A stretch of DNA of 64,000 nt from Vitrella brassicaformis CCMP3155 (lineage: Eukaryota; Protista; Chromerida): NCBI GenBank assembly GCA_001179505.1, contig CDMY01000613.1, positions 249,720-313,719 on the forward strand. Reading direction: 5' to 3'. Positions 1 to 64,000 of the stretch are shown piece after piece; within the stretch, counting starts at the first letter, position 1, and each line of letters opens with the position of its first letter. A program made the position numbers and the translations under genes. The notes beneath the pieces are model-generated. The model worked only from the letters and a program-made list of their open reading frames with translations. It searched no databases and was not told where the DNA came from.

Positions 1-85
1 TACATACCGACTGCCGTGACCAGAGAATGCGCAATCAAAGGGACAAGGGAGGTCGATTCCACTGACTTTAACACTCATGTCTCGC

Positions 86-3000
86 TCAGCTCGGCCTGGC
101 CTCTTGGCTGCAGAAGATGCTGTCAGCCAGCGACAAATGTCTTCGCGCCCCTGCCTGGACACGGTCCATCTCCTGCCCCTCGCCTGGACACGGTCCATCT
201 ATACCGCCCTCTTCATCGCCATCCTCATCACAGACCGTCTCTGCCGGGCCGCTCGACCTCCCAAACTCACCGGTCGCCAGACGCCCGGCGGTGTGGGCGA
301 ACGTCTCGCTGTCGCCATGATGCGGGCCACCTACCAGGGCCGAGCGGAATGGGATGGGTGTCGGAGGGATGATGGCCGCGGCCTCTTCACTGAAGGTGAT
401 TAAGCGGTCGTCCCGCCGGCCAGCAGCACTGGGGTCACCGTGGCCGTCAACTGTACTCACGCCGACTGTTGGCGTGCTCTCCTCGCTGTATTGTTGGACA
501 AGGTGAGCTTCTCCCAAAGATTCGCCGTGTCGCCCACTTGCGCCGTCCGCGCCAGCACAAACGAGAGGAAGCCCTTCCGAGAACGGCAGCTTCAACTCTT
601 CCCCATCGACGCCGCCTTGTTGCGCAGCATCGCATGTCTCCTCATCGCCCTGCCACCCATGGTCCATAAGGGCCGAATCGTCGTCCGGTCGATCTGGTTC
701 GATAGCATCTGGAAGAAGAGACATGCCAGGCAACTGGGCTTCTTCTTGCAGGTCGGGTTCGTCGACAGCAGCACTAATTCGCTCTGATGGCAGATCGCCT
801 TCAGCACCCAACGCATCCCCAACGCATCCTCAACGCACTCTGCTCTTCCTGTTTCGCCTCCGGTAAGGCTTCATCTCTGCCAGGCGCCGGTGTCTCGTCC
901 TCAGGAAGGACATATGCATTAGATGGTCTTCTAGCCTCACCATGGAGTCCTTGGAACCACTCACTAGCGTCAACACCGTCTTGCTCAGTTTCCCACACCA
1001 CACGTCTGTCGCCTTTGTCAGCCTCTACGACGTCGTCTTCTGCAGGGTTCTGGTCGTCTGGAAGTGAGGCTTTGGCTTCCTTCTCGTCTGAGACTGATGC
1101 CAGCTCAGCTGCTGCCTCTCCATCTGAGGCAGTATCCCCGGCCTCAGCCGGTAGATGAGCGGGCGAGAAGACCTCTTCTGTCAGCGATGCCGTGGCGCCA
1201 TGGTCGACCTCATGTCCGTCAGCGAAGGCTGAAGACATGCTGTATTTCTCCGTGTCTCTGTCGCGGCCATCGTGTGCAGTGATGTCTTTGTCTTCATGAC
1301 TAAGGGGCAGGTCGATGGGCTCAGACGGCGGCACATCGTCTTGGTTGCTCGGAGACATCTCGTCTTCTCTCTGGTCTTCGGCTGCCAAGTCAGCAACCGC
1401 CCCTGTTTCAGCAGAGACGGGCTCTTCCCACCCTGGTGAATCGTCGCCACCTTCAAGCAGCAAGCTCTCTTCATCCACGTGTATCGGCGCTTGGCGGTCG
1501 TCAGATCCCTGCTCCTCCTGAGCTAGACCAACAGACACCCGGGCAACTGGCGTCTCAACCAGCAGCTCGCTGAAATGGTCGTCGGGCAGCGTATTCTTCT
1601 CATTAAGTGACGTCTTTTCCTGGTCGACATTGACGTCTTCTCCAGGCTCGCTGAGAGTGGCCTGCGCGACGGCTTGACCCTGTTCTTCATCCACCGCGGG
1701 CTCGGCATCTTTCTCCTCCAAGTTTTCATCAACCTCATCAGGCATCAGGTGGGCTGTGTCATCGTGTATAACGACGTCAATGTCTGCACCGCCCTCAGGC
1801 TGGCCACCGGGTACTGAGGATTCTCCACCATCTTGCAAACGGTGGTCTGAGTGCACAGGGCTTTGCCTCTCTCCAGGCGTGGCATTGTCTCGGGCCTCGT
1901 CAAGGATGACGTGAGATGACGCCTCAGACTCTGGCAGAGACGGCTGCCGCTCCTCTTCGGGTAGAGCGTCTGGCGCAAAAGGAGCCCTATCCTCTTCATG
2001 GTGCTCCTCCGTCTCCTCTCCCCCTTCGCCAGGGATTTCCTCGGTCCCGGTGACACTCCCTCTCTCTTTCGCCACCTCTGTCTGCGACTGCGCCAGGGCC
2101 AGCCCATACTGGAGGACAGCGGCGTTGGACGGCGTGGTGTCCTCATCCAAATATTGAAAAGACACCAAAGCAGTTGAGGGTCTCTCCACGTCTCCTAGTT
2201 TCTCAGTTGTCTGTGGCTGCTGTGCCGCAGGTGCCGTGGGCAGGGCCGCCCTGTCTCTGTGCTCTCGGAAGCGGCGCTGGATGATGCGAGCAGACGAATG
2301 GATGCGCATCAACAAAGCAATCTTGTGCAGCCTGAAGCCAGCCGGCCGATCAGCAACCGGAGCGGAAGGATTGAGCACTTCGAGCACCCTTACCTGACAC
2401 GTAGCCGCACGGCTGTTCCCCGCCACGCTCTCTGTATGACGAGAGCAGCTCGAATTTGAACCTCCACAGGCACCCACTGATCCCTCTGCAGGCAGCCAGA
2501 CAGAATGTCATCAAGTACCCATCAGCACAGCACAGCACAGCAAACGAACAAGGGCCCGCCTGCCTGCCTGCCTACCTTTGCATAGAGGAGGGCGGGGGGC
2601 ATGCTTTTCCCTGCCGGCCTGGCCCATGCCCTAGAAGGACGAAGAGACTCTTGAACGTCCTCCCAAAAACACCGTCTCCTCCTCACCACCAGGCCTCCCA
2701 TCGCTCCAACAGTCGACACAGTCGGGCTCAGCTTCCCCGGCAGAGGGCCTGGGGCATGGCTTGGCTGCTCATCTGGTCGCGCCGGTTTCGTCTGACCTGG
2801 AGGGTGCGGTGTGCGTCTTGAGTGGGAGGAGGAGACCTGCCGCCGGCGATGGCGGCCTGCGCCAGCGACGCCACCCGCAAAAGGTGTGTCGGCTGTATTC
2901 GGCCGGAGCGCACCCGCGGGTCGGCCTCTCCTCTGTGGCGGCCATGATGGCCTGTCTTGATCTTGATGACGTGGAGAGGACAAGAAAGGCGAGGGAAAGG

Positions 3001-5416
3001 GCGTCGAGGAACAGGGTGGCACAGTCGACCCTGGGGTGGTCGACGCATTGGCAGTTCGTCTCTTTGACGATGAGCCGACGAAGGGCGTGGTGTGGGCGGA
3101 CGGGGAGGGGGTCGACAGCGGGATGGAGCTAGGCGTCAGGGGCGGCTCCAGGGCGGGCAGAGTGGGGGGAGAAGCGCGTTTGGTGTGCGATGAAGGGGTG
3201 CGCAACCCGACACTCAGGGCGATGGATGATGATCTTTGTTGTCGTCGTGACGGCAGCGTGTCTCTGTCGTGGGCGAGAGATGACTGTTCCGCTGCACTTT
3301 CCCTGCGACACTCCACTTGTCCCTTGACGAGCCTCGACCTCACCACACACCGCCGGCGACAGTGCTTTGCCGCCCCTTCTCTCTCGTCGGCCGCCTCTCC
3401 GTGCCTCTCGGAGCCGCCCATGAGTGAAAGTCGGCCATCGGCAGATTGCAATAGGGGAGACGAAGGCACAGCCCCGTAGGGGTACACTACGGTGATTGGG
3501 TCATCATCCCCTGGTTGGGGTGAGACGGATGGGGAGGGGGAGGGGGAGACACGTGGCCTTTCGCGGGTGGGTGGTCTGCTCGTGGCCGGGGGTGACAGCC
3601 GCAGCGGAGGCAGCATTCCGTCTTCCTGCCCCTCCTGCTGCTGCCCCTGCTGCTGCTGCTGCTCGTCAGCCGTATTCAGCAGTGAGTTGAGCGACTTGTC
3701 TGTCGGTCTCTTCTGACTTGAGCCTTCCATGCCGAACAACTGCGCGCTTGTGAAGGCACAGGAGTCCTCAATCCGCCTGGTGAGGGGATGCTCGCTGCCG
3801 AGGCTGCTGGCCGCCAGCTTGCAGGCCTTGCTGAGATAGCTCGTCGGAGCAGATGGGTCAAGCATGGCCGAGTGTCGCAGCTCCGATATCTGCCATTCGT
3901 TGGGATGGACTTGCGAAAGGGCCTCCACTGCATAGTTGTGGTATGCGACGCAAAGGTAGGCTGTGAGCCGGCGGTGTGAGGTGTCTTGGCCATGTGACAG
4001 GTAGCCCTCGAGCAGAGACATGACGTTGGCATTGCTCGATACGGCCTCGCTGGTCCTACACACACACACACACTCACATACACATGGATGGAGGGTGGAT
4101 GGATGGAGGGGGAGGGGGCCTGCCGAACATACCTGCCATTCTCTCCGTAGAGAAACGCTGCGTTTAGAATGACGTGTGCTCGCATTTCGATCAGCCGCAA
4201 TAGATGCACGTCATCTCTTTCATCGCTGCTGCCGTTCGGTACTGCATTGAAGGTCGTCGGTAGGACCTCCGATGGCCATTGCGAGAGGCAATGGAAAGCC
4301 CGAAACGTGGCCTGGAGCGCGGCCTCGTATTTGTTGCGGCTCTTGAACAAGAGAGACATGCTAGACGGACACACACACTCACAGGGACAGAGTGAGAAAT
4401 ACCTGGTGCATTTGCTCTACCGATCACTTCCCACTTGGTATAGGTCTCTGCTCGCCTGAGAGGGTTGTACACGCCACATCCCTCGACGGCCATAGGCTCC
4501 CTCACAGTGCCCCCCCTCGGCTCACGCAGCGTTTCTGCGAACGCCTTGGCACTGTGCCGTCTCTTTCTCGCCGCGTCAGAGTGCCTTACGCCCCTCTCCT
4601 GCACCGCGACAAATCGCCGCGCTGCTCTCGTCCGGGTGGTGTTCGATGAGGGCTTTGTCAGCTCAAGGGCTGCCTGCAAGAGGTAGTTGGCGGCGTCGTG
4701 GCTGACGCCGGGAGAGGAGTGGATGATTTGGAGGGCAAGGTGGTTGAAGAGCCACACAACCATGTCCACTGTGGCAAGGAACTGCACATGCAGGCACACA
4801 TAGACAGACATGCACACAGGGAGGACCGTTTGTGCAATGCCATATGCCTGTGGCGGTGGTGGCCGGCCAGGCCAGTTGCCCACCTCCTGATGCTCAGGTC
4901 CCAAGAGGTTCATCCACAGCATCACCACCTCCTGGTAAACCTGGACACACTGAATGGTCAGCCCTAGCAATGCCGTCCCGTTCCTGTCGCCGCCGCGCGG
5001 GGAGCTTCCGCACATGCTGCCGAACCGCATTCGAAGGGCGCTGCTTACACAACAATATCAGACTGACCAATGAGGCAGACACCCGTGTATGTAGTGCCAC
5101 CTTCCATCGTTGGTGAGCTCCTTCAGGCGCCTCAGCGTGTGCGTGAATCGTTCTGCCTCGCTCCGGGAGAGGAATTCCGCCGGGCTCTGCAGAGACAAAG
5201 GCTGAGACAGCCAGACCACACAACTCTCACGCACTCATCCCTCAGCGTGTGTGTGTCTGTGGCGTGCAGCCCCGAGCAGCCCCGCATTTCAACGCCTTCC
5301 ATCTGTCTGCCTGCCGGTCAGTGATTTTTTATGCGTACCGCATCTTGTGTGCAACTGCCGAGCCACAGCCTAAGAGGCCTTCGCTCTGGAAACACGTGCG
5401 AGAACCGCAGATCCAT
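86..5416 (-). CDS. Multi-exon protein: N-terminal TPR-like helical repeats, Ser/Pro-rich linker, two IQ calmodulin-binding motifs, long acidic low-complexity tail (possibly flagellar)
   Basis: Consecutive minus-strand ORFs (4894-5223, 4191-5030, 3676-4374, 2522-4069, 801-2477, 86-811) joined by GT-AG introns. TPR-like segments include AYLCVAYHNYAVEAL and SYLSKACKLAASSLGSEHPLT. IQ motifs are IQRAWRGTAVR (2405-2437) and IQRRFREHRDR (about 2255-2290). The start ATG at 5416 (MDLRFSH) is tentative. Confidence 0.6.
147..200 (+). repeat. About 29-bp direct tandem duplication (GCCTGGACACGGTCCATCT core x2)
   Basis: Identical 19-mer at 153-171 and 182-200, each preceded by GCCCCT(C). Confidence 0.9.
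809..841 (+). repeat. 11-bp tandem repeat x3 (CAACGCATCCC / CAACGCATCCT / CAACGCACTCT)
   Basis: Read directly. It lies at the frame break between ORFs 801-2477 and 86-811. Confidence 0.9.
2405..2437 (-). other. Canonical IQ motif (IQRAWRGTAVR) in a short exon absent from the ORF track
   Basis: The exon after the CTGCAG acceptor reads RDQWVPVEVQIRAALVIQRAWRGTAVRLRV and ends at AG|GTAAGG. It matches [FILV]Qxxx[RK]Gxxx[RK] and splices in phase 2 into the exon carrying the second IQ. Confidence 0.75.
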
Positions 5417-5499
5417 CGGAAAGCTAATCGGAACGCGGCGAGATGGGGTGGGGGCGTTGGGGGCATTTTGCGAGCTCGAGAGTTTTCCTGAGTTCTGCG
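5417..5499. promoter_or_regulatory. Putative bidirectional promoter between divergent TPR/IQ and WD40 genes
   Basis: Only about 83-110 nt separate the inferred divergent start codons; no motif identified. Confidence 0.35.
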
Positions 5500-8400
5500 A
5501 TGTCGTGTGAGAGCCCGAAGGCCAACATGGATGAGCAGGGCGGGGTGGGGATGCCGGGTAGCGACGCGAGCCCCAGTCAGCTGCTGCAGCTCGACATGGA
5601 AGAGCTCCAGAGGCTGCAGGAGCAGTTCCACACACCCAACCACGTGCTCGTCACCCTCAACATGGAGGAGTGGCTCGCCGCCTTCTCGTTCAAACTCGCC
5701 ACCCTTTCCCCAGCCAGGCAGCAGACGTACAAGCACGACCTGACCTTGCTCTTCCAGGCAAACAAAGCAAAACAAACAGACAAACAGACAAACAGAGAGC
5801 AGAGCAGTCTGTATGACATTGTGTCTGCAGAAGATAGACGAGAGTTGCAAAGACGAGATCACTTGGGACGCGTTTACCGGCTTCATGCTGAGACACCTGC
5901 CTGTCGGCGGGTCGGAGATGGGCGCCGACGTCGACGGCGGCGACTTTGCGACGGTGGTCAAGACGGAAGGCCCGGCGGGTGGCGTGGCCAGCCCTGAGAG
6001 GGAGCAACACTCGGACTTCATCAACAAGATACTCGTCATCAGTGACAAAGACGCCAGCACCCAGGCGACGTCAAGCGAAGCTGCCTCGAGCGGCGGCCGC
6101 CCTCCCGTCGCTGCTGGCAACCGCTTCGCCGCCCGATACGTCACTGCAGGTATGTATCACATCACACACAGAGAGCCACCTAAACACAGATGCGTGTGTG
6201 TGTCCATGGGTCCATCCGTCCGTCCATCCGTCTGTCCATCCGTCCGTCCATCCGTCCATCCATCCATCCGTTCATTTCATCAGGTCGTGACGGCACTCTG
6301 CGGGTGTGGTCTCCTACGTTTCAGCTGCTGCGCCGCACGAGCCTCGGTTCCCACCGGCGGTGGTTCACGGACATCTGCTGGCTCAGACGCAGCCAGCGGC
6401 TGTGCGCCGCGGCCGCAGACTTCACCCTCTTCTTCCTCGACGGCAATGTGGAGCGGTGCATCGGCAAAATCGAGACGGGCGTGGCCACACCCACTTGCCT
6501 CGCATACACCGACAGCGGCCTTGCCTGCGCCTCACACCAAGAAATACTCATGGTAAAAGAGTCACAATGACAAGCACACCACCTATATGTGACTCACCAT
6601 GGGGTGTATGTGTCTCTGTGTTTCGGCTTCTCTGTTGTGATGCTGCAACGAAGGTAGGTAGGCGACGGTCACGGTGTGGTGACACTCTACACCCTTGACA
6701 CCCTCGCGGCCGCCGACCAGTCATCGACGGGCCACACTCTGCCCGAACTGCGCTCATTCAACTCCTCCGCATCGCTCCACGGGTCGGGCTCTCGCGCAAC
6801 CAGCCCTAGCAGAGACATGGCCGACCACGCCAAGGACCTGCCACCCGTTCCCCTGCCGCAGAAGAGCGGCAGCAGAGACAGCTATGACGCCGCATCAGCA
6901 GCCGCAGGGGCGAGTGGGCAGCCGAGGGATGTTGAGCATGACAGTAGACGGATGAAAGGAGGGGCGTCTGGCGCTGTGCTCAACACGGGCGCGTTGGGAG
7001 CAGGGCGGAGCTACAGCGACCAGCGGGCGGCGGGACTTGTGACGGTCGAGCAGATCCTCCACACACCCAGGCCAATCCGACCACTGCCGCACATCTGCAA
7101 GTGAGACTTACATGCAAACAATGGAAGATAGGATACTGTCGCTGCCTGCTCATCCATCCATCCCATGCCATGTGTCACATCACAGGACGCGCTATCACGA
7201 CAATTGGGTGACAAAGGTGGGGTTCGTGCCCGACCTGCAGTCGATGGTCACATCCGGGCTCGACGGCATCATCAACATAGGCGACATACAAGTAAGGTGG
7301 GCGCAATTGACTGACCGCTTCATGGCCATCCATGGTATGATGTGCCTCTTAGACGAACAAACGGAAGCGCGACCCCATCCGCCTGCATCGCCGCGGCGTT
7401 TATTGCTGGCAGTGGTGGGCACAGACATGGAGCGGCCGGACAGCACACATGCATATGCATGTCGGTGCATTGATTGATGTGTGGGTGTGGTGTATGGCTG
7501 GCCATAGGTGTTCGACGTTTCAGTTGTTTGCGTCCGGGGGTCAGGACCGCGAGATCCTCATATGGAACCCATACACCGTCAAGCCGCTCAACTTCCTCCA
7601 CGGACACTCCGCACCCATCAAGCACCTACTGCTCAACGAGGCACGCCGCCCCACCCCTGTGTCAAACCCGCCCCATCTCATCCGTCTCTCTCTGCCTCTG
7701 TCGCTGCTTATGGATGCAGCCGTGTTTCCAGCTGATATCTGCCTCGTCCGACAAGGTCGTGAAGGTGTGGGACATCCGCAACTTCCGCTGCATGCAGACC
7801 CTCACCATGAAGGACAGCGACGACACCCATCCCATGGTGGACGGCGGGCTCGACGCCACCGGCGACGAGGGCTTCACCTCCATTGCACTCCACTGCGGAT
7901 ACGAGCGAGAGGGACAGGACACAGCCGGTGGGGCTGCTGGCAGTGCTGGCAGCGAGACACGGCTGCTCCTAACCGACAGGAAAGTGCACTGCTGGCCTCT
8001 CTCTGTGCCGACGGAACACTTCAAGAGTCACAGACGTCCGGTGGTCAAGGCGCTATACAATGCAAATTTCCAACAGGTATACGTACAACGAATAGGACCG
8101 GGCATGGCATAATATCACTGTGGGGCTGGCTATCTGGTGTGCTGCCTTCAGGCGGTGAGTGGCGACATCAGCGGGACAGTGCGTGTGTGGGACCTCAAGA
8201 CGGGAGCACTCCTTCTGCAGTTCCATCAAGCACACGGCAAAGACAAGGCACGCACGCACCACAACCACAAGCACGTACACGTGTCTCATGTGCAAAAGAT
8301 GATGTATGCGTGTATGCAGCTGACGAGCATGTGCTTCGACAGCACCGAGCGTCGGCTGCTCACGGCCTCCGACAACGGCACCGTCATCTTGTGGAACTTC

Positions 8401-11400
8401 TCATCGGGCCAAGCCATTCGCACCTTCGCTCTCCACGAGCAACACCCCACCGAGCTGACCGAGCTGCGCGTCTTCTGCGAGACACCACAGCAGCGAGATG
8501 AAGACGCCCAGCCGACCCACACGCACCAGCAGCAGCAGCAGCCCGTGGCCCGCAAAAATAGTGGCGAGAGCAGCAGCAGCAGCAGGGAGCCACGGCAGCC
8601 AGCCCCATCCCCCGCTCCACCCGCCTTGATGCGGCGGCGTCGGTCATCTCGCGGCAAGGAGATGAGCGAGCTGGTGGTGGGGGTCGGCGTGGACAAGCGG
8701 ATATATGTGTGGCCGCACAGCAAGCGGGAGAAGATCACGGTGCAGATGGTGCTTGACGATCCCACCAACGACGCTGAGGGCGACATGACGTCATTCTGCT
8801 GCTGCCCCGCCTATCAGAGCCTCGTCAGCGCCGACTCGGACGGATTCATCTACATATGGAAGATACAGGTACGTGTGCCTTACTTACAAGTAAGGCAGAT
8901 CGATCTGCCATTCACACGCGAGGCGGCTCTCTTTGTTCGTTCTCGGTGTCTGTCTTCAGGAGTATCACGAGCAAACTCGGCCGCTCAAATTCCGTCTGCG
9001 GGACACTGTCATGCGCGGCATGTCGTCCAGCATGCCAATTCCCCCCTCCCCTCGCACAGTCGGGTTCTCCTCCACAAGTACCCCCTTCAACCCCCGCACC
9101 TCCTCCATCGCCGAGACCAACCCCCGCACCTCACTCGCGGCCGACACCAACGCGCGCAGCTCACTCATGTCTTATACCGACACGCGCGCATCGCGCGTCA
9201 GCAGAAAAAGTGAACAGCCCCAGGTCGCTACCTACTTGCCGCAGATCGGGGGCAAGGGCCCACCCACTGGCTCGCTGCCTGGGTACAAGCGACTGAGTGT
9301 GGTGTCCCACCTGCCGACGCTGCCTCCCAGCCACAGCGGGACAGTGTCGCCGTCGATGCTCAGCCCTCGGGCGGCGGGGAGCGGCATACAGAGAGAGCAG
9401 CGGCTGAGTGTCTTTTCCACTGCTGGGCTGGGTGAGGGGGAGGACCGCACAGAGGGGTTCCTCGAAGGGCTCAAGCAGCTGCACGCGCCAGCCGGGGGCT
9501 ACGCCCACCGAGTGGACCAGGTCATCTTTCTGGAGACCAAGCAGGTCCTGGCTTCCATCCATGCCGACGGCTACCTCCGGTTATGGAGCGTGGCCAAGGG
9601 TGAGCTGCTGAGCCGGACCAAGATGCCCTTCAGCCCATCAGGTGAGGACAGGCAACAAGAGATGGGGGCAGGTGCTGTCGACGAACGCACCACCACACGC
9701 AAGACCACCATCCTCAGCCCTGTCTCTTCGGGCGGCGAAGTGGGGCGAAAGTGAGTACTTGAGAGAAAAGGAAACCCTCAGCCACTCACTCTAGGCCCGC
9801 ATGCATTCCTGTGTGTGTGTGTCAATGTCGATCTGGCCTGGCAGGCACGGGAGCATGCCAGTGAACCAGCACACCCTCCCCTCCGCCCCCACCGACACAG
9901 CCCGCCCGTCCGCCGCCTCTCTGCTCAAGCGGCACACGGGCAGGCGAGTCAGCAAAAAGAAGGCCCCCAGGATCGAGATATCCTCCCCGCGATACCACAA
10001 CATCGCCCCAGACAGCCAGCGCACTGACCAGCCCGCCTCGCCCGACGGCCAAATCGCCACCGGCGGTCAGCAGCAGATGAGTGTGGCCGCTTCTGCCGAT
10101 CGCGTGCGGCTGACGTGCGTCGACACCAACCGCGGCAACACGGTGCTGTTGGGTGGATCGGCGAGGGGCGAGGTGTGCATCTGGGACATATCTCGGCTGG
10201 AAGGGCTAGGCAGCGTCGTCACGCCCTCTCAGGCCGCCGCTGCAGCGACAATGTCGTTTATCACACCCCGCAACATGCTGCTCAAGGCCGCGGCTCATGG
10301 GGTCGTCATGATGAAGAGGGGAGGGGGGGAAGACGCAACCGCCGCACCTCAGCCGCCGGCTGGAGCCTCGCAACATGACAAGGAGAGGGAAGCCGAGACG
10401 GGCTCCGCGCGGGCGTCGACGGCTGGCGGGGGGCCGCGGAAGAGGGGCCACAGCAAGCTGGGGGCACTGATGATGCAGGCCGCCTCGATGGCCAGGGCGG
10501 ACGCCATGGGCAGGGCTGAACCCATCACGCTCACAGCCAGAACGACGCTGCACGACGATGCGGTCAGGAGCGTTTGCCTCATAGAAGGGGGGGTGTCGCC
10601 ACAGCCAATGACGGTAACTGGTCTCATTCCAAGGAGCCCACACACAGCCCATCCCTCTCTCTTTGCCTGTCTGGGTGTCTGTCTGCCTGGTCGTGTGTGT
10701 GCAGCTTTCGTGTTCGGCGACGGCCATAGTGCTGTCGACGATCGACGGCACGCGAGTGGGCATCTTCTCGGAGCAGGCCTCCTCCAGATGGGCCCTGTGG
10801 CAGCCCGACACCTACCTCGACACGCGGCTGGAGCAGCAGAGGAGGGAGCAGGAACTCGCAGCCAAGAGGGGGCGCAAGCGGACGGGCGATGATGAGCAGG
10901 CCCCGCTGGGGGAACAGGAGACGGCAACCAAGGAGCACGAAAGGCCGCCCTTGCCACAAATGCCGGTGCGCTAACCCACCCCCCACTCACCCACCCCCAC
11001 AGCCGACCATTCAGGCATGCGTCTGTCTCTTTGTGTGCGTGGTGGGTGGTCTGATTGACGTGTCACATCAATCAGCGGCGGAGTGCAGCCGCTCGAGGGG
11101 GTGATGGGGAGGGCGGCGACGATGCCGAGGATGGGGGTGCACCTCGCGAGCCGGGCATGCAGGTGAGATTCACCCCGCCATGGAAGAAGGAGCGCACCTC
11201 ACAGTCCAAGCAGAAATCGCCCAGGAAACAGAGAACAGGTGTGTTCTTGACATGGCGGCAGACACACATGCAGACAGACAGACAGACACAAATGTGCCTC
11301 CGTCCGTGTCTTGGTCTGTGCCGTCACCCCACGCATAAATCAATGCACTAATGCAGTCCAGAAGCGCGAGTGGCGCTATGTGCCACTGACGACGGGCGGC

Positions 11401-11932
11401 GTCCAGACAGGCAGACTCTCCGTCGACAGGGTAACTAACGTACAGACACAAACACGAGACACACACATGCCGCCCCCCCTCTCTCTCTGTCCGTCCATCT
11501 GAGTGTGTGTGTCTCTCCCTTTCCTTCCCTGTCTCTGTCATCCCCCAACAGTCGGCCCCAATGCACGCCGGCCATTCGTACGGCCAAATGGCGTGCTCGC
11601 GCGTCTTCAGCGCCTTTTCGATGGACAGTGCCCGACCCAACATGCGGCTCAACGAGAACCTCAAGCAGGTCTACCCCAACGCCCGCGTGACCTCCTTCAT
11701 CGACAGCGGGGCCGCCAACGCCGCCGCGCTCGACAGTAGCCTTGTGGTACTGGGGGACGAGCGACACCATCTCATGCACAGCCGTGGGGCTGGTGGGGGG
11801 GCTGGCGGGGGGGGTGGGAAGGTTGATGACCCGACAGGCCGTGACAGGTATGGCTCTGGCGCGGCACAGATGACGGTGCAGGTGGAGGATGTGGTCAGGG
11901 GCGTGCGCAAGTGGATCACCCAAACCACATGA
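5500..11932 (+). CDS. EF-hand + WD40-repeat protein, WDR49/EFCAB8/WDY-like (flagellum-associated family)
   Basis: Spliced EF-hand-like LLFQ|[22 protein letters not shown] repeats include [108 protein letters not shown] and [15 protein letters not shown]. Start ATG at 5500 or 5527; stop TGA at 11930-11932. Confidence 0.8.
9089..9178 (+). repeat. 30-bp coding repeat x3 (N[PA]R[TS]Sxxxx[TD]T) within the WD40 gene
   Basis: AACCCCCGCACCTC at 9089 and 9119, degenerate AACGCGCGCAGCTC at 9149; protein [30 protein letters not shown]. Confidence 0.8.
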
Positions 11933-12539
11933 CTGACATCACATACATAATCATCATCTACCTGTGGCTGTGGGTTCGTGTGGTGTGGTGTGGTGTCTCT
12001 TCCTCCCTCCTTTGTTTGCTCGTATGTGCTGCCTGCCTGCCTGCATGCGAGTGAGTGAGTGGAGGCGTGTGGGTGGAGGTGTGACTCTGAGTGAGTGAAT
12101 GGATGGATGGATGGATACTTGCAATGCATTCACTGACGACCGTACGTGGTCCGCTCCGCTCGCTCACACCTACCATACACCCTGTCTGTCACGTCTACAC
12201 ACGTACGCATATATACATATGCAACCATGAGCACGGGAGGCAACAAGGGACGGAGGGAGGGAGGGAGAGCTGTCAGGACGGCCGGGGCCCGGTGGCTTGT
12301 ATATATGTGTGTGTGTGTGTGTGTGTACAGGTCAACCAACAGACGACAAGAGGGTGGTTGTGGTGGTGGAAGGCTGGCCTCAAACAGCACACGGGCACCG
12401 AACCAAGGGAAAGAAAGACTGTCGGAAGTGCCAGCCAGGAAGGAAGACGGACAGGCGCAAAAAGAGCAAGGCGCATCAATCGGTGGGTGGCTACAAGCAC
12501 GGGAAAATGGGCGCACCCACCAAGGGGTCTGTCTGTCCG

Positions 12540-14796
12540 TCTCGGCGGTTAAAAGGTTGCTGTAGGTGAATGGTGCTGAGTAAGTGTATGTGTATGTGTC
12601 TGTGGTACACATCCCATCTCCCCAGTCACTCAGGCGGCACATGCACCTGAGCAACCAAAGGAACACATTGTCTCTCTCTCTCTCTCTGTGTGTGTGTGCG
12701 TGCGTGTGTGTGTGTGTGTGTGCGTCTGCCGACCCACCCCGTGTTGCGCTGCATCCTCGACCCACTGCTTCAGCGTCAGCTGCTCGCCATAGTCCAGGTC
12801 CAGCCACTCCTGCATGTGCTCATACATCTTCTCGTCATCCAGCTCACTCATCGTCTGCAGAGCGCGCCCACTCATCTTGTACTGCAACAAGCCGCCAGGC
12901 AGCCGAGCAAAACAGATAGACAGACAGACAGACACCACCGTATGCCACACGTGTGTCAGCATTGGATGCCTCCCTTCCCTGTGACCTTTTTCAGTTTCAA
13001 CGCCATGCCAGACATGACCTCATCGGGGTCGGATGCGAAGACTCTCACCACCTGCTGGAGGGTCAGCTGCACTAGAGGTGTACCCTGCACACGCCCACGA
13101 CCCCCACCGCCCCCAGCACCACGGCCATGGCCACGGCCGCCACGGCCGCCAAGCCGACCCCCACCAGCAGATGCAGATCCAGACGCCGACGTAGACGCTT
13201 GACGACTAGACGACGCAGACGAGGCACCTGAAAGAATGAACGGATGGATGGCGACACAATCCATAGGATCGGACCCACTCGTCGTTTCGGCTGGGTGTGT
13301 CATAGGTATTGGTACCTGTCGCCTTCTTCCGCTTTGCTGCAGACTTTGGCACCGACTTCGCTGCGATCTCTATTGTGCGCTTCTTGTTCTTGGGCTGCTG
13401 GGGTGTCTCCTTGGCCTTCTGCTGCTTCTGCTTCTGCTCCGCCAGCCGATAGAGCGGTCGGCCTTCGGCATACGATGGCAGGATCGGCTGCTTGTCCTGC
13501 TGACGCTTCCGGTTCCTCGTGATGCGGTGGAAGGGGTCCTGTTCCTGAACCTCTTCCTCCTCCTCGACAGTGTCGTGTTGCTGCCGCTGGGCAGTGTCGT
13601 CCATCGTGGCGGCGGCGGTGGTGGTGTCTGCTGCAGTGGCGGGGGGACCGGACACCGTACCAACCTGAGGGCACACACCCAGGGAGGCACAGAGAGAAGG
13701 AGGCAATACACGTGTGTGGATGTTGAGACATGTGCGCAATCACTTGTTTCCCTCTTGCCCTCGGTGTGTACCTTGGTCTGCAGCACTCGGAGCCCTGACG
13801 GAGCGGAGATCGGCACGAGATGCGCTGATGGATGTGCAACTGCCTCACACCCACACACACAGAGAGGGAGGGGAGGGGAGGGGAAAGGCCGGATGATGCG
13901 GCACGATGCTGTGAGCGGATGCAGGCTCTCTGTCTGTCTGTCTTCCTCGGCAGATCTGACAGCTCTTTGTGAGGGAGCTCACCTCGTTCTACGTGGCGAT
14001 GTGGCAGACCACCGCACCTCTATCACTGCGCCGACGCTAAGACGCTCACACAGAAAGGCGCGTCATCCAAATCGCTCCGACGGATCGCGCAAATTTCCGT
14101 TCGTCGAAAGAAGAGGTCCGCACCTGCACACCGACAACGGCGGCAAGAAGGCGCATTTGGTCAGGCATAACCGAACAGGCAGACAGCACCGACGCACCTG
14201 ATCTGACGACGCTGTGTGTGCAGCGGAGGGGGCGCCACACGCGCCGTTCGTCCACTGGCCTGGCCGCACCACCGACGCAAGCAGCAGATGACCAACAAGC
14301 CCTGATCAACGACGTGGGCAACTGAGAGATTTCGGCGAGCACGCCAGACGCCGCATGAGAGAGCATTAGGCGGCTGTGCGGCTGCCGTTCATGGGATGCC
14401 GTCGGCGAAGTGCCTTGGCGGCCATCGCAGCTGACCGCCACTGCGTCAGAGGAGCAAGACCTCAGGGACCCTCTTACACGGCCGCTGTCCGTCGACGTCT
14501 TCAGTCAGTTGACTTGGCCGGAGAGACTGCCGAGCCCCCGGGCGGCAAGGGCGGTGCTGCAGTAATGAGCGGGCGGCGTCTGAGAGGCCAAGGGGACGCC
14601 GTGTGGGTCACCAGACGAGAGGGATGAGCGGAGCAAATGAGCACACTGTCAGGAGAGCGAAGAGGGTGAGGTGAGAAGGTGAGCCAGCAATCCACAGCAT
14701 CACATCTCACGGCGTCCTCGATGTCTGACTGTGTCCGGGAGGATTGGACGGGAGGGAGATCTTCTTGTGTGCGACCCTAGCTCGCAAACGACTCAT
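12540..14796 (-). CDS. Multi-exon protein with a Lys-rich basic tract, an RGG-rich segment and a tentative SAM-like domain; ends not resolved
   Basis: Exons read QPKNKKRTIEIAAKSVPKSAAKRKKA, GGRLGGRGGRGHGRGAGGGGGRGR, then LVQLTLQQVVRVF..KVTGK|GGLLQYKMSGRALQTMSELDDEKMYEHMQEWLDLDYGEQLTLKQWV, which resembles the SAM pattern. The ATG at 14796 is tentative. Confidence 0.4.
12670..12722 (+). repeat. Intronic (CT)n(GT)n compound microsatellite, representative of dozens of intronic SSRs in the window
   Basis: tctctctctctctctctgtgtgtgtgtgcgtgcgtgtgtgtgtg read directly. Similar (GT)n, (CTGT)n and (CATC)n tracts occur in most introns. Confidence 0.9.
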
Positions 14797-15650
14797 AAGG
14801 ATTTTTGAGACCTTTTGTGTTGTTTGTGTTCAACGGGGAGTTTAGGAATTGGCGTGTGTGTGGCGATCTGAAAGGGGTAGCGGTGATCCGACGCTTTGTT
14901 GATTTGCACGGCTTCTGAAGGCTCTAAGGCTTCAAGAGATTTCACAGGTAAGATGGACACCTTCAGAGCCGCACGCACACGCACCTGTGGCTGTGGTGCT
15001 GCGGTGCGTCGCTTCTTTTATCAGCAGAGTGTGTGTGAGTGCGCCATCGGCCGGAGTCGTCAGAGAGGAGCCGCCAGCCGCACGTCCAGCGGTCTTTTTG
15101 CCGAACAGATCTGTGCTTGTTCCGTGGGTCAGCTGCGCAACACAGAGAGCAACACAGCACTGCACTGTGACTGCAGCGGCCATTGGAAGAGACAGTTCTT
15201 CTTTTCCTGTGTGCGCTTTCTTTCAGGTGAGTTGCGGCTGCAGTCTGAGATCATGCAGGGCAGTAACTGTTTGCCAGATGACCGCTCGTGTCCTAAAGGG
15301 AAGCGAGGTAGAGTCGCTTGTATTGAACTGTGAGAGGCAGCTAGCTGCATCGGTGCATGTGTTAGCGCGTGGCTGCACGTACATGTAGACTGAGACATGT
15401 GATCTGAGCAGCAGCAGCTAACGCGCTTCTTACGGTGATCGAGTGGGACACATGCAGTGCAGGTGGCATGTAGTTGTTAAGGGTCAGTCAATTCAGAAGA
15501 GGAAGCAAACGGCCAAAAGCCTCATTCATCCAATGTCCGCTAGTTACATACACACATACACACACAAACAGCGATACACTACACCCCTCCTCGAACAAAC
15601 ACGAGGCGGCCTATCTGTCTAGCAAGAACGAACACCACTCATTGCCTACC

Positions 15651-18600
15651 CTACAGGGCACCGAACCATTGGGACAGCCAGGCGGCGTCTGCCACATCGT
15701 TGAGTGCGCCCGGCATGCTGGGCGCCTGCGGCCAGTCGACGGCATCGTAGAAGAGCCTGCTGCTGGAGAATAGAGGGGTGGACCAGCCGGCAATGAACTC
15801 CAACGCCTCGTTGTACACTTCGTCTGCCTGCACACCACACCACACCACACCACACCGCACCACCAACAAACAAACGACGAGAGACGTGACGGACGGACAC
15901 CACCACGAGCGGGCCAAGCTGCCTGTCTCTGCTCTCCGCGTATGTGGCCGTCCTTGCCTTGTCGTTGAGGTACTGTTCGAGTGCCATGGGGCCGATGCCG
16001 GGGTTGGAGGTCAGGTATGAGGACACAAGGTTGGCGGCCTCGATGGTGCGCATGTACAGGTGGTCGTTGAATGCACGAACCTTGCTGGGCTCGCTCATAT
16101 ACTGCCTGTCGAACTGCAGCCAGGGCACACGACACGGAAGAAACATGAGGTCGGTGAGACAGTGTGTACGCTGCGTGGCAGAGAATCGATCCCTGACGGG
16201 TGTCTGTCCCCTCACCACCTACTCTACTCACCCCTTTCTTCTTGGTGGTGACTTTTTCGGCGAACCTGTCGATCCTCTCGCCGACTTGTCTCTTCTGGCC
16301 CTCCCACCCGAGGTCCGCCACTCTGGTGGGCACCCTCTCCCCCATCATGCCCCCGCTAATCGTCCCGCCAGACGAGGGCTGCAGATGGAACTGCACGATA
16401 GTCGCCACATCCATGGCCGTCAAGCCGGGAAACAGTGGCGGCGTGACCCCCGGTATCCCTCCACCCAAAACCGGATCCAGCAAAGACGGACCGGTCTGGA
16501 GCGGCATCAGCTCGTTCAAGAGGTCCGTCTCGGCGGGCTGGAGGAGGGACGACGTGCCTCCTGTGAGGCCGGGGAGGAGTGACGGCTGCTGCTGCTGCTG
16601 GGGGGTGAGGAGTGCCTCGGCCTCGCTGAGGATGCCCTGGGCGGCCGCAGCACCGCCGTCCACAATGCCAGAGGTGGTGGCAGCGATGCCGCCCAGGGGA
16701 TCGACGCCCATGCCCATGCCCATGCCGCCCATGCCGACTCCCATGCCGATGCCTGCGAGCGGCTGGGTCACCATCGATTCCAGGCTCGATGCAGCTCGTC
16801 GCACGAGGTAGTCGTCCTGACAAGCATACATCAACACACACACACATACGTCAGCTTTGTGGGTAACTCAGTGAGAGACTGACCACGAGATTGGTTGAGA
16901 GGAGGCTTGTGGATGTGGGGGCGAAGCCCAGCTGCAGCCTTCTCCTCCGGCTGTTGGCAGCCCTCCCCCTGACGAGGCCGTCGAAGAATGTCGTCACCTC
17001 GGTTCTGACGCTGGTCATGGCCTCGGTGCCGAGACTGGTGATGGCCGTGGGGGTCAGGATGGCCTGGATGACCTTGTCAATGTCGCCCGCCTGGATGGAA
17101 CCGGCCTTGTCCATGGTACCCTTGACCGCCTTCTCCGCATCGGTGCTTCACGAAGAGAACGAAAGACAGAAAGACACACACACACACATACACTCATGAC
17201 GATGGACGGGCTGGGCTGCATCTGTGTGGTTGATACGATACCCACACAGACACGTGTCTGGATGCTTCTCACTTACTATTGTGGGTTGATGAGGGCATCG
17301 AATCTGTAGAGGTAGGCGCCCAGCAGCTCCTCACCCATCGACATGATGTAGTTGGCCGGCTCCTCAACTATACACACACACACACACACAGAGACTGCGA
17401 ATATGTGTGTGACGTTCTGCCTCACTTGTGTGTGTGATGATGTTTTCGATGAAGGCCGTGATGTCCTTCATAAAGTTGGGAAGCTCTGAGAGCGGCAGTT
17501 GAGTCAAGTATGTGATGAGCTGCACACACACACACACACACACGCACAGACGAATGACAGACACACAAATGGAGATGACGTGCAATGTCTCCCTCCTCCC
17601 TCCCCTCCGAGGAATCTGTGCTATGCCAGGTCATGGTGCAGTGCACTGGACGCCCACTTTGTTTAGGTTGCCGTATGTGAAGGGTGCAACCATGTCGATG
17701 AAGCCGTGGAAGTGATCCGGGTCGAACAGAGGCATCATGCCCCACACCTGACACACACACAGACACCGTGAGACACATTAGATGGGTGCGCGGGGAGGAG
17801 AGAACCTCTGCGCATCCACCCGTCCACCCATACCGTCTTTGCGACTTTCTCCAGGAAGGAGACCGCGAGTTTGAGGATCTCCATCGGGTGCCCCGCGAAC
17901 TTCTTGAACCCTGCCAGCCACTTGGCCGTCAGCTCTTTACCCCTGTCCGGGAGCTTCCCCAGGATCTCGGTGAATTCCTTGAGGAAAGGGATGTCCGGGG
18001 TCACGATCGACCCGCCATAGGTCAGCACGTCCAGGAAGGGGATAGTGGGCGTCGGGAGGCTGCCCGCGAGGCCCGCCAGCGACCCCGCGATCTTGCTGGG
18101 GACGACCAGGAGCTCCTCGAAGGGGTTGTAGATGGGCAGGCCTTTCGGAAACCCGGCCGGGGGCGGGGGAATGAGGTCAAGGAGGCCCTTGAAGTACTTG
18201 TCCACATGGAGGAGGTCCGGCACGTGGGGCAGCACTGGGGGCAGGTAGGGCAGCTTGAAGTAGGCCCCGACGAAGTGCTCGGCGATGGCGAGCCACTCAT
18301 GGGCGAGCCTCTCGACGAGGCCCTGGATCTCTTTGACCACGGGCGGCGTCGTGATGGCCGTGGGGAGCAGCATCGACAGGTGGGAGCTGCTCAGCTGGCC
18401 CAGCAGGACGTGGTAGCCATCCACCTGACATACACACACATACACACACATATATAGCAAAGCATCTGTGGCTGTCCCATCCCACCCCCGATTCTTCCAA
18501 CTATCCCTCACTCACCGCGAGTTTGGGCAGGTACTGGTCGAACAGTGTCTTCTGGTCATGTCCCGCCTCCTTGTGATGTCCGTCGCCGCCCAGCCGCAGC

Positions 18601-21600
18601 AGCTCCAAAAAGGGCGCCAGGACGTGCTCCAGGAAGCCTCCCCACTCATCCGGACTCAGCAGGTCCATGACCGGCTTGGGCAGCCCTGTCAGGAGAGAGG
18701 GCGTGATCTCGTAGCCACCCTTGAGAGCGTCCTGGAAGAGCTTGAACAGCCCCTTGTCGAAGCTGTCGGCCAAGCGCTCGATCGCGGGAATGCGCAGCTG
18801 GGCGTCCTTGATGATCGCCGCGGCCACGTCTCTGAGGTAATTGGCGCGAGATTTCTCGTTGACGGGGCCTGACAGGTCGAAGTAGCGACGGAACTCGCGC
18901 AGCACTGCACACGCAACGTCATGCAACAGACACAGACACACCACGTAGCGGGAGGGTACATGTCTCTGCCGCTGCTGCTGGTGCAGAGGTGTGTGTCTGA
19001 ATGTCTCACTCTTGCCGCCCTCATGCGAGACGAAGTTGATGGATGCGACGTCCCAGAATCCGCCGCTGAGAATCTTGCTGAATGGCTCGAAGGCCTTGAC
19101 GAGCTCCTTGACGAACATGTCCAAGATCTCCATAGTCTTGCTCAAAGGGCTCTTGAAGAAACCGGCCAAGGCCTTAGTCGCAGCGCCGCCACCAATGGGC
19201 TTCGTCAGCTCGGGCTTCGTCAGCTCACCCTACGCACACAATCGAGCAGAGATGCAGGCGGGACCCCCACGATTGCCCGTCCGGACCATCAGGTGGGATG
19301 CGAGATCGTCGAGGTGCGTGAGTGCGTCGAGGGGCTGGAAGTGGGGCACCTTGACGGGCGGGGGTGGCAGGAACGGCAGCTTGGGGAACATCTCGGCGTA
19401 CGTCCTGGCCTCGTAGAACAGCTGCACTCACACACAACAAAGACGGAGGGGGACATCCATTGCTTCTGTGGGTCTGTGCTGTGTGGGGGTGCTGTGCTGT
19501 GCCGGGCTGTGCTGTGCTGTGCTGTGCTGTGTGTGTCTGGCGTCACCTCCTTGGCCAAGCGGGTCATGAACTCATAGACATCGGTTGTCACCTCTGCCCG
19601 CAAGAACCAAGAAAAACTACATATTATAATCGACTGGTGCAGCAGCAGCACTCTCTTTCTCACTCTCTGCGTATCCGGCAGCTGGCTGGAGCAGCTTGAA
19701 GCCCTCAATAACATTGACGCTCATCATGTTTTCGAAGACGTGCTTCTCCGCCTCGCAGTCGGCCTTCTCGCATGAGTAGCCGCCCGCCGCGAGAATCTTG
19801 TGGAAGGTGGCGGCGAGCTGCTGCATCATGTGGACGAATGGCGCCAGGGCCTCCTGCAGAAAGGTGTGGAGCTCCAGGTCGGTATACTCGACTATCTTGC
19901 CGTTGCGGTCGCCCATGAAGATGTCGGCCAGGGGCTTCAGCAAGTCGTATCCAATGGAGATCGGCTGGATGGCGGTGCTGAGCAGCGTAGGCTCTCGCTC
20001 AATCCCCAGGTTCGTTATGTACACCTCGCCGGCGGCTTGGTTCTTGCTTGGGGGCTTGCTGGGGTCGTACATGAGGCGCCGTCTGGCCTTGGGGCCGAAT
20101 GTCTGGCTGAAGAAGAGGTCGCAGAGGGACTTCTCAAAGGACTTGTCCGGGAAGCGATCGCAAGTGGGGATGCGGGCCGTGACGCCGGCCAGGAGCTCCG
20201 TGGCGAGCTTCTCGAAGTAGCTCAGCAGCTCATTTCGAGGAAGCTTATCCACCCACCCCTTGCCCATCTTCAGAAACGTCTCAACATCTGAAGAAGGGAT
20301 GTGGTGCGAGCGTGTGTGTATGGCGGGTTCTGTCTCTCTCTCTCTTGTCTGTCGATAGGGTTGCGTACACTTGGCAGCCGTGTGCGAGATGAAGTCGCGA
20401 AAAGCGTCCGCATAGCCTTTGAATTCGCCGGCGATGGTGGTCCACACGCCGAGGGCTTGATTGTACATGGGCATCACGAAGTCGTTGAGGAATGTCTCAA
20501 TCGGCTCGATCATGACTTCCAGCCCCAAAGCGGGCAAAACCATTCCCAGTTCTTCCTTGCCGGTGGGCTGCCTGTTGGCAAACATGCCCTGAATATACAG
20601 CCAAGGGAGACACAAGAGACGCGAAAGCAGGCTTTGTAGGTCATTATGGTTTATCAGCCCTTATATTGTGGATACGTGTCGTATACTACCGAGATAAGCT
20701 TGGTGAGATCGTCCAGCACAGAAAGCGGCAGGAAGTCGACTTCCGGCGATGTGTAGAGGCTCCAGCCCTTGGGCCCCAGCGTCTCTAGGTCAAAAGCGAT
20801 CAGGCTCTGCAGGTCGACAATTTCGCCGGGGAATTTGGTGGGGATTCCTGTGAGCAGGTCCAACGCCTCCTGAGGCAGAAAACAAGCCAGACAGCATGAC
20901 ACATCTTCTGCAGAAGTGAATGCTCGAGGAACATGATTAGTCAATTGACCGACTGTCGGCGTGTCTCGCCGTCTGTCTGTCTGTCTGTCATCCTTTTGGC
21001 TACCCTGATGATCGTGTCGCTATCGAATTTGAGCAGCTCCTCAATGCTGCCTGAAGCAAGCGTGAATGAGTGAGTGTCGATCTTCTTATGTTTCCAGCTA
21101 CTGTCAAGTTTGAGAGCTACCTTCGAAGTAGAAGTAGGGCGGCAGATGGCGGGCCAGCTCGGCAGCACGGGTCGTCACGTAGCCCAGCATAGACGACACC
21201 GTGTCCGGAGGGTGGCTGCCCACACGAATCGCCGCACGCGTCTTGGCCACAACTGCACCCACAACGGCACGCACAATCAAAATGCGTCTTCATTATGCAC
21301 ACATGGCGATGCATGTCTCCCGTGTGTTGTGTGCGTATCGACCGAGCTGCAGGAACTCCAGGAGTTTGGGGTAGACAGTGGGCTCGTATCCCTGGAGGTC
21401 GGGGAGCTTCATGAGGCTCTCCAGCCTGAGTGGCGTGCCCACGACGATGGCCTTGCGCAGCAGGTCCTCCAGGCCCTCGGCCATAGTCTTGGGAGTGTCC
21501 ATGCCGGCCTCCACTGCCGCGGAGAGCAGGCTGTCCAAGTCCCATCGCAGGGGGAACTCATCACTCAGCAACTCTGAACGAGGTACCACAAACGAAGAAG

Positions 21601-22044
21601 CAAACGAACAAGCAGAGAAACGAGCGCCACTCAAGTTGGTGCACGTAGCTCTTGCTTGTCCTCATCGTGTACTTGGCGGCTCGTAGTTTCGAATAGCTAC
21701 TGGGAATGCAGTCGCAGTTGTGGCAACCAAACTGATCGTAACCCCAAGCAGACCAGAAAGCATTTGTGGGATGGCCAGACAACACATGCATTCCAGATGC
21801 CCGCCCACCTTTGTGTGAATGCCGCCATGTCGGCAGCCGCCGCCCCCGCTGTGTCGATGAGAGTCGGCTCCAGGAAGGAGGTGGCACCTGACCATTACCC
21901 AAGCACACACACGGACGCATCTCGCCATGATACGTGCTTCACGATGACGTTGCGTGTCAGCTTGCCAGTACCGGGGGTCTGGGCCATCACGGGGGCCGCC
22001 AGGAGGCAGCAGAGGGCGGTCAGGAGCACGACGACGGGCTTCAT
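15651..22044 (-). CDS. Large secreted, mostly helical protein of unknown function with an internal duplication and an RRRRLQ site
   Basis: Signal peptide MKPVVVLLTALCCLLAAPVMA-QTP (ATG 22044). Coherent exons lie in ORFs 21293-21634, 20654-20944, 19617-20615, 18501-19169, 17735-18511, 16851-17114, 15611-16843, 15646-16218 and 15651-15917; ends WLSQWFGAL*. Confidence 0.7.
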
Positions 22045-22233
22045 TAGCAGTGGGAGGGGGAAGAAAGGGAGGGAGGGAACTTCTCTGGGGCCGGGTGTTT
22101 TAGGGTAAGCTGTGAAGAGTAGTGAGACTAGCTCGCTCCCTTTTGTTGTCCCTTTCCTCCTTTCTCCTCCCTTTCTCCCCTTCCCCTCCTCCCCCCCCGT
22201 TTTTCCTTTCGCTCCCATCTCACCAACACCCAC
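22045..22233. promoter_or_regulatory. Putative bidirectional promoter between the secreted-protein gene and the DUF676 lipase gene
   Basis: 189 nt between divergent ATGs, with a purine tract on one side and a pyrimidine tract on the other. Confidence 0.4.
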
Positions 22234-24155
22234 ATGGCAGTCGACAGGTGCGCCTGGTGCAGCCATTGAGAGCTGTGCGTACACTGCTGCCATGGATCTC
22301 CTTGTGTCTTCGTCAGGGATTCTCTCGTTGGCTCTCGTGCTCTACGTAGAGACGCGACAGCCCCCCCATCACGGCTTTCACTCAGATTCGGCGACTCTCC
22401 ACGAACAAGGAACTCCCTCGGCACGCCGTCACACGCTCCTGCCTTCCCCCCCTCCAAGGACAAGAGCTCGTCACAGCTCGTGGCAAATAGGGTCCTCTCA
22501 CAACTCAAGAGGCACCCCTCGCGGCCCGGTGGTGTGCTTGGTCTGGTGTTGCGTGCTGGTGTCGTGTGGCTGCTGCTGATGGTGGCCTACGAGATCCACT
22601 GGCTGCATCAAGTCATGACGACACAGCAGACGTGGACGTGCCCAGACCGGCCTGCCGACCATGTCATCTTCCTCGCACATGGCTGGATCAGCCAACCAGA
22701 CGCCATGGATGGTATGGTACACACCCAAAAACCCCAAGACACACACGTCCACACCTATAGCTGAGAAGCTTCGTGTGGACGTCTGTCGCTGTCTGTCTGT
22801 TTGTTTGTTTTGTGTGTCAGTGATGGCGATGGAGATCTCTGATCGCGCGCGGAGCCTTTACTCGACGAGCAACGGCAACAGCACTGACGATGGCGGCCCA
22901 TGCGTCTTGATCCACAAGCTACACGCAAACTGGGGCATGGTTAGAAGCTGGTTTGCAACGGCCGACGGCATTGACTCCGGTGGACGGCGAATTGCCTCCG
23001 TAAGCCAGCACTCACCAAGGGAAAAGGCGACACACGTGTCGGACTCGATTGTTCTTGTGACTCTCTCTTGGCCTTTCCCTTGTCGGTCGCAGGAGATGCG
23101 TCAGGTGATTGCGTCGCACCCATCGCTCCGGAAGATGTCACTGGTGGCTCACTCGATGGGCGGGGTCTACGGGCGCTATGCTCTCGGCACCCTTCTCATG
23201 CAAGATGACCAGCGCGAGAAAGCCGAAGGCGGGGCCCTGATTGCCGGCCTCAGGCCAGTCAACTTCGTGACAATGGGCAGCCCTCACGCTGGCGTCGATG
23301 GCCACTTCTTCCCCGTCTTTGAGGAGCTTGGCGCCCTCCTGTACCTCGTGGACCTGCCCTTTGCCCTCGGCGACTTGCTGCGGCGTGTGCTTCCTCTCGG
23401 CGCCAAATACGGCCGCACCTTCACGCAGCTCTTTCTGAGGGACGGAGGCGAGTTTTTCGACCGCATCTCTGACCCCAACGGGCCGTTCTTTCGAGCTTTG
23501 GCAAGGTTCCAGGCGCGAAACGCCATTGCTGCTGCAGAGGTGACTGAGTGAGAACACACACGCACCTTCATCAATCGGTCCCCACGACGCATGCATATCT
23601 GACTGAGACGCTTGTTGGTGTCCTTTTCGCCGCCTGAATTCCCTGCAGCATGACTACCTTGTACCTTGCGCGTCATCGACAGTGCTGACGTCGTGTCCGT
23701 TTGAGTACAAGCACCTCGAGGACCCTGACTACCCCCACGTGATAGCGACCTACGCCACCATAGCTGATCCATCTCGAATGGCGCACCCCTCCCACCCCCC
23801 GCCCCCCGAAGTCCACGAGTGCCCAACCGTCCAGGAGCTGGGCCACGGCAAAGGCCTCTACCATCGGTCGACACTCGAGCATACCTTGGTCACCCGGCTG
23901 GCCGCTCTCGAGTGGACGCACACAATAGTGCGGTACCAGGGCTTTGCCAAGCTGTTCGCCCACCAGCTGCTGGTATACATGTTCCGGCGGTAAGCTGCCA
24001 ACACAACAGAAACACAACCCCTCTTTCCTCTGCACACACACAATGCTCATGGCTGTGTGTGTGTGTGTGTGTGGATGGATCGCAGGACGCTTGAGGTCAT
24101 CGGCGGCAAGTACCACGAGGTCCCCAAGTATGTCGCCGAACAACTCGTCTTTTGA
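22234..24155 (+). CDS. DUF676-type alpha/beta-hydrolase (putative lipase/serine esterase) with an N-terminal membrane anchor
   Basis: ATG GCA GTC GAC AG|GTGCGC splices into the frame of ORF 22480-22764. TM segment GVLGLVLRAGVVWLLLMVAYEI; HVIFLAHG; nucleophile elbow SLVAHSMGGVYGRYALG; PVNFVTMGSPHAG; C-terminal AHQLLV. Last exon TLEVIGGKYHEVPKYVAEQLVF*. Confidence 0.8.
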
Positions 24156-25190
24156 TCGGTGTGTGGATGGATGCCGGGATAGCTAGCTGACAACCACCCG
24201 ATCACCTACCTGGTGGAGCGGATGAAAGGAGGGCGATGTACGTTTGGCTGCTGAGCGTGCGTAGCGGAGGAAAAGCAGAAGGCAGTGCCATGGCGTGGCA
24301 TGGCGCGACGTGGGGGGGTGGGTGATGTGGCTGACGGATGCAGTGCATGGGAGGGGCCGTGTTGTGGCGCCGGCGCCTCAACCATGATGCCTGTAAGCAA
24401 GCAGCGTTCCTCGCGATCCGTGTGTGCGTCCGTGGTGTGGTGTGGTGTGAGCGGTTTTTCGCTTTCGCTCGGTCTGAGCCTCTGTGTTGCCTTGCTTGTC
24501 TCGTGAAGATCTCGATGTCTGATGTCTCTCTCTTGTCGTGTGTGTGTGTGTATGCGTGTTGAGTGACCCCGTGGTGTATTTGTTCGCCTTTATGCGGCCC
24601 GTATAGCTCACACTGCTGCATGTGGCGCGACGGCACATCGTCACGCCATCGGAGATGGATGATGCATCATGTGCGTGTGCTTCTTCCGGGTGGTGGGGTG
24701 TGAGTGATGTGGCTGTGTGGATGCATGGTCATGTCTGTGTCAGTGCATGTGTGTGTGTGGGTGGGTGGGTGTGTGTTGGTGTGTTGGTGTTGTGTGCATG
24801 TGGCTAGCCTTTTTCCAGTACCGTGTTCACTGCCGTAGGTCTCCGTGCACTAAGTTGCCTGTGCTTTGACTGTCTGGTGTTATTTTGGATGTGTGTGGTG
24901 CATGCGGTGCGTTGTGGACACACTCAAGATAGATATAGTAGGCAACTATGAGTCAGTCCTTGTAGACCTACGCTGTGCAGTCTTGGTGTCTGGCACCAAA
25001 TCGTGTTGCAATTAAACGTTCCGGTGCTTTCTAGAAAACGGGTTAGAGCTGGACTATTCCGCGAAAGGGAGAGAATTAAAAGTGCCCGTACAAGGATCGA
25101 CTTCCCTCCCCTGCCTCCCGCCTTGCTCCCTGCTTGCTCCCCCGTCGAGTGCACCCCTGCATCCTTCCCCTATTCGCCACCACCAGCATC

Positions 25191-26902
25191 ATGATGCGCA
25201 TCGCCGTCGTCTTCGCTCTCCTCGCCTTGACAGCGGCAGTGGCCGATCCCTATCACCATGACAGTCACTACACGTGTCCCAAGGGCTGGACCCTCAAGGG
25301 GGATGGCAAGGACGCCGTCTGCTACAAGAAGACCACCACCCACGCCAAGGTGGGACACTCACGCACACGCGACAGGCGCATGCACCCCTGGGGTGGCTTC
25401 GCGAGGGAAGGGGGGTAGATCTGGGCAGAGATCATCATCAGGGGGAGGCACGTGCAGTCAGGGAAGGCCAGTGGACGGCCTGGGATGCACGCATGTGGCC
25501 GGATCTGTGTCCGTGTCTCGCTCATGTGTGTCTGGTGGGGTGTGTGTGTGTGTGTCTGTCTCCTCCCTCACCCACCCTGCAGGAGGAGTGCCCCAAGGGC
25601 ACCAAGCCGGAGGGCGGCTACCACAGGAGGAGGGGTGGTGTGGTCGCGGGTCTCCTCGGCATCCTCTTCGGCGGCAGTAGCAAGGGCAAGTACGTCGAAC
25701 TGACCTGGTGAGTGAGAGTGCGTGTGTGAGTGAAGGGCATGGCATGCACCCATGCATCAAGGCGACACCGGCAACCAATTGGATGGATGTTCACATGTCC
25801 GCTGCTCTCTCTTCCCCCCCTCCCTCCCTCCCTCCCTGCTTGCCTACAACAGCTACCGATACGAGGAGCATCCCGCTGAGAAGAGCATGCACTGCCCCAA
25901 GGTGAGCGAGTACACACAAGCGGACAGGCACACTGGCGGAGAGGGGAATGGTCTGTCTGTGTGGGGTACGGTACAGGTTTACGAGCAGTACGACCACGAG
26001 TGCAAGAAGACCTCCTATGCCGATCTCGACTCTTACTGCGAGAAGGGCTACGACATGACCAAGGGCGGCTGCTACACCTACGAGTACAACGAGGAGGAGG
26101 TGGCCCACGAAGTCTACTGCCCAAAGGTGGGTGGACGGACGACTGAGTGGATGACACATTCGCCGCAATGTGTGCGCGTGTGCTGCAGGGCTACACTGCC
26201 AGCTCCAAGGACGGCAAGTGCGAGAAGTGCTGGACGGACAAGAAGGAGACCCACTGCGACTACAAGAAGATGATGACCAAGTGCCCCAAGGTGAGTCGAG
26301 CGACCAGAGCGCAGCACAGACTACACCCACCTCACACACACACCCCACACCCATTGCTGCACATCGCACTCGTTTTCTCTCTCACACAGGGCTACGACGA
26401 GAGACACTACGGCAAGGAGTACAAGTGCGTCAAGTACACGGAGGAGAAGCATGAGGGCCAGATGTACTTCAAGTGCCCGAAGGGGTATGAGCAGTATGAT
26501 GACGTAAGTATGAGGAGCGGGGGGGGGCAAGGCCAGCGGAATGGAGAATGGAATGGAGGGCTCGGTTGTGCTGTGTGTGCCTCAGAAATGCATCACCTAC
26601 CACACGACTGACCCTGAGTACGAGTGGCACTGCCCCAAGGGGTACAAGCTGTCTCGCGGCAAGTACTCCTACCGTGGCAAGAAGGGCCACCATGAATATG
26701 TCTGCAAGGCCAAGAAGGAAGTCCACCCCGACTACCATTGCCCCAAGGTGGTGATGAAGAACAGACAGACGATGGCCGTCACATTCGCCTCGATCATCGA
26801 CCGCTTGTGTGTGTGCAGGGGTATGAGCTGCACAAGCACGAGTGCGTCGGCTACAAGGAGATGCCCGCCAGGAAGCAACACAAGAAGGGCTACGGCTATT
26901 AG
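25191..26902 (+). CDS. Secreted Cys/Tyr/Lys/His-rich protein with CPKG repeats, similar to oocyst wall proteins (COWP/OWP type)
   Basis: Signal peptide MMRIAVVFALLALTAAVA-DP. Eight CPK[G/V] units (CPKGWTL, CPKGTKP, CPK|VYEQ, CPK|GYTA, CPK|GYDE, CPKGYEQ, CPKGYKL, CPK|GYEL), each followed by further Cys. Ends KQHKKGYGY* (TAG 26900-26902). Confidence 0.7.
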
Positions 26903-28130
26903 AAGCATGGCGCCACACATAGCCGTCACTTGCGTGCGTGATGTATGATCGCACCCACCCACACTCCCATCGCACCGCTGACATACACACTCACTCACAC
27001 AAGGACTGTTCTCGGCTATCGCACCATTCGTCCACATCTATCGCACCACACACCCCCACCCCCTCACTCCGACACACACGCCTTCGTACGTACTTGGACA
27101 GGGCTTTCTGTCTGACTGATTAGGTTAGTAAGGGTCTGGCTGTCTGGCTGTCTGTTTGTCTGTCTGCCTGGCTGTCACTCGGTCTGGTGTTTGGGTGCGT
27201 TTTAAGCTTTATGTGGCTAGTTAGTACGCGGACGGGAGGGCGGGGGGAGGCATAGTTCATGTCAGTGTCTGCTCGTAGCGCATGGGTGGCTTGGCTCTCA
27301 TCCGGCGGGGCCCCCAGCTAGCAATGGCGACCAATTAGGACACCCGTGTTTTTCTGTGACACACACACACTCGCGCAATGACGTGCATCGCCATTTGCTC
27401 AAGGCGCACACAAAGAAGGAGACGGCATTTCGGTGGTTTTCGGTTACTATGTAGCAAGCAGGAGGAAGGAGGGAGAGAGGGGGGCGAGAAGGGTGAAGGG
27501 AGGGAGGGACGGGGCGGGAAGAATGATGGATGCCTGAGCGCCTGATCTCATTAGGTCCACTCATTAGGTCTAGTGTTTCGGTGCATGCACTGTGCTGACT
27601 TTTATCTGTCCGTTACTTTTGGCCGTGGGGTTTCTTTCTTTCATTCCAGCACGGACGAGCACATAGATGGACGGGTAGGGGACGATCCATGGGATGAGAC
27701 ACACAGTGGGGGACCAGAGACATCCACGAATATCACTTACGCAACCAACACACGTTGACGAGATGTAAACGGGCAGGAGACATTAGACATTCGTCCAGAG
27801 CATCTCCACCACGCCGACGCACCAAAGACGGATATATGGGTTGACTTGTGGCAGAGAGACAAACCAACCCTTGATTTGATTTGTGAACCACTGCCCAGCA
27901 CCAACCTACAGATATGTCACACGCGTCCAAAGCACGAGTCCACATGAGCTAGTTCGTATGGCACATAATACAACAAAAGACAAACACTTGAATCCAGCAC
28001 ATCAAAGTGAAGCGAACAGAAGCCCACAAAGACCACCCCAGTAATGACGACTTCAAGCAAGCATTCGTTCATTCGTTCGTTCGGTACATGCAACCATACC
28101 CTGCGCTGTGCGTGGACTGACTGTTACATA

Positions 28131-29196
28131 TTATGTCTCAAGTGGAGGCACGCCCAGCCCCGACTGCTCCCTTTGTATCTCGTCAAGCACCGCTTCGGCA
28201 TCGTCGTCTGCCTTCGGGATGACCTCCACGACCTGATCGAACGTGTAATTCGCCACGTCGTATTGCCACTTGATGAGCTCGGGATTGGCCAGCACTTCGG
28301 CAAGCTCGGCGCCCTGCTTGACGTAGACCGGCCCCTGGACGGTCTTGTCCTCATCAACAACGGCCGACGCGACGATCCCAGTGTTCTGGTTGAATGTCAC
28401 GACGCCCAGCTCTTCACTCGTCCCCTCAGGCGTGAGCTGCGGCGCATCTTCTCCTGTGGGGAACTCCAGACCCGCGAAGGAAGGGCTGGCCGGCAAATTC
28501 CCCATCATGTCGTCCGTCACGCCGAGAAAGGCTCCAAGGGCTGCCATGGAGTTGTCTCCCCCAGATGGGTTGAGAGGGGGAATGTTCTCCATGTCGATGA
28601 GGCCGATAAGGGAGGGACCCTCCTCCGAGATGAGCTCGAAGAAAGCCGCCAGTTCCTCGGGGGGAGGGATTGGCAGGTCTCCTGGTATTCCTGTCGGGAA
28701 TGGCGGCAAGTCGCCAAACCCTGGCGGGCCGCCGGGTGGGGTCGGAAATGGCAAGTCGCCAATGCCTGGCGGGCCAGGTGGCTCTTTCGCCCCCTCCTCT
28801 GGCAGCAGGCCCAGGGGGTCCTTGGGGAGGCCCTTCGAATCTTCCTTGGATGGTGGCCCTGGGGGGAAGAAATCTGGTGGCTCCTTGGCTGGCTCTTGTT
28901 CGGGGATGACGACGGCTTGCCAGCCAGCCGGCCGCCTTGCGCTTTCGCCGCGCCCCAGCCTCCGCCTCCTTGCCGGTCTCGCTGATTGTTGTGGAAGCAG
29001 GGAAGGCTCGTTGCTCTGCAGAAGCTTGTTGAGGAAGTCCGGGCATTTGGCTTCCAGCTTTGACCGAAGGGCTGGGATGGAGGGGTAGGTGACGAACCTC
29101 GTGTGGAGGCGGTACGGGACAACGCCGTCCCACCAACGGAGCTTGGGCAGCCTGAAACACAGGACGCCGCACGATAGGCCGCACTGACAGGAAGAC

Positions 29197-29229
<33 letters not shown>

Positions 29230-32200
29230 ATGAGAGGCACATACATACACACATACATACACACATACATACGGGGAAGGCAAGTCAAGTGTCATTGCTT
29301 GCAAGGCGGTCAATAGGTTGGTAAGTTTCTCCCTCTTTAGTGTCCCGTACCAGTTTGAAGTCGATTGCGGCTGTGACAGGGCATCCATCCTTGATGAGCT
29401 CGACGGGCGCGCACTTGTCATTGCTGGCTTGGTACTCAAGCGGCGCCTCCTCGCAGTGTGACCGCCTTGCGTACACGTGGTCCACCCACATCCAAGCGCT
29501 GCACTTTGGCCGCATGTTGACCTGCGATGCTTCGACTTGCAGCAGGCGCCTGCGTCTCCGTGCAGCGGGCTTGCTGTCCATGTAGTCGCTGAGGTACTGG
29601 GCACCAATCCTCGCCCCGTTGAGGAAGGTGACGGCGACCTTGCCGCCGATGTTGTCCACATCATCGACTGATTGGATGTTGAGCGCATCGTCGACGCCCT
29701 CATTGACAAAGTCGAGCCCCCCGTTGATCTGCGCCAGGAATGGGTAATCTTCGATCGGGTTGGCCCCTGGCTGCTGCATGACACCTTCTGAGAACTGATT
29801 CAGCAGCTGACCGGCACCAGTCATGGCCGCCTGGCCCTGGTCGGAGCCCAAGAACTCTGCCACCGCTGCCGCCTCTCCCAGGTAGCCGAGGTCGTCTCCC
29901 TCTCCGGTCTCGCCATTGGCCGCCTGCACAGTGACCTCCCACGTCGCCTCGCCCCTCACGGTCGTCGTGTCGTTGACAGTGGTCACCCAGCACCGACATA
30001 TGACATTGTTGTTTGCCCCTTGGTGGCGAAGCTCGTTCTCGTAGAGGATGGTGTCTCCCGTCCTGTATACTCGCATGCCGCAGCTGCCTTCGCCCTTGAA
30101 TATCGCTGTGGCGCAGACGTCCCCTCCGAAGTCGTTGGGGTCGGTGAAGATGTCGCTCCTCAGGGTCGCCTTGCACTGTTCGGTTCCGCTCAGATATGCA
30201 GGCCTGCGAAAAAAAGAAAGAAAGGAGCAAGACAGCCAGGAATGCTTTGCGTCATGTCTCGATGCCTAGCTTCCGCTGTATGAAAAGAACTGCGCTTACG
30301 CGAACGCGCCTTCGTATTGGCCGTTGAGGGCCACTAATGGAATGCAGCACTTCATGCCTTGATTGAAACACTCAACCTTCGGCCTGCCCGCTACACGCGC
30401 ATGCGCACACGAGATACAGACGAGAGAGAGACATGTACCAGCCAGAGTACCCATCTATGTGACATACATATATACGGCTGATCTCCTTTTGTCTGACTTA
30501 CATCCTGCGGGAGGCAGGCTCTCCAGTTTGAGGTTGGGGTCCTGGGCAGGCACAGGCAGCCGCTTGACCACGCCTGCGTCCCTCGCAACCAGTGCCAGCG
30601 AAGCCACCTGACCGACATCCACATACTTGGCGACTTCCATGCCCAGATTCAGACCAGTGGACAGCGCCTTTGAGCCAGTCGACAGAAGTGCGGGCAGATC
30701 CTGGGCGAAGGCACTGTCCCCAGCCAGGGCAGCAGGGAAGGTACCCAAGGGGAACGGGGCTGCGGCTCCAGGGAGGAAGATGCCACCGGCATTCGCCAGC
30801 CCCCCTGCCAGTCCCCCTGATGCCTGTTCGTTTTGTGCGCCTTGGTCGTTCTGGCACACCGCCGGACCGGACACGGTGCCTGGGGACGAAAACTGGCCGG
30901 TAGGGTTGCTGAAGAGGGTGCACTCGTTGGGCGGCCTGAACGAGAATTTGGTGCAAGCCACGGGAGTCAAGGTCTGCTCGCAGACGGCCTGGCAGGCGGC
31001 TGCTGTGTTGAAAGCCGTCGGTCTGTCGATGACAGTGCCGCCGTCCAGTACAGTGTTGTCCGTAAAGCAGTTCACAGAACCTGACACGCGTAAGCAGACG
31101 CACCGCAGGCACGATGTCAAGTACGCCAGCCGATGAAGTTGTCTGCTTGCTCACCTTGTGGTGCGGCTCCATTCGCTGCGACAAGTGCGCTGAGCAATGC
31201 TGCAGCCGGATCGTTCTGCTGACCCACTTGCTGCCCCTGTCCGGCACTAATGGCGCCTGCCATTTGCCCCGCCAGCTGTGCACCGGCACCAATGATGTCA
31301 CCGATGGGGATCTCGCTGATGGGGATGCCCTGCAGGCGGCGTCTTCTTACGTCTCTGGCCGACTTTTTGCGCTGCTGGAAGTTGAACCAGGACTGTGCGT
31401 AGTCCTTGAAGAGAGGCATCGCGGGAACCTGGCCTGGCGTGAAGATGCGGCGGTTGCCGCTGAGGAGGGAGGCGAGAAGCATGTCGGGCGCTACCATGTC
31501 TCCGAGGGCCGCCTGAACCATGGCTGCTGTTCCAAGAACAGACGCCGTCGCCAGGCTGGTGCCTGTGTAGGTAGTCTGTTGGCCGGATGAGTCCAGGGTG
31601 AGCAGACTGCCAGGAGCCCACAGCACGTTCCGTGTGATGAAAGGTATGTTGGTGTAGTCTGTCGGCTTCCCAGTCGCCGCATCGATGGAGCACACACAGA
31701 GAAGGGCCGCACCGGGGACATCACAGAGGTTCCAGTCCAGGTAATTCTTGAGGCTGACTGGTGTCTTGGAGCCTTGCAGGGTGGGCAGTGGGGTCGACTG
31801 GAGCTGCGGCTGAATGCCTTCGTTGCCGCACGGGATGAAGAATACGTGGCCGAAGCGCGATGCCCTTTGCATGGCCGTCTTGAGGATGTGGGGTCCGGCT
31901 TTGGCCTGCTGTGACGAAGGGAACTCGCCGAACCCAAGGGCGAGGTAAGCCATCGATGCCCTCTGCTGAACAGAGTATTCGATGGCCGCCAGCACATCAG
32001 CAAGGTCGGCTCCGCCCTTCTCTTCGTCCCAGACTTTCAGCGGCATCGCGAGCGGCGCAATGCCAAAAAGCTTTGCATTGCAGCCAATGCCCTTCACCGA
32101 TGTGGTCGTGTCCTTGGTGTCGACCTTGCTGTCGCAGTTGCCGGCATAGAGCACTCCTGCCGCTGTGTCGTGGGTACCCACCCCGCTGGCGAGCGCCTTT

Positions 32201-33198
32201 GCTTCGCTGTAGCCGCTTCCGCCCTTCTGTGGAGGCTTTGTGAAGTCGTAGCCGACGAAGTCGTCCACGAATCCATTGCCGTCGTCGTCGATGCCATTGT
32301 GGGGGATTTCGCCATTATTGCGAAAGAAGACGTCACCGACCAGCTGGTCGGCCGGCCGGCCCTCCTGCTTTTCCACTTCAGCCGCCTCCTGCACATTGGC
32401 GACTCCCTCCCAAGACGCGCCTCCCAGCTCCCCCATTGACATGGGTGCCATGGCCTCGATGAAGAAGTCCATGCCCGTGCCGATAAAGGAACTGAGGACC
32501 CCCCGCTGTCGCCCGGGAGCTTGATCAGAGCTCGTCTCTGCTCGTCTAGCATATTCTGACCCCTGGTAGGCGTTGAGGACATCCTGTAGCGGACCGACCC
32601 CGCCGAAGAGCTCGTCAGTGGTCTGGCGGAACCATTGGAAGTCCATGCGCTCGGTTGTCTTTATGTCGCCGCTCGGCCCGTTGGGGCTGAGAAGGTTTCC
32701 CAAGAAGCCGCCTTGGGAGGCTTGCGTCTGGGAGATGCTGGTCATGAGGAAGGACGGCGTACACGTGACCATGTTCTGATAGGGCCTGAGCAAGTCCCTC
32801 AAACAAGCATACTGGGTCTCGTCTCGCACGCTGAAAAGCTCGATGCCAAGCGATGGGAGAAACTGGTTGCTGAATAGCTCTGGGCACAAAGCAATGCGCC
32901 CTCGCCATGCTGACATGAGGTCGTCCAGCAGGCTTACGCGATTGGCGTCGAGGTTGCGTTGTAAGCCGTCGTTGAATAGGCAGATGACGCGCCTTAGCGG
33001 GCCCTGGGAGCCTCCTTTGGACGGTTTGGGACCCTCTTGTGTGCCAGAGGTATCTCTGCCCGGCGGGAACGGGCCACCGAATACGGGCGGGGATGGCGAT
33101 GGAGGCCGCAACGGGAAGAGTTGCCCTGTCGCCGTGATGAACAGACAGAGCGACGCAAGTGTCAGCAGGCAGACACGGGAGCCCGAGGAAGCAGTCAT
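28131..33198 (-). CDS. Secreted 1539-aa multidomain protein: prodomain + degenerate S8 subtilase + PAN/Apple + ZP-N-like + ZP-C-like + Pro/Gly-rich tail
   Basis: Manual model with exons 33198-31155, 31080-30502, 30390-30300, 30203-29351 and 29183-28131 (4620 nt, phases 1,1,2,0, all consistent, all GT-AG). Signal peptide MTASSGSRVCLLTLASLCLFITATG-Q. The ORF track extends upstream to 33306. Confidence 0.75.
29070..29660 (-). other. ZP-C-like domain
   Basis: NIGGKVAVTF ... NMRPKCSAW ... VELIKDGCP (29378-29398) ... FRLPKLRW ... YRLHTRFV, resembling the ZP-C motifs CxA, LIxxGCP and FxFxxF. It is interrupted by an RRRRRLLQ loop. Confidence 0.55.
29984..30383 (-). other. ZP-N-like domain (split over exons 3 and 4)
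   Basis: Spliced sequence PKVECFNQGMKCCIP...AYLSGTEQC...FKGEGSCGMRVYRTGDTILYENEL...VICRCWV. It reproduces the ZP-N spacing V-x-C...m, Y-L...C, C-G...I-x-Y-x-N-x-L, C-x-aromatic. Confidence 0.65.
30854..31077 (-). other. PAN/Apple domain
   Basis: Six-Cys pattern VNCF..TAAACQAVCE..VACTKFSF..NECTLFS..SGPAVC, including the C-x3-C core and terminal SGPxxC typical of apple domains. Confidence 0.85.
31400..32500 (-). other. Peptidase S8 (subtilisin-like) domain, apicomplexan SUB1/bacterial type
   Basis: Ca-binding insert NGEIPHNGIDDDGNGFVDDFVGYDF; His motif THDTAAAGVL; AMPLKV; LAAIEYS; oxyanion Asn CGNEG; Ser motif GTSLATASVLGTAA. The Asp motif reads FIGTGMD instead of IDTGxD. Confidence 0.85.
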
Positions 33199-34255
33199 GA
33201 TCTGCTCAAGAACAAGCACGCGCAAGCAGTACATCATGACTCGCTGACAGAGGCATTGACATCCTCGTTCATTAATTACCCGATGTGATGAGATGTCGCG
33301 GTCCATTCAACGAGGTGCACGAAGAGGAGAGGACCGAGGAGGAGCTCAAGCGAAGCCGATAGGTCCGCGAACTTGCTTGATGATGATCTCGGCCCCACGA
33401 GCTCGCAATGGGGCCGAGAAGAGCGGCAACAGATTTGGACAAGACGTACACCTGGGAGTGACGAGCAAATGCCGGAAAGACACACGACTGTCCAACGAAA
33501 CCGAGGCAAATACTGTTGGCTGGTGAGAGACCGTCAACTAAGTTGGTGTATCCATCATTGCGTCACAAGTAGAGTTGTCTCCGGCCACTTGCTTGATGGT
33601 GTCTACTTGTACTCCGTGGCGACATTATCACGCCATTGGCAGGTCTTGCTTGGTAAGCAAGATCACGAAGCAAGATCTTTGATTTTCCAATATACAGCGA
33701 ACGAACGAGATGCGGCTGAGGCATGCAGTATACTTACGAGAATGGGCTGCTCGGAAGTATACTGTAGAGGAGTAGACACACAGTAGTAGAGACGCGATAG
33801 AGGAGTAGTAGAGACACGGTATGAAGGTCAGATTAAGCGTGCCATATCCATTTTCAGATTGACCATTCAACATTCATTGATCCATTTATCCATCTTGGCA
33901 AAGAGGTCCAGAAGTGAATGATTCATTCAATCATCCGTTCATCGCTGACACATCGAAGGTGATTGAGAGCGTGTCAGTGATGAGTAAGTGGCAATGCGAT
34001 ATCACACTGGACGTGCGTCACGAGTTTGTTCATCATGACAACATTGACCGAGCGAAGTATTCATGACATGCATCAGAATTAGAGAAATCCATAGCGCATG
34101 ATTTGACGAGAAAGCAAAGCAGAAGGCCAATCAAAGGCCCCAAAGCACATCCTCAATGACATGTCTACATCTGTGTACGACGGCACGCTGCAGTGACTGC
34201 ACATGACACGATCGCGAAGCCGCCGCATGGACTCTAGAGACATATGTAGGTCCAG

Positions 34256-37200
34256 CTAGTCTGTGATAATTGTGACGGGTATGCTGTCATCACGGAAGTC
34301 GACAACGGTCCTATACTCTCCAATCATCGCCTCGACAATACCTTCTGTGGCAACGAAAGCCTCTCCTCGCTGCGCATCCAAGAAGAGTTTGACGGTCGGC
34401 GGCGTGATGGCGCCCAAACCGAGTTTGTAGGGCCTTGTTCTTTTGGTCGTCTTGGCGGGAATGCGCTCCGGATCACTGCGCCAATCCAGACTCGTTCGGC
34501 CAATCTCTCTGATAGTAGATGCACAGCAGTGACAGATTCATGAGCAGACTCCCGCCACAGGGCAGGGGACATTGATTCGTGTGGTGCATGACGTGTTCAT
34601 CACTGACTGTCCATCTGCAAACATAGTTGTGTCGATGTAGAGCAGCAGCAGATCAACAGAGAAGGGGTTTTGGACGATGAGACGAGAGTTGATGTCCGGG
34701 GGCCTGCCTGGAGCTGGCAATGCCTGCGAAGCAGCAGACACGTCAAGCGAGACATCAAGAGAGACATCAAGAGAGACATCAAGAGAGGTACACACAATGT
34801 GTGGCTGACCCCCATGGTGAGTTCTGCGCCCTGCATCAACTCGGCTGTCCCCCCTCCCAGCGCTATCCGTGACTCCCATCGACTCAGCGCCTTCTTCAGC
34901 AGCTGCACATCCGTGCTGCCCTCACTGCCCTTGAGCACCACAGCAATGTCCTTGCCCGACACATATTGCGATATCACCCGCCGAGGGCCCTGAGCTTTAT
35001 CACCCGACACCGTGGGGAATAATCGCACATCAATGGACATCTTCGCCTCTGTGCCGGGGAGCAGGGCCAGCTTGTAGATGGTGACCTCACCCACGTGCAC
35101 CAGCGTGTCTCCACTTTCCGCTGGAGGCACCGCTTCCTCGACTGCACGCGGCGTGGCAGCAAGCGAGCCCCCTTCAGCAGACATGGGGGGAGGGAAGAGC
35201 CGAGGCCGCTCCGGAAGATCCTTCTCGCCAACGTAGATATCCAGCCGCACGTCGCCTAGCTCGGCGCCGAAGGATGCGCCACCCTTGAGACCGATCTCTG
35301 TGCTCATGATAAGGCCATCAGTCCGGCCACCTGAGACGGTGACGTTTCCTACCGCCAGGGAATCGTCGCTGATGCCACCCAAGTCTGCAGGGCGAGAGAA
35401 AAGCACAGCATATCATCAAGCACCAGCCATAGACGTGCTCAAGCCACTCCTTCTTCTGTCTGTCCGTGTGTGTGAGTGCATACGTTTGAGGTCCTGGTCG
35501 ATGTTAATGTTGATGCCATCCAGGTTGAGCTCGCCGAGGTTGGTCGCGACCGCAATCGATGCCTGTCCGGCCAAGTAAAGCCTTGTTGCCCCAGGATCAT
35601 AAAAGACAGCGGCGAGGAAGTCCTCGAAAGCACTCTCCTCACTCTCTGCGACCACGAGCAGGGCATCATCGAAGACTGCTCGGAATCGTAAGGGCTCTGG
35701 GGCTGAGAGGTCAGCTGTGGTGACGGTGAGCCGGCCGATTTGCACCGGTGCATCTTCAGGTTCGCCGTCCATCTCAGGGAGAAAGGCACGAGACAGGTCC
35801 GTGACCAAAGTGACCCGGATTATCTGAGCCAAAAGGAAAACATCACTTGCTTCTCACTCTCCCTGACTATGCACTAACGTCAAAGAAAATGTCGATTCCT
35901 TCCGGCAGCGCAAGTCCCACCGCCACATCGCCCTGCAGCACGGGGCTATCACCCCCCACAAACGAAATGACCAGGCCGCCGATTTCCACGTCCCTCAGGA
36001 AAGACATTCCCGTGCTCGTGAGGAGAGATATTTTCAAGGATATTGCCATCTCTATCGCAGATATGGCCTGCTTCACCCAGTAGGGAGTCGGGGAGTCGTC
36101 TTTCTCCGCCCCCTTAAGTGTAATCGCAACGTCATCACCTGACACGACCGACGTCATCAGGCTGGCCGCCGTAGGGAGGTCAGTGTACCCGGGGGTGAGC
36201 TCTCCGACGATGTTAAGGTTGTTGCCGCCTGAGCTGAGTCTGAGATTGGGTGCGGTGAGACGGGCAAGGGGCTTGTCGTCGACATAGGCATCGAGTTTGG
36301 CGGTCCCAATATCCATGTAGGCTATCAAGGGACCCGTCCGCCCCACCGACTCTGCCCCACCGACCTGCAGGTTGACGGCCGCGTCGAGCTGTAGGCCATC
36401 ACTCGCATCAGACAAGCCCCAATTTTGCAGTCCTCCCTCATCGACACCGACACCAAGGCCGGAGAGAGTGATTTCATTGCGGAAGGGAAGATCGTACACG
36501 TAAATGCGGCCAAGGTCGGACATGACGGAGGCTTCTACCGTCCCATAGACGGTGAGGGGGAGGCCTCCCTCTCGCTTCGCCTTCCCTCCCACAAGGTCGG
36601 CAGCCAGAGCACCGAAAGCCCTCCCTTTGTCGGGGAAGATGAGATCCGTATCCTTGAAGGATAGAATAGCGACCTGCCTGCCGCCTGAGGATTCAGTGGT
36701 GACGTCCACGAGGCCGGTGTCCGCATATCCAATCAGATCGTCGCTCTGATTGAGCTTCATGATCACCCGGACCTGCTGCACTGTGATAGGTAAGTCAGGC
36801 CCTAAAGGCGATTCAACCCCTGCTCGCACAATAGCTTCGAACATAACGGCATCATTCACAGAATCGTCGCTCCCGCGTCGTGCAGTGATGCCAATGTCCG
36901 AGACACGGACGTCACCAAAAGCCCCACCGCTGTCTCCGACCACATCTATGTCGACCTCAATTGCCTGGGCCACCTGCTGCAGCCACTCCGGGCTTGCCCG
37001 CCATGAAGCGGTGTCCTCTAGACGGATGGACTTACCCACCAGCTTCAGAGCTGCCGGTTTACCCCCAATGTACTGCGATACGAACGAGTCGAGAGCGTCG
37101 CGGTCGCTGCCAGTCGTCGGCCGAACAAGTGAGCCCACTACTGCCATCTTGTTGGCGCCTCCCTTGAGTGCCAGCGGCTTCAAGCTGATGTCTCCAAGAA

Positions 37201-40200
37201 TACTGCGTATGGCGTTCTGCCCGGGCGGCATATGTGTCACGTCAAAGACGGTAGTGCCGAAGTTGAGGCTTAACGGGAAGGACTCTGGCAGGGCGAGATC
37301 TAGAGTTGAGACAATGCCAAGTCCGGTCCGGCCGGGGGGAGGATCACCGAACTGAATCTTGTCCAGTGAGGCGCTGGATAGGTCAATGGACCCAGCGTCG
37401 TCTCCCAACAAGGGCAAAATAGTCTCAAGAGGCATTTTTCCGATAGGCAGGGTGCCAAGAATGCTGCCAACCGTCACTGCGGCTGCACCGACAAGCTGCA
37501 GCGTAAGCTGCTGTGCTGACGGCCGGTCTTCCGATAGTAGCAACTTGACCAGGTCGGCAAATGCCTTGCCGTCTTCCTCTACCTTCAGTGTGCCCTCAAA
37601 CTCCCAGCGGATGTTGAGATGGTTTGTGTTGACGCCTGTCTCCCTGTTCATGAGCACTGCAGTCTGTGGTGGCACACGAAGAACGCCGATCTTCTTGCCA
37701 TTTGGCCCTTGAAGATTGCCATTGATGGCGAGCTCTTGCACATCGAGACGGGAATCTGGCCCAAGCGGATCTCTGACCCTAACCACTAGGGCCCCCCTGA
37801 GCTGCACATCGTCGTCCCCAACAGGCTCCAAGCTCAGAGACGAGGCGTCTACCGACTCGACAAGGGAGTCGCCACCCAAGATGCTGAAACACGAGAAGGA
37901 AGGAATGAAGTGTTCCATGTACCATTGAGACTGATCAGCTCACCCAGTAGTCGGCATGGATAATGCGACGCCACTGAGCACCCGGGTCAGCCAAACAGGC
38001 GGTCTCTGCCTCATGGACCTTGGCATGATTTTTATCGTCGCCATGTCATCGCTGCCGAAGAGCGCATTCACCAGCTCGCCAAAGAATGCCTCAGAGTCCA
38101 CCCCCTGGGGCGACTGCAGCATGCCCCTGACCTCCAGACGCGACTCCTTTGGCGCTGGCGCCAGGTTGGTTTCCATTGTTCTGAAATCGCCTATCCTTTG
38201 CGTGGTCCCGCCGACGTCCCGCTGTACAATCCACTGCATATCGGCAAGTCCCAGGCCAATTGGCGCAGGATTGCGGATAGTCAGTGCCACCGAGATCACC
38301 ATTCCGTTCGCACTCTCGCCGGACTGCTGCAATGACCGCGGCCCGCCTTCTTGTGGCTGAGGTTGCAAAAAGCCTGGTGCGATGGGAGTATCGGAGCCCG
38401 AGGGGAAGAGAAATTCCTCGATCGTCAGATTGTGCATCTCGAACAGAGACGTGGCGGCATCTCCCTCGTCTCCTGAGCCCCCCATGGACAGCTCCCTATC
38501 GATCTCCACTTCGCCCAATTGCAAGCGGCCTAATGGGGTGTCGACAGTAGCATCTATCCTCCCGACTAACCGAACAACATCAACAGTGCCAGATGATGTC
38601 TCCTCGCCGACAGAATCGAAGATCCTCTGTTTGAAGGTCACGAAAGTGTCGAGATCGTCCACTACGAGGGGGACGGAGAGCGGGACCGTCACGGCAAGTC
38701 GGCTAGAGCCATCACTCTGAAGGAGACACAATGAGGCAGATGAAGTCCCGCCTTCTGTCGGAGGGTTTCTGCTTACACCATTGACGTATCTCCTATCCTC
38801 CGTCTTGACGGGTGGAGACTCGATCCTCCCTAACACAGGCGCATCGTTTCTTGCTCCATTCACCAGTGAAAGAGACATCGCCACAGATTCGATCACAATG
38901 TCCTGAGATGAGCCCAAAGGGTTGTTGATCACGACGTCAAATGAGCCCTCCATGGGAATGGCAGACAGCTCAGCACCGTCCTGCACTTCGTCGAAGCGCA
39001 AATACAAGTCCTGGGTCTCAACCGATTCAATCAATTCTCCCCCACGGATAGACTCCGTCAAGCTGTCTAGGCTGAACGAAGAATTCCCCGCACAAATGAA
39101 GCCAGGAGACAGACAGATCACGAGGTGTATGGAATGACATGCGTCTCTTATGACCTTGTCATGGTCGTATCGAATTTCACGCCCTCCGCTACTTTCGTCA
39201 CCCAGGCCGGCAGCATCTCTTGTTCCCCGCTACTGGTCCCGACAGGGTAGCCTAGTCGCACCCCTTCCAGTCCAATTCTCAAAGGGGTGGCTGCCAGAGC
39301 CGCCTGTATCAACTCCTGAGCTTGCCTCTCGTTGGCCTCTGTGCGCCATAGGTAGCCCCTAAGCCGCACTTGGTTGTCGCCCGGCTCGAGTACAAAAGGT
39401 GTGTTAATCTCCAGTGCACCGACGTCTTGGTTGCCATATCTCAATGCGCCCAACAGGGTCAGTTTGCCGAAGTCGATCGTCAACGCGAGGGTTGACGTCA
39501 GTGTGATGGCAATCTCTGTCGCAAGCTTGCTCTGAAGGACCGCCACTCTGCCGTATTCCCCAAAAACATTCGCCATTTCGAGGGCCGTAAGGTTGTCGAA
39601 GTCCTCGACGAGACGAAAGTCATCCACACTGACCTGAAGGCTTTCTTTTTGCTGACCATCCTCTGCCTCGCCAGACAGATCGAAATTTGAAGTTACACGT
39701 AATCCGTCGAGGTTCAGCCGGCCCAGTGGAGTCTGCACGTCGACTCTGGCACTACCTTGGATGCCAAGAGGGGCGGCAATCGTGGTCGTACGCTCCATGA
39801 GGCTGCTGACAGTATCGGCAAATAGCGATCCATCTCCCGTGGGGCTGAGAATGCCCTGCAGGGGGAAATCAAGACGGATCTTGCCGTTGTCGAGCACCTG
39901 CATGGACCGACCGACACACAAACTGGACACACTTCCATCCTACAATGTCAGATTGTTATCGGTGTCAGTTCACAACTCGCCTTCTGTTCGATCGCAAGGA
40001 TCTTCGTCTGCTGTTTGACTTCAGCGAAGCACTCCCCGCGTCTCGACAGTAGATTAGCACTCAACTCGAGGTTTTCGACCGTCACGGGCGACCGTTCCCC
40101 CAACGGGTTGACAATGATTACCCCCACCTCAGCTACAACACTTATGGCTCGCTGTGGCTCTGTCAGGCCTCCTAGATCAGCCTGGAGACCGCGTATCGAC

Positions 40201-43200
40201 ACGTCCTCGACCAATTCACCTCCACCCGTCAAATCGCTCAGTGGGGGAAGCTTCGTCTCGATGGCCACCGTGCTCAATGCCTCCTCAAGCCACTTCGGCG
40301 GCCCTCTTTCTTGCACAAAGGGCACTGTCTTGACGATCACGGGAAGATTGCCGCCTTTGACATACTCGCTGAAACGCCGAGACACAACGGCTAGGTCCGA
40401 GGCTGCCGGGTTGAGTCTCCCGGTGAGCTTGATGGGCGTCCTGCCTGGGCGCAGGTAGACCGCTCTTGCCTGCACGATGCCAAGCAGCACAGCCAAAGCC
40501 CGTGCCTGCAGCAGACGTCTGGCGGGATTGGCAGGGCCAGCGTCACTGGAAGGTGGCAGGTACAGTTCGAAGGAGAGGTCACCCAAATATAGCGATGCCT
40601 CCGATGGGTTGAGGATGTCTGCCGTCGCCGAGATAGCAAGTCCCTGATCGTCCGGCGGTGGCCCCTCAAAGACGAACGAATTCAGGTCGACCGATATGCC
40701 CTCGCTCTCCTGGCTGCCCATTGGGAGTGTCATATCGAGAGGTATGGCCGACAGCTGCAGGGGAATATCAAAGTATGTCCGATCCCCATCGTCATTGACA
40801 GTGGCGCTGACGTCGATGTTCATTTCCGCCGTTCCACTCATCCGCAGCAAGGCATAACCCTCCCGAGCAAGGTCGGACACGAAAGCTGCGAACGGTATGG
40901 TCAGGCCTGGCTCGCGAAGGGCTGCATTGTCCAATGCGAGAGCCTCCCTCTCGAGAGTGATGGTGTCATTGATCTGGAAAAGCAGTCTGAGCTTGTCGTT
41001 GCCGTCCACTTGCTTAACCTCTTGGACTAGAGGAGCGCGGCTAGAGAGAATCAGGCGACCGATGGTGAATGAGGGAGAGTCCTCGCTCTCTCGATAATAG
41101 AGTGTGGAGTTGATGGAGACGTTGCGGACGGCGAAGGGCACGTCGGGGCCGAAGGGCCTGATGGCGGTGGCGTCAAGGACACCTGAGATGATGATGGTGT
41201 CTTCATCCACCGGCTCCAGCGACAGGTTGAGAACGTCCACATCTTCCAAGAGCTCATCGCCCAGGCCACTACGAGAAAAGACACACACACACACCAGAGG
41301 AGCATTTGTGTGTTCCTGATGAGTGTGTGACTACATCTTCAATTGGTGCGTACCCAGCCAGACTAAATTCCAATGCCAGCTGATCGACTATCGAACCCAG
41401 CCATGGAGGCATCTTCGTTTGCGTGCCTTGCTTGTCGTCATGGCCAGTCACTTGGATGGGCAGCGATCGACCCTGAAACAAACCTTGTACCAATCTGCTC
41501 ATCTCCTCCGGCACAGTAGACGCTTGCGCGTGCTCATCCGCCGCTATCGGACCTTCCAGGCGTAGCCGAGACACGTCTGGTGCTGGCACGATGGTGGGAG
41601 ACACCATCTTCAGATCGCCGCGAAGGGCCAGTGATTTGAGGTATACATGCAGCGGTAGATCCAGGTCATCGAATATCACGCCGAACTCCGAAGGGTTCGC
41701 TACAGCAACGTCAATCAAGACCTCCATCGTGAGGTCTTTCGTCGCATACGAGCCCCCCGGTCCCCGAAACGGCGATGACGGGTTGATCTCCAGCTTCGTG
41801 ACTTCGAACATGACGAGCTTAGGCCCTAGGCTGTCGAAGAGATTACCTGGCGGGAGGGATGTGACCTCGTCCACCGGCAGGTTGGAAAGGTCGAGGCGAC
41901 CAATGGGCGTATCGACGCTTGCTGATACATTGGCGTTGATAATCAGCCCGACAGGTGCATTCGAAGCTCTCCCACCGAACAGAGTGTCTGTGGCAAAGGA
42001 AACAATTGTGTCGCCGCTCCCGATAAGGACCATATCGCCGATGAGTGGCATGCGTATAGCCAGGTTGTCTGGTGTGCTGGCGTTCATCATGATGGCCTTG
42101 CTGGGGTATGTATTGACGCGCGTGAGAGGGCTGCCGTCGGACCCGCTGATGGTAGCGGCCAGACTGTAAGTCTCCACAATCACCTGCTGTCCTCGAAGGG
42201 GGTTCTGAATCTCGACGTCGAGGGTGATATTCAGTGCCAGCCGATCAGCGATCTCACTGATGGTGACAGTCACGCTGTCGTACTCGAGACTTTGCACCAG
42301 CTCTGAGACACAGCCCGCCGTCTCACTTGTCTTTTTGGTCAGCTCGCACAGGGGTGGAAGCGTGGTGATGGTCTCGAAGGAGGACACAGCGTCATAAAAC
42401 CATTGAGGCCGGCTTGGAATCCTCTCTGAAAAAGTCCACAGTGCGCCCTTCGGTGGCTGGACGATCGCCACTCGCAAAGACAGAGGCTCCTCGCGCAGAT
42501 AGGCTGAAAGCCCTTTAGAGACTGCAGGTAGGTCACTCTCGTCAGGCCTCAAGCGTCCCTCGAGAGCTAGTGTGTTGTTGCCTGGCATGATGTTGACATT
42601 GTACGCCACCAGGTAGCCGAGGAAAGCCGCGCTCTGGAGACGTCTCCCTCTCGACAACTGTGCATCGCCCTCCAGTGTGATTTCAAAGGCAAGGTCCCCC
42701 AGCGAGATTGACGCGTCTGAAGGGTTGATCAGCGTGGCGTTGGCAGCAAGGTCAAGTGCATCTTCCTTGCTGGTGGATACAAAGTCGAAAGCCGACAACT
42801 CGATCGCCAGACCTTTATCGGCCCCACCTTCGCCGGTGTTGCTTCCCAGGCCCGTGAGCTCCTGTGCTGTCTCGATGGTCAGGTTGGGAAGAATAAGTGG
42901 CCCCAGTGCGGTTTCCAGTCGCACTTCAGCGGCACCTTCCTTGATCAACATAGAGACCGACGGCTCAGTCAGGAATGCTCTGGTGAAGGCGCTGAAGGGC
43001 TTCCCATTCTCTGTTAGCGTCATAGTGCCATCGAGGTCGAACTCCAATGGCCTCTCAGCAGACAGGTGGCGGCCCGCGTATGGGTATCCAATATAGCTGG
43101 ACGTCTGCTTGACGATTAAGCTGGACGCAACGTACGGGCCATTGCCATTCAGCCAATCGTACTTGGACATGTCTGCCGCAAACACGCACTGGCAATGCAC

Positions 43201-45145
43201 ACAGTCTATTGGTTATCCCTCTGCAAATGCTCTGTTTACTTGGAGGCGAGTCGCCACGTGCGACTGGCTTGAGAAGGGCGCGCAGCTTGGCGATGCATGG
43301 CTCTCCTGCCGCATTGCCGTCATGGATGGAAGCGGTCATATTCACCTATGTAGCAGAGCACACCAGCAGCTTTGATGATGCGAATTAAACCCCTTGCTTT
43401 TCTTCTCTCTTTCCCTCCTTGCTTTCCCTCTCACCTGATCGACATCTATCGGAGAGTTTTCCCCCAAGGGATTCTCGAACACCACCTCTACCCTGCCACC
43501 AAGGCCAACCGTCGTGCCGCTCGCAGTCGATGGTTGGTCATCCGGGGTTAGGTCGATCCGCAGGCCTTCGAAGGATAGAGATTTGAACACGCCACCCAGG
43601 TTGGGCAGAGGACCGATCGATGGAGAGACCTCCAGTGCTTCGACAGCAGCTGTGATGTCGATACACACACACATGAAAATCGTCTTCTGATCAGCACAGC
43701 CCTCACATCTTTCTCCTTGACCCCCTCTGGCCGTGGCTTACTTACAGTTGAAGACTGTCTTGGTCGTCCCGTTGCCGTCCACAATCACATTTTCTGGAAA
43801 TGCGCCGTCAACCACGGCCGCCACAAATTTACTGATCACCCCCGCCCTCTCCGGAGACCCCTCCCCGGCCACAACCACCTCCAGCTTTCCGTTCATCTGC
43901 CACTTGTTTTGTCCTGGCTGTATGGACGCCTGGCTGGCTTTAAGGGATCCGACAGAGATGCCTTTGTAGACAAGGCTGAGACTGACGTCGCCGAGCTGGT
44001 TGATAGTCAGCTTAGAGGCAGACTCGAATTGGGCGGTGAAGGAGATGTCGACCCCGCCGGAAACCTTGTCACTGCCGTCCATTCTGATGTTTCCGGTACT
44101 AAAGTTCGTCAGAGCTGAGCCCAAGGATGATCCCATTGCTGCACACCGAGTACACATGAAGCCAGAATACATGTAAGAGCTTCTGTCTCGCTATGTTGTT
44201 GAATCGGTCACCATCGGCGTCCAGCGTCCTGTCGAATTCCAGGTCTGATATGCCGATCTTGATCCCAATCAAAGTGATGTGCACTGTGAAGGGCTTAGGA
44301 GCCACCACACGCCACGTCGGCCGGCTCCCATCGCCACTTTCTCGAACCAGCTGTGCGGTAAAGCGATTCCACGCATCGATGTCCGTGATGGTGAAGGAGG
44401 TGTTGAAGGCAAGCGCGGATCGGCTGCCCTTGAGCCGCATCTTTGGCATGGTAAACCTGCCGAGTCTGCTCTCACCGCTCGCCTCCACTCCATACGTGTC
44501 CAGCGAGAGTGGTGGCAAATCGGCCTCTATGTCCGAACCGAAACTGCTGCGGCGAAGCTCGGCATCGATCTTAATGTAAAAGCCGTCTTGTCTCGGTGCG
44601 GTGATATTGATGCTGTCGATGGCCAGCTCACTCGATCCAATGACTGACTCGACGATAGGCTTCAGGCCGACAGTAAAGAAAAGTGCCAGACCCACACCCA
44701 TCAGCAGAAGCAAAGCCACGGCCACAATGGCCGATATACATAAGCAGCGCTGCCATCGATTGCCTCGAAGCGGCCGCGTCAGCCAAGCAATGACTGAGCC
44801 GCCTAGTCTCTTCTTCCCGGAGGGGGAGAGTTCGGTGCGCGAGGATGGAGCAGGTTGCGGGCTCCGTGGCGTAGATGATGGTGATGACGGCTGACCGGCT
44901 TCCAATCTGGATCTGCCCGTGCACGGAGAGGGGGTCGCGGCCGAGCGGTTGGCTGCAGGGCTGGCCGCTGCTGGGGCTGCGGCTGATCTTGCCCAGGACG
45001 TGAAGTTGAGGACGCGTTGGACGACAGATGCGCTGACCGTGGTATTTGTCCGCCCAGTTGATCCCGCATCGTCATCTGTTCTCAATGCGCTCATGGGGGA
45101 TGGCTTTGGCGAATGAGTCTCCTGAAATTCAGCAGGCTGACTCAT
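34256..45145 (-). CDS. Giant (roughly 3200 aa, estimate) type II membrane protein with tandem DUF3712/Tag1-like (LEA_2-like) beta repeats
   Basis: Cytosolic Ser/Pro-rich N-terminus, one TM (CLCISAIVAVALLLLMGVGLALFF), then IVESVIGSSELAIDSINIT. Repeated NP(L/F)G, GD(L/V)xF, PGxN and WL motifs run through ORFs 43738-44172, 41269-43200, 39948-41294, 39148-39930, 37940-39121, 35867-37918 and 34600-35406. The last exon (not in the track) ends EAMIGEYRTVVDFRDDSIPVTIITD* at 34256. Confidence 0.75.
34749..34784 (+). repeat. 12-bp tandem repeat x3 (GAGACATCAAGA), probably intronic
   Basis: Read directly at 34749, 34761 and 34773. Confidence 0.85.
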
Positions 45146-45411
45146 CTTCGGCCGGCTGAACAGACGAAGTAAGGACTGGCTTCGGAAGCTGCGATGAGGG
45201 AACAGACGCGGTCGTGACGGTGCTGTGAGTCAGTCTCGGGGCTGAATGCGGGGGGTCTCGGGAGTGGCAAAGACGGATCGTTACAGCAAATGCCCGAAGT
45301 ATGCGAGAGTGTGCATTTGGAGGGGGAGGGAAGGGGCTCGCGCTCAAGTTGGGGCCGTTCAGGCACGCAGTGGCCCCAAGTTCTGCGGGCAGCTCGCCGA
45401 GCTTCTGGAAA

Positions 45412-48400
45412 ATGAGGACGAAAGCATTGCTCGTTCAACTTGTTGTTATCGCATGCTGCTTCACGGCGGCGCTCACAGAGCCCTGGAAACACCATTTTAA
45501 GAGGCACCCATACGAAGAGACGTTCAGCACCAAGCACCCCCCGAATCATTTGGAGGATGTCAGGGACGCCGACGGTACGTAGGGAGTAATGGCACATGGT
45601 CTTGCATTTCTTGTGTCCTTGCTATGTGTTGTTATCCATAGTTGAACTGCTCGAGGCACTGTTCGCACAGGGCGAGGCGTACAAGGGCATGCGTAAGTCG
45701 TGCAGAGAGGAGAAGATGTCACACAGCGGAGCGACAATACTTTTCTCCGCTTCCATGTGCTCCCGTTCCTCCGCAGTCATCCCATCGTGGACCAAGAAAG
45801 GCGAGCCCGTCCGTGCTTCTGGTCTGCCGTGTCACGTCGTCTGTGGCCAAAAGGGCCACTTCCCATGCCCCTTCCTGGCGGAAGTTCAGCACACTGTGTG
45901 GGGAGGCAAGGTCAGTAATCAACTTACACACCGCCGCGAATACCAAGATGAGCCACCCGCCCCCCATACAATTGGTTTATTTTGCGTACGTGCATCTGGA
46001 TGTCTGCAAGGTCTTCCACGTGGACCATCACACAGGGATGACCACGCTGGAGAACGTCCGCACCTTGGGCGGCAAGACCATCACAGCAGAGGTGTACGAG
46101 AACGAAGGCTCCAAGAAAGATGGCAGGCCTTCCGTGATCTTCGACTACTCCAAGAGCCTTGTCGCCACCGTCAGCCAAATCATCGATGAGATCAGACTGG
46201 TCAACAAGGACACCCTCCTCTATCTCGGTTCAAAAGAGGATGTGTCCATAGAAGAGAAGCAAGATGTCTATCGGTGGTGTCTCCGTCTGCTTGCAGGCAA
46301 GAGCTATATGATACAAGGAATGGGGAAGGAGCCCGTCTTGCTCGCGTATTTCGCCCTGGAATTCGACGCATTGGTCGACAAAAAATGCGACCACATTGTG
46401 GTACTGACAGAACTGACAGATTGGTGGTGGCACTCCATGCAGCTCAATATCCTCTGCGTGTCAGGTTGGTGGCGGCGCTGCGGGTACCGGCTTGGCGTTC
46501 ACTCTCGCAGAGAGCGGCTACGATGTCTGCATTTACGAGCGAGGCGACTACCGCACCAAAACCTACCCGGGCCAGACGATCGACGGATTCAGCGTCAGTG
46601 AGGGAATGCCACCAGGAGTCGAGACACCGCCGTGATGAGTGTCCTGTACGCTTCTGTCTGTTTGCAGGATACTCTGGTCTATCCCAAGATCGGCCAGATA
46701 TACATCACGACCGAGGGTGTCCGCTCACATGTGGCCAACATTCTCTCGGGCGGAACCGCTCTCAGGTAGGCAAGAAAGACTGTGCATGTCCCCATGTGGG
46801 GTGCGACACGACACGAATGGGGCTCATTCCTCCATCATCAACCGGCTCCTCTCTCAGTGCGGGCATTCACATTGAAGAGGAGCCCGACTACTACCGCTAC
46901 GTGGAGAGAGAGTTCAGCACCAAAAAGGGTAAAGTCGAATTCTATCAAGACCTCGTTGACGAGGTGAGATGAGCATATACATATCCGTGAGATGCCTGCA
47001 TGCACCGAAGTGGGTTGATGTCTGTCTCTCTGTGTCTGTCTGTCTGTCTGTCTCTCTGTCTGCCGGCTTGCCTGCGTCCGTCCACTTATGCCAGGCTTTC
47101 GAGTGGATCGAGAAATCGCTGCCCGCCGACCTCGTGAGCTATGATCCCGCCTACACTCCTCACTACCTGGAGGCCCTTATCGCTGCCGGCTTGGGGCCAG
47201 ACCGCGGCTCCAACAGAAAGGTGCCTCTCGGCGCCGTGCGCGCGGGCAGGTATATATTGGACACAAGTCCATCGGCGGAATTAAATTGTTGTCTTCCGTC
47301 CCTTGCTCGCTCTTCTTCCTCTCCGTCAGTTTGTTTGAAAACGATGGAAAGGAAATGTCGCCCCACCGAGAGCGCCGCGGAAGTGACGTGCTGCTGTGGG
47401 CGGGGGATCCCTCCAAGAACGGGGGATCTCTGACGGTCAGAGTGCGGCAGACCGTCCTGGAACTCGAATTCGACCATGATAGCATGAAAGGCGCCAAGGA
47501 CAAGAAGGGAGGCAGGCCGAAGGCAGTGTGCATCATCTACGCCGACTCGCCGGACAAACTTCCTCTTGAGGACTCTTTGGCCAACCAGATGGGCATCAAA
47601 AAAGTGCTCACCGACGAGGAGAAGCCCATGAATCGGAAGAGGCAGTGTGTGAGCCCGGGAGGCGAGATATGGATGGCCGCGGGGGCCGTGCTCTCGCCTG
47701 TGCTGATGATGCGCAGTGGTGTCGGGCCTAAGGATGTGGTGGACAAGCTCATGGCCAACCAAGGCAAGGAGCCCGTCATGTACATGGAGGAGCTGGGCAA
47801 GAAACTCTTCGACCGCAACTTTGTCCCCCTCTCAATGTTCCTCAAGACCCCATCCCCGGCCACCATCATCTCCTACGCCGCCATGCAGCTCGTCGGCGAT
47901 CACTGCCCGGACGACAAGCACGGCAAACATGACACACTGCTCGAGTAGGCAATCTTGATTATCAATCGGAGCAGCACAAGAATGCACGATGACCTGCCTG
48001 GTGGGTGGGTGTGCATGTCTCACTGATCCCGCTGTCTGTGGTGGGATGCGTGCAGCATTGGTGAGACAAGCAAACACTGCACGTACATCAACCAGGAGGA
48101 GGTGCACGGCGGCAACACGATCCGCGGCCTGATCATGGCAACCCGAGCGCCTTTCCCGCCCCACCTGAGAAGCCTACCGTAAGCCAAAACTGGCACATGC
48201 ACACACGCGCTGCATGCGCATATCTTGCCCCAGTGAGGTTGACTTTCTCGAGTACCTCCTCCTCGAGTGCGTTGACAAGGAAAACAGCGTCATCTGCGCC
48301 CCGGTGAAGCCACTGCTGCGCTGCCTGGGGTGAGTCTGCCGGCCAGCCAGCCAGCACCCACTACAAACACGTCGACAGACACCCAAGCAATGACGACGGA

Positions 48401-49961
48401 CAGAAAAAAGCAGACGAGCGCTCCCTCTTTCTGCTTGTGTGTCTTGTTGTTTCATCAAGGAAAGCCGCGGGCACTTTCGGGTTCTCTGCGGTGGTCAAGT
48501 CGCGCGGCTACGTCACCGTCAATGAGCACGGTTAGTGAGACAGACAGAGAACGCATGAGCGAAGACATACATGTACGTACGGTCACCCGCCAAAGGAATA
48601 CACATAACTGTGTCTGTGTCTGTCTGTCTGTGTGTCGTTGCAGGCGATCCGGTCGTATCGGGTGGCTATTACAACGACCCAGAGGGCCACGACCTCTTTG
48701 CCGCAGTGGAGGCACTCAAGAGATCCATCCGCATGGCCGGCAGGTGACCATACATACCACACAGATGGATGGCGGGGGATGAGTGCACACACATACGAAT
48801 GTGATGAAATCGATGAGCTTATCTGTCTTGTCTTGTCTTGTGGGTGCAGCGGTGCGTTTGACGACATCGTCGAGAAGAAGACGAGCGTCGGCTGCCCCGC
48901 CGTGTACCTCAGCACGCTCCTCAACCTGATCGCCCTGGCAGGCAGACGCCTGCCCGGCGGGGGTTTCTTCACAGTAAGTAAACAGATGGACACCTCGCCT
49001 CGCCTCGACGCAGCCACGACGTACTTCCCTCGTTCGTTGATCAGGATTGGGAGACGATTCGTCGCAACATCATTTGGACTCCGGGCGAGGAGGAACCTCT
49101 CACGGCCTTCCTGGGCGAACGCGGTCGCAAGCTGATGGCCGAGGACCCTTTCGTGTCGTTTCTGCACGGAATCCGCGACAGGGTGCTGCAATTCCGGGAG
49201 GCTTTGGGCCTCGACAAGGACTCCCCCGGCTGGCTGGGCGACGAGTCACCCGCCGCCAAGTGGCTGTTGGAGGAGATTGAGAAGGCCAATGATCCCCCCA
49301 AGAGACGCGAGATGGCCTGCGACTTGGACAAGTGGGGCAAGCCTTCGGGGCCGGAATGCGGCGACATGACGTTGGAGGAGATGCAGATCGAGCACGCCAA
49401 GGACATCAACCTCTTCCCGCCACTCCCCAAAGTCATCAACGACCACACCCTGGCCGAATACGTCAAGACGCACGGAAGCTCCATTTGGCACTGGACCGGG
49501 TGAGTGGAGTGAGTCGAGAGGGCCGAGCGGGGGGGTGGACAAGAATGACACTTACACGCCCTCCGTTGGTGGATGTCATGTGCAGATCGGCACCGATGGG
49601 CACCATAGTTGACAGCCATTTCCGCGTGTTCGACATGGATGGGCTCAACATCTGCGACGCCTCCATATTCCCCGACGTACGTCGCGTCGGTCAATGCACG
49701 CGACACATTGGATCTTTCCCCAATGAATATCAATGTGTCTCCTCCCTCCCTGCGTGTGTTTCGACAGATCACCCGCATGAACGTGCAGGCGCAGGTCAGT
49801 GAGCCAGCGAGCACTGCAGCATGAGACATAAACGGATGCTGACGCGACACGTCCTGGTTCTCTGCTTGCAGTATTTCATGGTGGGGCGATACTGCGGCTT
49901 GGTGCGGCGCAAGAAGGAGGGGTGGGGCGGGCCACACCATGGCCACGATGGCCACCACTGA
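45412..49961 (+). CDS. Secreted GMC-family FAD oxidoreductase with an extra N-terminal beta-barrel-like domain
   Basis: Signal peptide MRTKALLVQLVVIACCFTAALT-EP. Rossmann motif across an intron: DHIV|VGGGAAGTGLAFTLAESGYDVCIYERG. Also LSGGTAL, EIWMAAGAVLSPVLMMRSGVGP, catalytic His region SSIWHWTG, VDSHFRVFDMDGLNICDASIFP and Asn in MNVQAQ. Stop TGA at 49959-49961. Confidence 0.85.
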
Positions 49962-50772
49962 TTCTGAATCCGCCGGCTGCTGCCCCTCTCCCCATACTCA
50001 CTCACTCTAGCCCGTCTTCACATTAAGTCGTGCGCCTGTTTGCTATAAGGGCGTGTATCTTGTCCTCCTCCTTTGATTGTCTGCTGCTTAGTGCTGTCTG
50101 AGCCAGGTCAATAATCATAAGGCCATAAATAACGTATGTAGAACGAATGGGTTTTAGGGGCAGTCACTAAGCTGGCTTGAACGAGGCTTGAATGGGGAGG
50201 GGCGCGCAACCGAGCATCTGCTGAGTGGGCCGGTTGCTATATTCTGCCTGCAAGTGAAGTGGATTTGCAGACCTTTGCAGACCTTTGCAGACCTTCGCTG
50301 GGATATTGCGGACTCGTGTGCTGTTCAAAAAACGCTGAGTCTGGCTGAGGTGCGTGGTCTGCACATTGATTCCTTCACATGAAGGCCTCGGCTCTCTGCA
50401 CACACGTATGTGTGGAGATGTGTGTAATTGTGTATCTATGTCCCTCCCTCCCTTCCCCTTGGCCCACCGGCCGACACACAAGTACATCCATCCATCCATC
50501 ATTTCTGCCTGCCTGCCTGCCCGCCTGCCTGGAGACACGTCGCATAAGTTACCCACAGTCATGAACCACACAAATGTATACGGTCGGTCAGTCAGTCACG
50601 TCAGCGCATGCACCCAGCCATGCATGGCCTGGCAGGACCTACCACCCCACCTCAACAAAGCACCCTATCGATCTCGGTCGGCGGCAGGGAAGCTTCTCCA
50701 GCTGTCTGTCTGTCTGTCTGCCTCTCAGTCGTTTGTCCACTGGCTGGCTCATCCGATAGATCGATTGATCCA

Positions 50773-53700
50773 TCAGCCATGATGTCCATGGCCTCCCCTG
50801 CCCGCCGCGCGCGCCGATCCACTCGCCGGCGTGACGCAGCCCAAATACGCACTCACGTCTTTGCTGTTGCTGTCCTTGCTGCCTGTGTCGCCCAGGCCCC
50901 CCTCCCCCCGACCGCCCTCGTGCCGGCTGGCTTCCTTCTCGCTATCTTTGTCGATCGTCCTGCGTCGGGGCAGCAGCAGTGGGGGCGGTGGGATGACCCT
51001 TTCCCTTTGGTCGTTGTCGTCGTCGTCCCTCCCCAGCAGCTCCCGGTGTGTGGTGCCTTCGCTCCACGAGAGGGACCTCTTGATGAGCGGAAACGACGAC
51101 GGGTGGGGCGGGGTGGGGCTGTCGAAGGGCGACAACAGCTCAGACATCGACGAGAAGCGTCGGAACTCATTAATCAGCTTGGCGCGCCGCGCTTGACGGT
51201 CCGACGCTGAATAACGGCCGTGCACAATCTGCTGCTGGTGGCTGGCCTGGAGGGGCAGCATGGTGCTCTCTGTCTGCTGGGAGGGAGAGGTGGGCGGGTC
51301 GGTGCAGCTGCGGGAACACGCGTGTCGATCGGTTTTCGGGGGTCGCGTCATGTCGTCGTCCAGCTGCTGGCCGGCGTCATTGCCCACCCTGCGGCCACCT
51401 CGCTTGTTGAGAAACAGGCAGCTGCACACGAGCGGCTTGTCGTCGGTCGGCACGGTGCCCTCTCCTTGGTCGCTCCACTCACTGCTCTCATAAGCGTATT
51501 TGCCCCACAAGTGCCGCTGGAACCGCCGCAGCAAGAGAAAGAGGACCAGCATCAGCAGCACGGCCGCAATCACCGATCCGATCGCAATGGCCACTGAGGC
51601 GGCTGTCTCCTGGCCGGGCGACAGCTGCACCGCCTGACGACTCCTTTTGCCGTCGTCGGGCGAACGGTGAGGCTGTGCAGGGTGAGAGGGCGGCAGAAAA
51701 GAGGACGATGGCTGCTGGGAAGCGACCTTGGAGCTGCTGATGGTCATGGTGGCGGAGGGGGGGAGAAAGGCCGACAGAGAGGCGCGTAGGACGCTCGACG
51801 GCTCAGAGACTCCGGCACTCAACCCTGAGCAAAGAGGCACACAACACAGAGAGAGATGACGGGACACTCGTCAGCGGTCAGGTCTCTTACTGGTGGATAT
51901 GGCTGTTGAGTTGAGGCGAGCTGGCCCCTGTGTCGGACCAGGCGCCTCACTGCCGTCACCGGCCGAAGCGGACGGCACCACGATGACAGCCATCTCGGTG
52001 TTGTTGGTGGGGGTAGACGGGGCGGGGGGCTGGATGGGGGCGTTGTGGCTGACGGTGAAGGTCACAGACAACGGATCGCTCTCCTTGACCTTGTCGACTG
52101 TCACGTGCTCACGCTCGATCGAGAGCGTCTGCAGTCAGTAAGGTAGGCGCCAGACACAGAGGGAAGGGAACGGACACAATCGGCATGCTGCTGCTGTGGA
52201 TAGATACCTGTGCCAACTCACCTCCGCCACGCCGCTTCGGATCGCCTCTTTGAGTCCCGACACGTCCGCCCCCTCTCTGATGGGCTGGTCAAACGTCACT
52301 GTGTAAGACGACCTGTCCTTGTCCTTGTTCCCCCCCATTCGGCCGTCTCGATCTCCGCTGCCAATGACGCCGCGCACAAAGTCCACCGTACGGTTGAGAA
52401 GGTCAGCGAAGGCACCTGGGGGCACGTCCTCCTCGCTCTCGCTTGCCCGCGAAGACGTGCCGCTGCCGCTGCTGCTGCTGGTTTGTGGCTGCCCTTGCTG
52501 CGGTTGTTGTTGACCCTCCGACTCCTCTGTCAGCTTGTTCTCTTTGATGGTGTCATTTTCGTCCTTCTTGAGGTCGAAGAGGTCAGCGAAGAGGTCAAGG
52601 CCGCCCGCGATGAGACCAGCAAACCCTCCGCCGCCCTCGCTATCTTGGTTATGCCTCTCTCTCCTCCTCTCACCCCGAGCTCTCGGTGCGGCGGCCTCCA
52701 GCACCTCTGCGTCACGTTCCTCGTTCACAAATGCATCGTCCTCTGTCGCGACGGCCGTTGGGACGGTAGGTTCGTCGCCCGGCTCCTCGTCCAACAGCAG
52801 AACGTCACCCTCCTCCTCAGAGTCTCCTGTGGTGCCGCCCTCATCTGCCTCATCGAGGGGGGCAGCCGTCGTCGCCTCTTCTGGCGCAGATGACACTGCC
52901 TCTCTCTCGGCCATAGTCTCAGCCATAGCCGTGTCCTGGATGTCGTCATCGTCGCCCCCACTCTCGGGCATCGACTGTCCGTGAAGCGGCAGCTGCTCTG
53001 CCCCTACTGAAGCTGACGCTGACGTGGCTGGCGACAAGGCTGCAGGCGGAAGGACGGCTGCAGGGGGAGCAGGGTCAGCAGCCTGTAACTGTGAGGACTG
53101 CTTGGCTTTGATTGGCAGAGAGGGATACGCCGGCATTGGGACACTGCCGGCGGTGCCGTCGAAGTCGGGCGGTACGGGGGCCGAGAAGGACATGTCGTTG
53201 TCGCCCTCGTTCTCTGGTCTCTGCAGCTGGCCAGCGACTGAGTCGAGGGTCGAGTCGACAACCAGTCCAAGCCACTCCCCGCCGCTCTGCGGTCCACCAC
53301 CCCCGGCTCCTCCGCCCGACGCTTCCGAGACCTCGTTGGTGACCTGACCGACGACCTCCATAAACCTGTTGAAGAGCTCCTTGCGGTCCACGTCGCCCCG
53401 CTTGCCCTTGCCGACGCTGCTCGAGGCCTTCTCGTTCTCGCTGCCAGCGAACCAAGCCGCGGCCCTGTCCTCGTAGCCCGGCCTGTCCTGGTCCACGGAC
53501 AGGGCGAGGGGAGAGGGGGAATCCTGGTCCTCCTCTTGCTTCTTGCGTCGCTGGTCATCCCGACCCCCTCCTGCTGTTTTGTTGTCCTCCTTGGTCGTGG
53601 AGCCGTCGCCGCCATCCCTGTTGAGCACTGCCGCGAGCTGCTCCTCGAGTGAAGGGCCCTTTTCGCCTTCACTCCGGGCTGCTGCCGTGGCGGCGCCCGC

Positions 53701-54584
53701 TGAGGTCATTGAGTATGGCTCTTCCTCCTGCTTGTTGTGGTGCCTCTCTCTCTCCCTGGCACTGTAGCTGTTGTCCCTGTCTCGCTTGGCGCCACTCTCC
53801 TGCTTGCGCCTTGGGGGTACGGCGGGGGGCGTGACTTGTGACGCCATGTCGCCGGAGTTGTTGGGGTTGGTTAGCAACGCCGCGTCGGCTGGGGCGGATT
53901 GGGGCGATTGGGGCGATTGGGGCACTGTGGGCAGCTGTTGCTGTTGCTGCTCCTTCTCCTGCTGTAGTAGCTGTTGTTGCTGTTGCTGGGCGGGGCTGCT
54001 GCTGCCAGTGACCTCCTGAATGAATGAAGTACGTGGACACACACACACACGGACACACAAGTAAAATGGTGGGGCCGGTTTGGTTTTTCGTGGTGCTCAC
54101 TGACCTCCAGCAGCTTGGCCATGCCGCCCATCAGCCGCGTCATGTTGCGAGCAGGCCGGTGGTCACCCTAAAGGAAGAAACCGCGTACGCAACAAAATGC
54201 ATCGCTCGGTTAGTGCCCGGCGGCTCACCTCGTTAGCCAGCCTTCCTCTTCGCTTGGCGGGTTTGGCAGCCGATGTGCTCTTCTCTGCCATCATATGAAG
54301 TCACACAGGCCACATGGAACGACCATGATGTCCAATCTGTGCGGCTTGTTTATCTTTGTCTGTCGGTCTGTCTGACTGTTTGTCTGTCTGCTCTTGCACG
54401 ATATGCATGGCGCCACCGACTGACCTCTGAGGGCGAATCCGGCGATGGCATCGACGGCGCTCGTGACGCCCTGCCCGATAGCCGCCGCCAGCTCCGACGC
54501 TTGTGTGTCGGCCGGCTCATCAGCCGGCGCAGACTCGATGATCAAGAGCCACGACAGCAGCAACGTCCACACCAGCATCATCAT
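50773..54584 (-). CDS. Type I membrane protein: signal peptide, acidic/Gln-rich low-complexity ectodomain, SEA-like juxtamembrane module, TM, Ser-rich tail
   Basis: MMMLVWTLLLSWLLIIESA-P; long acidic exon 52135-54060; YTVTFDQP..LKEAIRSGVAE|TLSIEREHVTVDKVKESDPLSVTFTV; TM IAIGSVIAAVLLMLVLFLLL followed by RRFQR. The 3' end may continue after a GAC|GTGAGT donor near 50860. Confidence 0.6.
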
Positions 54585-55209
54585 GTCATGTACGCCAGTG
54601 GAGGTCTTCAGGGCATGCCTGGCTCTCACTTGCTCTCCTGTTCTTCCCACACGGACACTCCACTTCATTCGGCATGCGCCGTTGGAGAGTTTAGGGCTCC
54701 CGTCAATCAAAACACATGAATCCTGGCCAACTGTGCCAGGCATGGCTGTCGCTTGTGCTCTTCCCCGTCGTGTTTGTTTGCTGCGCGAGCATGCCTTCCC
54801 CTCCTGCGGCGCGCGTTGGCCACCCCACCGAGCGATGCACCTTGCACAGGACATCGTGATGTGGCCGTGGCCACGGCCGAAGACGGACACTCGTGGAAAG
54901 GTCTTAGGTGGTGTATGGCGTACGGGCGGGTGGGTGCGTACGCCTGTGTGTCTGCAGCAGGCCGAGAGTGCTACATAGTATGGTATGTGAGATCGACATG
55001 AGCCCACTGCACGTGGATGAATTGACTTCAGCCCGCTGGTATGTACACACATGCGTCGCACCGCACACCAGAGACACCCACACCCACAACCACACTCGCA
55101 CCCCACCCCTTTACTCAGCCCCGCTCTGCTCTCGTCCGCCTTTTACACCACCCGGCTTTGTCTGTCTATCTGTCTGTCTGTCTGTCTGTCTGTCTGTCGG
55201 ACGCCCTAG

Positions 55210-58200
55210 CTACGCCCACTTGTTCCGCTCGACAAAGTGCACGAGCGCTGGATCGTCCACTGACACCGGTGGCAGATACTCACCCTTGTAACGCCGATGC
55301 CACCAGTCACCTGTCATACACAGCACACAGAGCTCAGACAGATCCTTTGCAGACTGATATATGCGTCTTGGTGCGTGTGTGTCACCAGCGTAGCGTACCT
55401 TTGCCGAACCATCCGGTCTCTTTGGGTTTGGTGTACCGGTATTTGTAGTGTGAGGCCCTCACGAAGGTGGGCGGTTGGTCGGGGAAGGGGTTGTGCGCCA
55501 TCAGGCGGAGGACCGCTTTTTCGTTCTTCAGCAGCTTGTATCCGAGGTGCACCAGCCAGGGGTGCTGTTTGTAAGATGAAAAGGCCGCAAACCACTGCAG
55601 GGGCGACGCCAGACAGACAACAGGACAGTTCAGGTGCCTTGGGTGTGGGTATGGGTGTGGGTATGGGCGTGGGTGTCAAGTGACATACCATCAGCCAGTC
55701 CAGTCTGTAGTGGTAGGGCGAAATGATGCATGGCCGACGATCGACCCTGCCCGGCTTGCATATGAAGCCATACTCCTGCCACACGGCCTCAGGGTCATCC
55801 TGCCACGCACCAGGCACACACACACACACAAAGGCAGTTGATGGCTGGCTGTCGGTGTGTGTGTGCACCGGTCGATGCCCCCTGACTTGACTTGGCTTCA
55901 CTTGACGTGCATACCGGTCGTGTGGCGTTGGTGCCCTCAAAGATCACCTCTGTGCGCTGTTTCGTGACGGAGCCGAATGCCCCGTAGGTGTTGACAAGCC
56001 TGAACCGATCGAAACTCGTGTTCATCATCTGCACGAAACGCGCAGGCCACGAACCACACAGCAGCAGACCCAGGGTGAGCGCCTTGTGCGTGCCGGCTCT
56101 CTCTCCCTCCCTCCCTCCCTCCCTGGATCCATCCCTCCGTCGCCTACTTGTCGAGACGATATGAGGTTCTGCACGACCGGTCTAGAAAGCTTGAAGAGCA
56201 GCACAAACACGCCCACCTCCACACACGTCCGCAGCACGCTCACCGCCACCAGCCAGACAGCAGCGCCGGGCCTCCTCTTCTCCCCCGCTCTCCCCTTCAC
56301 AGCCCTCCCTCCCCCCTGCTGCTGCTGCTGCTCACGAGACTTTCTCTGCTTGTCAGTTGTGGTTTTCTTGGCATCTGCCTCTGGGGGCGTCTCGTGCGCC
56401 CCACCGTTAGTGCTGTCCTCTCTCCCGGCCGCAGTGGTGCGCCTGCGCTGCCGCAGCTGGCCAGTGGGGGTGACTGAGAATGCCGTTGGGTCGCTTGCAG
56501 GGCCAGGAGGATGCTCGTCGCCTGAGGCGTGTGTCGAGTGGGTGTGGCTGGACTTGGCCGATGGCATGGCGGGGAGGGGCGGTGGCGGTGGCGGCGACTT
56601 GCCTGATGTGAGCTGGCGCACTCGGTCCACTGTGGCCTTGGGGAAGAGGAAACTGCCATCTCACAGTCATCCATCCATCCATCCATTGGGGTATGTGATG
56701 TGTGGGGGCGTCTGCGTCGTGGCAGGTGCCGCACCTGAGTGAGAGGTCGTCGAAGCAGAAGATTGCAGGCAGGATCGTCAGCCAGTTAAGGAATGAGAGG
56801 TTGCCGGACACAATGAGCATCATCTGGAAGAGAATCTGACACACCACACGGCAATACACACAGATAGACTGTCGTCCTCCCTCCCTCTCTCCCTCCCTCT
56901 CTCCCTCTCCCTCTCCCTCCACCCACGTACTCACCTGGACGGCCCCGCCAAGGAGTCGGCACTGTCGGAGTGGAATGAGCAGGTTGAAGGACAGGCAGCA
57001 CTCCACGATGTGGTTGACCAACGTCTCAGCCCAGTGGAACTCCTGCGGATTGTGGTGCAGATACCTGCAGGCAGAACAGAACACGACAGGCCACCCACAC
57101 CACACCCACGAATACGTTATGTTTCGCATACATAAAGTCGAGGCGTCCGTCGAGCAATGGACGAACGTACCACGAAACGGGGTTTGGGACGGGCTGCGTC
57201 TGATTGATGGTGATGGTGGGCCGGGTTAGTTGTCGACATCGATCAGATCGATGGACACACACACCAGGGAGGAATGGAGTGCAAGGCAGTGGCTGGCATG
57301 GCGCACATACATCTGACCTGCCTTAGCCTCTCACCTGGTAGTGGTACCTGCACGCAGACACACACACACACACACACATCCATCCATCCATCATTACAGG
57401 GTGTCACTGATACCTACTCCATACAGGTCAGGTCGCGCCAGCACGGGTCCCCCCTAATGTGAATCAAGCCACACAATCCATCCCGTCAACCGAGTGATGA
57501 CTGACTGACCCGCAGAACACCCACATACACACAGACAGGTACCTGAGCTTGATCAGGCCGGCCCCCAACATAATACGAAAGATGAGCCATCTGCAGATCA
57601 GCGCAGCCACACATGGGTACCCGGGGTGCTCACGTACGATGCATCTCTCACGTGAACGAACAGTTATGTAACGGTGCCTAGATTAATCACTCTCACCTGT
57701 ATCCCCATATGCACACGAGCGGCGTCGGCCAGCTGCTCGGCAGTCTCGTGAAGCCCCATGCCAGGGGGCACAGAAAGACTGCATAAACGGGCAGACAGAC
57801 AGACAGACAGACAGGCCGACGCTCCCTTCTGGAGTGACTGACGGCCACCTCATCTCACCAACCCATCCCCGCTCACTTGCGAGGAATCCCGACTCGAGCA
57901 ATTGCGATTCCCATCCAAAGGAATACCATCGCTGGCCGACGTTGACGATAGAATGATACAGTCCCCACAGCGCCGCCATCAGCCAGCACGGGCCGCCACC
58001 CACAACCACCAGCACCACCGACAAAGCCACGCCAGCCCATGCCACCAATGCCAAATTGAGGCTCGAACACTCAATGAACAGAAAGATGGACGGCACCTCG
58101 GCTACCCGCTGGTACCAAGGGAGCCCCTCCAGCTGCTGCTTCACTTGGCTCATGTAGGTGCGTGCCGGCAGCAGACCGGAGGGCCCGATGAGGCCGTCGT

Positions 58201-58369
58201 TCTGAAGGGCCGCGACGAGGAAGGCGACGCAGTAGATGAAGCCGATGAACCGCAGGAAGACGATTCTTGTCAGCCAGAAGGAGCCACGCAGCTCAGACTG
58301 GGGCGCCAGCGCCCTGAGGCCATCGATGATGGGCGACATACGCCGCTGCGCTGTGTTTCGAGAACTCAT
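55210..58369 (-). CDS. LMF1: Lipase maturation factor family protein
   Basis: FWLTRIVFLRFIGFIYCVAFLV..GLIGPSGLLPA; YHSIVNVGQRWYSFGWESQLLESGFL; SGNLSFLNWLTILPAI; MNTSFDRFRLVNTYGAFGSVTKQRTEVIFEGT; CKPGRVDRRPCIISPYHYRLDWLM; terminal WWHRRYKGEYLPP..NKWA*. Confidence 0.93.
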
Positions 58370-58686
58370 TCCCCGTCAGACGTCGACGGTGATGGATGGA
58401 TGGATGGATGGATGGATGGAGCGCGAGTCAGATCTGACTTCAAGAACTCACAAGCGCCAACCCAGATCTCACTCGAAGACGGCTCTCCTCTCGCGAATCA
58501 AAGGCTATTCCATATAGCTGCTTGTTCTGTGCGCCGCCTTCATCCCGACGAGGAGCGCCGCGGCACCATCCCTCCTTCTCCTCCTCCTCCACGTCGCGTG
58601 CGAGCTTGAGAGCAAGCAGAGACCGAGAAGCCATCTGCCCCGTTAGATTGATTCATCGTCGGCTGCCCGTGCGTCGGTGTGCGTCG

Positions 58687-61153
58687 ATGGCGAGCATCCG
58701 GAAGGAGACGGAGAGGGCGGTGGTGCAGTTCGGTGTGAACGTGATAGGCTTCCTCTTCATCCTCTGCATCTACTACAACTACGTCATCCTCCAGGGCTAC
58801 TTCTACGCCCTCTTCTGGGCAATCATCCTCAGCATCCCCCTATTCAGCATCAAGACCACCATCATGGACGTGCTGGCTCTCGAACACGACACGCACCAAT
58901 ACGGGTCGTCATCAAGCATCACCTACGTCCAGCAAAGGGTGGTGGCACCGCCGCCTGTGCAGCCGGTGCCAATGGCACAACGGCAGAGAGAAAGGTCGAG
59001 GTCGCCGCGGCACTCGCAGTCACAGCCAGAGGCCCGGCCATCCCTTGTATCGCCCGGCAAGCGCCCCAACAACGGATCTGGCAGCGGCTCGTGGACAATG
59101 TTCATCATCTGGCGCATCCTGGTGCTGCTGTTCGAGCCCGTCTGGGGGCTCATCAACGGCGTCGAGAGCCGGCGCGCGTCAGACCCGTACTTCGGGGTGT
59201 TGTGGCGCAGCGTCATCACGCTCAAGGCGTGGCAGTTTATCTACTTTTATCGCGAGACGGTGGTGGTGGCTGGGTGCACCGGGGTGGCCATGTTTGTGGG
59301 GATGCGGTTCATCCGGTCGTCGGCCGTCGTCACCGAGATCAAGTCGTACATCCAGTCGCTGCTGCAGTCGATCCGTATACTGCTCTCCTGGCTGCCTCTC
59401 AACGAGATACTCGTCGTGTGCGTCATTGTGGGCTCCATTCTCGGATTCATGGCCATTGTCGGCTTCTTCGCCTTTCAGCTCGGTAGGTAGCTAACACAAC
59501 ATAACACGCCCACAGAGACAGACACCCACAGAGAGAGAGAGAGAGAGGGGAGTGCACTCGATAGATACCCCGTATAGACAGACACCTTTGTGTCTGGCTG
59601 TCCCTGTGTGGTGCAGCCCAGGAGAGCGTGCAGCTGTGGGAGCTGATCAATCGGTTTTTCCGTTCCAACATCTTCGAGAGCGCCTTTTGGCAGGACAACG
59701 TCATCACGACCGTCGACTGGGCCTACAGCAACCTGGACATCGGCGGGGAGGACCTCACCGTCAAGAAGGGCTACGATCAGCTGGCCGAGTGGATCAAGAA
59801 CACCGCCCTCCAGCAGCTCACGGCCATGGGCATCAACATCGACATGTACAGCCAGTACTACTTGCTCTTCACACAGGCCCTCACCGCTGACTACCCACAC
59901 AGTGTGGCACAAGACGGAGGAGGAGGACCACCACAACAACCAGTAGGGGCAGCAGGGGCAGCAGGAGCAGCAGCCAGACAGGCGCCGCAGATCCCCCACC
60001 CACACCGACACTCACACACCAATCGGACGTCATCCACACCCACCATCGGCGCAGGGCACGCCCCCTTCATCCCCTTCTCCCCCTTCCACCATCACCACCA
60101 AGCAGACAGGCGGCCGCATGGCCATGGATGGATGGCCCCCGCACCCCAAGCACCCCAAGCGGCCCAACCAGGCGACCAACCGCCAAGGGCAGCCGAAAGC
60201 GCCCAGGTGCCCAGTGAGCCGGGCCGCAGCGGCAGCCAGCCGGAGTGTGACGACGACAGTCCAGAAGGGTGTGGCGAGCCGCCCACGGCCGACAGCAAGC
60301 CGAGTGCCGGCCAGCAGGACAACGTGTCGTCGCGTGTTGCGGCTGGGGGCGGTGTGAGGGGCGGGGGAGGAGGTGGCGGGCCGGCGACGACGTCGATATC
60401 GATGTCAGAGTTCTGGGGCCGATTCCCCACCACTCTCGAGTTCGTGTCGGAGCTGCGCCGGGGCAACATCACCGCTATCACACAAATCAAAAAGGTGAGT
60501 GACCGACACGCACGCCGACCCGACTCTCTGTGTGTGCGGTGAGGTGATCATGTAGCATGTAGCATGTACCACTGAATGTGCGTTCGTTGTGTTGTGTGCG
60601 GCGGGCGTGTCAGGTGTGGCGAGAGCTGTCAGACAAGCTGCTGGAGGGGACGACCAGTGAGGTGCAGGAGTGGGTCAACAGCATACAGTCATACCTCCAC
60701 ACCATGGTCTCGGGCGTCGTCGGAACCGGGTCGGCGCACACACGGACAGACAGACAGACAGACAGACAGGCAGCTTGCGAGAGAGGCAATGGTCTCATCT
60801 CACCATCATCCATCCATCGATCCATCCATCCATTGTGGAGTGCAGGTCTTACCCGATGCGTTTCCTGACGTTCGCGGCGATGCTGCTCTATCAATTCTGC
60901 GTGTCCGCATTTGACATGGTCTTTCAGGTCAGCCCAGACACCGATGGCACGCACCAACACACAGAACATCTATCCATTGTGTCGCCTGTCTGTCTGTCTG
61001 TCTGTCTGTGTATCTCTGTTTGTGTGTGTGCAGGCACTGACCTTCTTCACGGCTCTGTACTACCTGCTCACCCCGCGTGTGTCGTGCCTCAACTACCTAG
61101 AGCAGGTGGGGGGCTCTCTGCGGGCGGCCAGCGGCCGTCCGCACGGCCGACTG

Positions 61154-61191
<38 letters not shown>

Positions 61192-63073
61192 TGTGCAGCT
61201 CCTGTCGCTGGTGGATCCCTCCCAGCTCATCTACGGCTGCATCGAGGGCGGCTTCAGAGCCATCCTCGTGTCGTCCATGAAACGCTGCCTCTTCTACAGG
61301 CAGGCAAACAACACTACACACAGACACAGACACAGACACAGCAGAAGCTTCGACCGACCAAATCTCTCTCTCTCTCTCTCCCTCTCCCTCTGTCTATCTG
61401 TCTGCCTGTCTGCCTGTCTGATCAGCTTTTACACGTGGCACATCTTTTGTTGGTTCGACGTGCCGATAGTGTTTGTGCCGACGGCTTTCGCGGTGCTGAT
61501 AGCCCTGGTGCCCATCATCCCCCCCGAGGTGGTGACGCTCCCCGCCGTCTTCTACCTGTGGTTCCACGCCAGGCGCATCGCTGCTCTCGCACTCCTCTCC
61601 ATCACCGGGTCAGTCAGTGAGGCGGTCGGCCGGTCGGTCGGTAGATAGAAAGATGGTCTATTGTGTGTATCTACTATCTTTGCTGGGGCGGATTGTCTGT
61701 CTGTCTGTCTGTGTGTATGTCTGTGTGTGCAGGTACGTGTATTGGTACGTGACGACGGCCATCTACGCGGAGATCCCCGACTCCAACCCCTGGCTGGTGG
61801 GCCTCTCTGTGGTGCTCGGCATATGGGCTCTCGGGCTCAAGGGCGTCATCGTAGGTACGCCTGACGCACCCACCCACCCCACCAGCCCGCCCGTCCGTCC
61901 GTCCGTCTGTCTGATGTGGGATGGATGAATGAATGAATGAATGATGCAGGCCCGTTGATCGCCTCCATCCCAGTGATTCTGTACAACATCGTGGCGCGGT
62001 ACAACGCCAATAAGCGGCGTGAGACCCGCGCTATCAAGCGGCGGCGCGTCCGGCGGGCCACCCGGCGCATCTACCACTACCGCATGGCGTATGCCCACCC
62101 CCATCCCCACCAGATGCACCACCCCATGTACCACCCCGGCGGCCCCTACTCTCACCACTTGCACATGGCCATGCGGTCGTCCACCATGCACCCAGCAGGG
62201 GCCAGGACGGGCTTGAGGGCGGCGTCGGTGGACAGCACCACTGGGGGGTCGCCCAGGCCACCCGTACCCACCACCTCCACACGCAGAGAGGATGGAAGGC
62301 CACAGGTGGGTAACCAACGATACGATCGGAGCGACAGAGAGACGGAGAGAGAGAGGGAGGGAGGCAGGCATCGTTTCTCGATGAGGACATGACATGAATG
62401 TGTTGTCTTCTTTCCTTCTTTGTCCATCCATCCACCGATGGACCAGAGTGTTGGGAGTTCCTCTGACGGCCTGGTCCTTACGGGTGGTGTGCCACTCGCC
62501 TCTGCTGAGGCCACCGATGACGCCACGACCCTCTCAGGCCAGCAGAGCCCAGAGGCTGCTGCCGCTGCTGCTACTGGCGGCCACACCAATGCACCCTTCA
62601 AGTAGGCCCGGGGGCAATACACACACACAGATGGATAGATAATCCTCTGTGCCGTGTTTGATATATGCCTGTGCAGGCTGCTGGTCCCCAGAAGGCCGTC
62701 AAAGGCGTTGCGCAGCGCCAACCTGGGCCGGCTGCTGGCCACGCCCCCCAACCAGCGCGCCACAGCCCTCTCCCAGAGCCGACCGCCGCGGCTTATGCCC
62801 GCTGCTGACCATCCCTCAGACCGCCGTGGGTCTGGTGCATTCCTGCGCCTGAGGAGCAGCGACGCTTGCATGAGCACCCCATCGAACAGCCCGCTGCGCA
62901 CCGGGGTTACTACTGGGTGGGTGGCCCTTGAGAGTGAGGGCGGGCATGAGCCGCCGGGTAGTGGTGGTGCTGGTGGCGGGGGTGGGCCTGTGAGTGTGCG
63001 GCGGCGCGGGGGCGGTGTGGGTGGGGATTCGGATGGCAGACGTGTGGGAGAGAGGGCAGAGACCATCGAGTGA
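58687..63073 (+). CDS. TMEM245: TMEM245-like multipass membrane protein (AI-2E-related C-terminal region)
   Basis: N-terminal VQFGVNVIGFLFILCIYYNYVILQGYFYALFWAIILSIP; multiple TMs; C-terminal FTALYYLL..IYGCIEGGFRAILVSS..LVPII..PWLVGLSVVLGIWALGLKGVIV|GPLI; His-rich and Gly/Ser-rich tail to the stop at 63073. Confidence 0.75.
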
Positions 63074-64000
63074 CCGAAGGAAAAGCGACAATTGTGTGGA
63101 GTGGGGTGGATTGGATTGGATTGGATTTGTGTGAGGAGTAAATACGACTACGCAGACAGACTGTGGGTTTTGTTTGTCTGTCTGTTTGCGGTGGTGTTGG
63201 TGTAAGTAGTAGGTGGGGAGGGAGGCAGCTTGGTGGGGTGGGTGGGTGGGTGGGTGTAAAGAAGGAAAGATGTGAACGAGTCTCTAGGTAGGTATTGCGA
63301 GAGTGGGTGGCTGGGTGCTCGGCAGAACAGACAGACAGACAGACAGCATCTCATTCTGTGTACGTGTATTAAACGATTCATATTACTGCAGCTAGCTATT
63401 ATCAACCACATCATCCGTCCACCCATCCATCCATCATCCATCCATCCGTCTCTGTGTCTCCGTCCATCACGAGAACCCATGCACGCGCCGCCTCACTTGG
63501 CTCTCAAAAACACCGACGCACACACACACACATGAAGCACCTACGCATGTCAGACAGAGATGGACAAATAAATACAGCAGCGAATCTCGCTGAAGTGTGG
63601 TGTGGTGTGCTGTGGTGTGGTGCATGTGGGTGGAGGCGCATTCTGCGCACACACATGCATCCCGCACGCCAGACAGACAGACAGACAGACACACGCAAAA
63701 CCCCACGGCGCCACGTCCGTCCACAGTACAGACAGATGCACACTTACAAATGGTATGAGTGAACGCCCCGTAGGCCAGTGAGGGTCGAAATGACTGGCTG
63801 GGCAGCCCAGCCACCCAGCTGCCGTCCATCCATAAAGAGAAAGACAGTTCAACAGCCACTCCATCTGATTTGCCGTCCATCTACACGCATCAGCGCACAC
63901 AGACGTATTCAGGCAGCCAGGCAGCCATGCAGCAGACAGGCAGGCAGGCACCACTATCATCACATCTATCAACTGAGTGGCGACGCTCACACCAACCCCC

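What the first reader, a model, noticed from the sequence alone, without database searches (positions are those of the whole stretch)
28131..33198. Subtilase-PAN-ZP-like fusion: an apparent zona pellucida module in a non-animal (chromerid-like) secreted protein
Seen: a phase-consistent 5-exon model (1539 aa). A 91-nt exon absent from the ORF track supplies PKVECFNQGM, which continues as ..AYLSGTEQC..SCGMRVYRTGDTILYENEL..CRCW. Further on come CSAW, LIKDGCP and FRLPKLRW, all directly after a six-Cys PAN/Apple domain. Established: these motifs resemble the ZP-N (four Cys, conserved Y-x-N) and ZP-C (CxA, LIxxGCP) signatures. PAN-ZP proteins (Drosophila NompA, C. elegans NOAH-1 and LET-653) build animal apical matrices by filament polymerisation after proteolytic release. 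ZP modules are, to my knowledge, described essentially from animals. Inference: a self-contained wall or matrix filament precursor carrying its own subtilase-like module, implying either a much older origin of ZP or horizontal transfer or convergence.
Basis: partly seen in the sequence, partly recalled or inferred. Interest (0 to 1): 0.92.

Follow-up and report, generated by a model that had tools for sequence, protein, structure and literature searches.

The report
ZP-like module in a chromerid protein
A secreted protein of a Vitrella-like alga, with relatives across apicomplexan parasites, carries a two-part module predicted to fold like the zona pellucida (ZP) module that animals use to build egg coats and other extracellular filaments, a module so far regarded as animal-specific.

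Summary
The 5-exon minus-strand model (28131-33198, 1539 aa, all GT-AG) is reproduced exactly. Every junction is gap-free against an annotated Vitrella brassicaformis paralog (CEL97892.1) and collinear with its transcript.

The protein reads: signal peptide, subtilase-like domain, six-Cys PAN/Apple domain, ZP-N-like domain, a roughly 150-aa insert, ZP-C-like domain, then a C-terminal domain.

The ZP reading is supported by four results:
- The Pfam ZP-N hit has E=0.0046 but scores below the curated cut-off.
- Profile-profile comparison against ZP sequences from solved structures gives 90% probability for ZP-C (P=1.7e-6) and 24% for ZP-N (P=8e-4). Cross-controls give P of about 0.2.
- An AlphaFold2 model of the paralog is confident in both halves (pLDDT 70-95).
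- Its seven best Foldseek matches in the PDB are all ZP structures (ZPD filament 8.6e-6, uromodulin 2e-5).

The family is not contamination. It is found in chromerids, a colpodellid, gregarines, Cryptosporidium, coccidia and marosporidians.

Some canonical features are missing or unproven:
- Only the C-terminal half of ZP-C is detectable.
- The linker is about six times longer than in polymerising ZP modules.
- The window copy has no membrane anchor.
- The subtilase lacks its catalytic Asp, so self-processing is unlikely.

Filament formation is untested. I found no paper linking ZP to alveolates.

The parts
28131..33198 (-). Whole coding region, 5 exons, 1539 aa: exon 1 31155-33198, exon 2 30502-31080, exon 3 30300-30390, exon 4 29351-30203, exon 5 28131-29183
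   Evidence: Phase-consistent GT-AG model. Junctions are gap-free against paralog P0039 and collinear with transcript contig L002.
33124..33198 (-). Signal peptide (MTASSGSRVCLLTLASLCLFITATG)
   Evidence: Read from the sequence. The N-terminus is similar in paralog P0039. No predictor was run.
31399..32505 (-). Subtilase (S8)-like domain, probably catalytically impaired. Asp motif FIGTGMD (Gly in place of Asp), His region GVGTHDTAAG, Ser motif GTSLATA
   Evidence: Pfam Peptidase_S8 E=3e-5, 23.9 bits against a cut-off of 21.8, aa 347-568. PDB hit to deseasin MCP-01 E=8.8e-6 with the Ser motif aligned. The Asp and His assignments are by eye from motifs and family sequences.
31333..31350 (-). Polybasic VRRRRL site 1, between the S8-like and PAN domains
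   Evidence: Motif scan. Cleavage is inferred, not shown.
30851..31080 (-). PAN/Apple domain with six Cys
   Evidence: Pfam PAN_1 E=9e-4, 19.5 bits, below the 21.4 cut-off. The same domain in homologs passes the cut-off: 35.7, 38.7 and 25.8 bits.
29978..30388 (-). ZP-N-like domain (aa 876-980, spans intron 3) with 8 family-invariant Cys. Predicted strands A(VEC) B(GMKCCIP) C(..C) E(VCATA) E'(CGMRVY) F(ILYENEL) G(ICRCW)
   Evidence: Pfam ZP-N E=0.0046, 17.7 bits, below the 24.7 cut-off. hhalign against real ZP-N gives P=8e-4. AF2 pLDDT is mostly about 85-92 in the paralog, lower in the loops. Foldseek.
29909..29950 (-). Conserved beta-strand EATWEVTVQAANGE just after ZP-N. Candidate linker or IHP-like strand
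   Evidence: Family alignment. AF2 strand with pLDDT about 90. The role is inferred.
29543..29908 (-). Long interdomain insert, partly helical and low confidence, ending in the RRRRRL site 2 (29540-29560)
   Evidence: AF2 pLDDT below 50. An RRL or RxL motif recurs here in P0039, P0005, P0006 and P0007.
29001..29518 (-). ZP-C-like domain (aa 1134-1250, spans intron 4): KCSAW, LIKDGCP, FRLPKLRW (FXF-like), YRLHT (the C7 position is His here)
   Evidence: Family profile against PDB: the only hit is 28yj_A (chain labelled Uromodulin; entry title ZPD egg-coat filament), E=0.099. Pfam PF00100 E=0.0022 for the Selenidium homolog. hhalign 89.9%, P=1.7e-6. AF2 pLDDT 71-95. Foldseek betaglycan ZP-C hits.
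28959..28976 (-). PARRRR polybasic site 3, furin-type R-X-R-R, after ZP-C
   Evidence: Motif scan. The analogy to the ZP consensus cleavage site is an inference.
28899..28925 (-). Hydrophobic patch GWQAVVIPE, 12 aa after site 3. Weak EHP candidate
   Evidence: Read from the sequence. Conserved in the decayed copy P0002 but not in paralog P0039. Speculative.
28134..28424 (-). Conserved C-terminal domain of unknown fold family (VVTFNQNTG...EVIPKADDD...). No C-terminal hydrophobic tail
   Evidence: Aligned with homologs. AF2 gives a small alpha/beta unit with pLDDT 57-91. No Pfam hit.

Best explanation
The locus encodes a secreted multidomain glycoprotein of a Vitrella-type chromerid. It belongs to a family conserved across Myzozoa, that is chromerids, colpodellids and most apicomplexan lineages.

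Its architecture is: signal peptide, subtilase-like domain that has lost the catalytic Asp, PAN/Apple domain, ZP-N-like Ig sandwich, a roughly 150-aa variable insert, ZP-C-like domain, and a C-terminal domain. The ZP-N-like plus ZP-C-like pair is a highly divergent relative of the animal zona pellucida module.

What is shown computationally:
- the gene model;
- the domain order;
- fold-level and profile-level similarity of both halves to solved ZP modules;
- the wide myzozoan distribution.

What is inferred:
- The protein travels the secretory pathway.
- Host proteases cut it at the three RRRR(L) sites that lie exactly at domain boundaries. These would be furin/kexin-like, or ASP5/plasmepsin-V-like given the RRL motif.
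- The PAN domain binds a carbohydrate or protein ligand.
- The ZP-like module mediates homo- or hetero-oligomerisation at the cell surface or wall.

In the apicomplexan homologs a C-terminal hydrophobic tail (TM or GPI signal) would tether the precursor, as in animal ZP proteins. The Vitrella copies lack it and would be soluble or wall-bound.

I put the ZP-like fold and homology at about 0.75. I put true uromodulin-style filament polymerisation at about 0.3.
For: - Gene model.
- Domains: Pfam S8 above its cut-off, PAN and ZP-N below theirs. PAN passes the cut-off in homologs.
- Family: an exhaustive HMM search found 22 proteins. Those with names come from Vitrella, Chromera, Colpodella, Selenidium, Ancora, Porospora, Rhytidocystis, Cryptosporidium, Neospora, Besnoitia, Eimeria and Cardiosporidium. 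The full-length members (Vitrella, Cryptosporidium, Selenidium, Ancora, Rhytidocystis, Cardiosporidium) share the same domain order; other members carry only part of it.
- ZP-C: the family profile hits only one chain in the PDB, 28yj_A (labelled Uromodulin; entry title ZPD egg-coat filament). The aligned stretch runs from GCP through FSFxxFxF to the Cys. Pfam PF00100 gives E=0.0022 for the Selenidium member. hhalign gives 89.9%, P=1.7e-6.
- ZP-N: Pfam E=0.0024-0.0046 in 3 of 18 members. hhalign gives P=8e-4, with C2, the CG (C3) and the Tyr of the F strand in register.
- Controls: mismatched comparisons give P=0.17 and 0.25.
- Structure: the AF2 model with a 19-row alignment has pLDDT mostly about 85-92 for ZP-N and 71-95 for ZP-C. 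The top 7 Foldseek PDB hits are all ZP structures. Two of them span both domains (364 and 390 columns, E=8.6e-6 and 2e-5). Antibody and other Ig folds reach only E>0.15.
- Cleavage-site logic: three RRRRL motifs lie at domain borders, and an RRL motif recurs between ZP-N and ZP-C in homologs.
- C-terminal hydrophobic tails are visible in the Cryptosporidium, Ancora, Rhytidocystis and Cardiosporidium proteins.
Against: - No Pfam ZP model reaches its gathering score.
- The window protein itself has no PF00100 hit.
- The ZP-N profile finds no ZP chain in the PDB by HMMER.
- Only the C-terminal half of the ZP-C profile is matched (positions 69-132 of 133). The AF2 ZP-C-like unit has about 5 strands plus 2 helices, fewer than a full ZP-C.
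- Foldseek TM-scores are low (0.1-0.4) and identities are 9-12%.
- The structure is a prediction for the 64%-identical paralog, from a shallow alignment.
- The linker is about 150 aa, against 22-26 aa in polymerising ZP modules (PMC7737619).
- The C7-equivalent Cys is His in the window protein.
- There is no membrane anchor.
- The EHP candidate is not conserved in the paralog.
- No expression, localisation or biochemical data exist for any family member that I could find.
Confidence: 0.65

Rival explanations
1. The two domains are Ig-like, disulfide-rich beta-sandwiches that resemble ZP-N and ZP-C by convergence or by generic fold similarity. There is no common ancestry with the animal ZP module and no ZP-type assembly. 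The protein is simply a PAN-bearing adhesin.
For: All sequence hits are below curated thresholds. The ZP-N hhalign probability is only 24%. TM-scores are low and only half of ZP-C is matched. The linker length and the Cys pattern (8 Cys in the ZP-N-like domain, extra Cys in the ZP-C-like domain) are non-canonical.
Against: Both halves independently pick ZP as the best or only match, in the correct N-to-C order, with several methods. Cross-controls are null. Generic Ig folds score far worse in Foldseek. ZP-C-specific motifs (GCP, FXF, a Cys after the F strand) are in register.
Confidence: 0.2
2. One reading: a self-contained filament precursor whose own active subtilase domain releases the ZP module, which then polymerises like uromodulin or egg-coat proteins.
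For: The S8 domain is real. The Ser motif GTSLA and a possible His (THDTAAG) are retained in the Vitrella copies. Polybasic sites flank the ZP-like module. An RRRR site plus a hydrophobic patch follows ZP-C.
Against: The Asp motif is FIGTGMD in the window protein and xFIGTGFD-type family-wide. Apicomplexan homologs also lack His and Ser, so catalysis is not the conserved function. The linker is about six times longer than in polymerising ZP modules (PMC7737619). There is no membrane anchor, and anchoring is required for UMOD and ZP assembly (PMC7737619).
Confidence: 0.1
3. Artefact: a mis-spliced model, a pseudogene, or animal contamination of the assembly.
For: There is no RNA evidence for this exact copy. 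The exact 1539-aa sequence is not in the protein collection. A decayed paralog exists in V. brassicaformis (L001).
Against: The reading frame is intact with canonical splice sites. The junctions are conserved in an annotated paralog and its transcript. GC is about 0.6 throughout the window. The nearest DNA is Vitrella. Homologs occur in a dozen myzozoan genera and none came from animals.
Confidence: 0.03

Closest known systems
Animal ZP-module proteins, structurally uromodulin (PDB 4wrn, 6zs5) and the ZPD egg-coat filament (28yj)
   Same: N-to-C order of a ZP-N-like then a ZP-C-like Ig sandwich. In ZP-N: the VxC strand A, the C2, the CG (C3), a Tyr-containing F strand and the C in strand G. 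In ZP-C: GCP (C6), an FXF-type motif, and a Cys after the F strand in the apicomplexan members. A polybasic site lies after ZP-C. C-terminal hydrophobic tails occur in the apicomplexan members. These are the best Foldseek hits.
   Different: Sequence identity is 9-12% and scores fall below Pfam thresholds. There are 8 rather than 4 Cys in ZP-N. The insert is about 150 aa instead of a 22-26-aa linker. Only the second half of ZP-C is recognisable. There is no clear IHP or EHP. There is no anchor in the Vitrella copies. Polymerisation is untested. The organism is an alveolate, not a holozoan.
PAN-ZP apical matrix proteins of invertebrates (C. elegans LET-653 and NOAH-1/2, Drosophila NompA)
   Same: PAN/Apple domain(s) lie N-terminal to a ZP module in a secreted protein. 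This is from my own knowledge and from the abstract of PMC4970718.
   Different: No detectable sequence relationship was found: there were no animal hits at E<=1e-3. Here there is one PAN domain and an added subtilase-like N-terminal domain. Common ancestry of the architecture was not tested.
Betaglycan and endoglin (non-polymerising ZP modules)
   Same: The ZP-C-like domain matches the betaglycan ZP-C structures 4ajv, 3qw9 and 8dc0. Both have non-canonical linker lengths, and the betaglycan/endoglin modules are receptors, not filaments (PMC7737619).
   Different: Those proteins have minimal linkers, whereas this one has a very long one. No TGF-beta-type ligand context exists in alveolates.
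Subtilases of family S8 with the DDDGNGxxDD insert (for example deseasin MCP-01, PDB 3vv3)
   Same: NGEIPxNGIDDDGNGFVDD motif, Ser motif GTSxA, and a Pfam S8 score above the cut-off.
   Different: The catalytic Asp is replaced by Gly. The His position is uncertain. Apicomplexan orthologs have lost all three catalytic residues, so this is a pseudo-protease scaffold.
ZP-like domains reported in choanoflagellates (review PMC13361971)
   Same: A non-metazoan ZP-like sequence that lacks the full canonical features.
   Different: The present family is bipartite (both halves), lies far outside Holozoa in the SAR supergroup, and is conserved across a whole phylum-level clade.

Membership tests
ZP module (ZP-N PF23344 + ZP-C PF00100) | Scores above Pfam gathering thresholds | tested here: not met
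   ZP-N scores 17.7 bits (E=0.0046) against a cut-off of 24.7 for the window domain. The window has no PF00100 hit. The best family member scores 18.5 bits against a cut-off of 24.6.
ZP module (ZP-N PF23344 + ZP-C PF00100) | Bipartite architecture: ZP-N followed by ZP-C in one chain | tested here: met
   Both halves match their own ZP counterpart in the right order. hhalign gives P=8e-4 and P=1.7e-6, with null cross-controls. Foldseek alignments to 28yj_A and 4wrn_B span 364 and 390 columns. This rests on a predicted, not solved, structure of the paralog.
ZP module (ZP-N PF23344 + ZP-C PF00100) | Fold similarity to solved ZP modules | tested here: met
   The top 7 Foldseek PDB hits are all ZP structures, with E from 8.6e-6 to 0.07. 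Other folds have E>0.1. Domain pLDDT is mostly 70-95. TM-scores are low because most of the model is disordered.
ZP module (ZP-N PF23344 + ZP-C PF00100) | ZP-N Cys C1-C4 with C1-C4/C2-C3 disulfides | tested here: inconclusive
   Cys occur at the positions expected for C1 (VEC), C2 (TEQC), C3 (SCG) and C4 (CRC), and they are invariant in 18 sequences. Four extra invariant Cys are also present. Connectivity cannot be read from the tool output.
ZP module (ZP-N PF23344 + ZP-C PF00100) | ZP-C Cys C5-C8 and a full ZP-C sandwich including IHP (strand A) | tested here: inconclusive
   Apicomplexan members have Cys at the C5-, C6- (GCP), C7- and Ca/Cb-like positions. The window protein has His at the C7 position and lacks one upstream Cys. 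Only profile positions 69-132 of 133 are matched.
ZP module (ZP-N PF23344 + ZP-C PF00100) | Short interdomain linker (22-26 aa in polymerising members, PMC7737619) | tested here: not met
   About 150 aa separate CRCW (aa ~977) from KCSAW (aa ~1139) in the window protein, and 150-300 aa in homologs. AF2 gives low confidence here.
ZP module (ZP-N PF23344 + ZP-C PF00100) | Consensus cleavage site, EHP strand and membrane anchor after ZP-C | tested here: inconclusive
   PARRRR lies at aa 1259-1264 and GWQAVVIPE 12 aa later. The patch is absent in paralog P0039. The window protein has no C-terminal hydrophobic tail, whereas apicomplexan homologs do.
ZP module (ZP-N PF23344 + ZP-C PF00100) | Assembly into filaments | not testable with these tools
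   This needs expression, cleavage and EM.
Subtilase S8 | Pfam Peptidase_S8 above the gathering score | tested here: met
   23.9 bits against 21.8, E=3e-5. PDB hit to 3vv3, E=8.8e-6.
Subtilase S8 | Catalytic triad Asp-His-Ser | tested here: not met
   The Asp motif xIDTGxD reads FIGTGMD, and NAFIGTGFD-type in homologs. The His is ambiguous (GVGTHDTAAG). The Ser is kept (GTSLA, aligned). The Asp and His assignments are by eye, because the Pfam match starts at profile position 61.
PAN/Apple | Pfam PAN_1 score and six-Cys pattern | tested here: inconclusive
   The window scores 19.5 bits against a cut-off of 21.4, so it falls just short. Six Cys are present. The homologous segment passes in P0005 (35.7), P0016 (38.7) and P0007 (25.8).

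The most novel reading that the evidence does not exclude
The bipartite ZP polymerisation module is not an animal invention. A functional ZP-N/ZP-C module was already present in the common ancestor of chromerids and apicomplexans. It got there either by descent from a much older eukaryotic ancestor or by an ancient transfer between animals and their alveolate associates. These protists would then assemble ZP-type filaments or coats (cell wall, cyst or oocyst wall, or surface coat) after proteolytic release at RRRR sites.
Probability: 0.25. Interest if true: 0.92.

Novelty: new variant of a known kind. Interest (0 to 1): 0.8.

Why it matters
Current literature treats the canonical ZP module as conserved 'from hydra to humans' (PMC7737619) and as a metazoan synapomorphy. 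It reports only incomplete ZP-like domains in choanoflagellates and none in fungi or plants (PMC13361971).

A PAN-plus-ZP-like family conserved across chromerids, colpodellids, gregarines, Cryptosporidium and coccidia would move the module far outside Holozoa. It would reopen the question of where the module came from: deep ancestry, host-to-parasite-lineage transfer, or convergence.

It would also add an unrecognised extracellular module to the apicomplexan surface and adhesion repertoire. That includes uncharacterised genes in Cryptosporidium, Neospora and Besnoitia, which can be tagged and knocked out in existing systems.

Finally, it offers a natural test of which ZP features are needed for assembly. 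Here the linker is very long, the anchor is missing in the chromerid copies, and ZP-C is truncated.

Tried and rejected
- **First AF2 run.** The P0001 module with a 5-row alignment gave pLDDT 29.7 and was unusable. It was not used for Foldseek.
- **Restricted tools.** They refuse spliced window sequences. I therefore used the paralog fragment P0001 as the target, with window exon translations as extra alignment rows.
- **Word-indexed searches.** Two of the three searches, run with family alignments, returned nothing new. This was probably because low-complexity words dominated the candidates. Family membership therefore rests on the single exhaustive HMM search.
- **PDB profile search, whole module.** It gave only chance hits (flagellin, ketoreductase).
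- **PDB profile search, ZP-N.** It gave only a fibronectin-type-II-like chance match at E=0.75 in MMP2. I rejected this as composition (CxxxxxxxxCaTT).
- **hhalign against a 2-sequence UMOD/GP2 profile.** This was weak (12% and 4.5%). It improved only when ZP3 and ZPD sequences printed by the PDB tool were added.
- **Literature.** Five searches for ZP together with apicomplexans or chromerids, or for ZP outside animals, found no paper linking ZP to these groups. A sixth, for the locus tags, found nothing.
- **Exact look-up.** The 1539-aa model is not in the protein collection. I therefore cannot say whether the window is V. brassicaformis itself or a close relative.
- **Animal contamination.** I considered and rejected it (see rivals).

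Full report
**Observation**

The window is eukaryotic, with GC of about 0.55-0.63 throughout. The exons are 33198-31155, 31080-30502, 30390-30300 (91 nt), 30203-29351 and 29183-28131. They give 4620 nt and 1539 aa with a single terminal stop. The four GT-AG introns are 74, 111, 96 and 167 nt. All quoted peptides are there, and the PAN segment has six Cys.

The splicing is corroborated by relatives. A 1980-nt transcript-like JGI contig (L002) encodes P0001. It aligns to window exons 2, 3, 4 and 5, and its blocks end at, or within about 9 nt of, the proposed exon boundaries. P0001 sits in the same 90% cluster as CEL97892.1 (P0039), a 1652-aa annotated protein of Vitrella brassicaformis CCMP3155. 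That protein aligns without a gap across all four junctions and is 57% identical overall. It is therefore a full-length paralog.

A third copy lies on V. brassicaformis contig CDMY01000791.1 (L001). It is 83% identical in DNA to window 32290-28218, including intron 1. It has lost the stretch 30943-29948, which covers the PAN end and ZP-N, and it is annotated as three small genes. The window therefore comes from V. brassicaformis or a very close relative. The exact 1539-aa product is not in the protein collection.

**Domains**

- Pfam gives Peptidase_S8 above its curated cut-off (23.9 bits against 21.8; aa 347-568).
- PAN_1 falls just below its cut-off (19.5 against 21.4).
- ZP-N (PF23344) gives a sub-threshold hit covering YLSGTEQC...CRCW. 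Scanned as an isolated domain it scores E=0.0046 and 17.7 bits, against a cut-off of 24.7.
- Nothing is found in the C-terminal 350 aa.

**The family**

One exhaustive HMM search of 1.84 billion cluster representatives found 22 proteins at E<=1e-3, and none was from an animal. The query was a profile of the ZP-like region, built from the paralog plus window exon translations.

Source names place the hits in these organisms:
- chromerids and a colpodellid: Vitrella, Chromera velia (Cvel_6062), Colpodella angusta;
- gregarines: Selenidium, Ancora, Porospora;
- marosporidians: Rhytidocystis;
- Cryptosporidium canis, C. muris and C. serpentis;
- coccidia: Neospora caninum, Besnoitia besnoiti, Eimeria stiedai;
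- the nephromycid Cardiosporidium.

The full-length members (Vitrella, Cryptosporidium, Selenidium, Ancora, Rhytidocystis, Cardiosporidium) share the window's architecture. This runs from a degenerate S8-like region through PAN (above the Pfam cut-off in several) and a conserved helix to the ZP-N-like domain. The ZP-N-like domain reads 'VxC..GMxCCxP..C..lCaT..CG..E...iyqN.l...NNaiCxC' and has eight invariant Cys. It is followed by a conserved 'TWEyslQ' strand and a variable, partly helical insert.

Next comes a ZP-C-like domain reading 'CftPWPekCxaW.SeCE....C.Pv.LiexGCP...f.v.d..pG.lSFSFkpfxF....pfRv.C.y.L..C....C', then a C-terminal domain.

Members from Cryptosporidium, Ancora, Rhytidocystis and Cardiosporidium end in a hydrophobic tail (TM or GPI signal). 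The Vitrella proteins do not. Short proteins in Chromera and Colpodella carry only the ZP-N-like domain.

This distribution rules out contamination. It shows an old, conserved myzozoan family.

**Is it a ZP module? Sequence level**

*ZP-C-like half*
- The family profile finds exactly one chain in the whole PDB, 28yj_A. The sequence search labels it uromodulin; the Foldseek table gives the entry title as the ZPD egg-coat filament.
- That hit (E=0.099) aligns ELlEdGCP...sfsfkklkFsdg.pyrlaCrfkl to ELIEQGCPHDE..KFSFQMFQFVGYPKVFLHCRVRL.
- The Selenidium member hits Pfam PF00100 (ZP-C) at E=0.0022. The match covers profile positions 69-132 of 133 and scores below the cut-off.

*ZP-N-like half*
- Three of 18 ZP-N-like domains hit Pfam ZP-N, with a best E of 0.0024.
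- The family ZP-N profile finds no ZP chain in the PDB by HMMER.

*Profile-profile comparison*
- I built reference ZP alignments only from sequences printed by the PDB tool. These were human UMOD and GP2, chicken, mouse and fish ZP3, and a ZPD fragment.
- hhalign gives 89.9% probability (P=1.7e-6) for the family ZP-C-like domain against real ZP-C. The aligned stretch runs from GCP (C6) through the FXF motif to the next two Cys.
- It gives 24.4% (P=8e-4) for the ZP-N-like domain against real ZP-N. C2, the CG of C3 and the F-strand Tyr are in register.
- The two mismatched controls give 0.2-0.3% (P=0.17 and 0.25).
- The signal strengthened as real ZP sequences were added (compare). That is the behaviour expected of true similarity.

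**Is it a ZP module? Structure level**

A first AF2 run with 5 rows failed, with pLDDT 29.7. With the 19-row family alignment, the model of the paralog (P0001 residues 31-653) has two confident domains separated by disorder:
- ZP-N-like, residues 11-130, pLDDT mostly 85-92. It has strands at KIDC, GMKCCIP, TLS, DVCATAV, RVYDA, TKLYENELR and VICRCWLTK, plus the extra MSVKGEATW strand. I read this as the ZP-N strand order A-B-C-E-E'-F-G.
- ZP-C-like, residues 281-390, pLDDT 71-95. It has five strands and two C-terminal helices.

Foldseek against 350,542 PDB chains returns only ZP structures in the first seven places:
- ZPD egg-coat filament 28yj_A, E=8.6e-6, 364 aligned columns.
- Human uromodulin polymerisation region 4wrn_B, E=2.0e-5, 390 columns. 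These two span both domains.
- Two further 28yj chains, at about 1e-3.
- Three betaglycan ZP-C structures, E 0.05-0.07, about 92 columns, rmsd 5.4 A.

Antibody-type Ig domains appear only at E>0.15 with probabilities below 0.25.

TM-scores are low (0.1-0.4). More than half of the query is disordered and the relative domain orientation is arbitrary. I therefore rely on the local 3Di/amino-acid E-values, not on global superposition.

**What does not fit a canonical ZP module**

- No Pfam model reaches its gathering score.
- Only the second half of ZP-C is recognisable, and the predicted unit has fewer strands than a full ZP-C. I could not identify an IHP. The conserved TWEVTVQ strand is a candidate, but I cannot see where it packs.
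- The linker is about 150 aa here and longer in some homologs. [quoted passage not shown]
- In the window protein the C7-equivalent Cys is His (YRLHT against fRvgCky). One upstream Cys of the apicomplexan pattern is also missing.
- Three extra Cys (CGLSCGVLC) are Vitrella-specific.
- There is no C-terminal anchor. Membrane tethering is needed for UMOD and egg-coat assembly (PMC7737619).
- After ZP-C there is a furin-type PARRRR site followed 12 aa later by GWQAVVIPE, which looks like a cleavage-site-plus-EHP arrangement. The patch is conserved only in the decayed copy and not in the paralog.

**The subtilase-like domain**

It is a genuine S8 relative. It carries the NGIDDDGNGFVDD insert seen in deseasin-type enzymes and an aligned Ser motif, TYTGTSLATASV.

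The Asp motif reads FIGTGMD, where subtilases have xIDTGxD. The same Gly is found in the paralog and, as NAFIGTGFD-type motifs, in the homologs.

The His region (GVGTHDTAAG; GSHDTAAG in the paralog) could retain a His if one allows a one-residue shift. Apicomplexan homologs have Gln or Glu there, and Gly, Tyr or Ala at the Ser position.

These assignments are by eye, because the Pfam match begins at profile position 61. I read the domain as a pseudo-protease scaffold. At best it is a crippled enzyme in Vitrella.

**Likely mechanism**

*Shown computationally:* a signal peptide, extracellular-type Cys-rich domains, and a conserved modular order.

*Inferred:* three RRRR(L) motifs sit at the domain borders. 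They lie after S8 (aa 617-622), between ZP-N and ZP-C (1120-1126), and after ZP-C (1259-1264). An RRL or RxL motif recurs between ZP-N and ZP-C in the paralog and in Selenidium, Ancora and Rhytidocystis. Similar motifs occur downstream of the ZP-N-like domain in the short forms.

This suggests processing by a furin/kexin-type enzyme, or by an ASP5/plasmepsin-V-type enzyme. The RRLxx resemblance rests on my own knowledge and is untested. PAN would supply ligand binding, and the ZP-like pair would supply self-association.

Whether this gives filaments, as in uromodulin, or a non-polymerising receptor or adhesin, as in betaglycan, cannot be decided here. I put filaments at about 0.3.

**Comparison with what is known, and novelty**

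The closest structures are uromodulin and ZPD. The closest architectures are the invertebrate PAN-ZP matrix proteins (LET-653, NOAH-1/2, NompA), but no sequence link to them was found.

The literature I could search describes the ZP module as conserved from hydra to humans (PMC7737619) and as a metazoan synapomorphy. It reports only incomplete ZP-like domains in choanoflagellates and none in fungi or plants (PMC13361971). Five searches for ZP together with apicomplexan or chromerid terms, or for ZP outside animals, found no paper linking ZP to these groups. A sixth, for the locus tags, found nothing. The chromerid genome paper does not contain the phrase. The searchable library is incomplete, so prior description elsewhere cannot be excluded.

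I classify this as a new variant of a known kind: a divergent, bipartite ZP-like module in a myzozoan-wide PAN/pseudo-subtilase family.

**Verdict**

- The core interpretation, a ZP-like module in a non-animal protein, is supported at the level that computation allows (about 0.75).
- The functional inferences, a self-processing protease and a filament precursor, are not supported or remain untested.
- Interest is high, because a specialist would not expect this module in alveolates and the claim is directly testable with existing genetic systems.

Noticed in passing
L001 5017-7728 (V. brassicaformis CCMP3155 CDMY01000791.1), matching window 32290-28218: A decayed paralog of the window gene. 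It is 83% identical in DNA, including intron 1, but has a deletion equivalent to window 30943-29948 (PAN end plus ZP-N-like domain). It is annotated as three small genes of 191, 108 and 313 aa; the last is P0002/CEM33778.1.
   Followed up: partly
window 31333-31350, 29540-29560, 28959-28976; P0039, P0005, P0006, P0007, P0008, P0009: RRRR(L) or RRL motifs recur at the domain boundaries of the window protein. They also recur between the ZP-N-like and ZP-C-like domains of several homologs. They resemble furin-type sites and the apicomplexan RRLxx/RxLxE export-type motifs. No cleavage evidence is available.
   Followed up: partly
P0038 (Chromera velia Cvel_6062), P0009 (Colpodella angusta), P0008, P0010, P0011, P0020: These short secreted proteins carry only the ZP-N-like domain, with a shifted first Cys (GQCY...GGxTCCIP), followed by a Ser/Ala/Thr-rich region. 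They have no PAN, S8 or ZP-C-like parts. This suggests the ZP-N-like unit is an independent module in these lineages.
   Followed up: no
window 29184-29350 (intron 4): The intron is largely made of simple TGTA/TGTG and TGTC repeats (gtatgtatgtgtgtatg..., then ctgtctgtctgtctgtc...).
   Followed up: no
window 39948-43200 (-): Two adjacent long ORFs (448 and 643 aa) both hit Pfam DUF3712, with E=0.001 and E=3.9e-8. They are probably exons of one large gene. Eight other long ORFs tested across the window had no Pfam hit.
   Followed up: no
P0031 (Cryptosporidium canis KAJ1611660.1, 2338 aa): This gene model appears to fuse the family member with the neighbouring TRAPP subunit 5 / '41-2 antigen' gene. 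The fusion drags short TRAPP proteins into the same 90% cluster.
   Followed up: no
P0015 (Besnoitia BESB_010910), P0021 and P0035 (Neospora caninum): The coccidian models end shortly after the ZP-N-like domain and its helical region (...GHVLEHASSRGARK) and have no ZP-C-like part. Either the coccidian genes truly lack it or the annotations are truncated.
   Followed up: no
The word-indexed protein search, given family alignments, failed to return even proteins known to be in the collection (P0003, P0005 and others). Absence of hits from that tool should not be read as absence of relatives.
   Followed up: no
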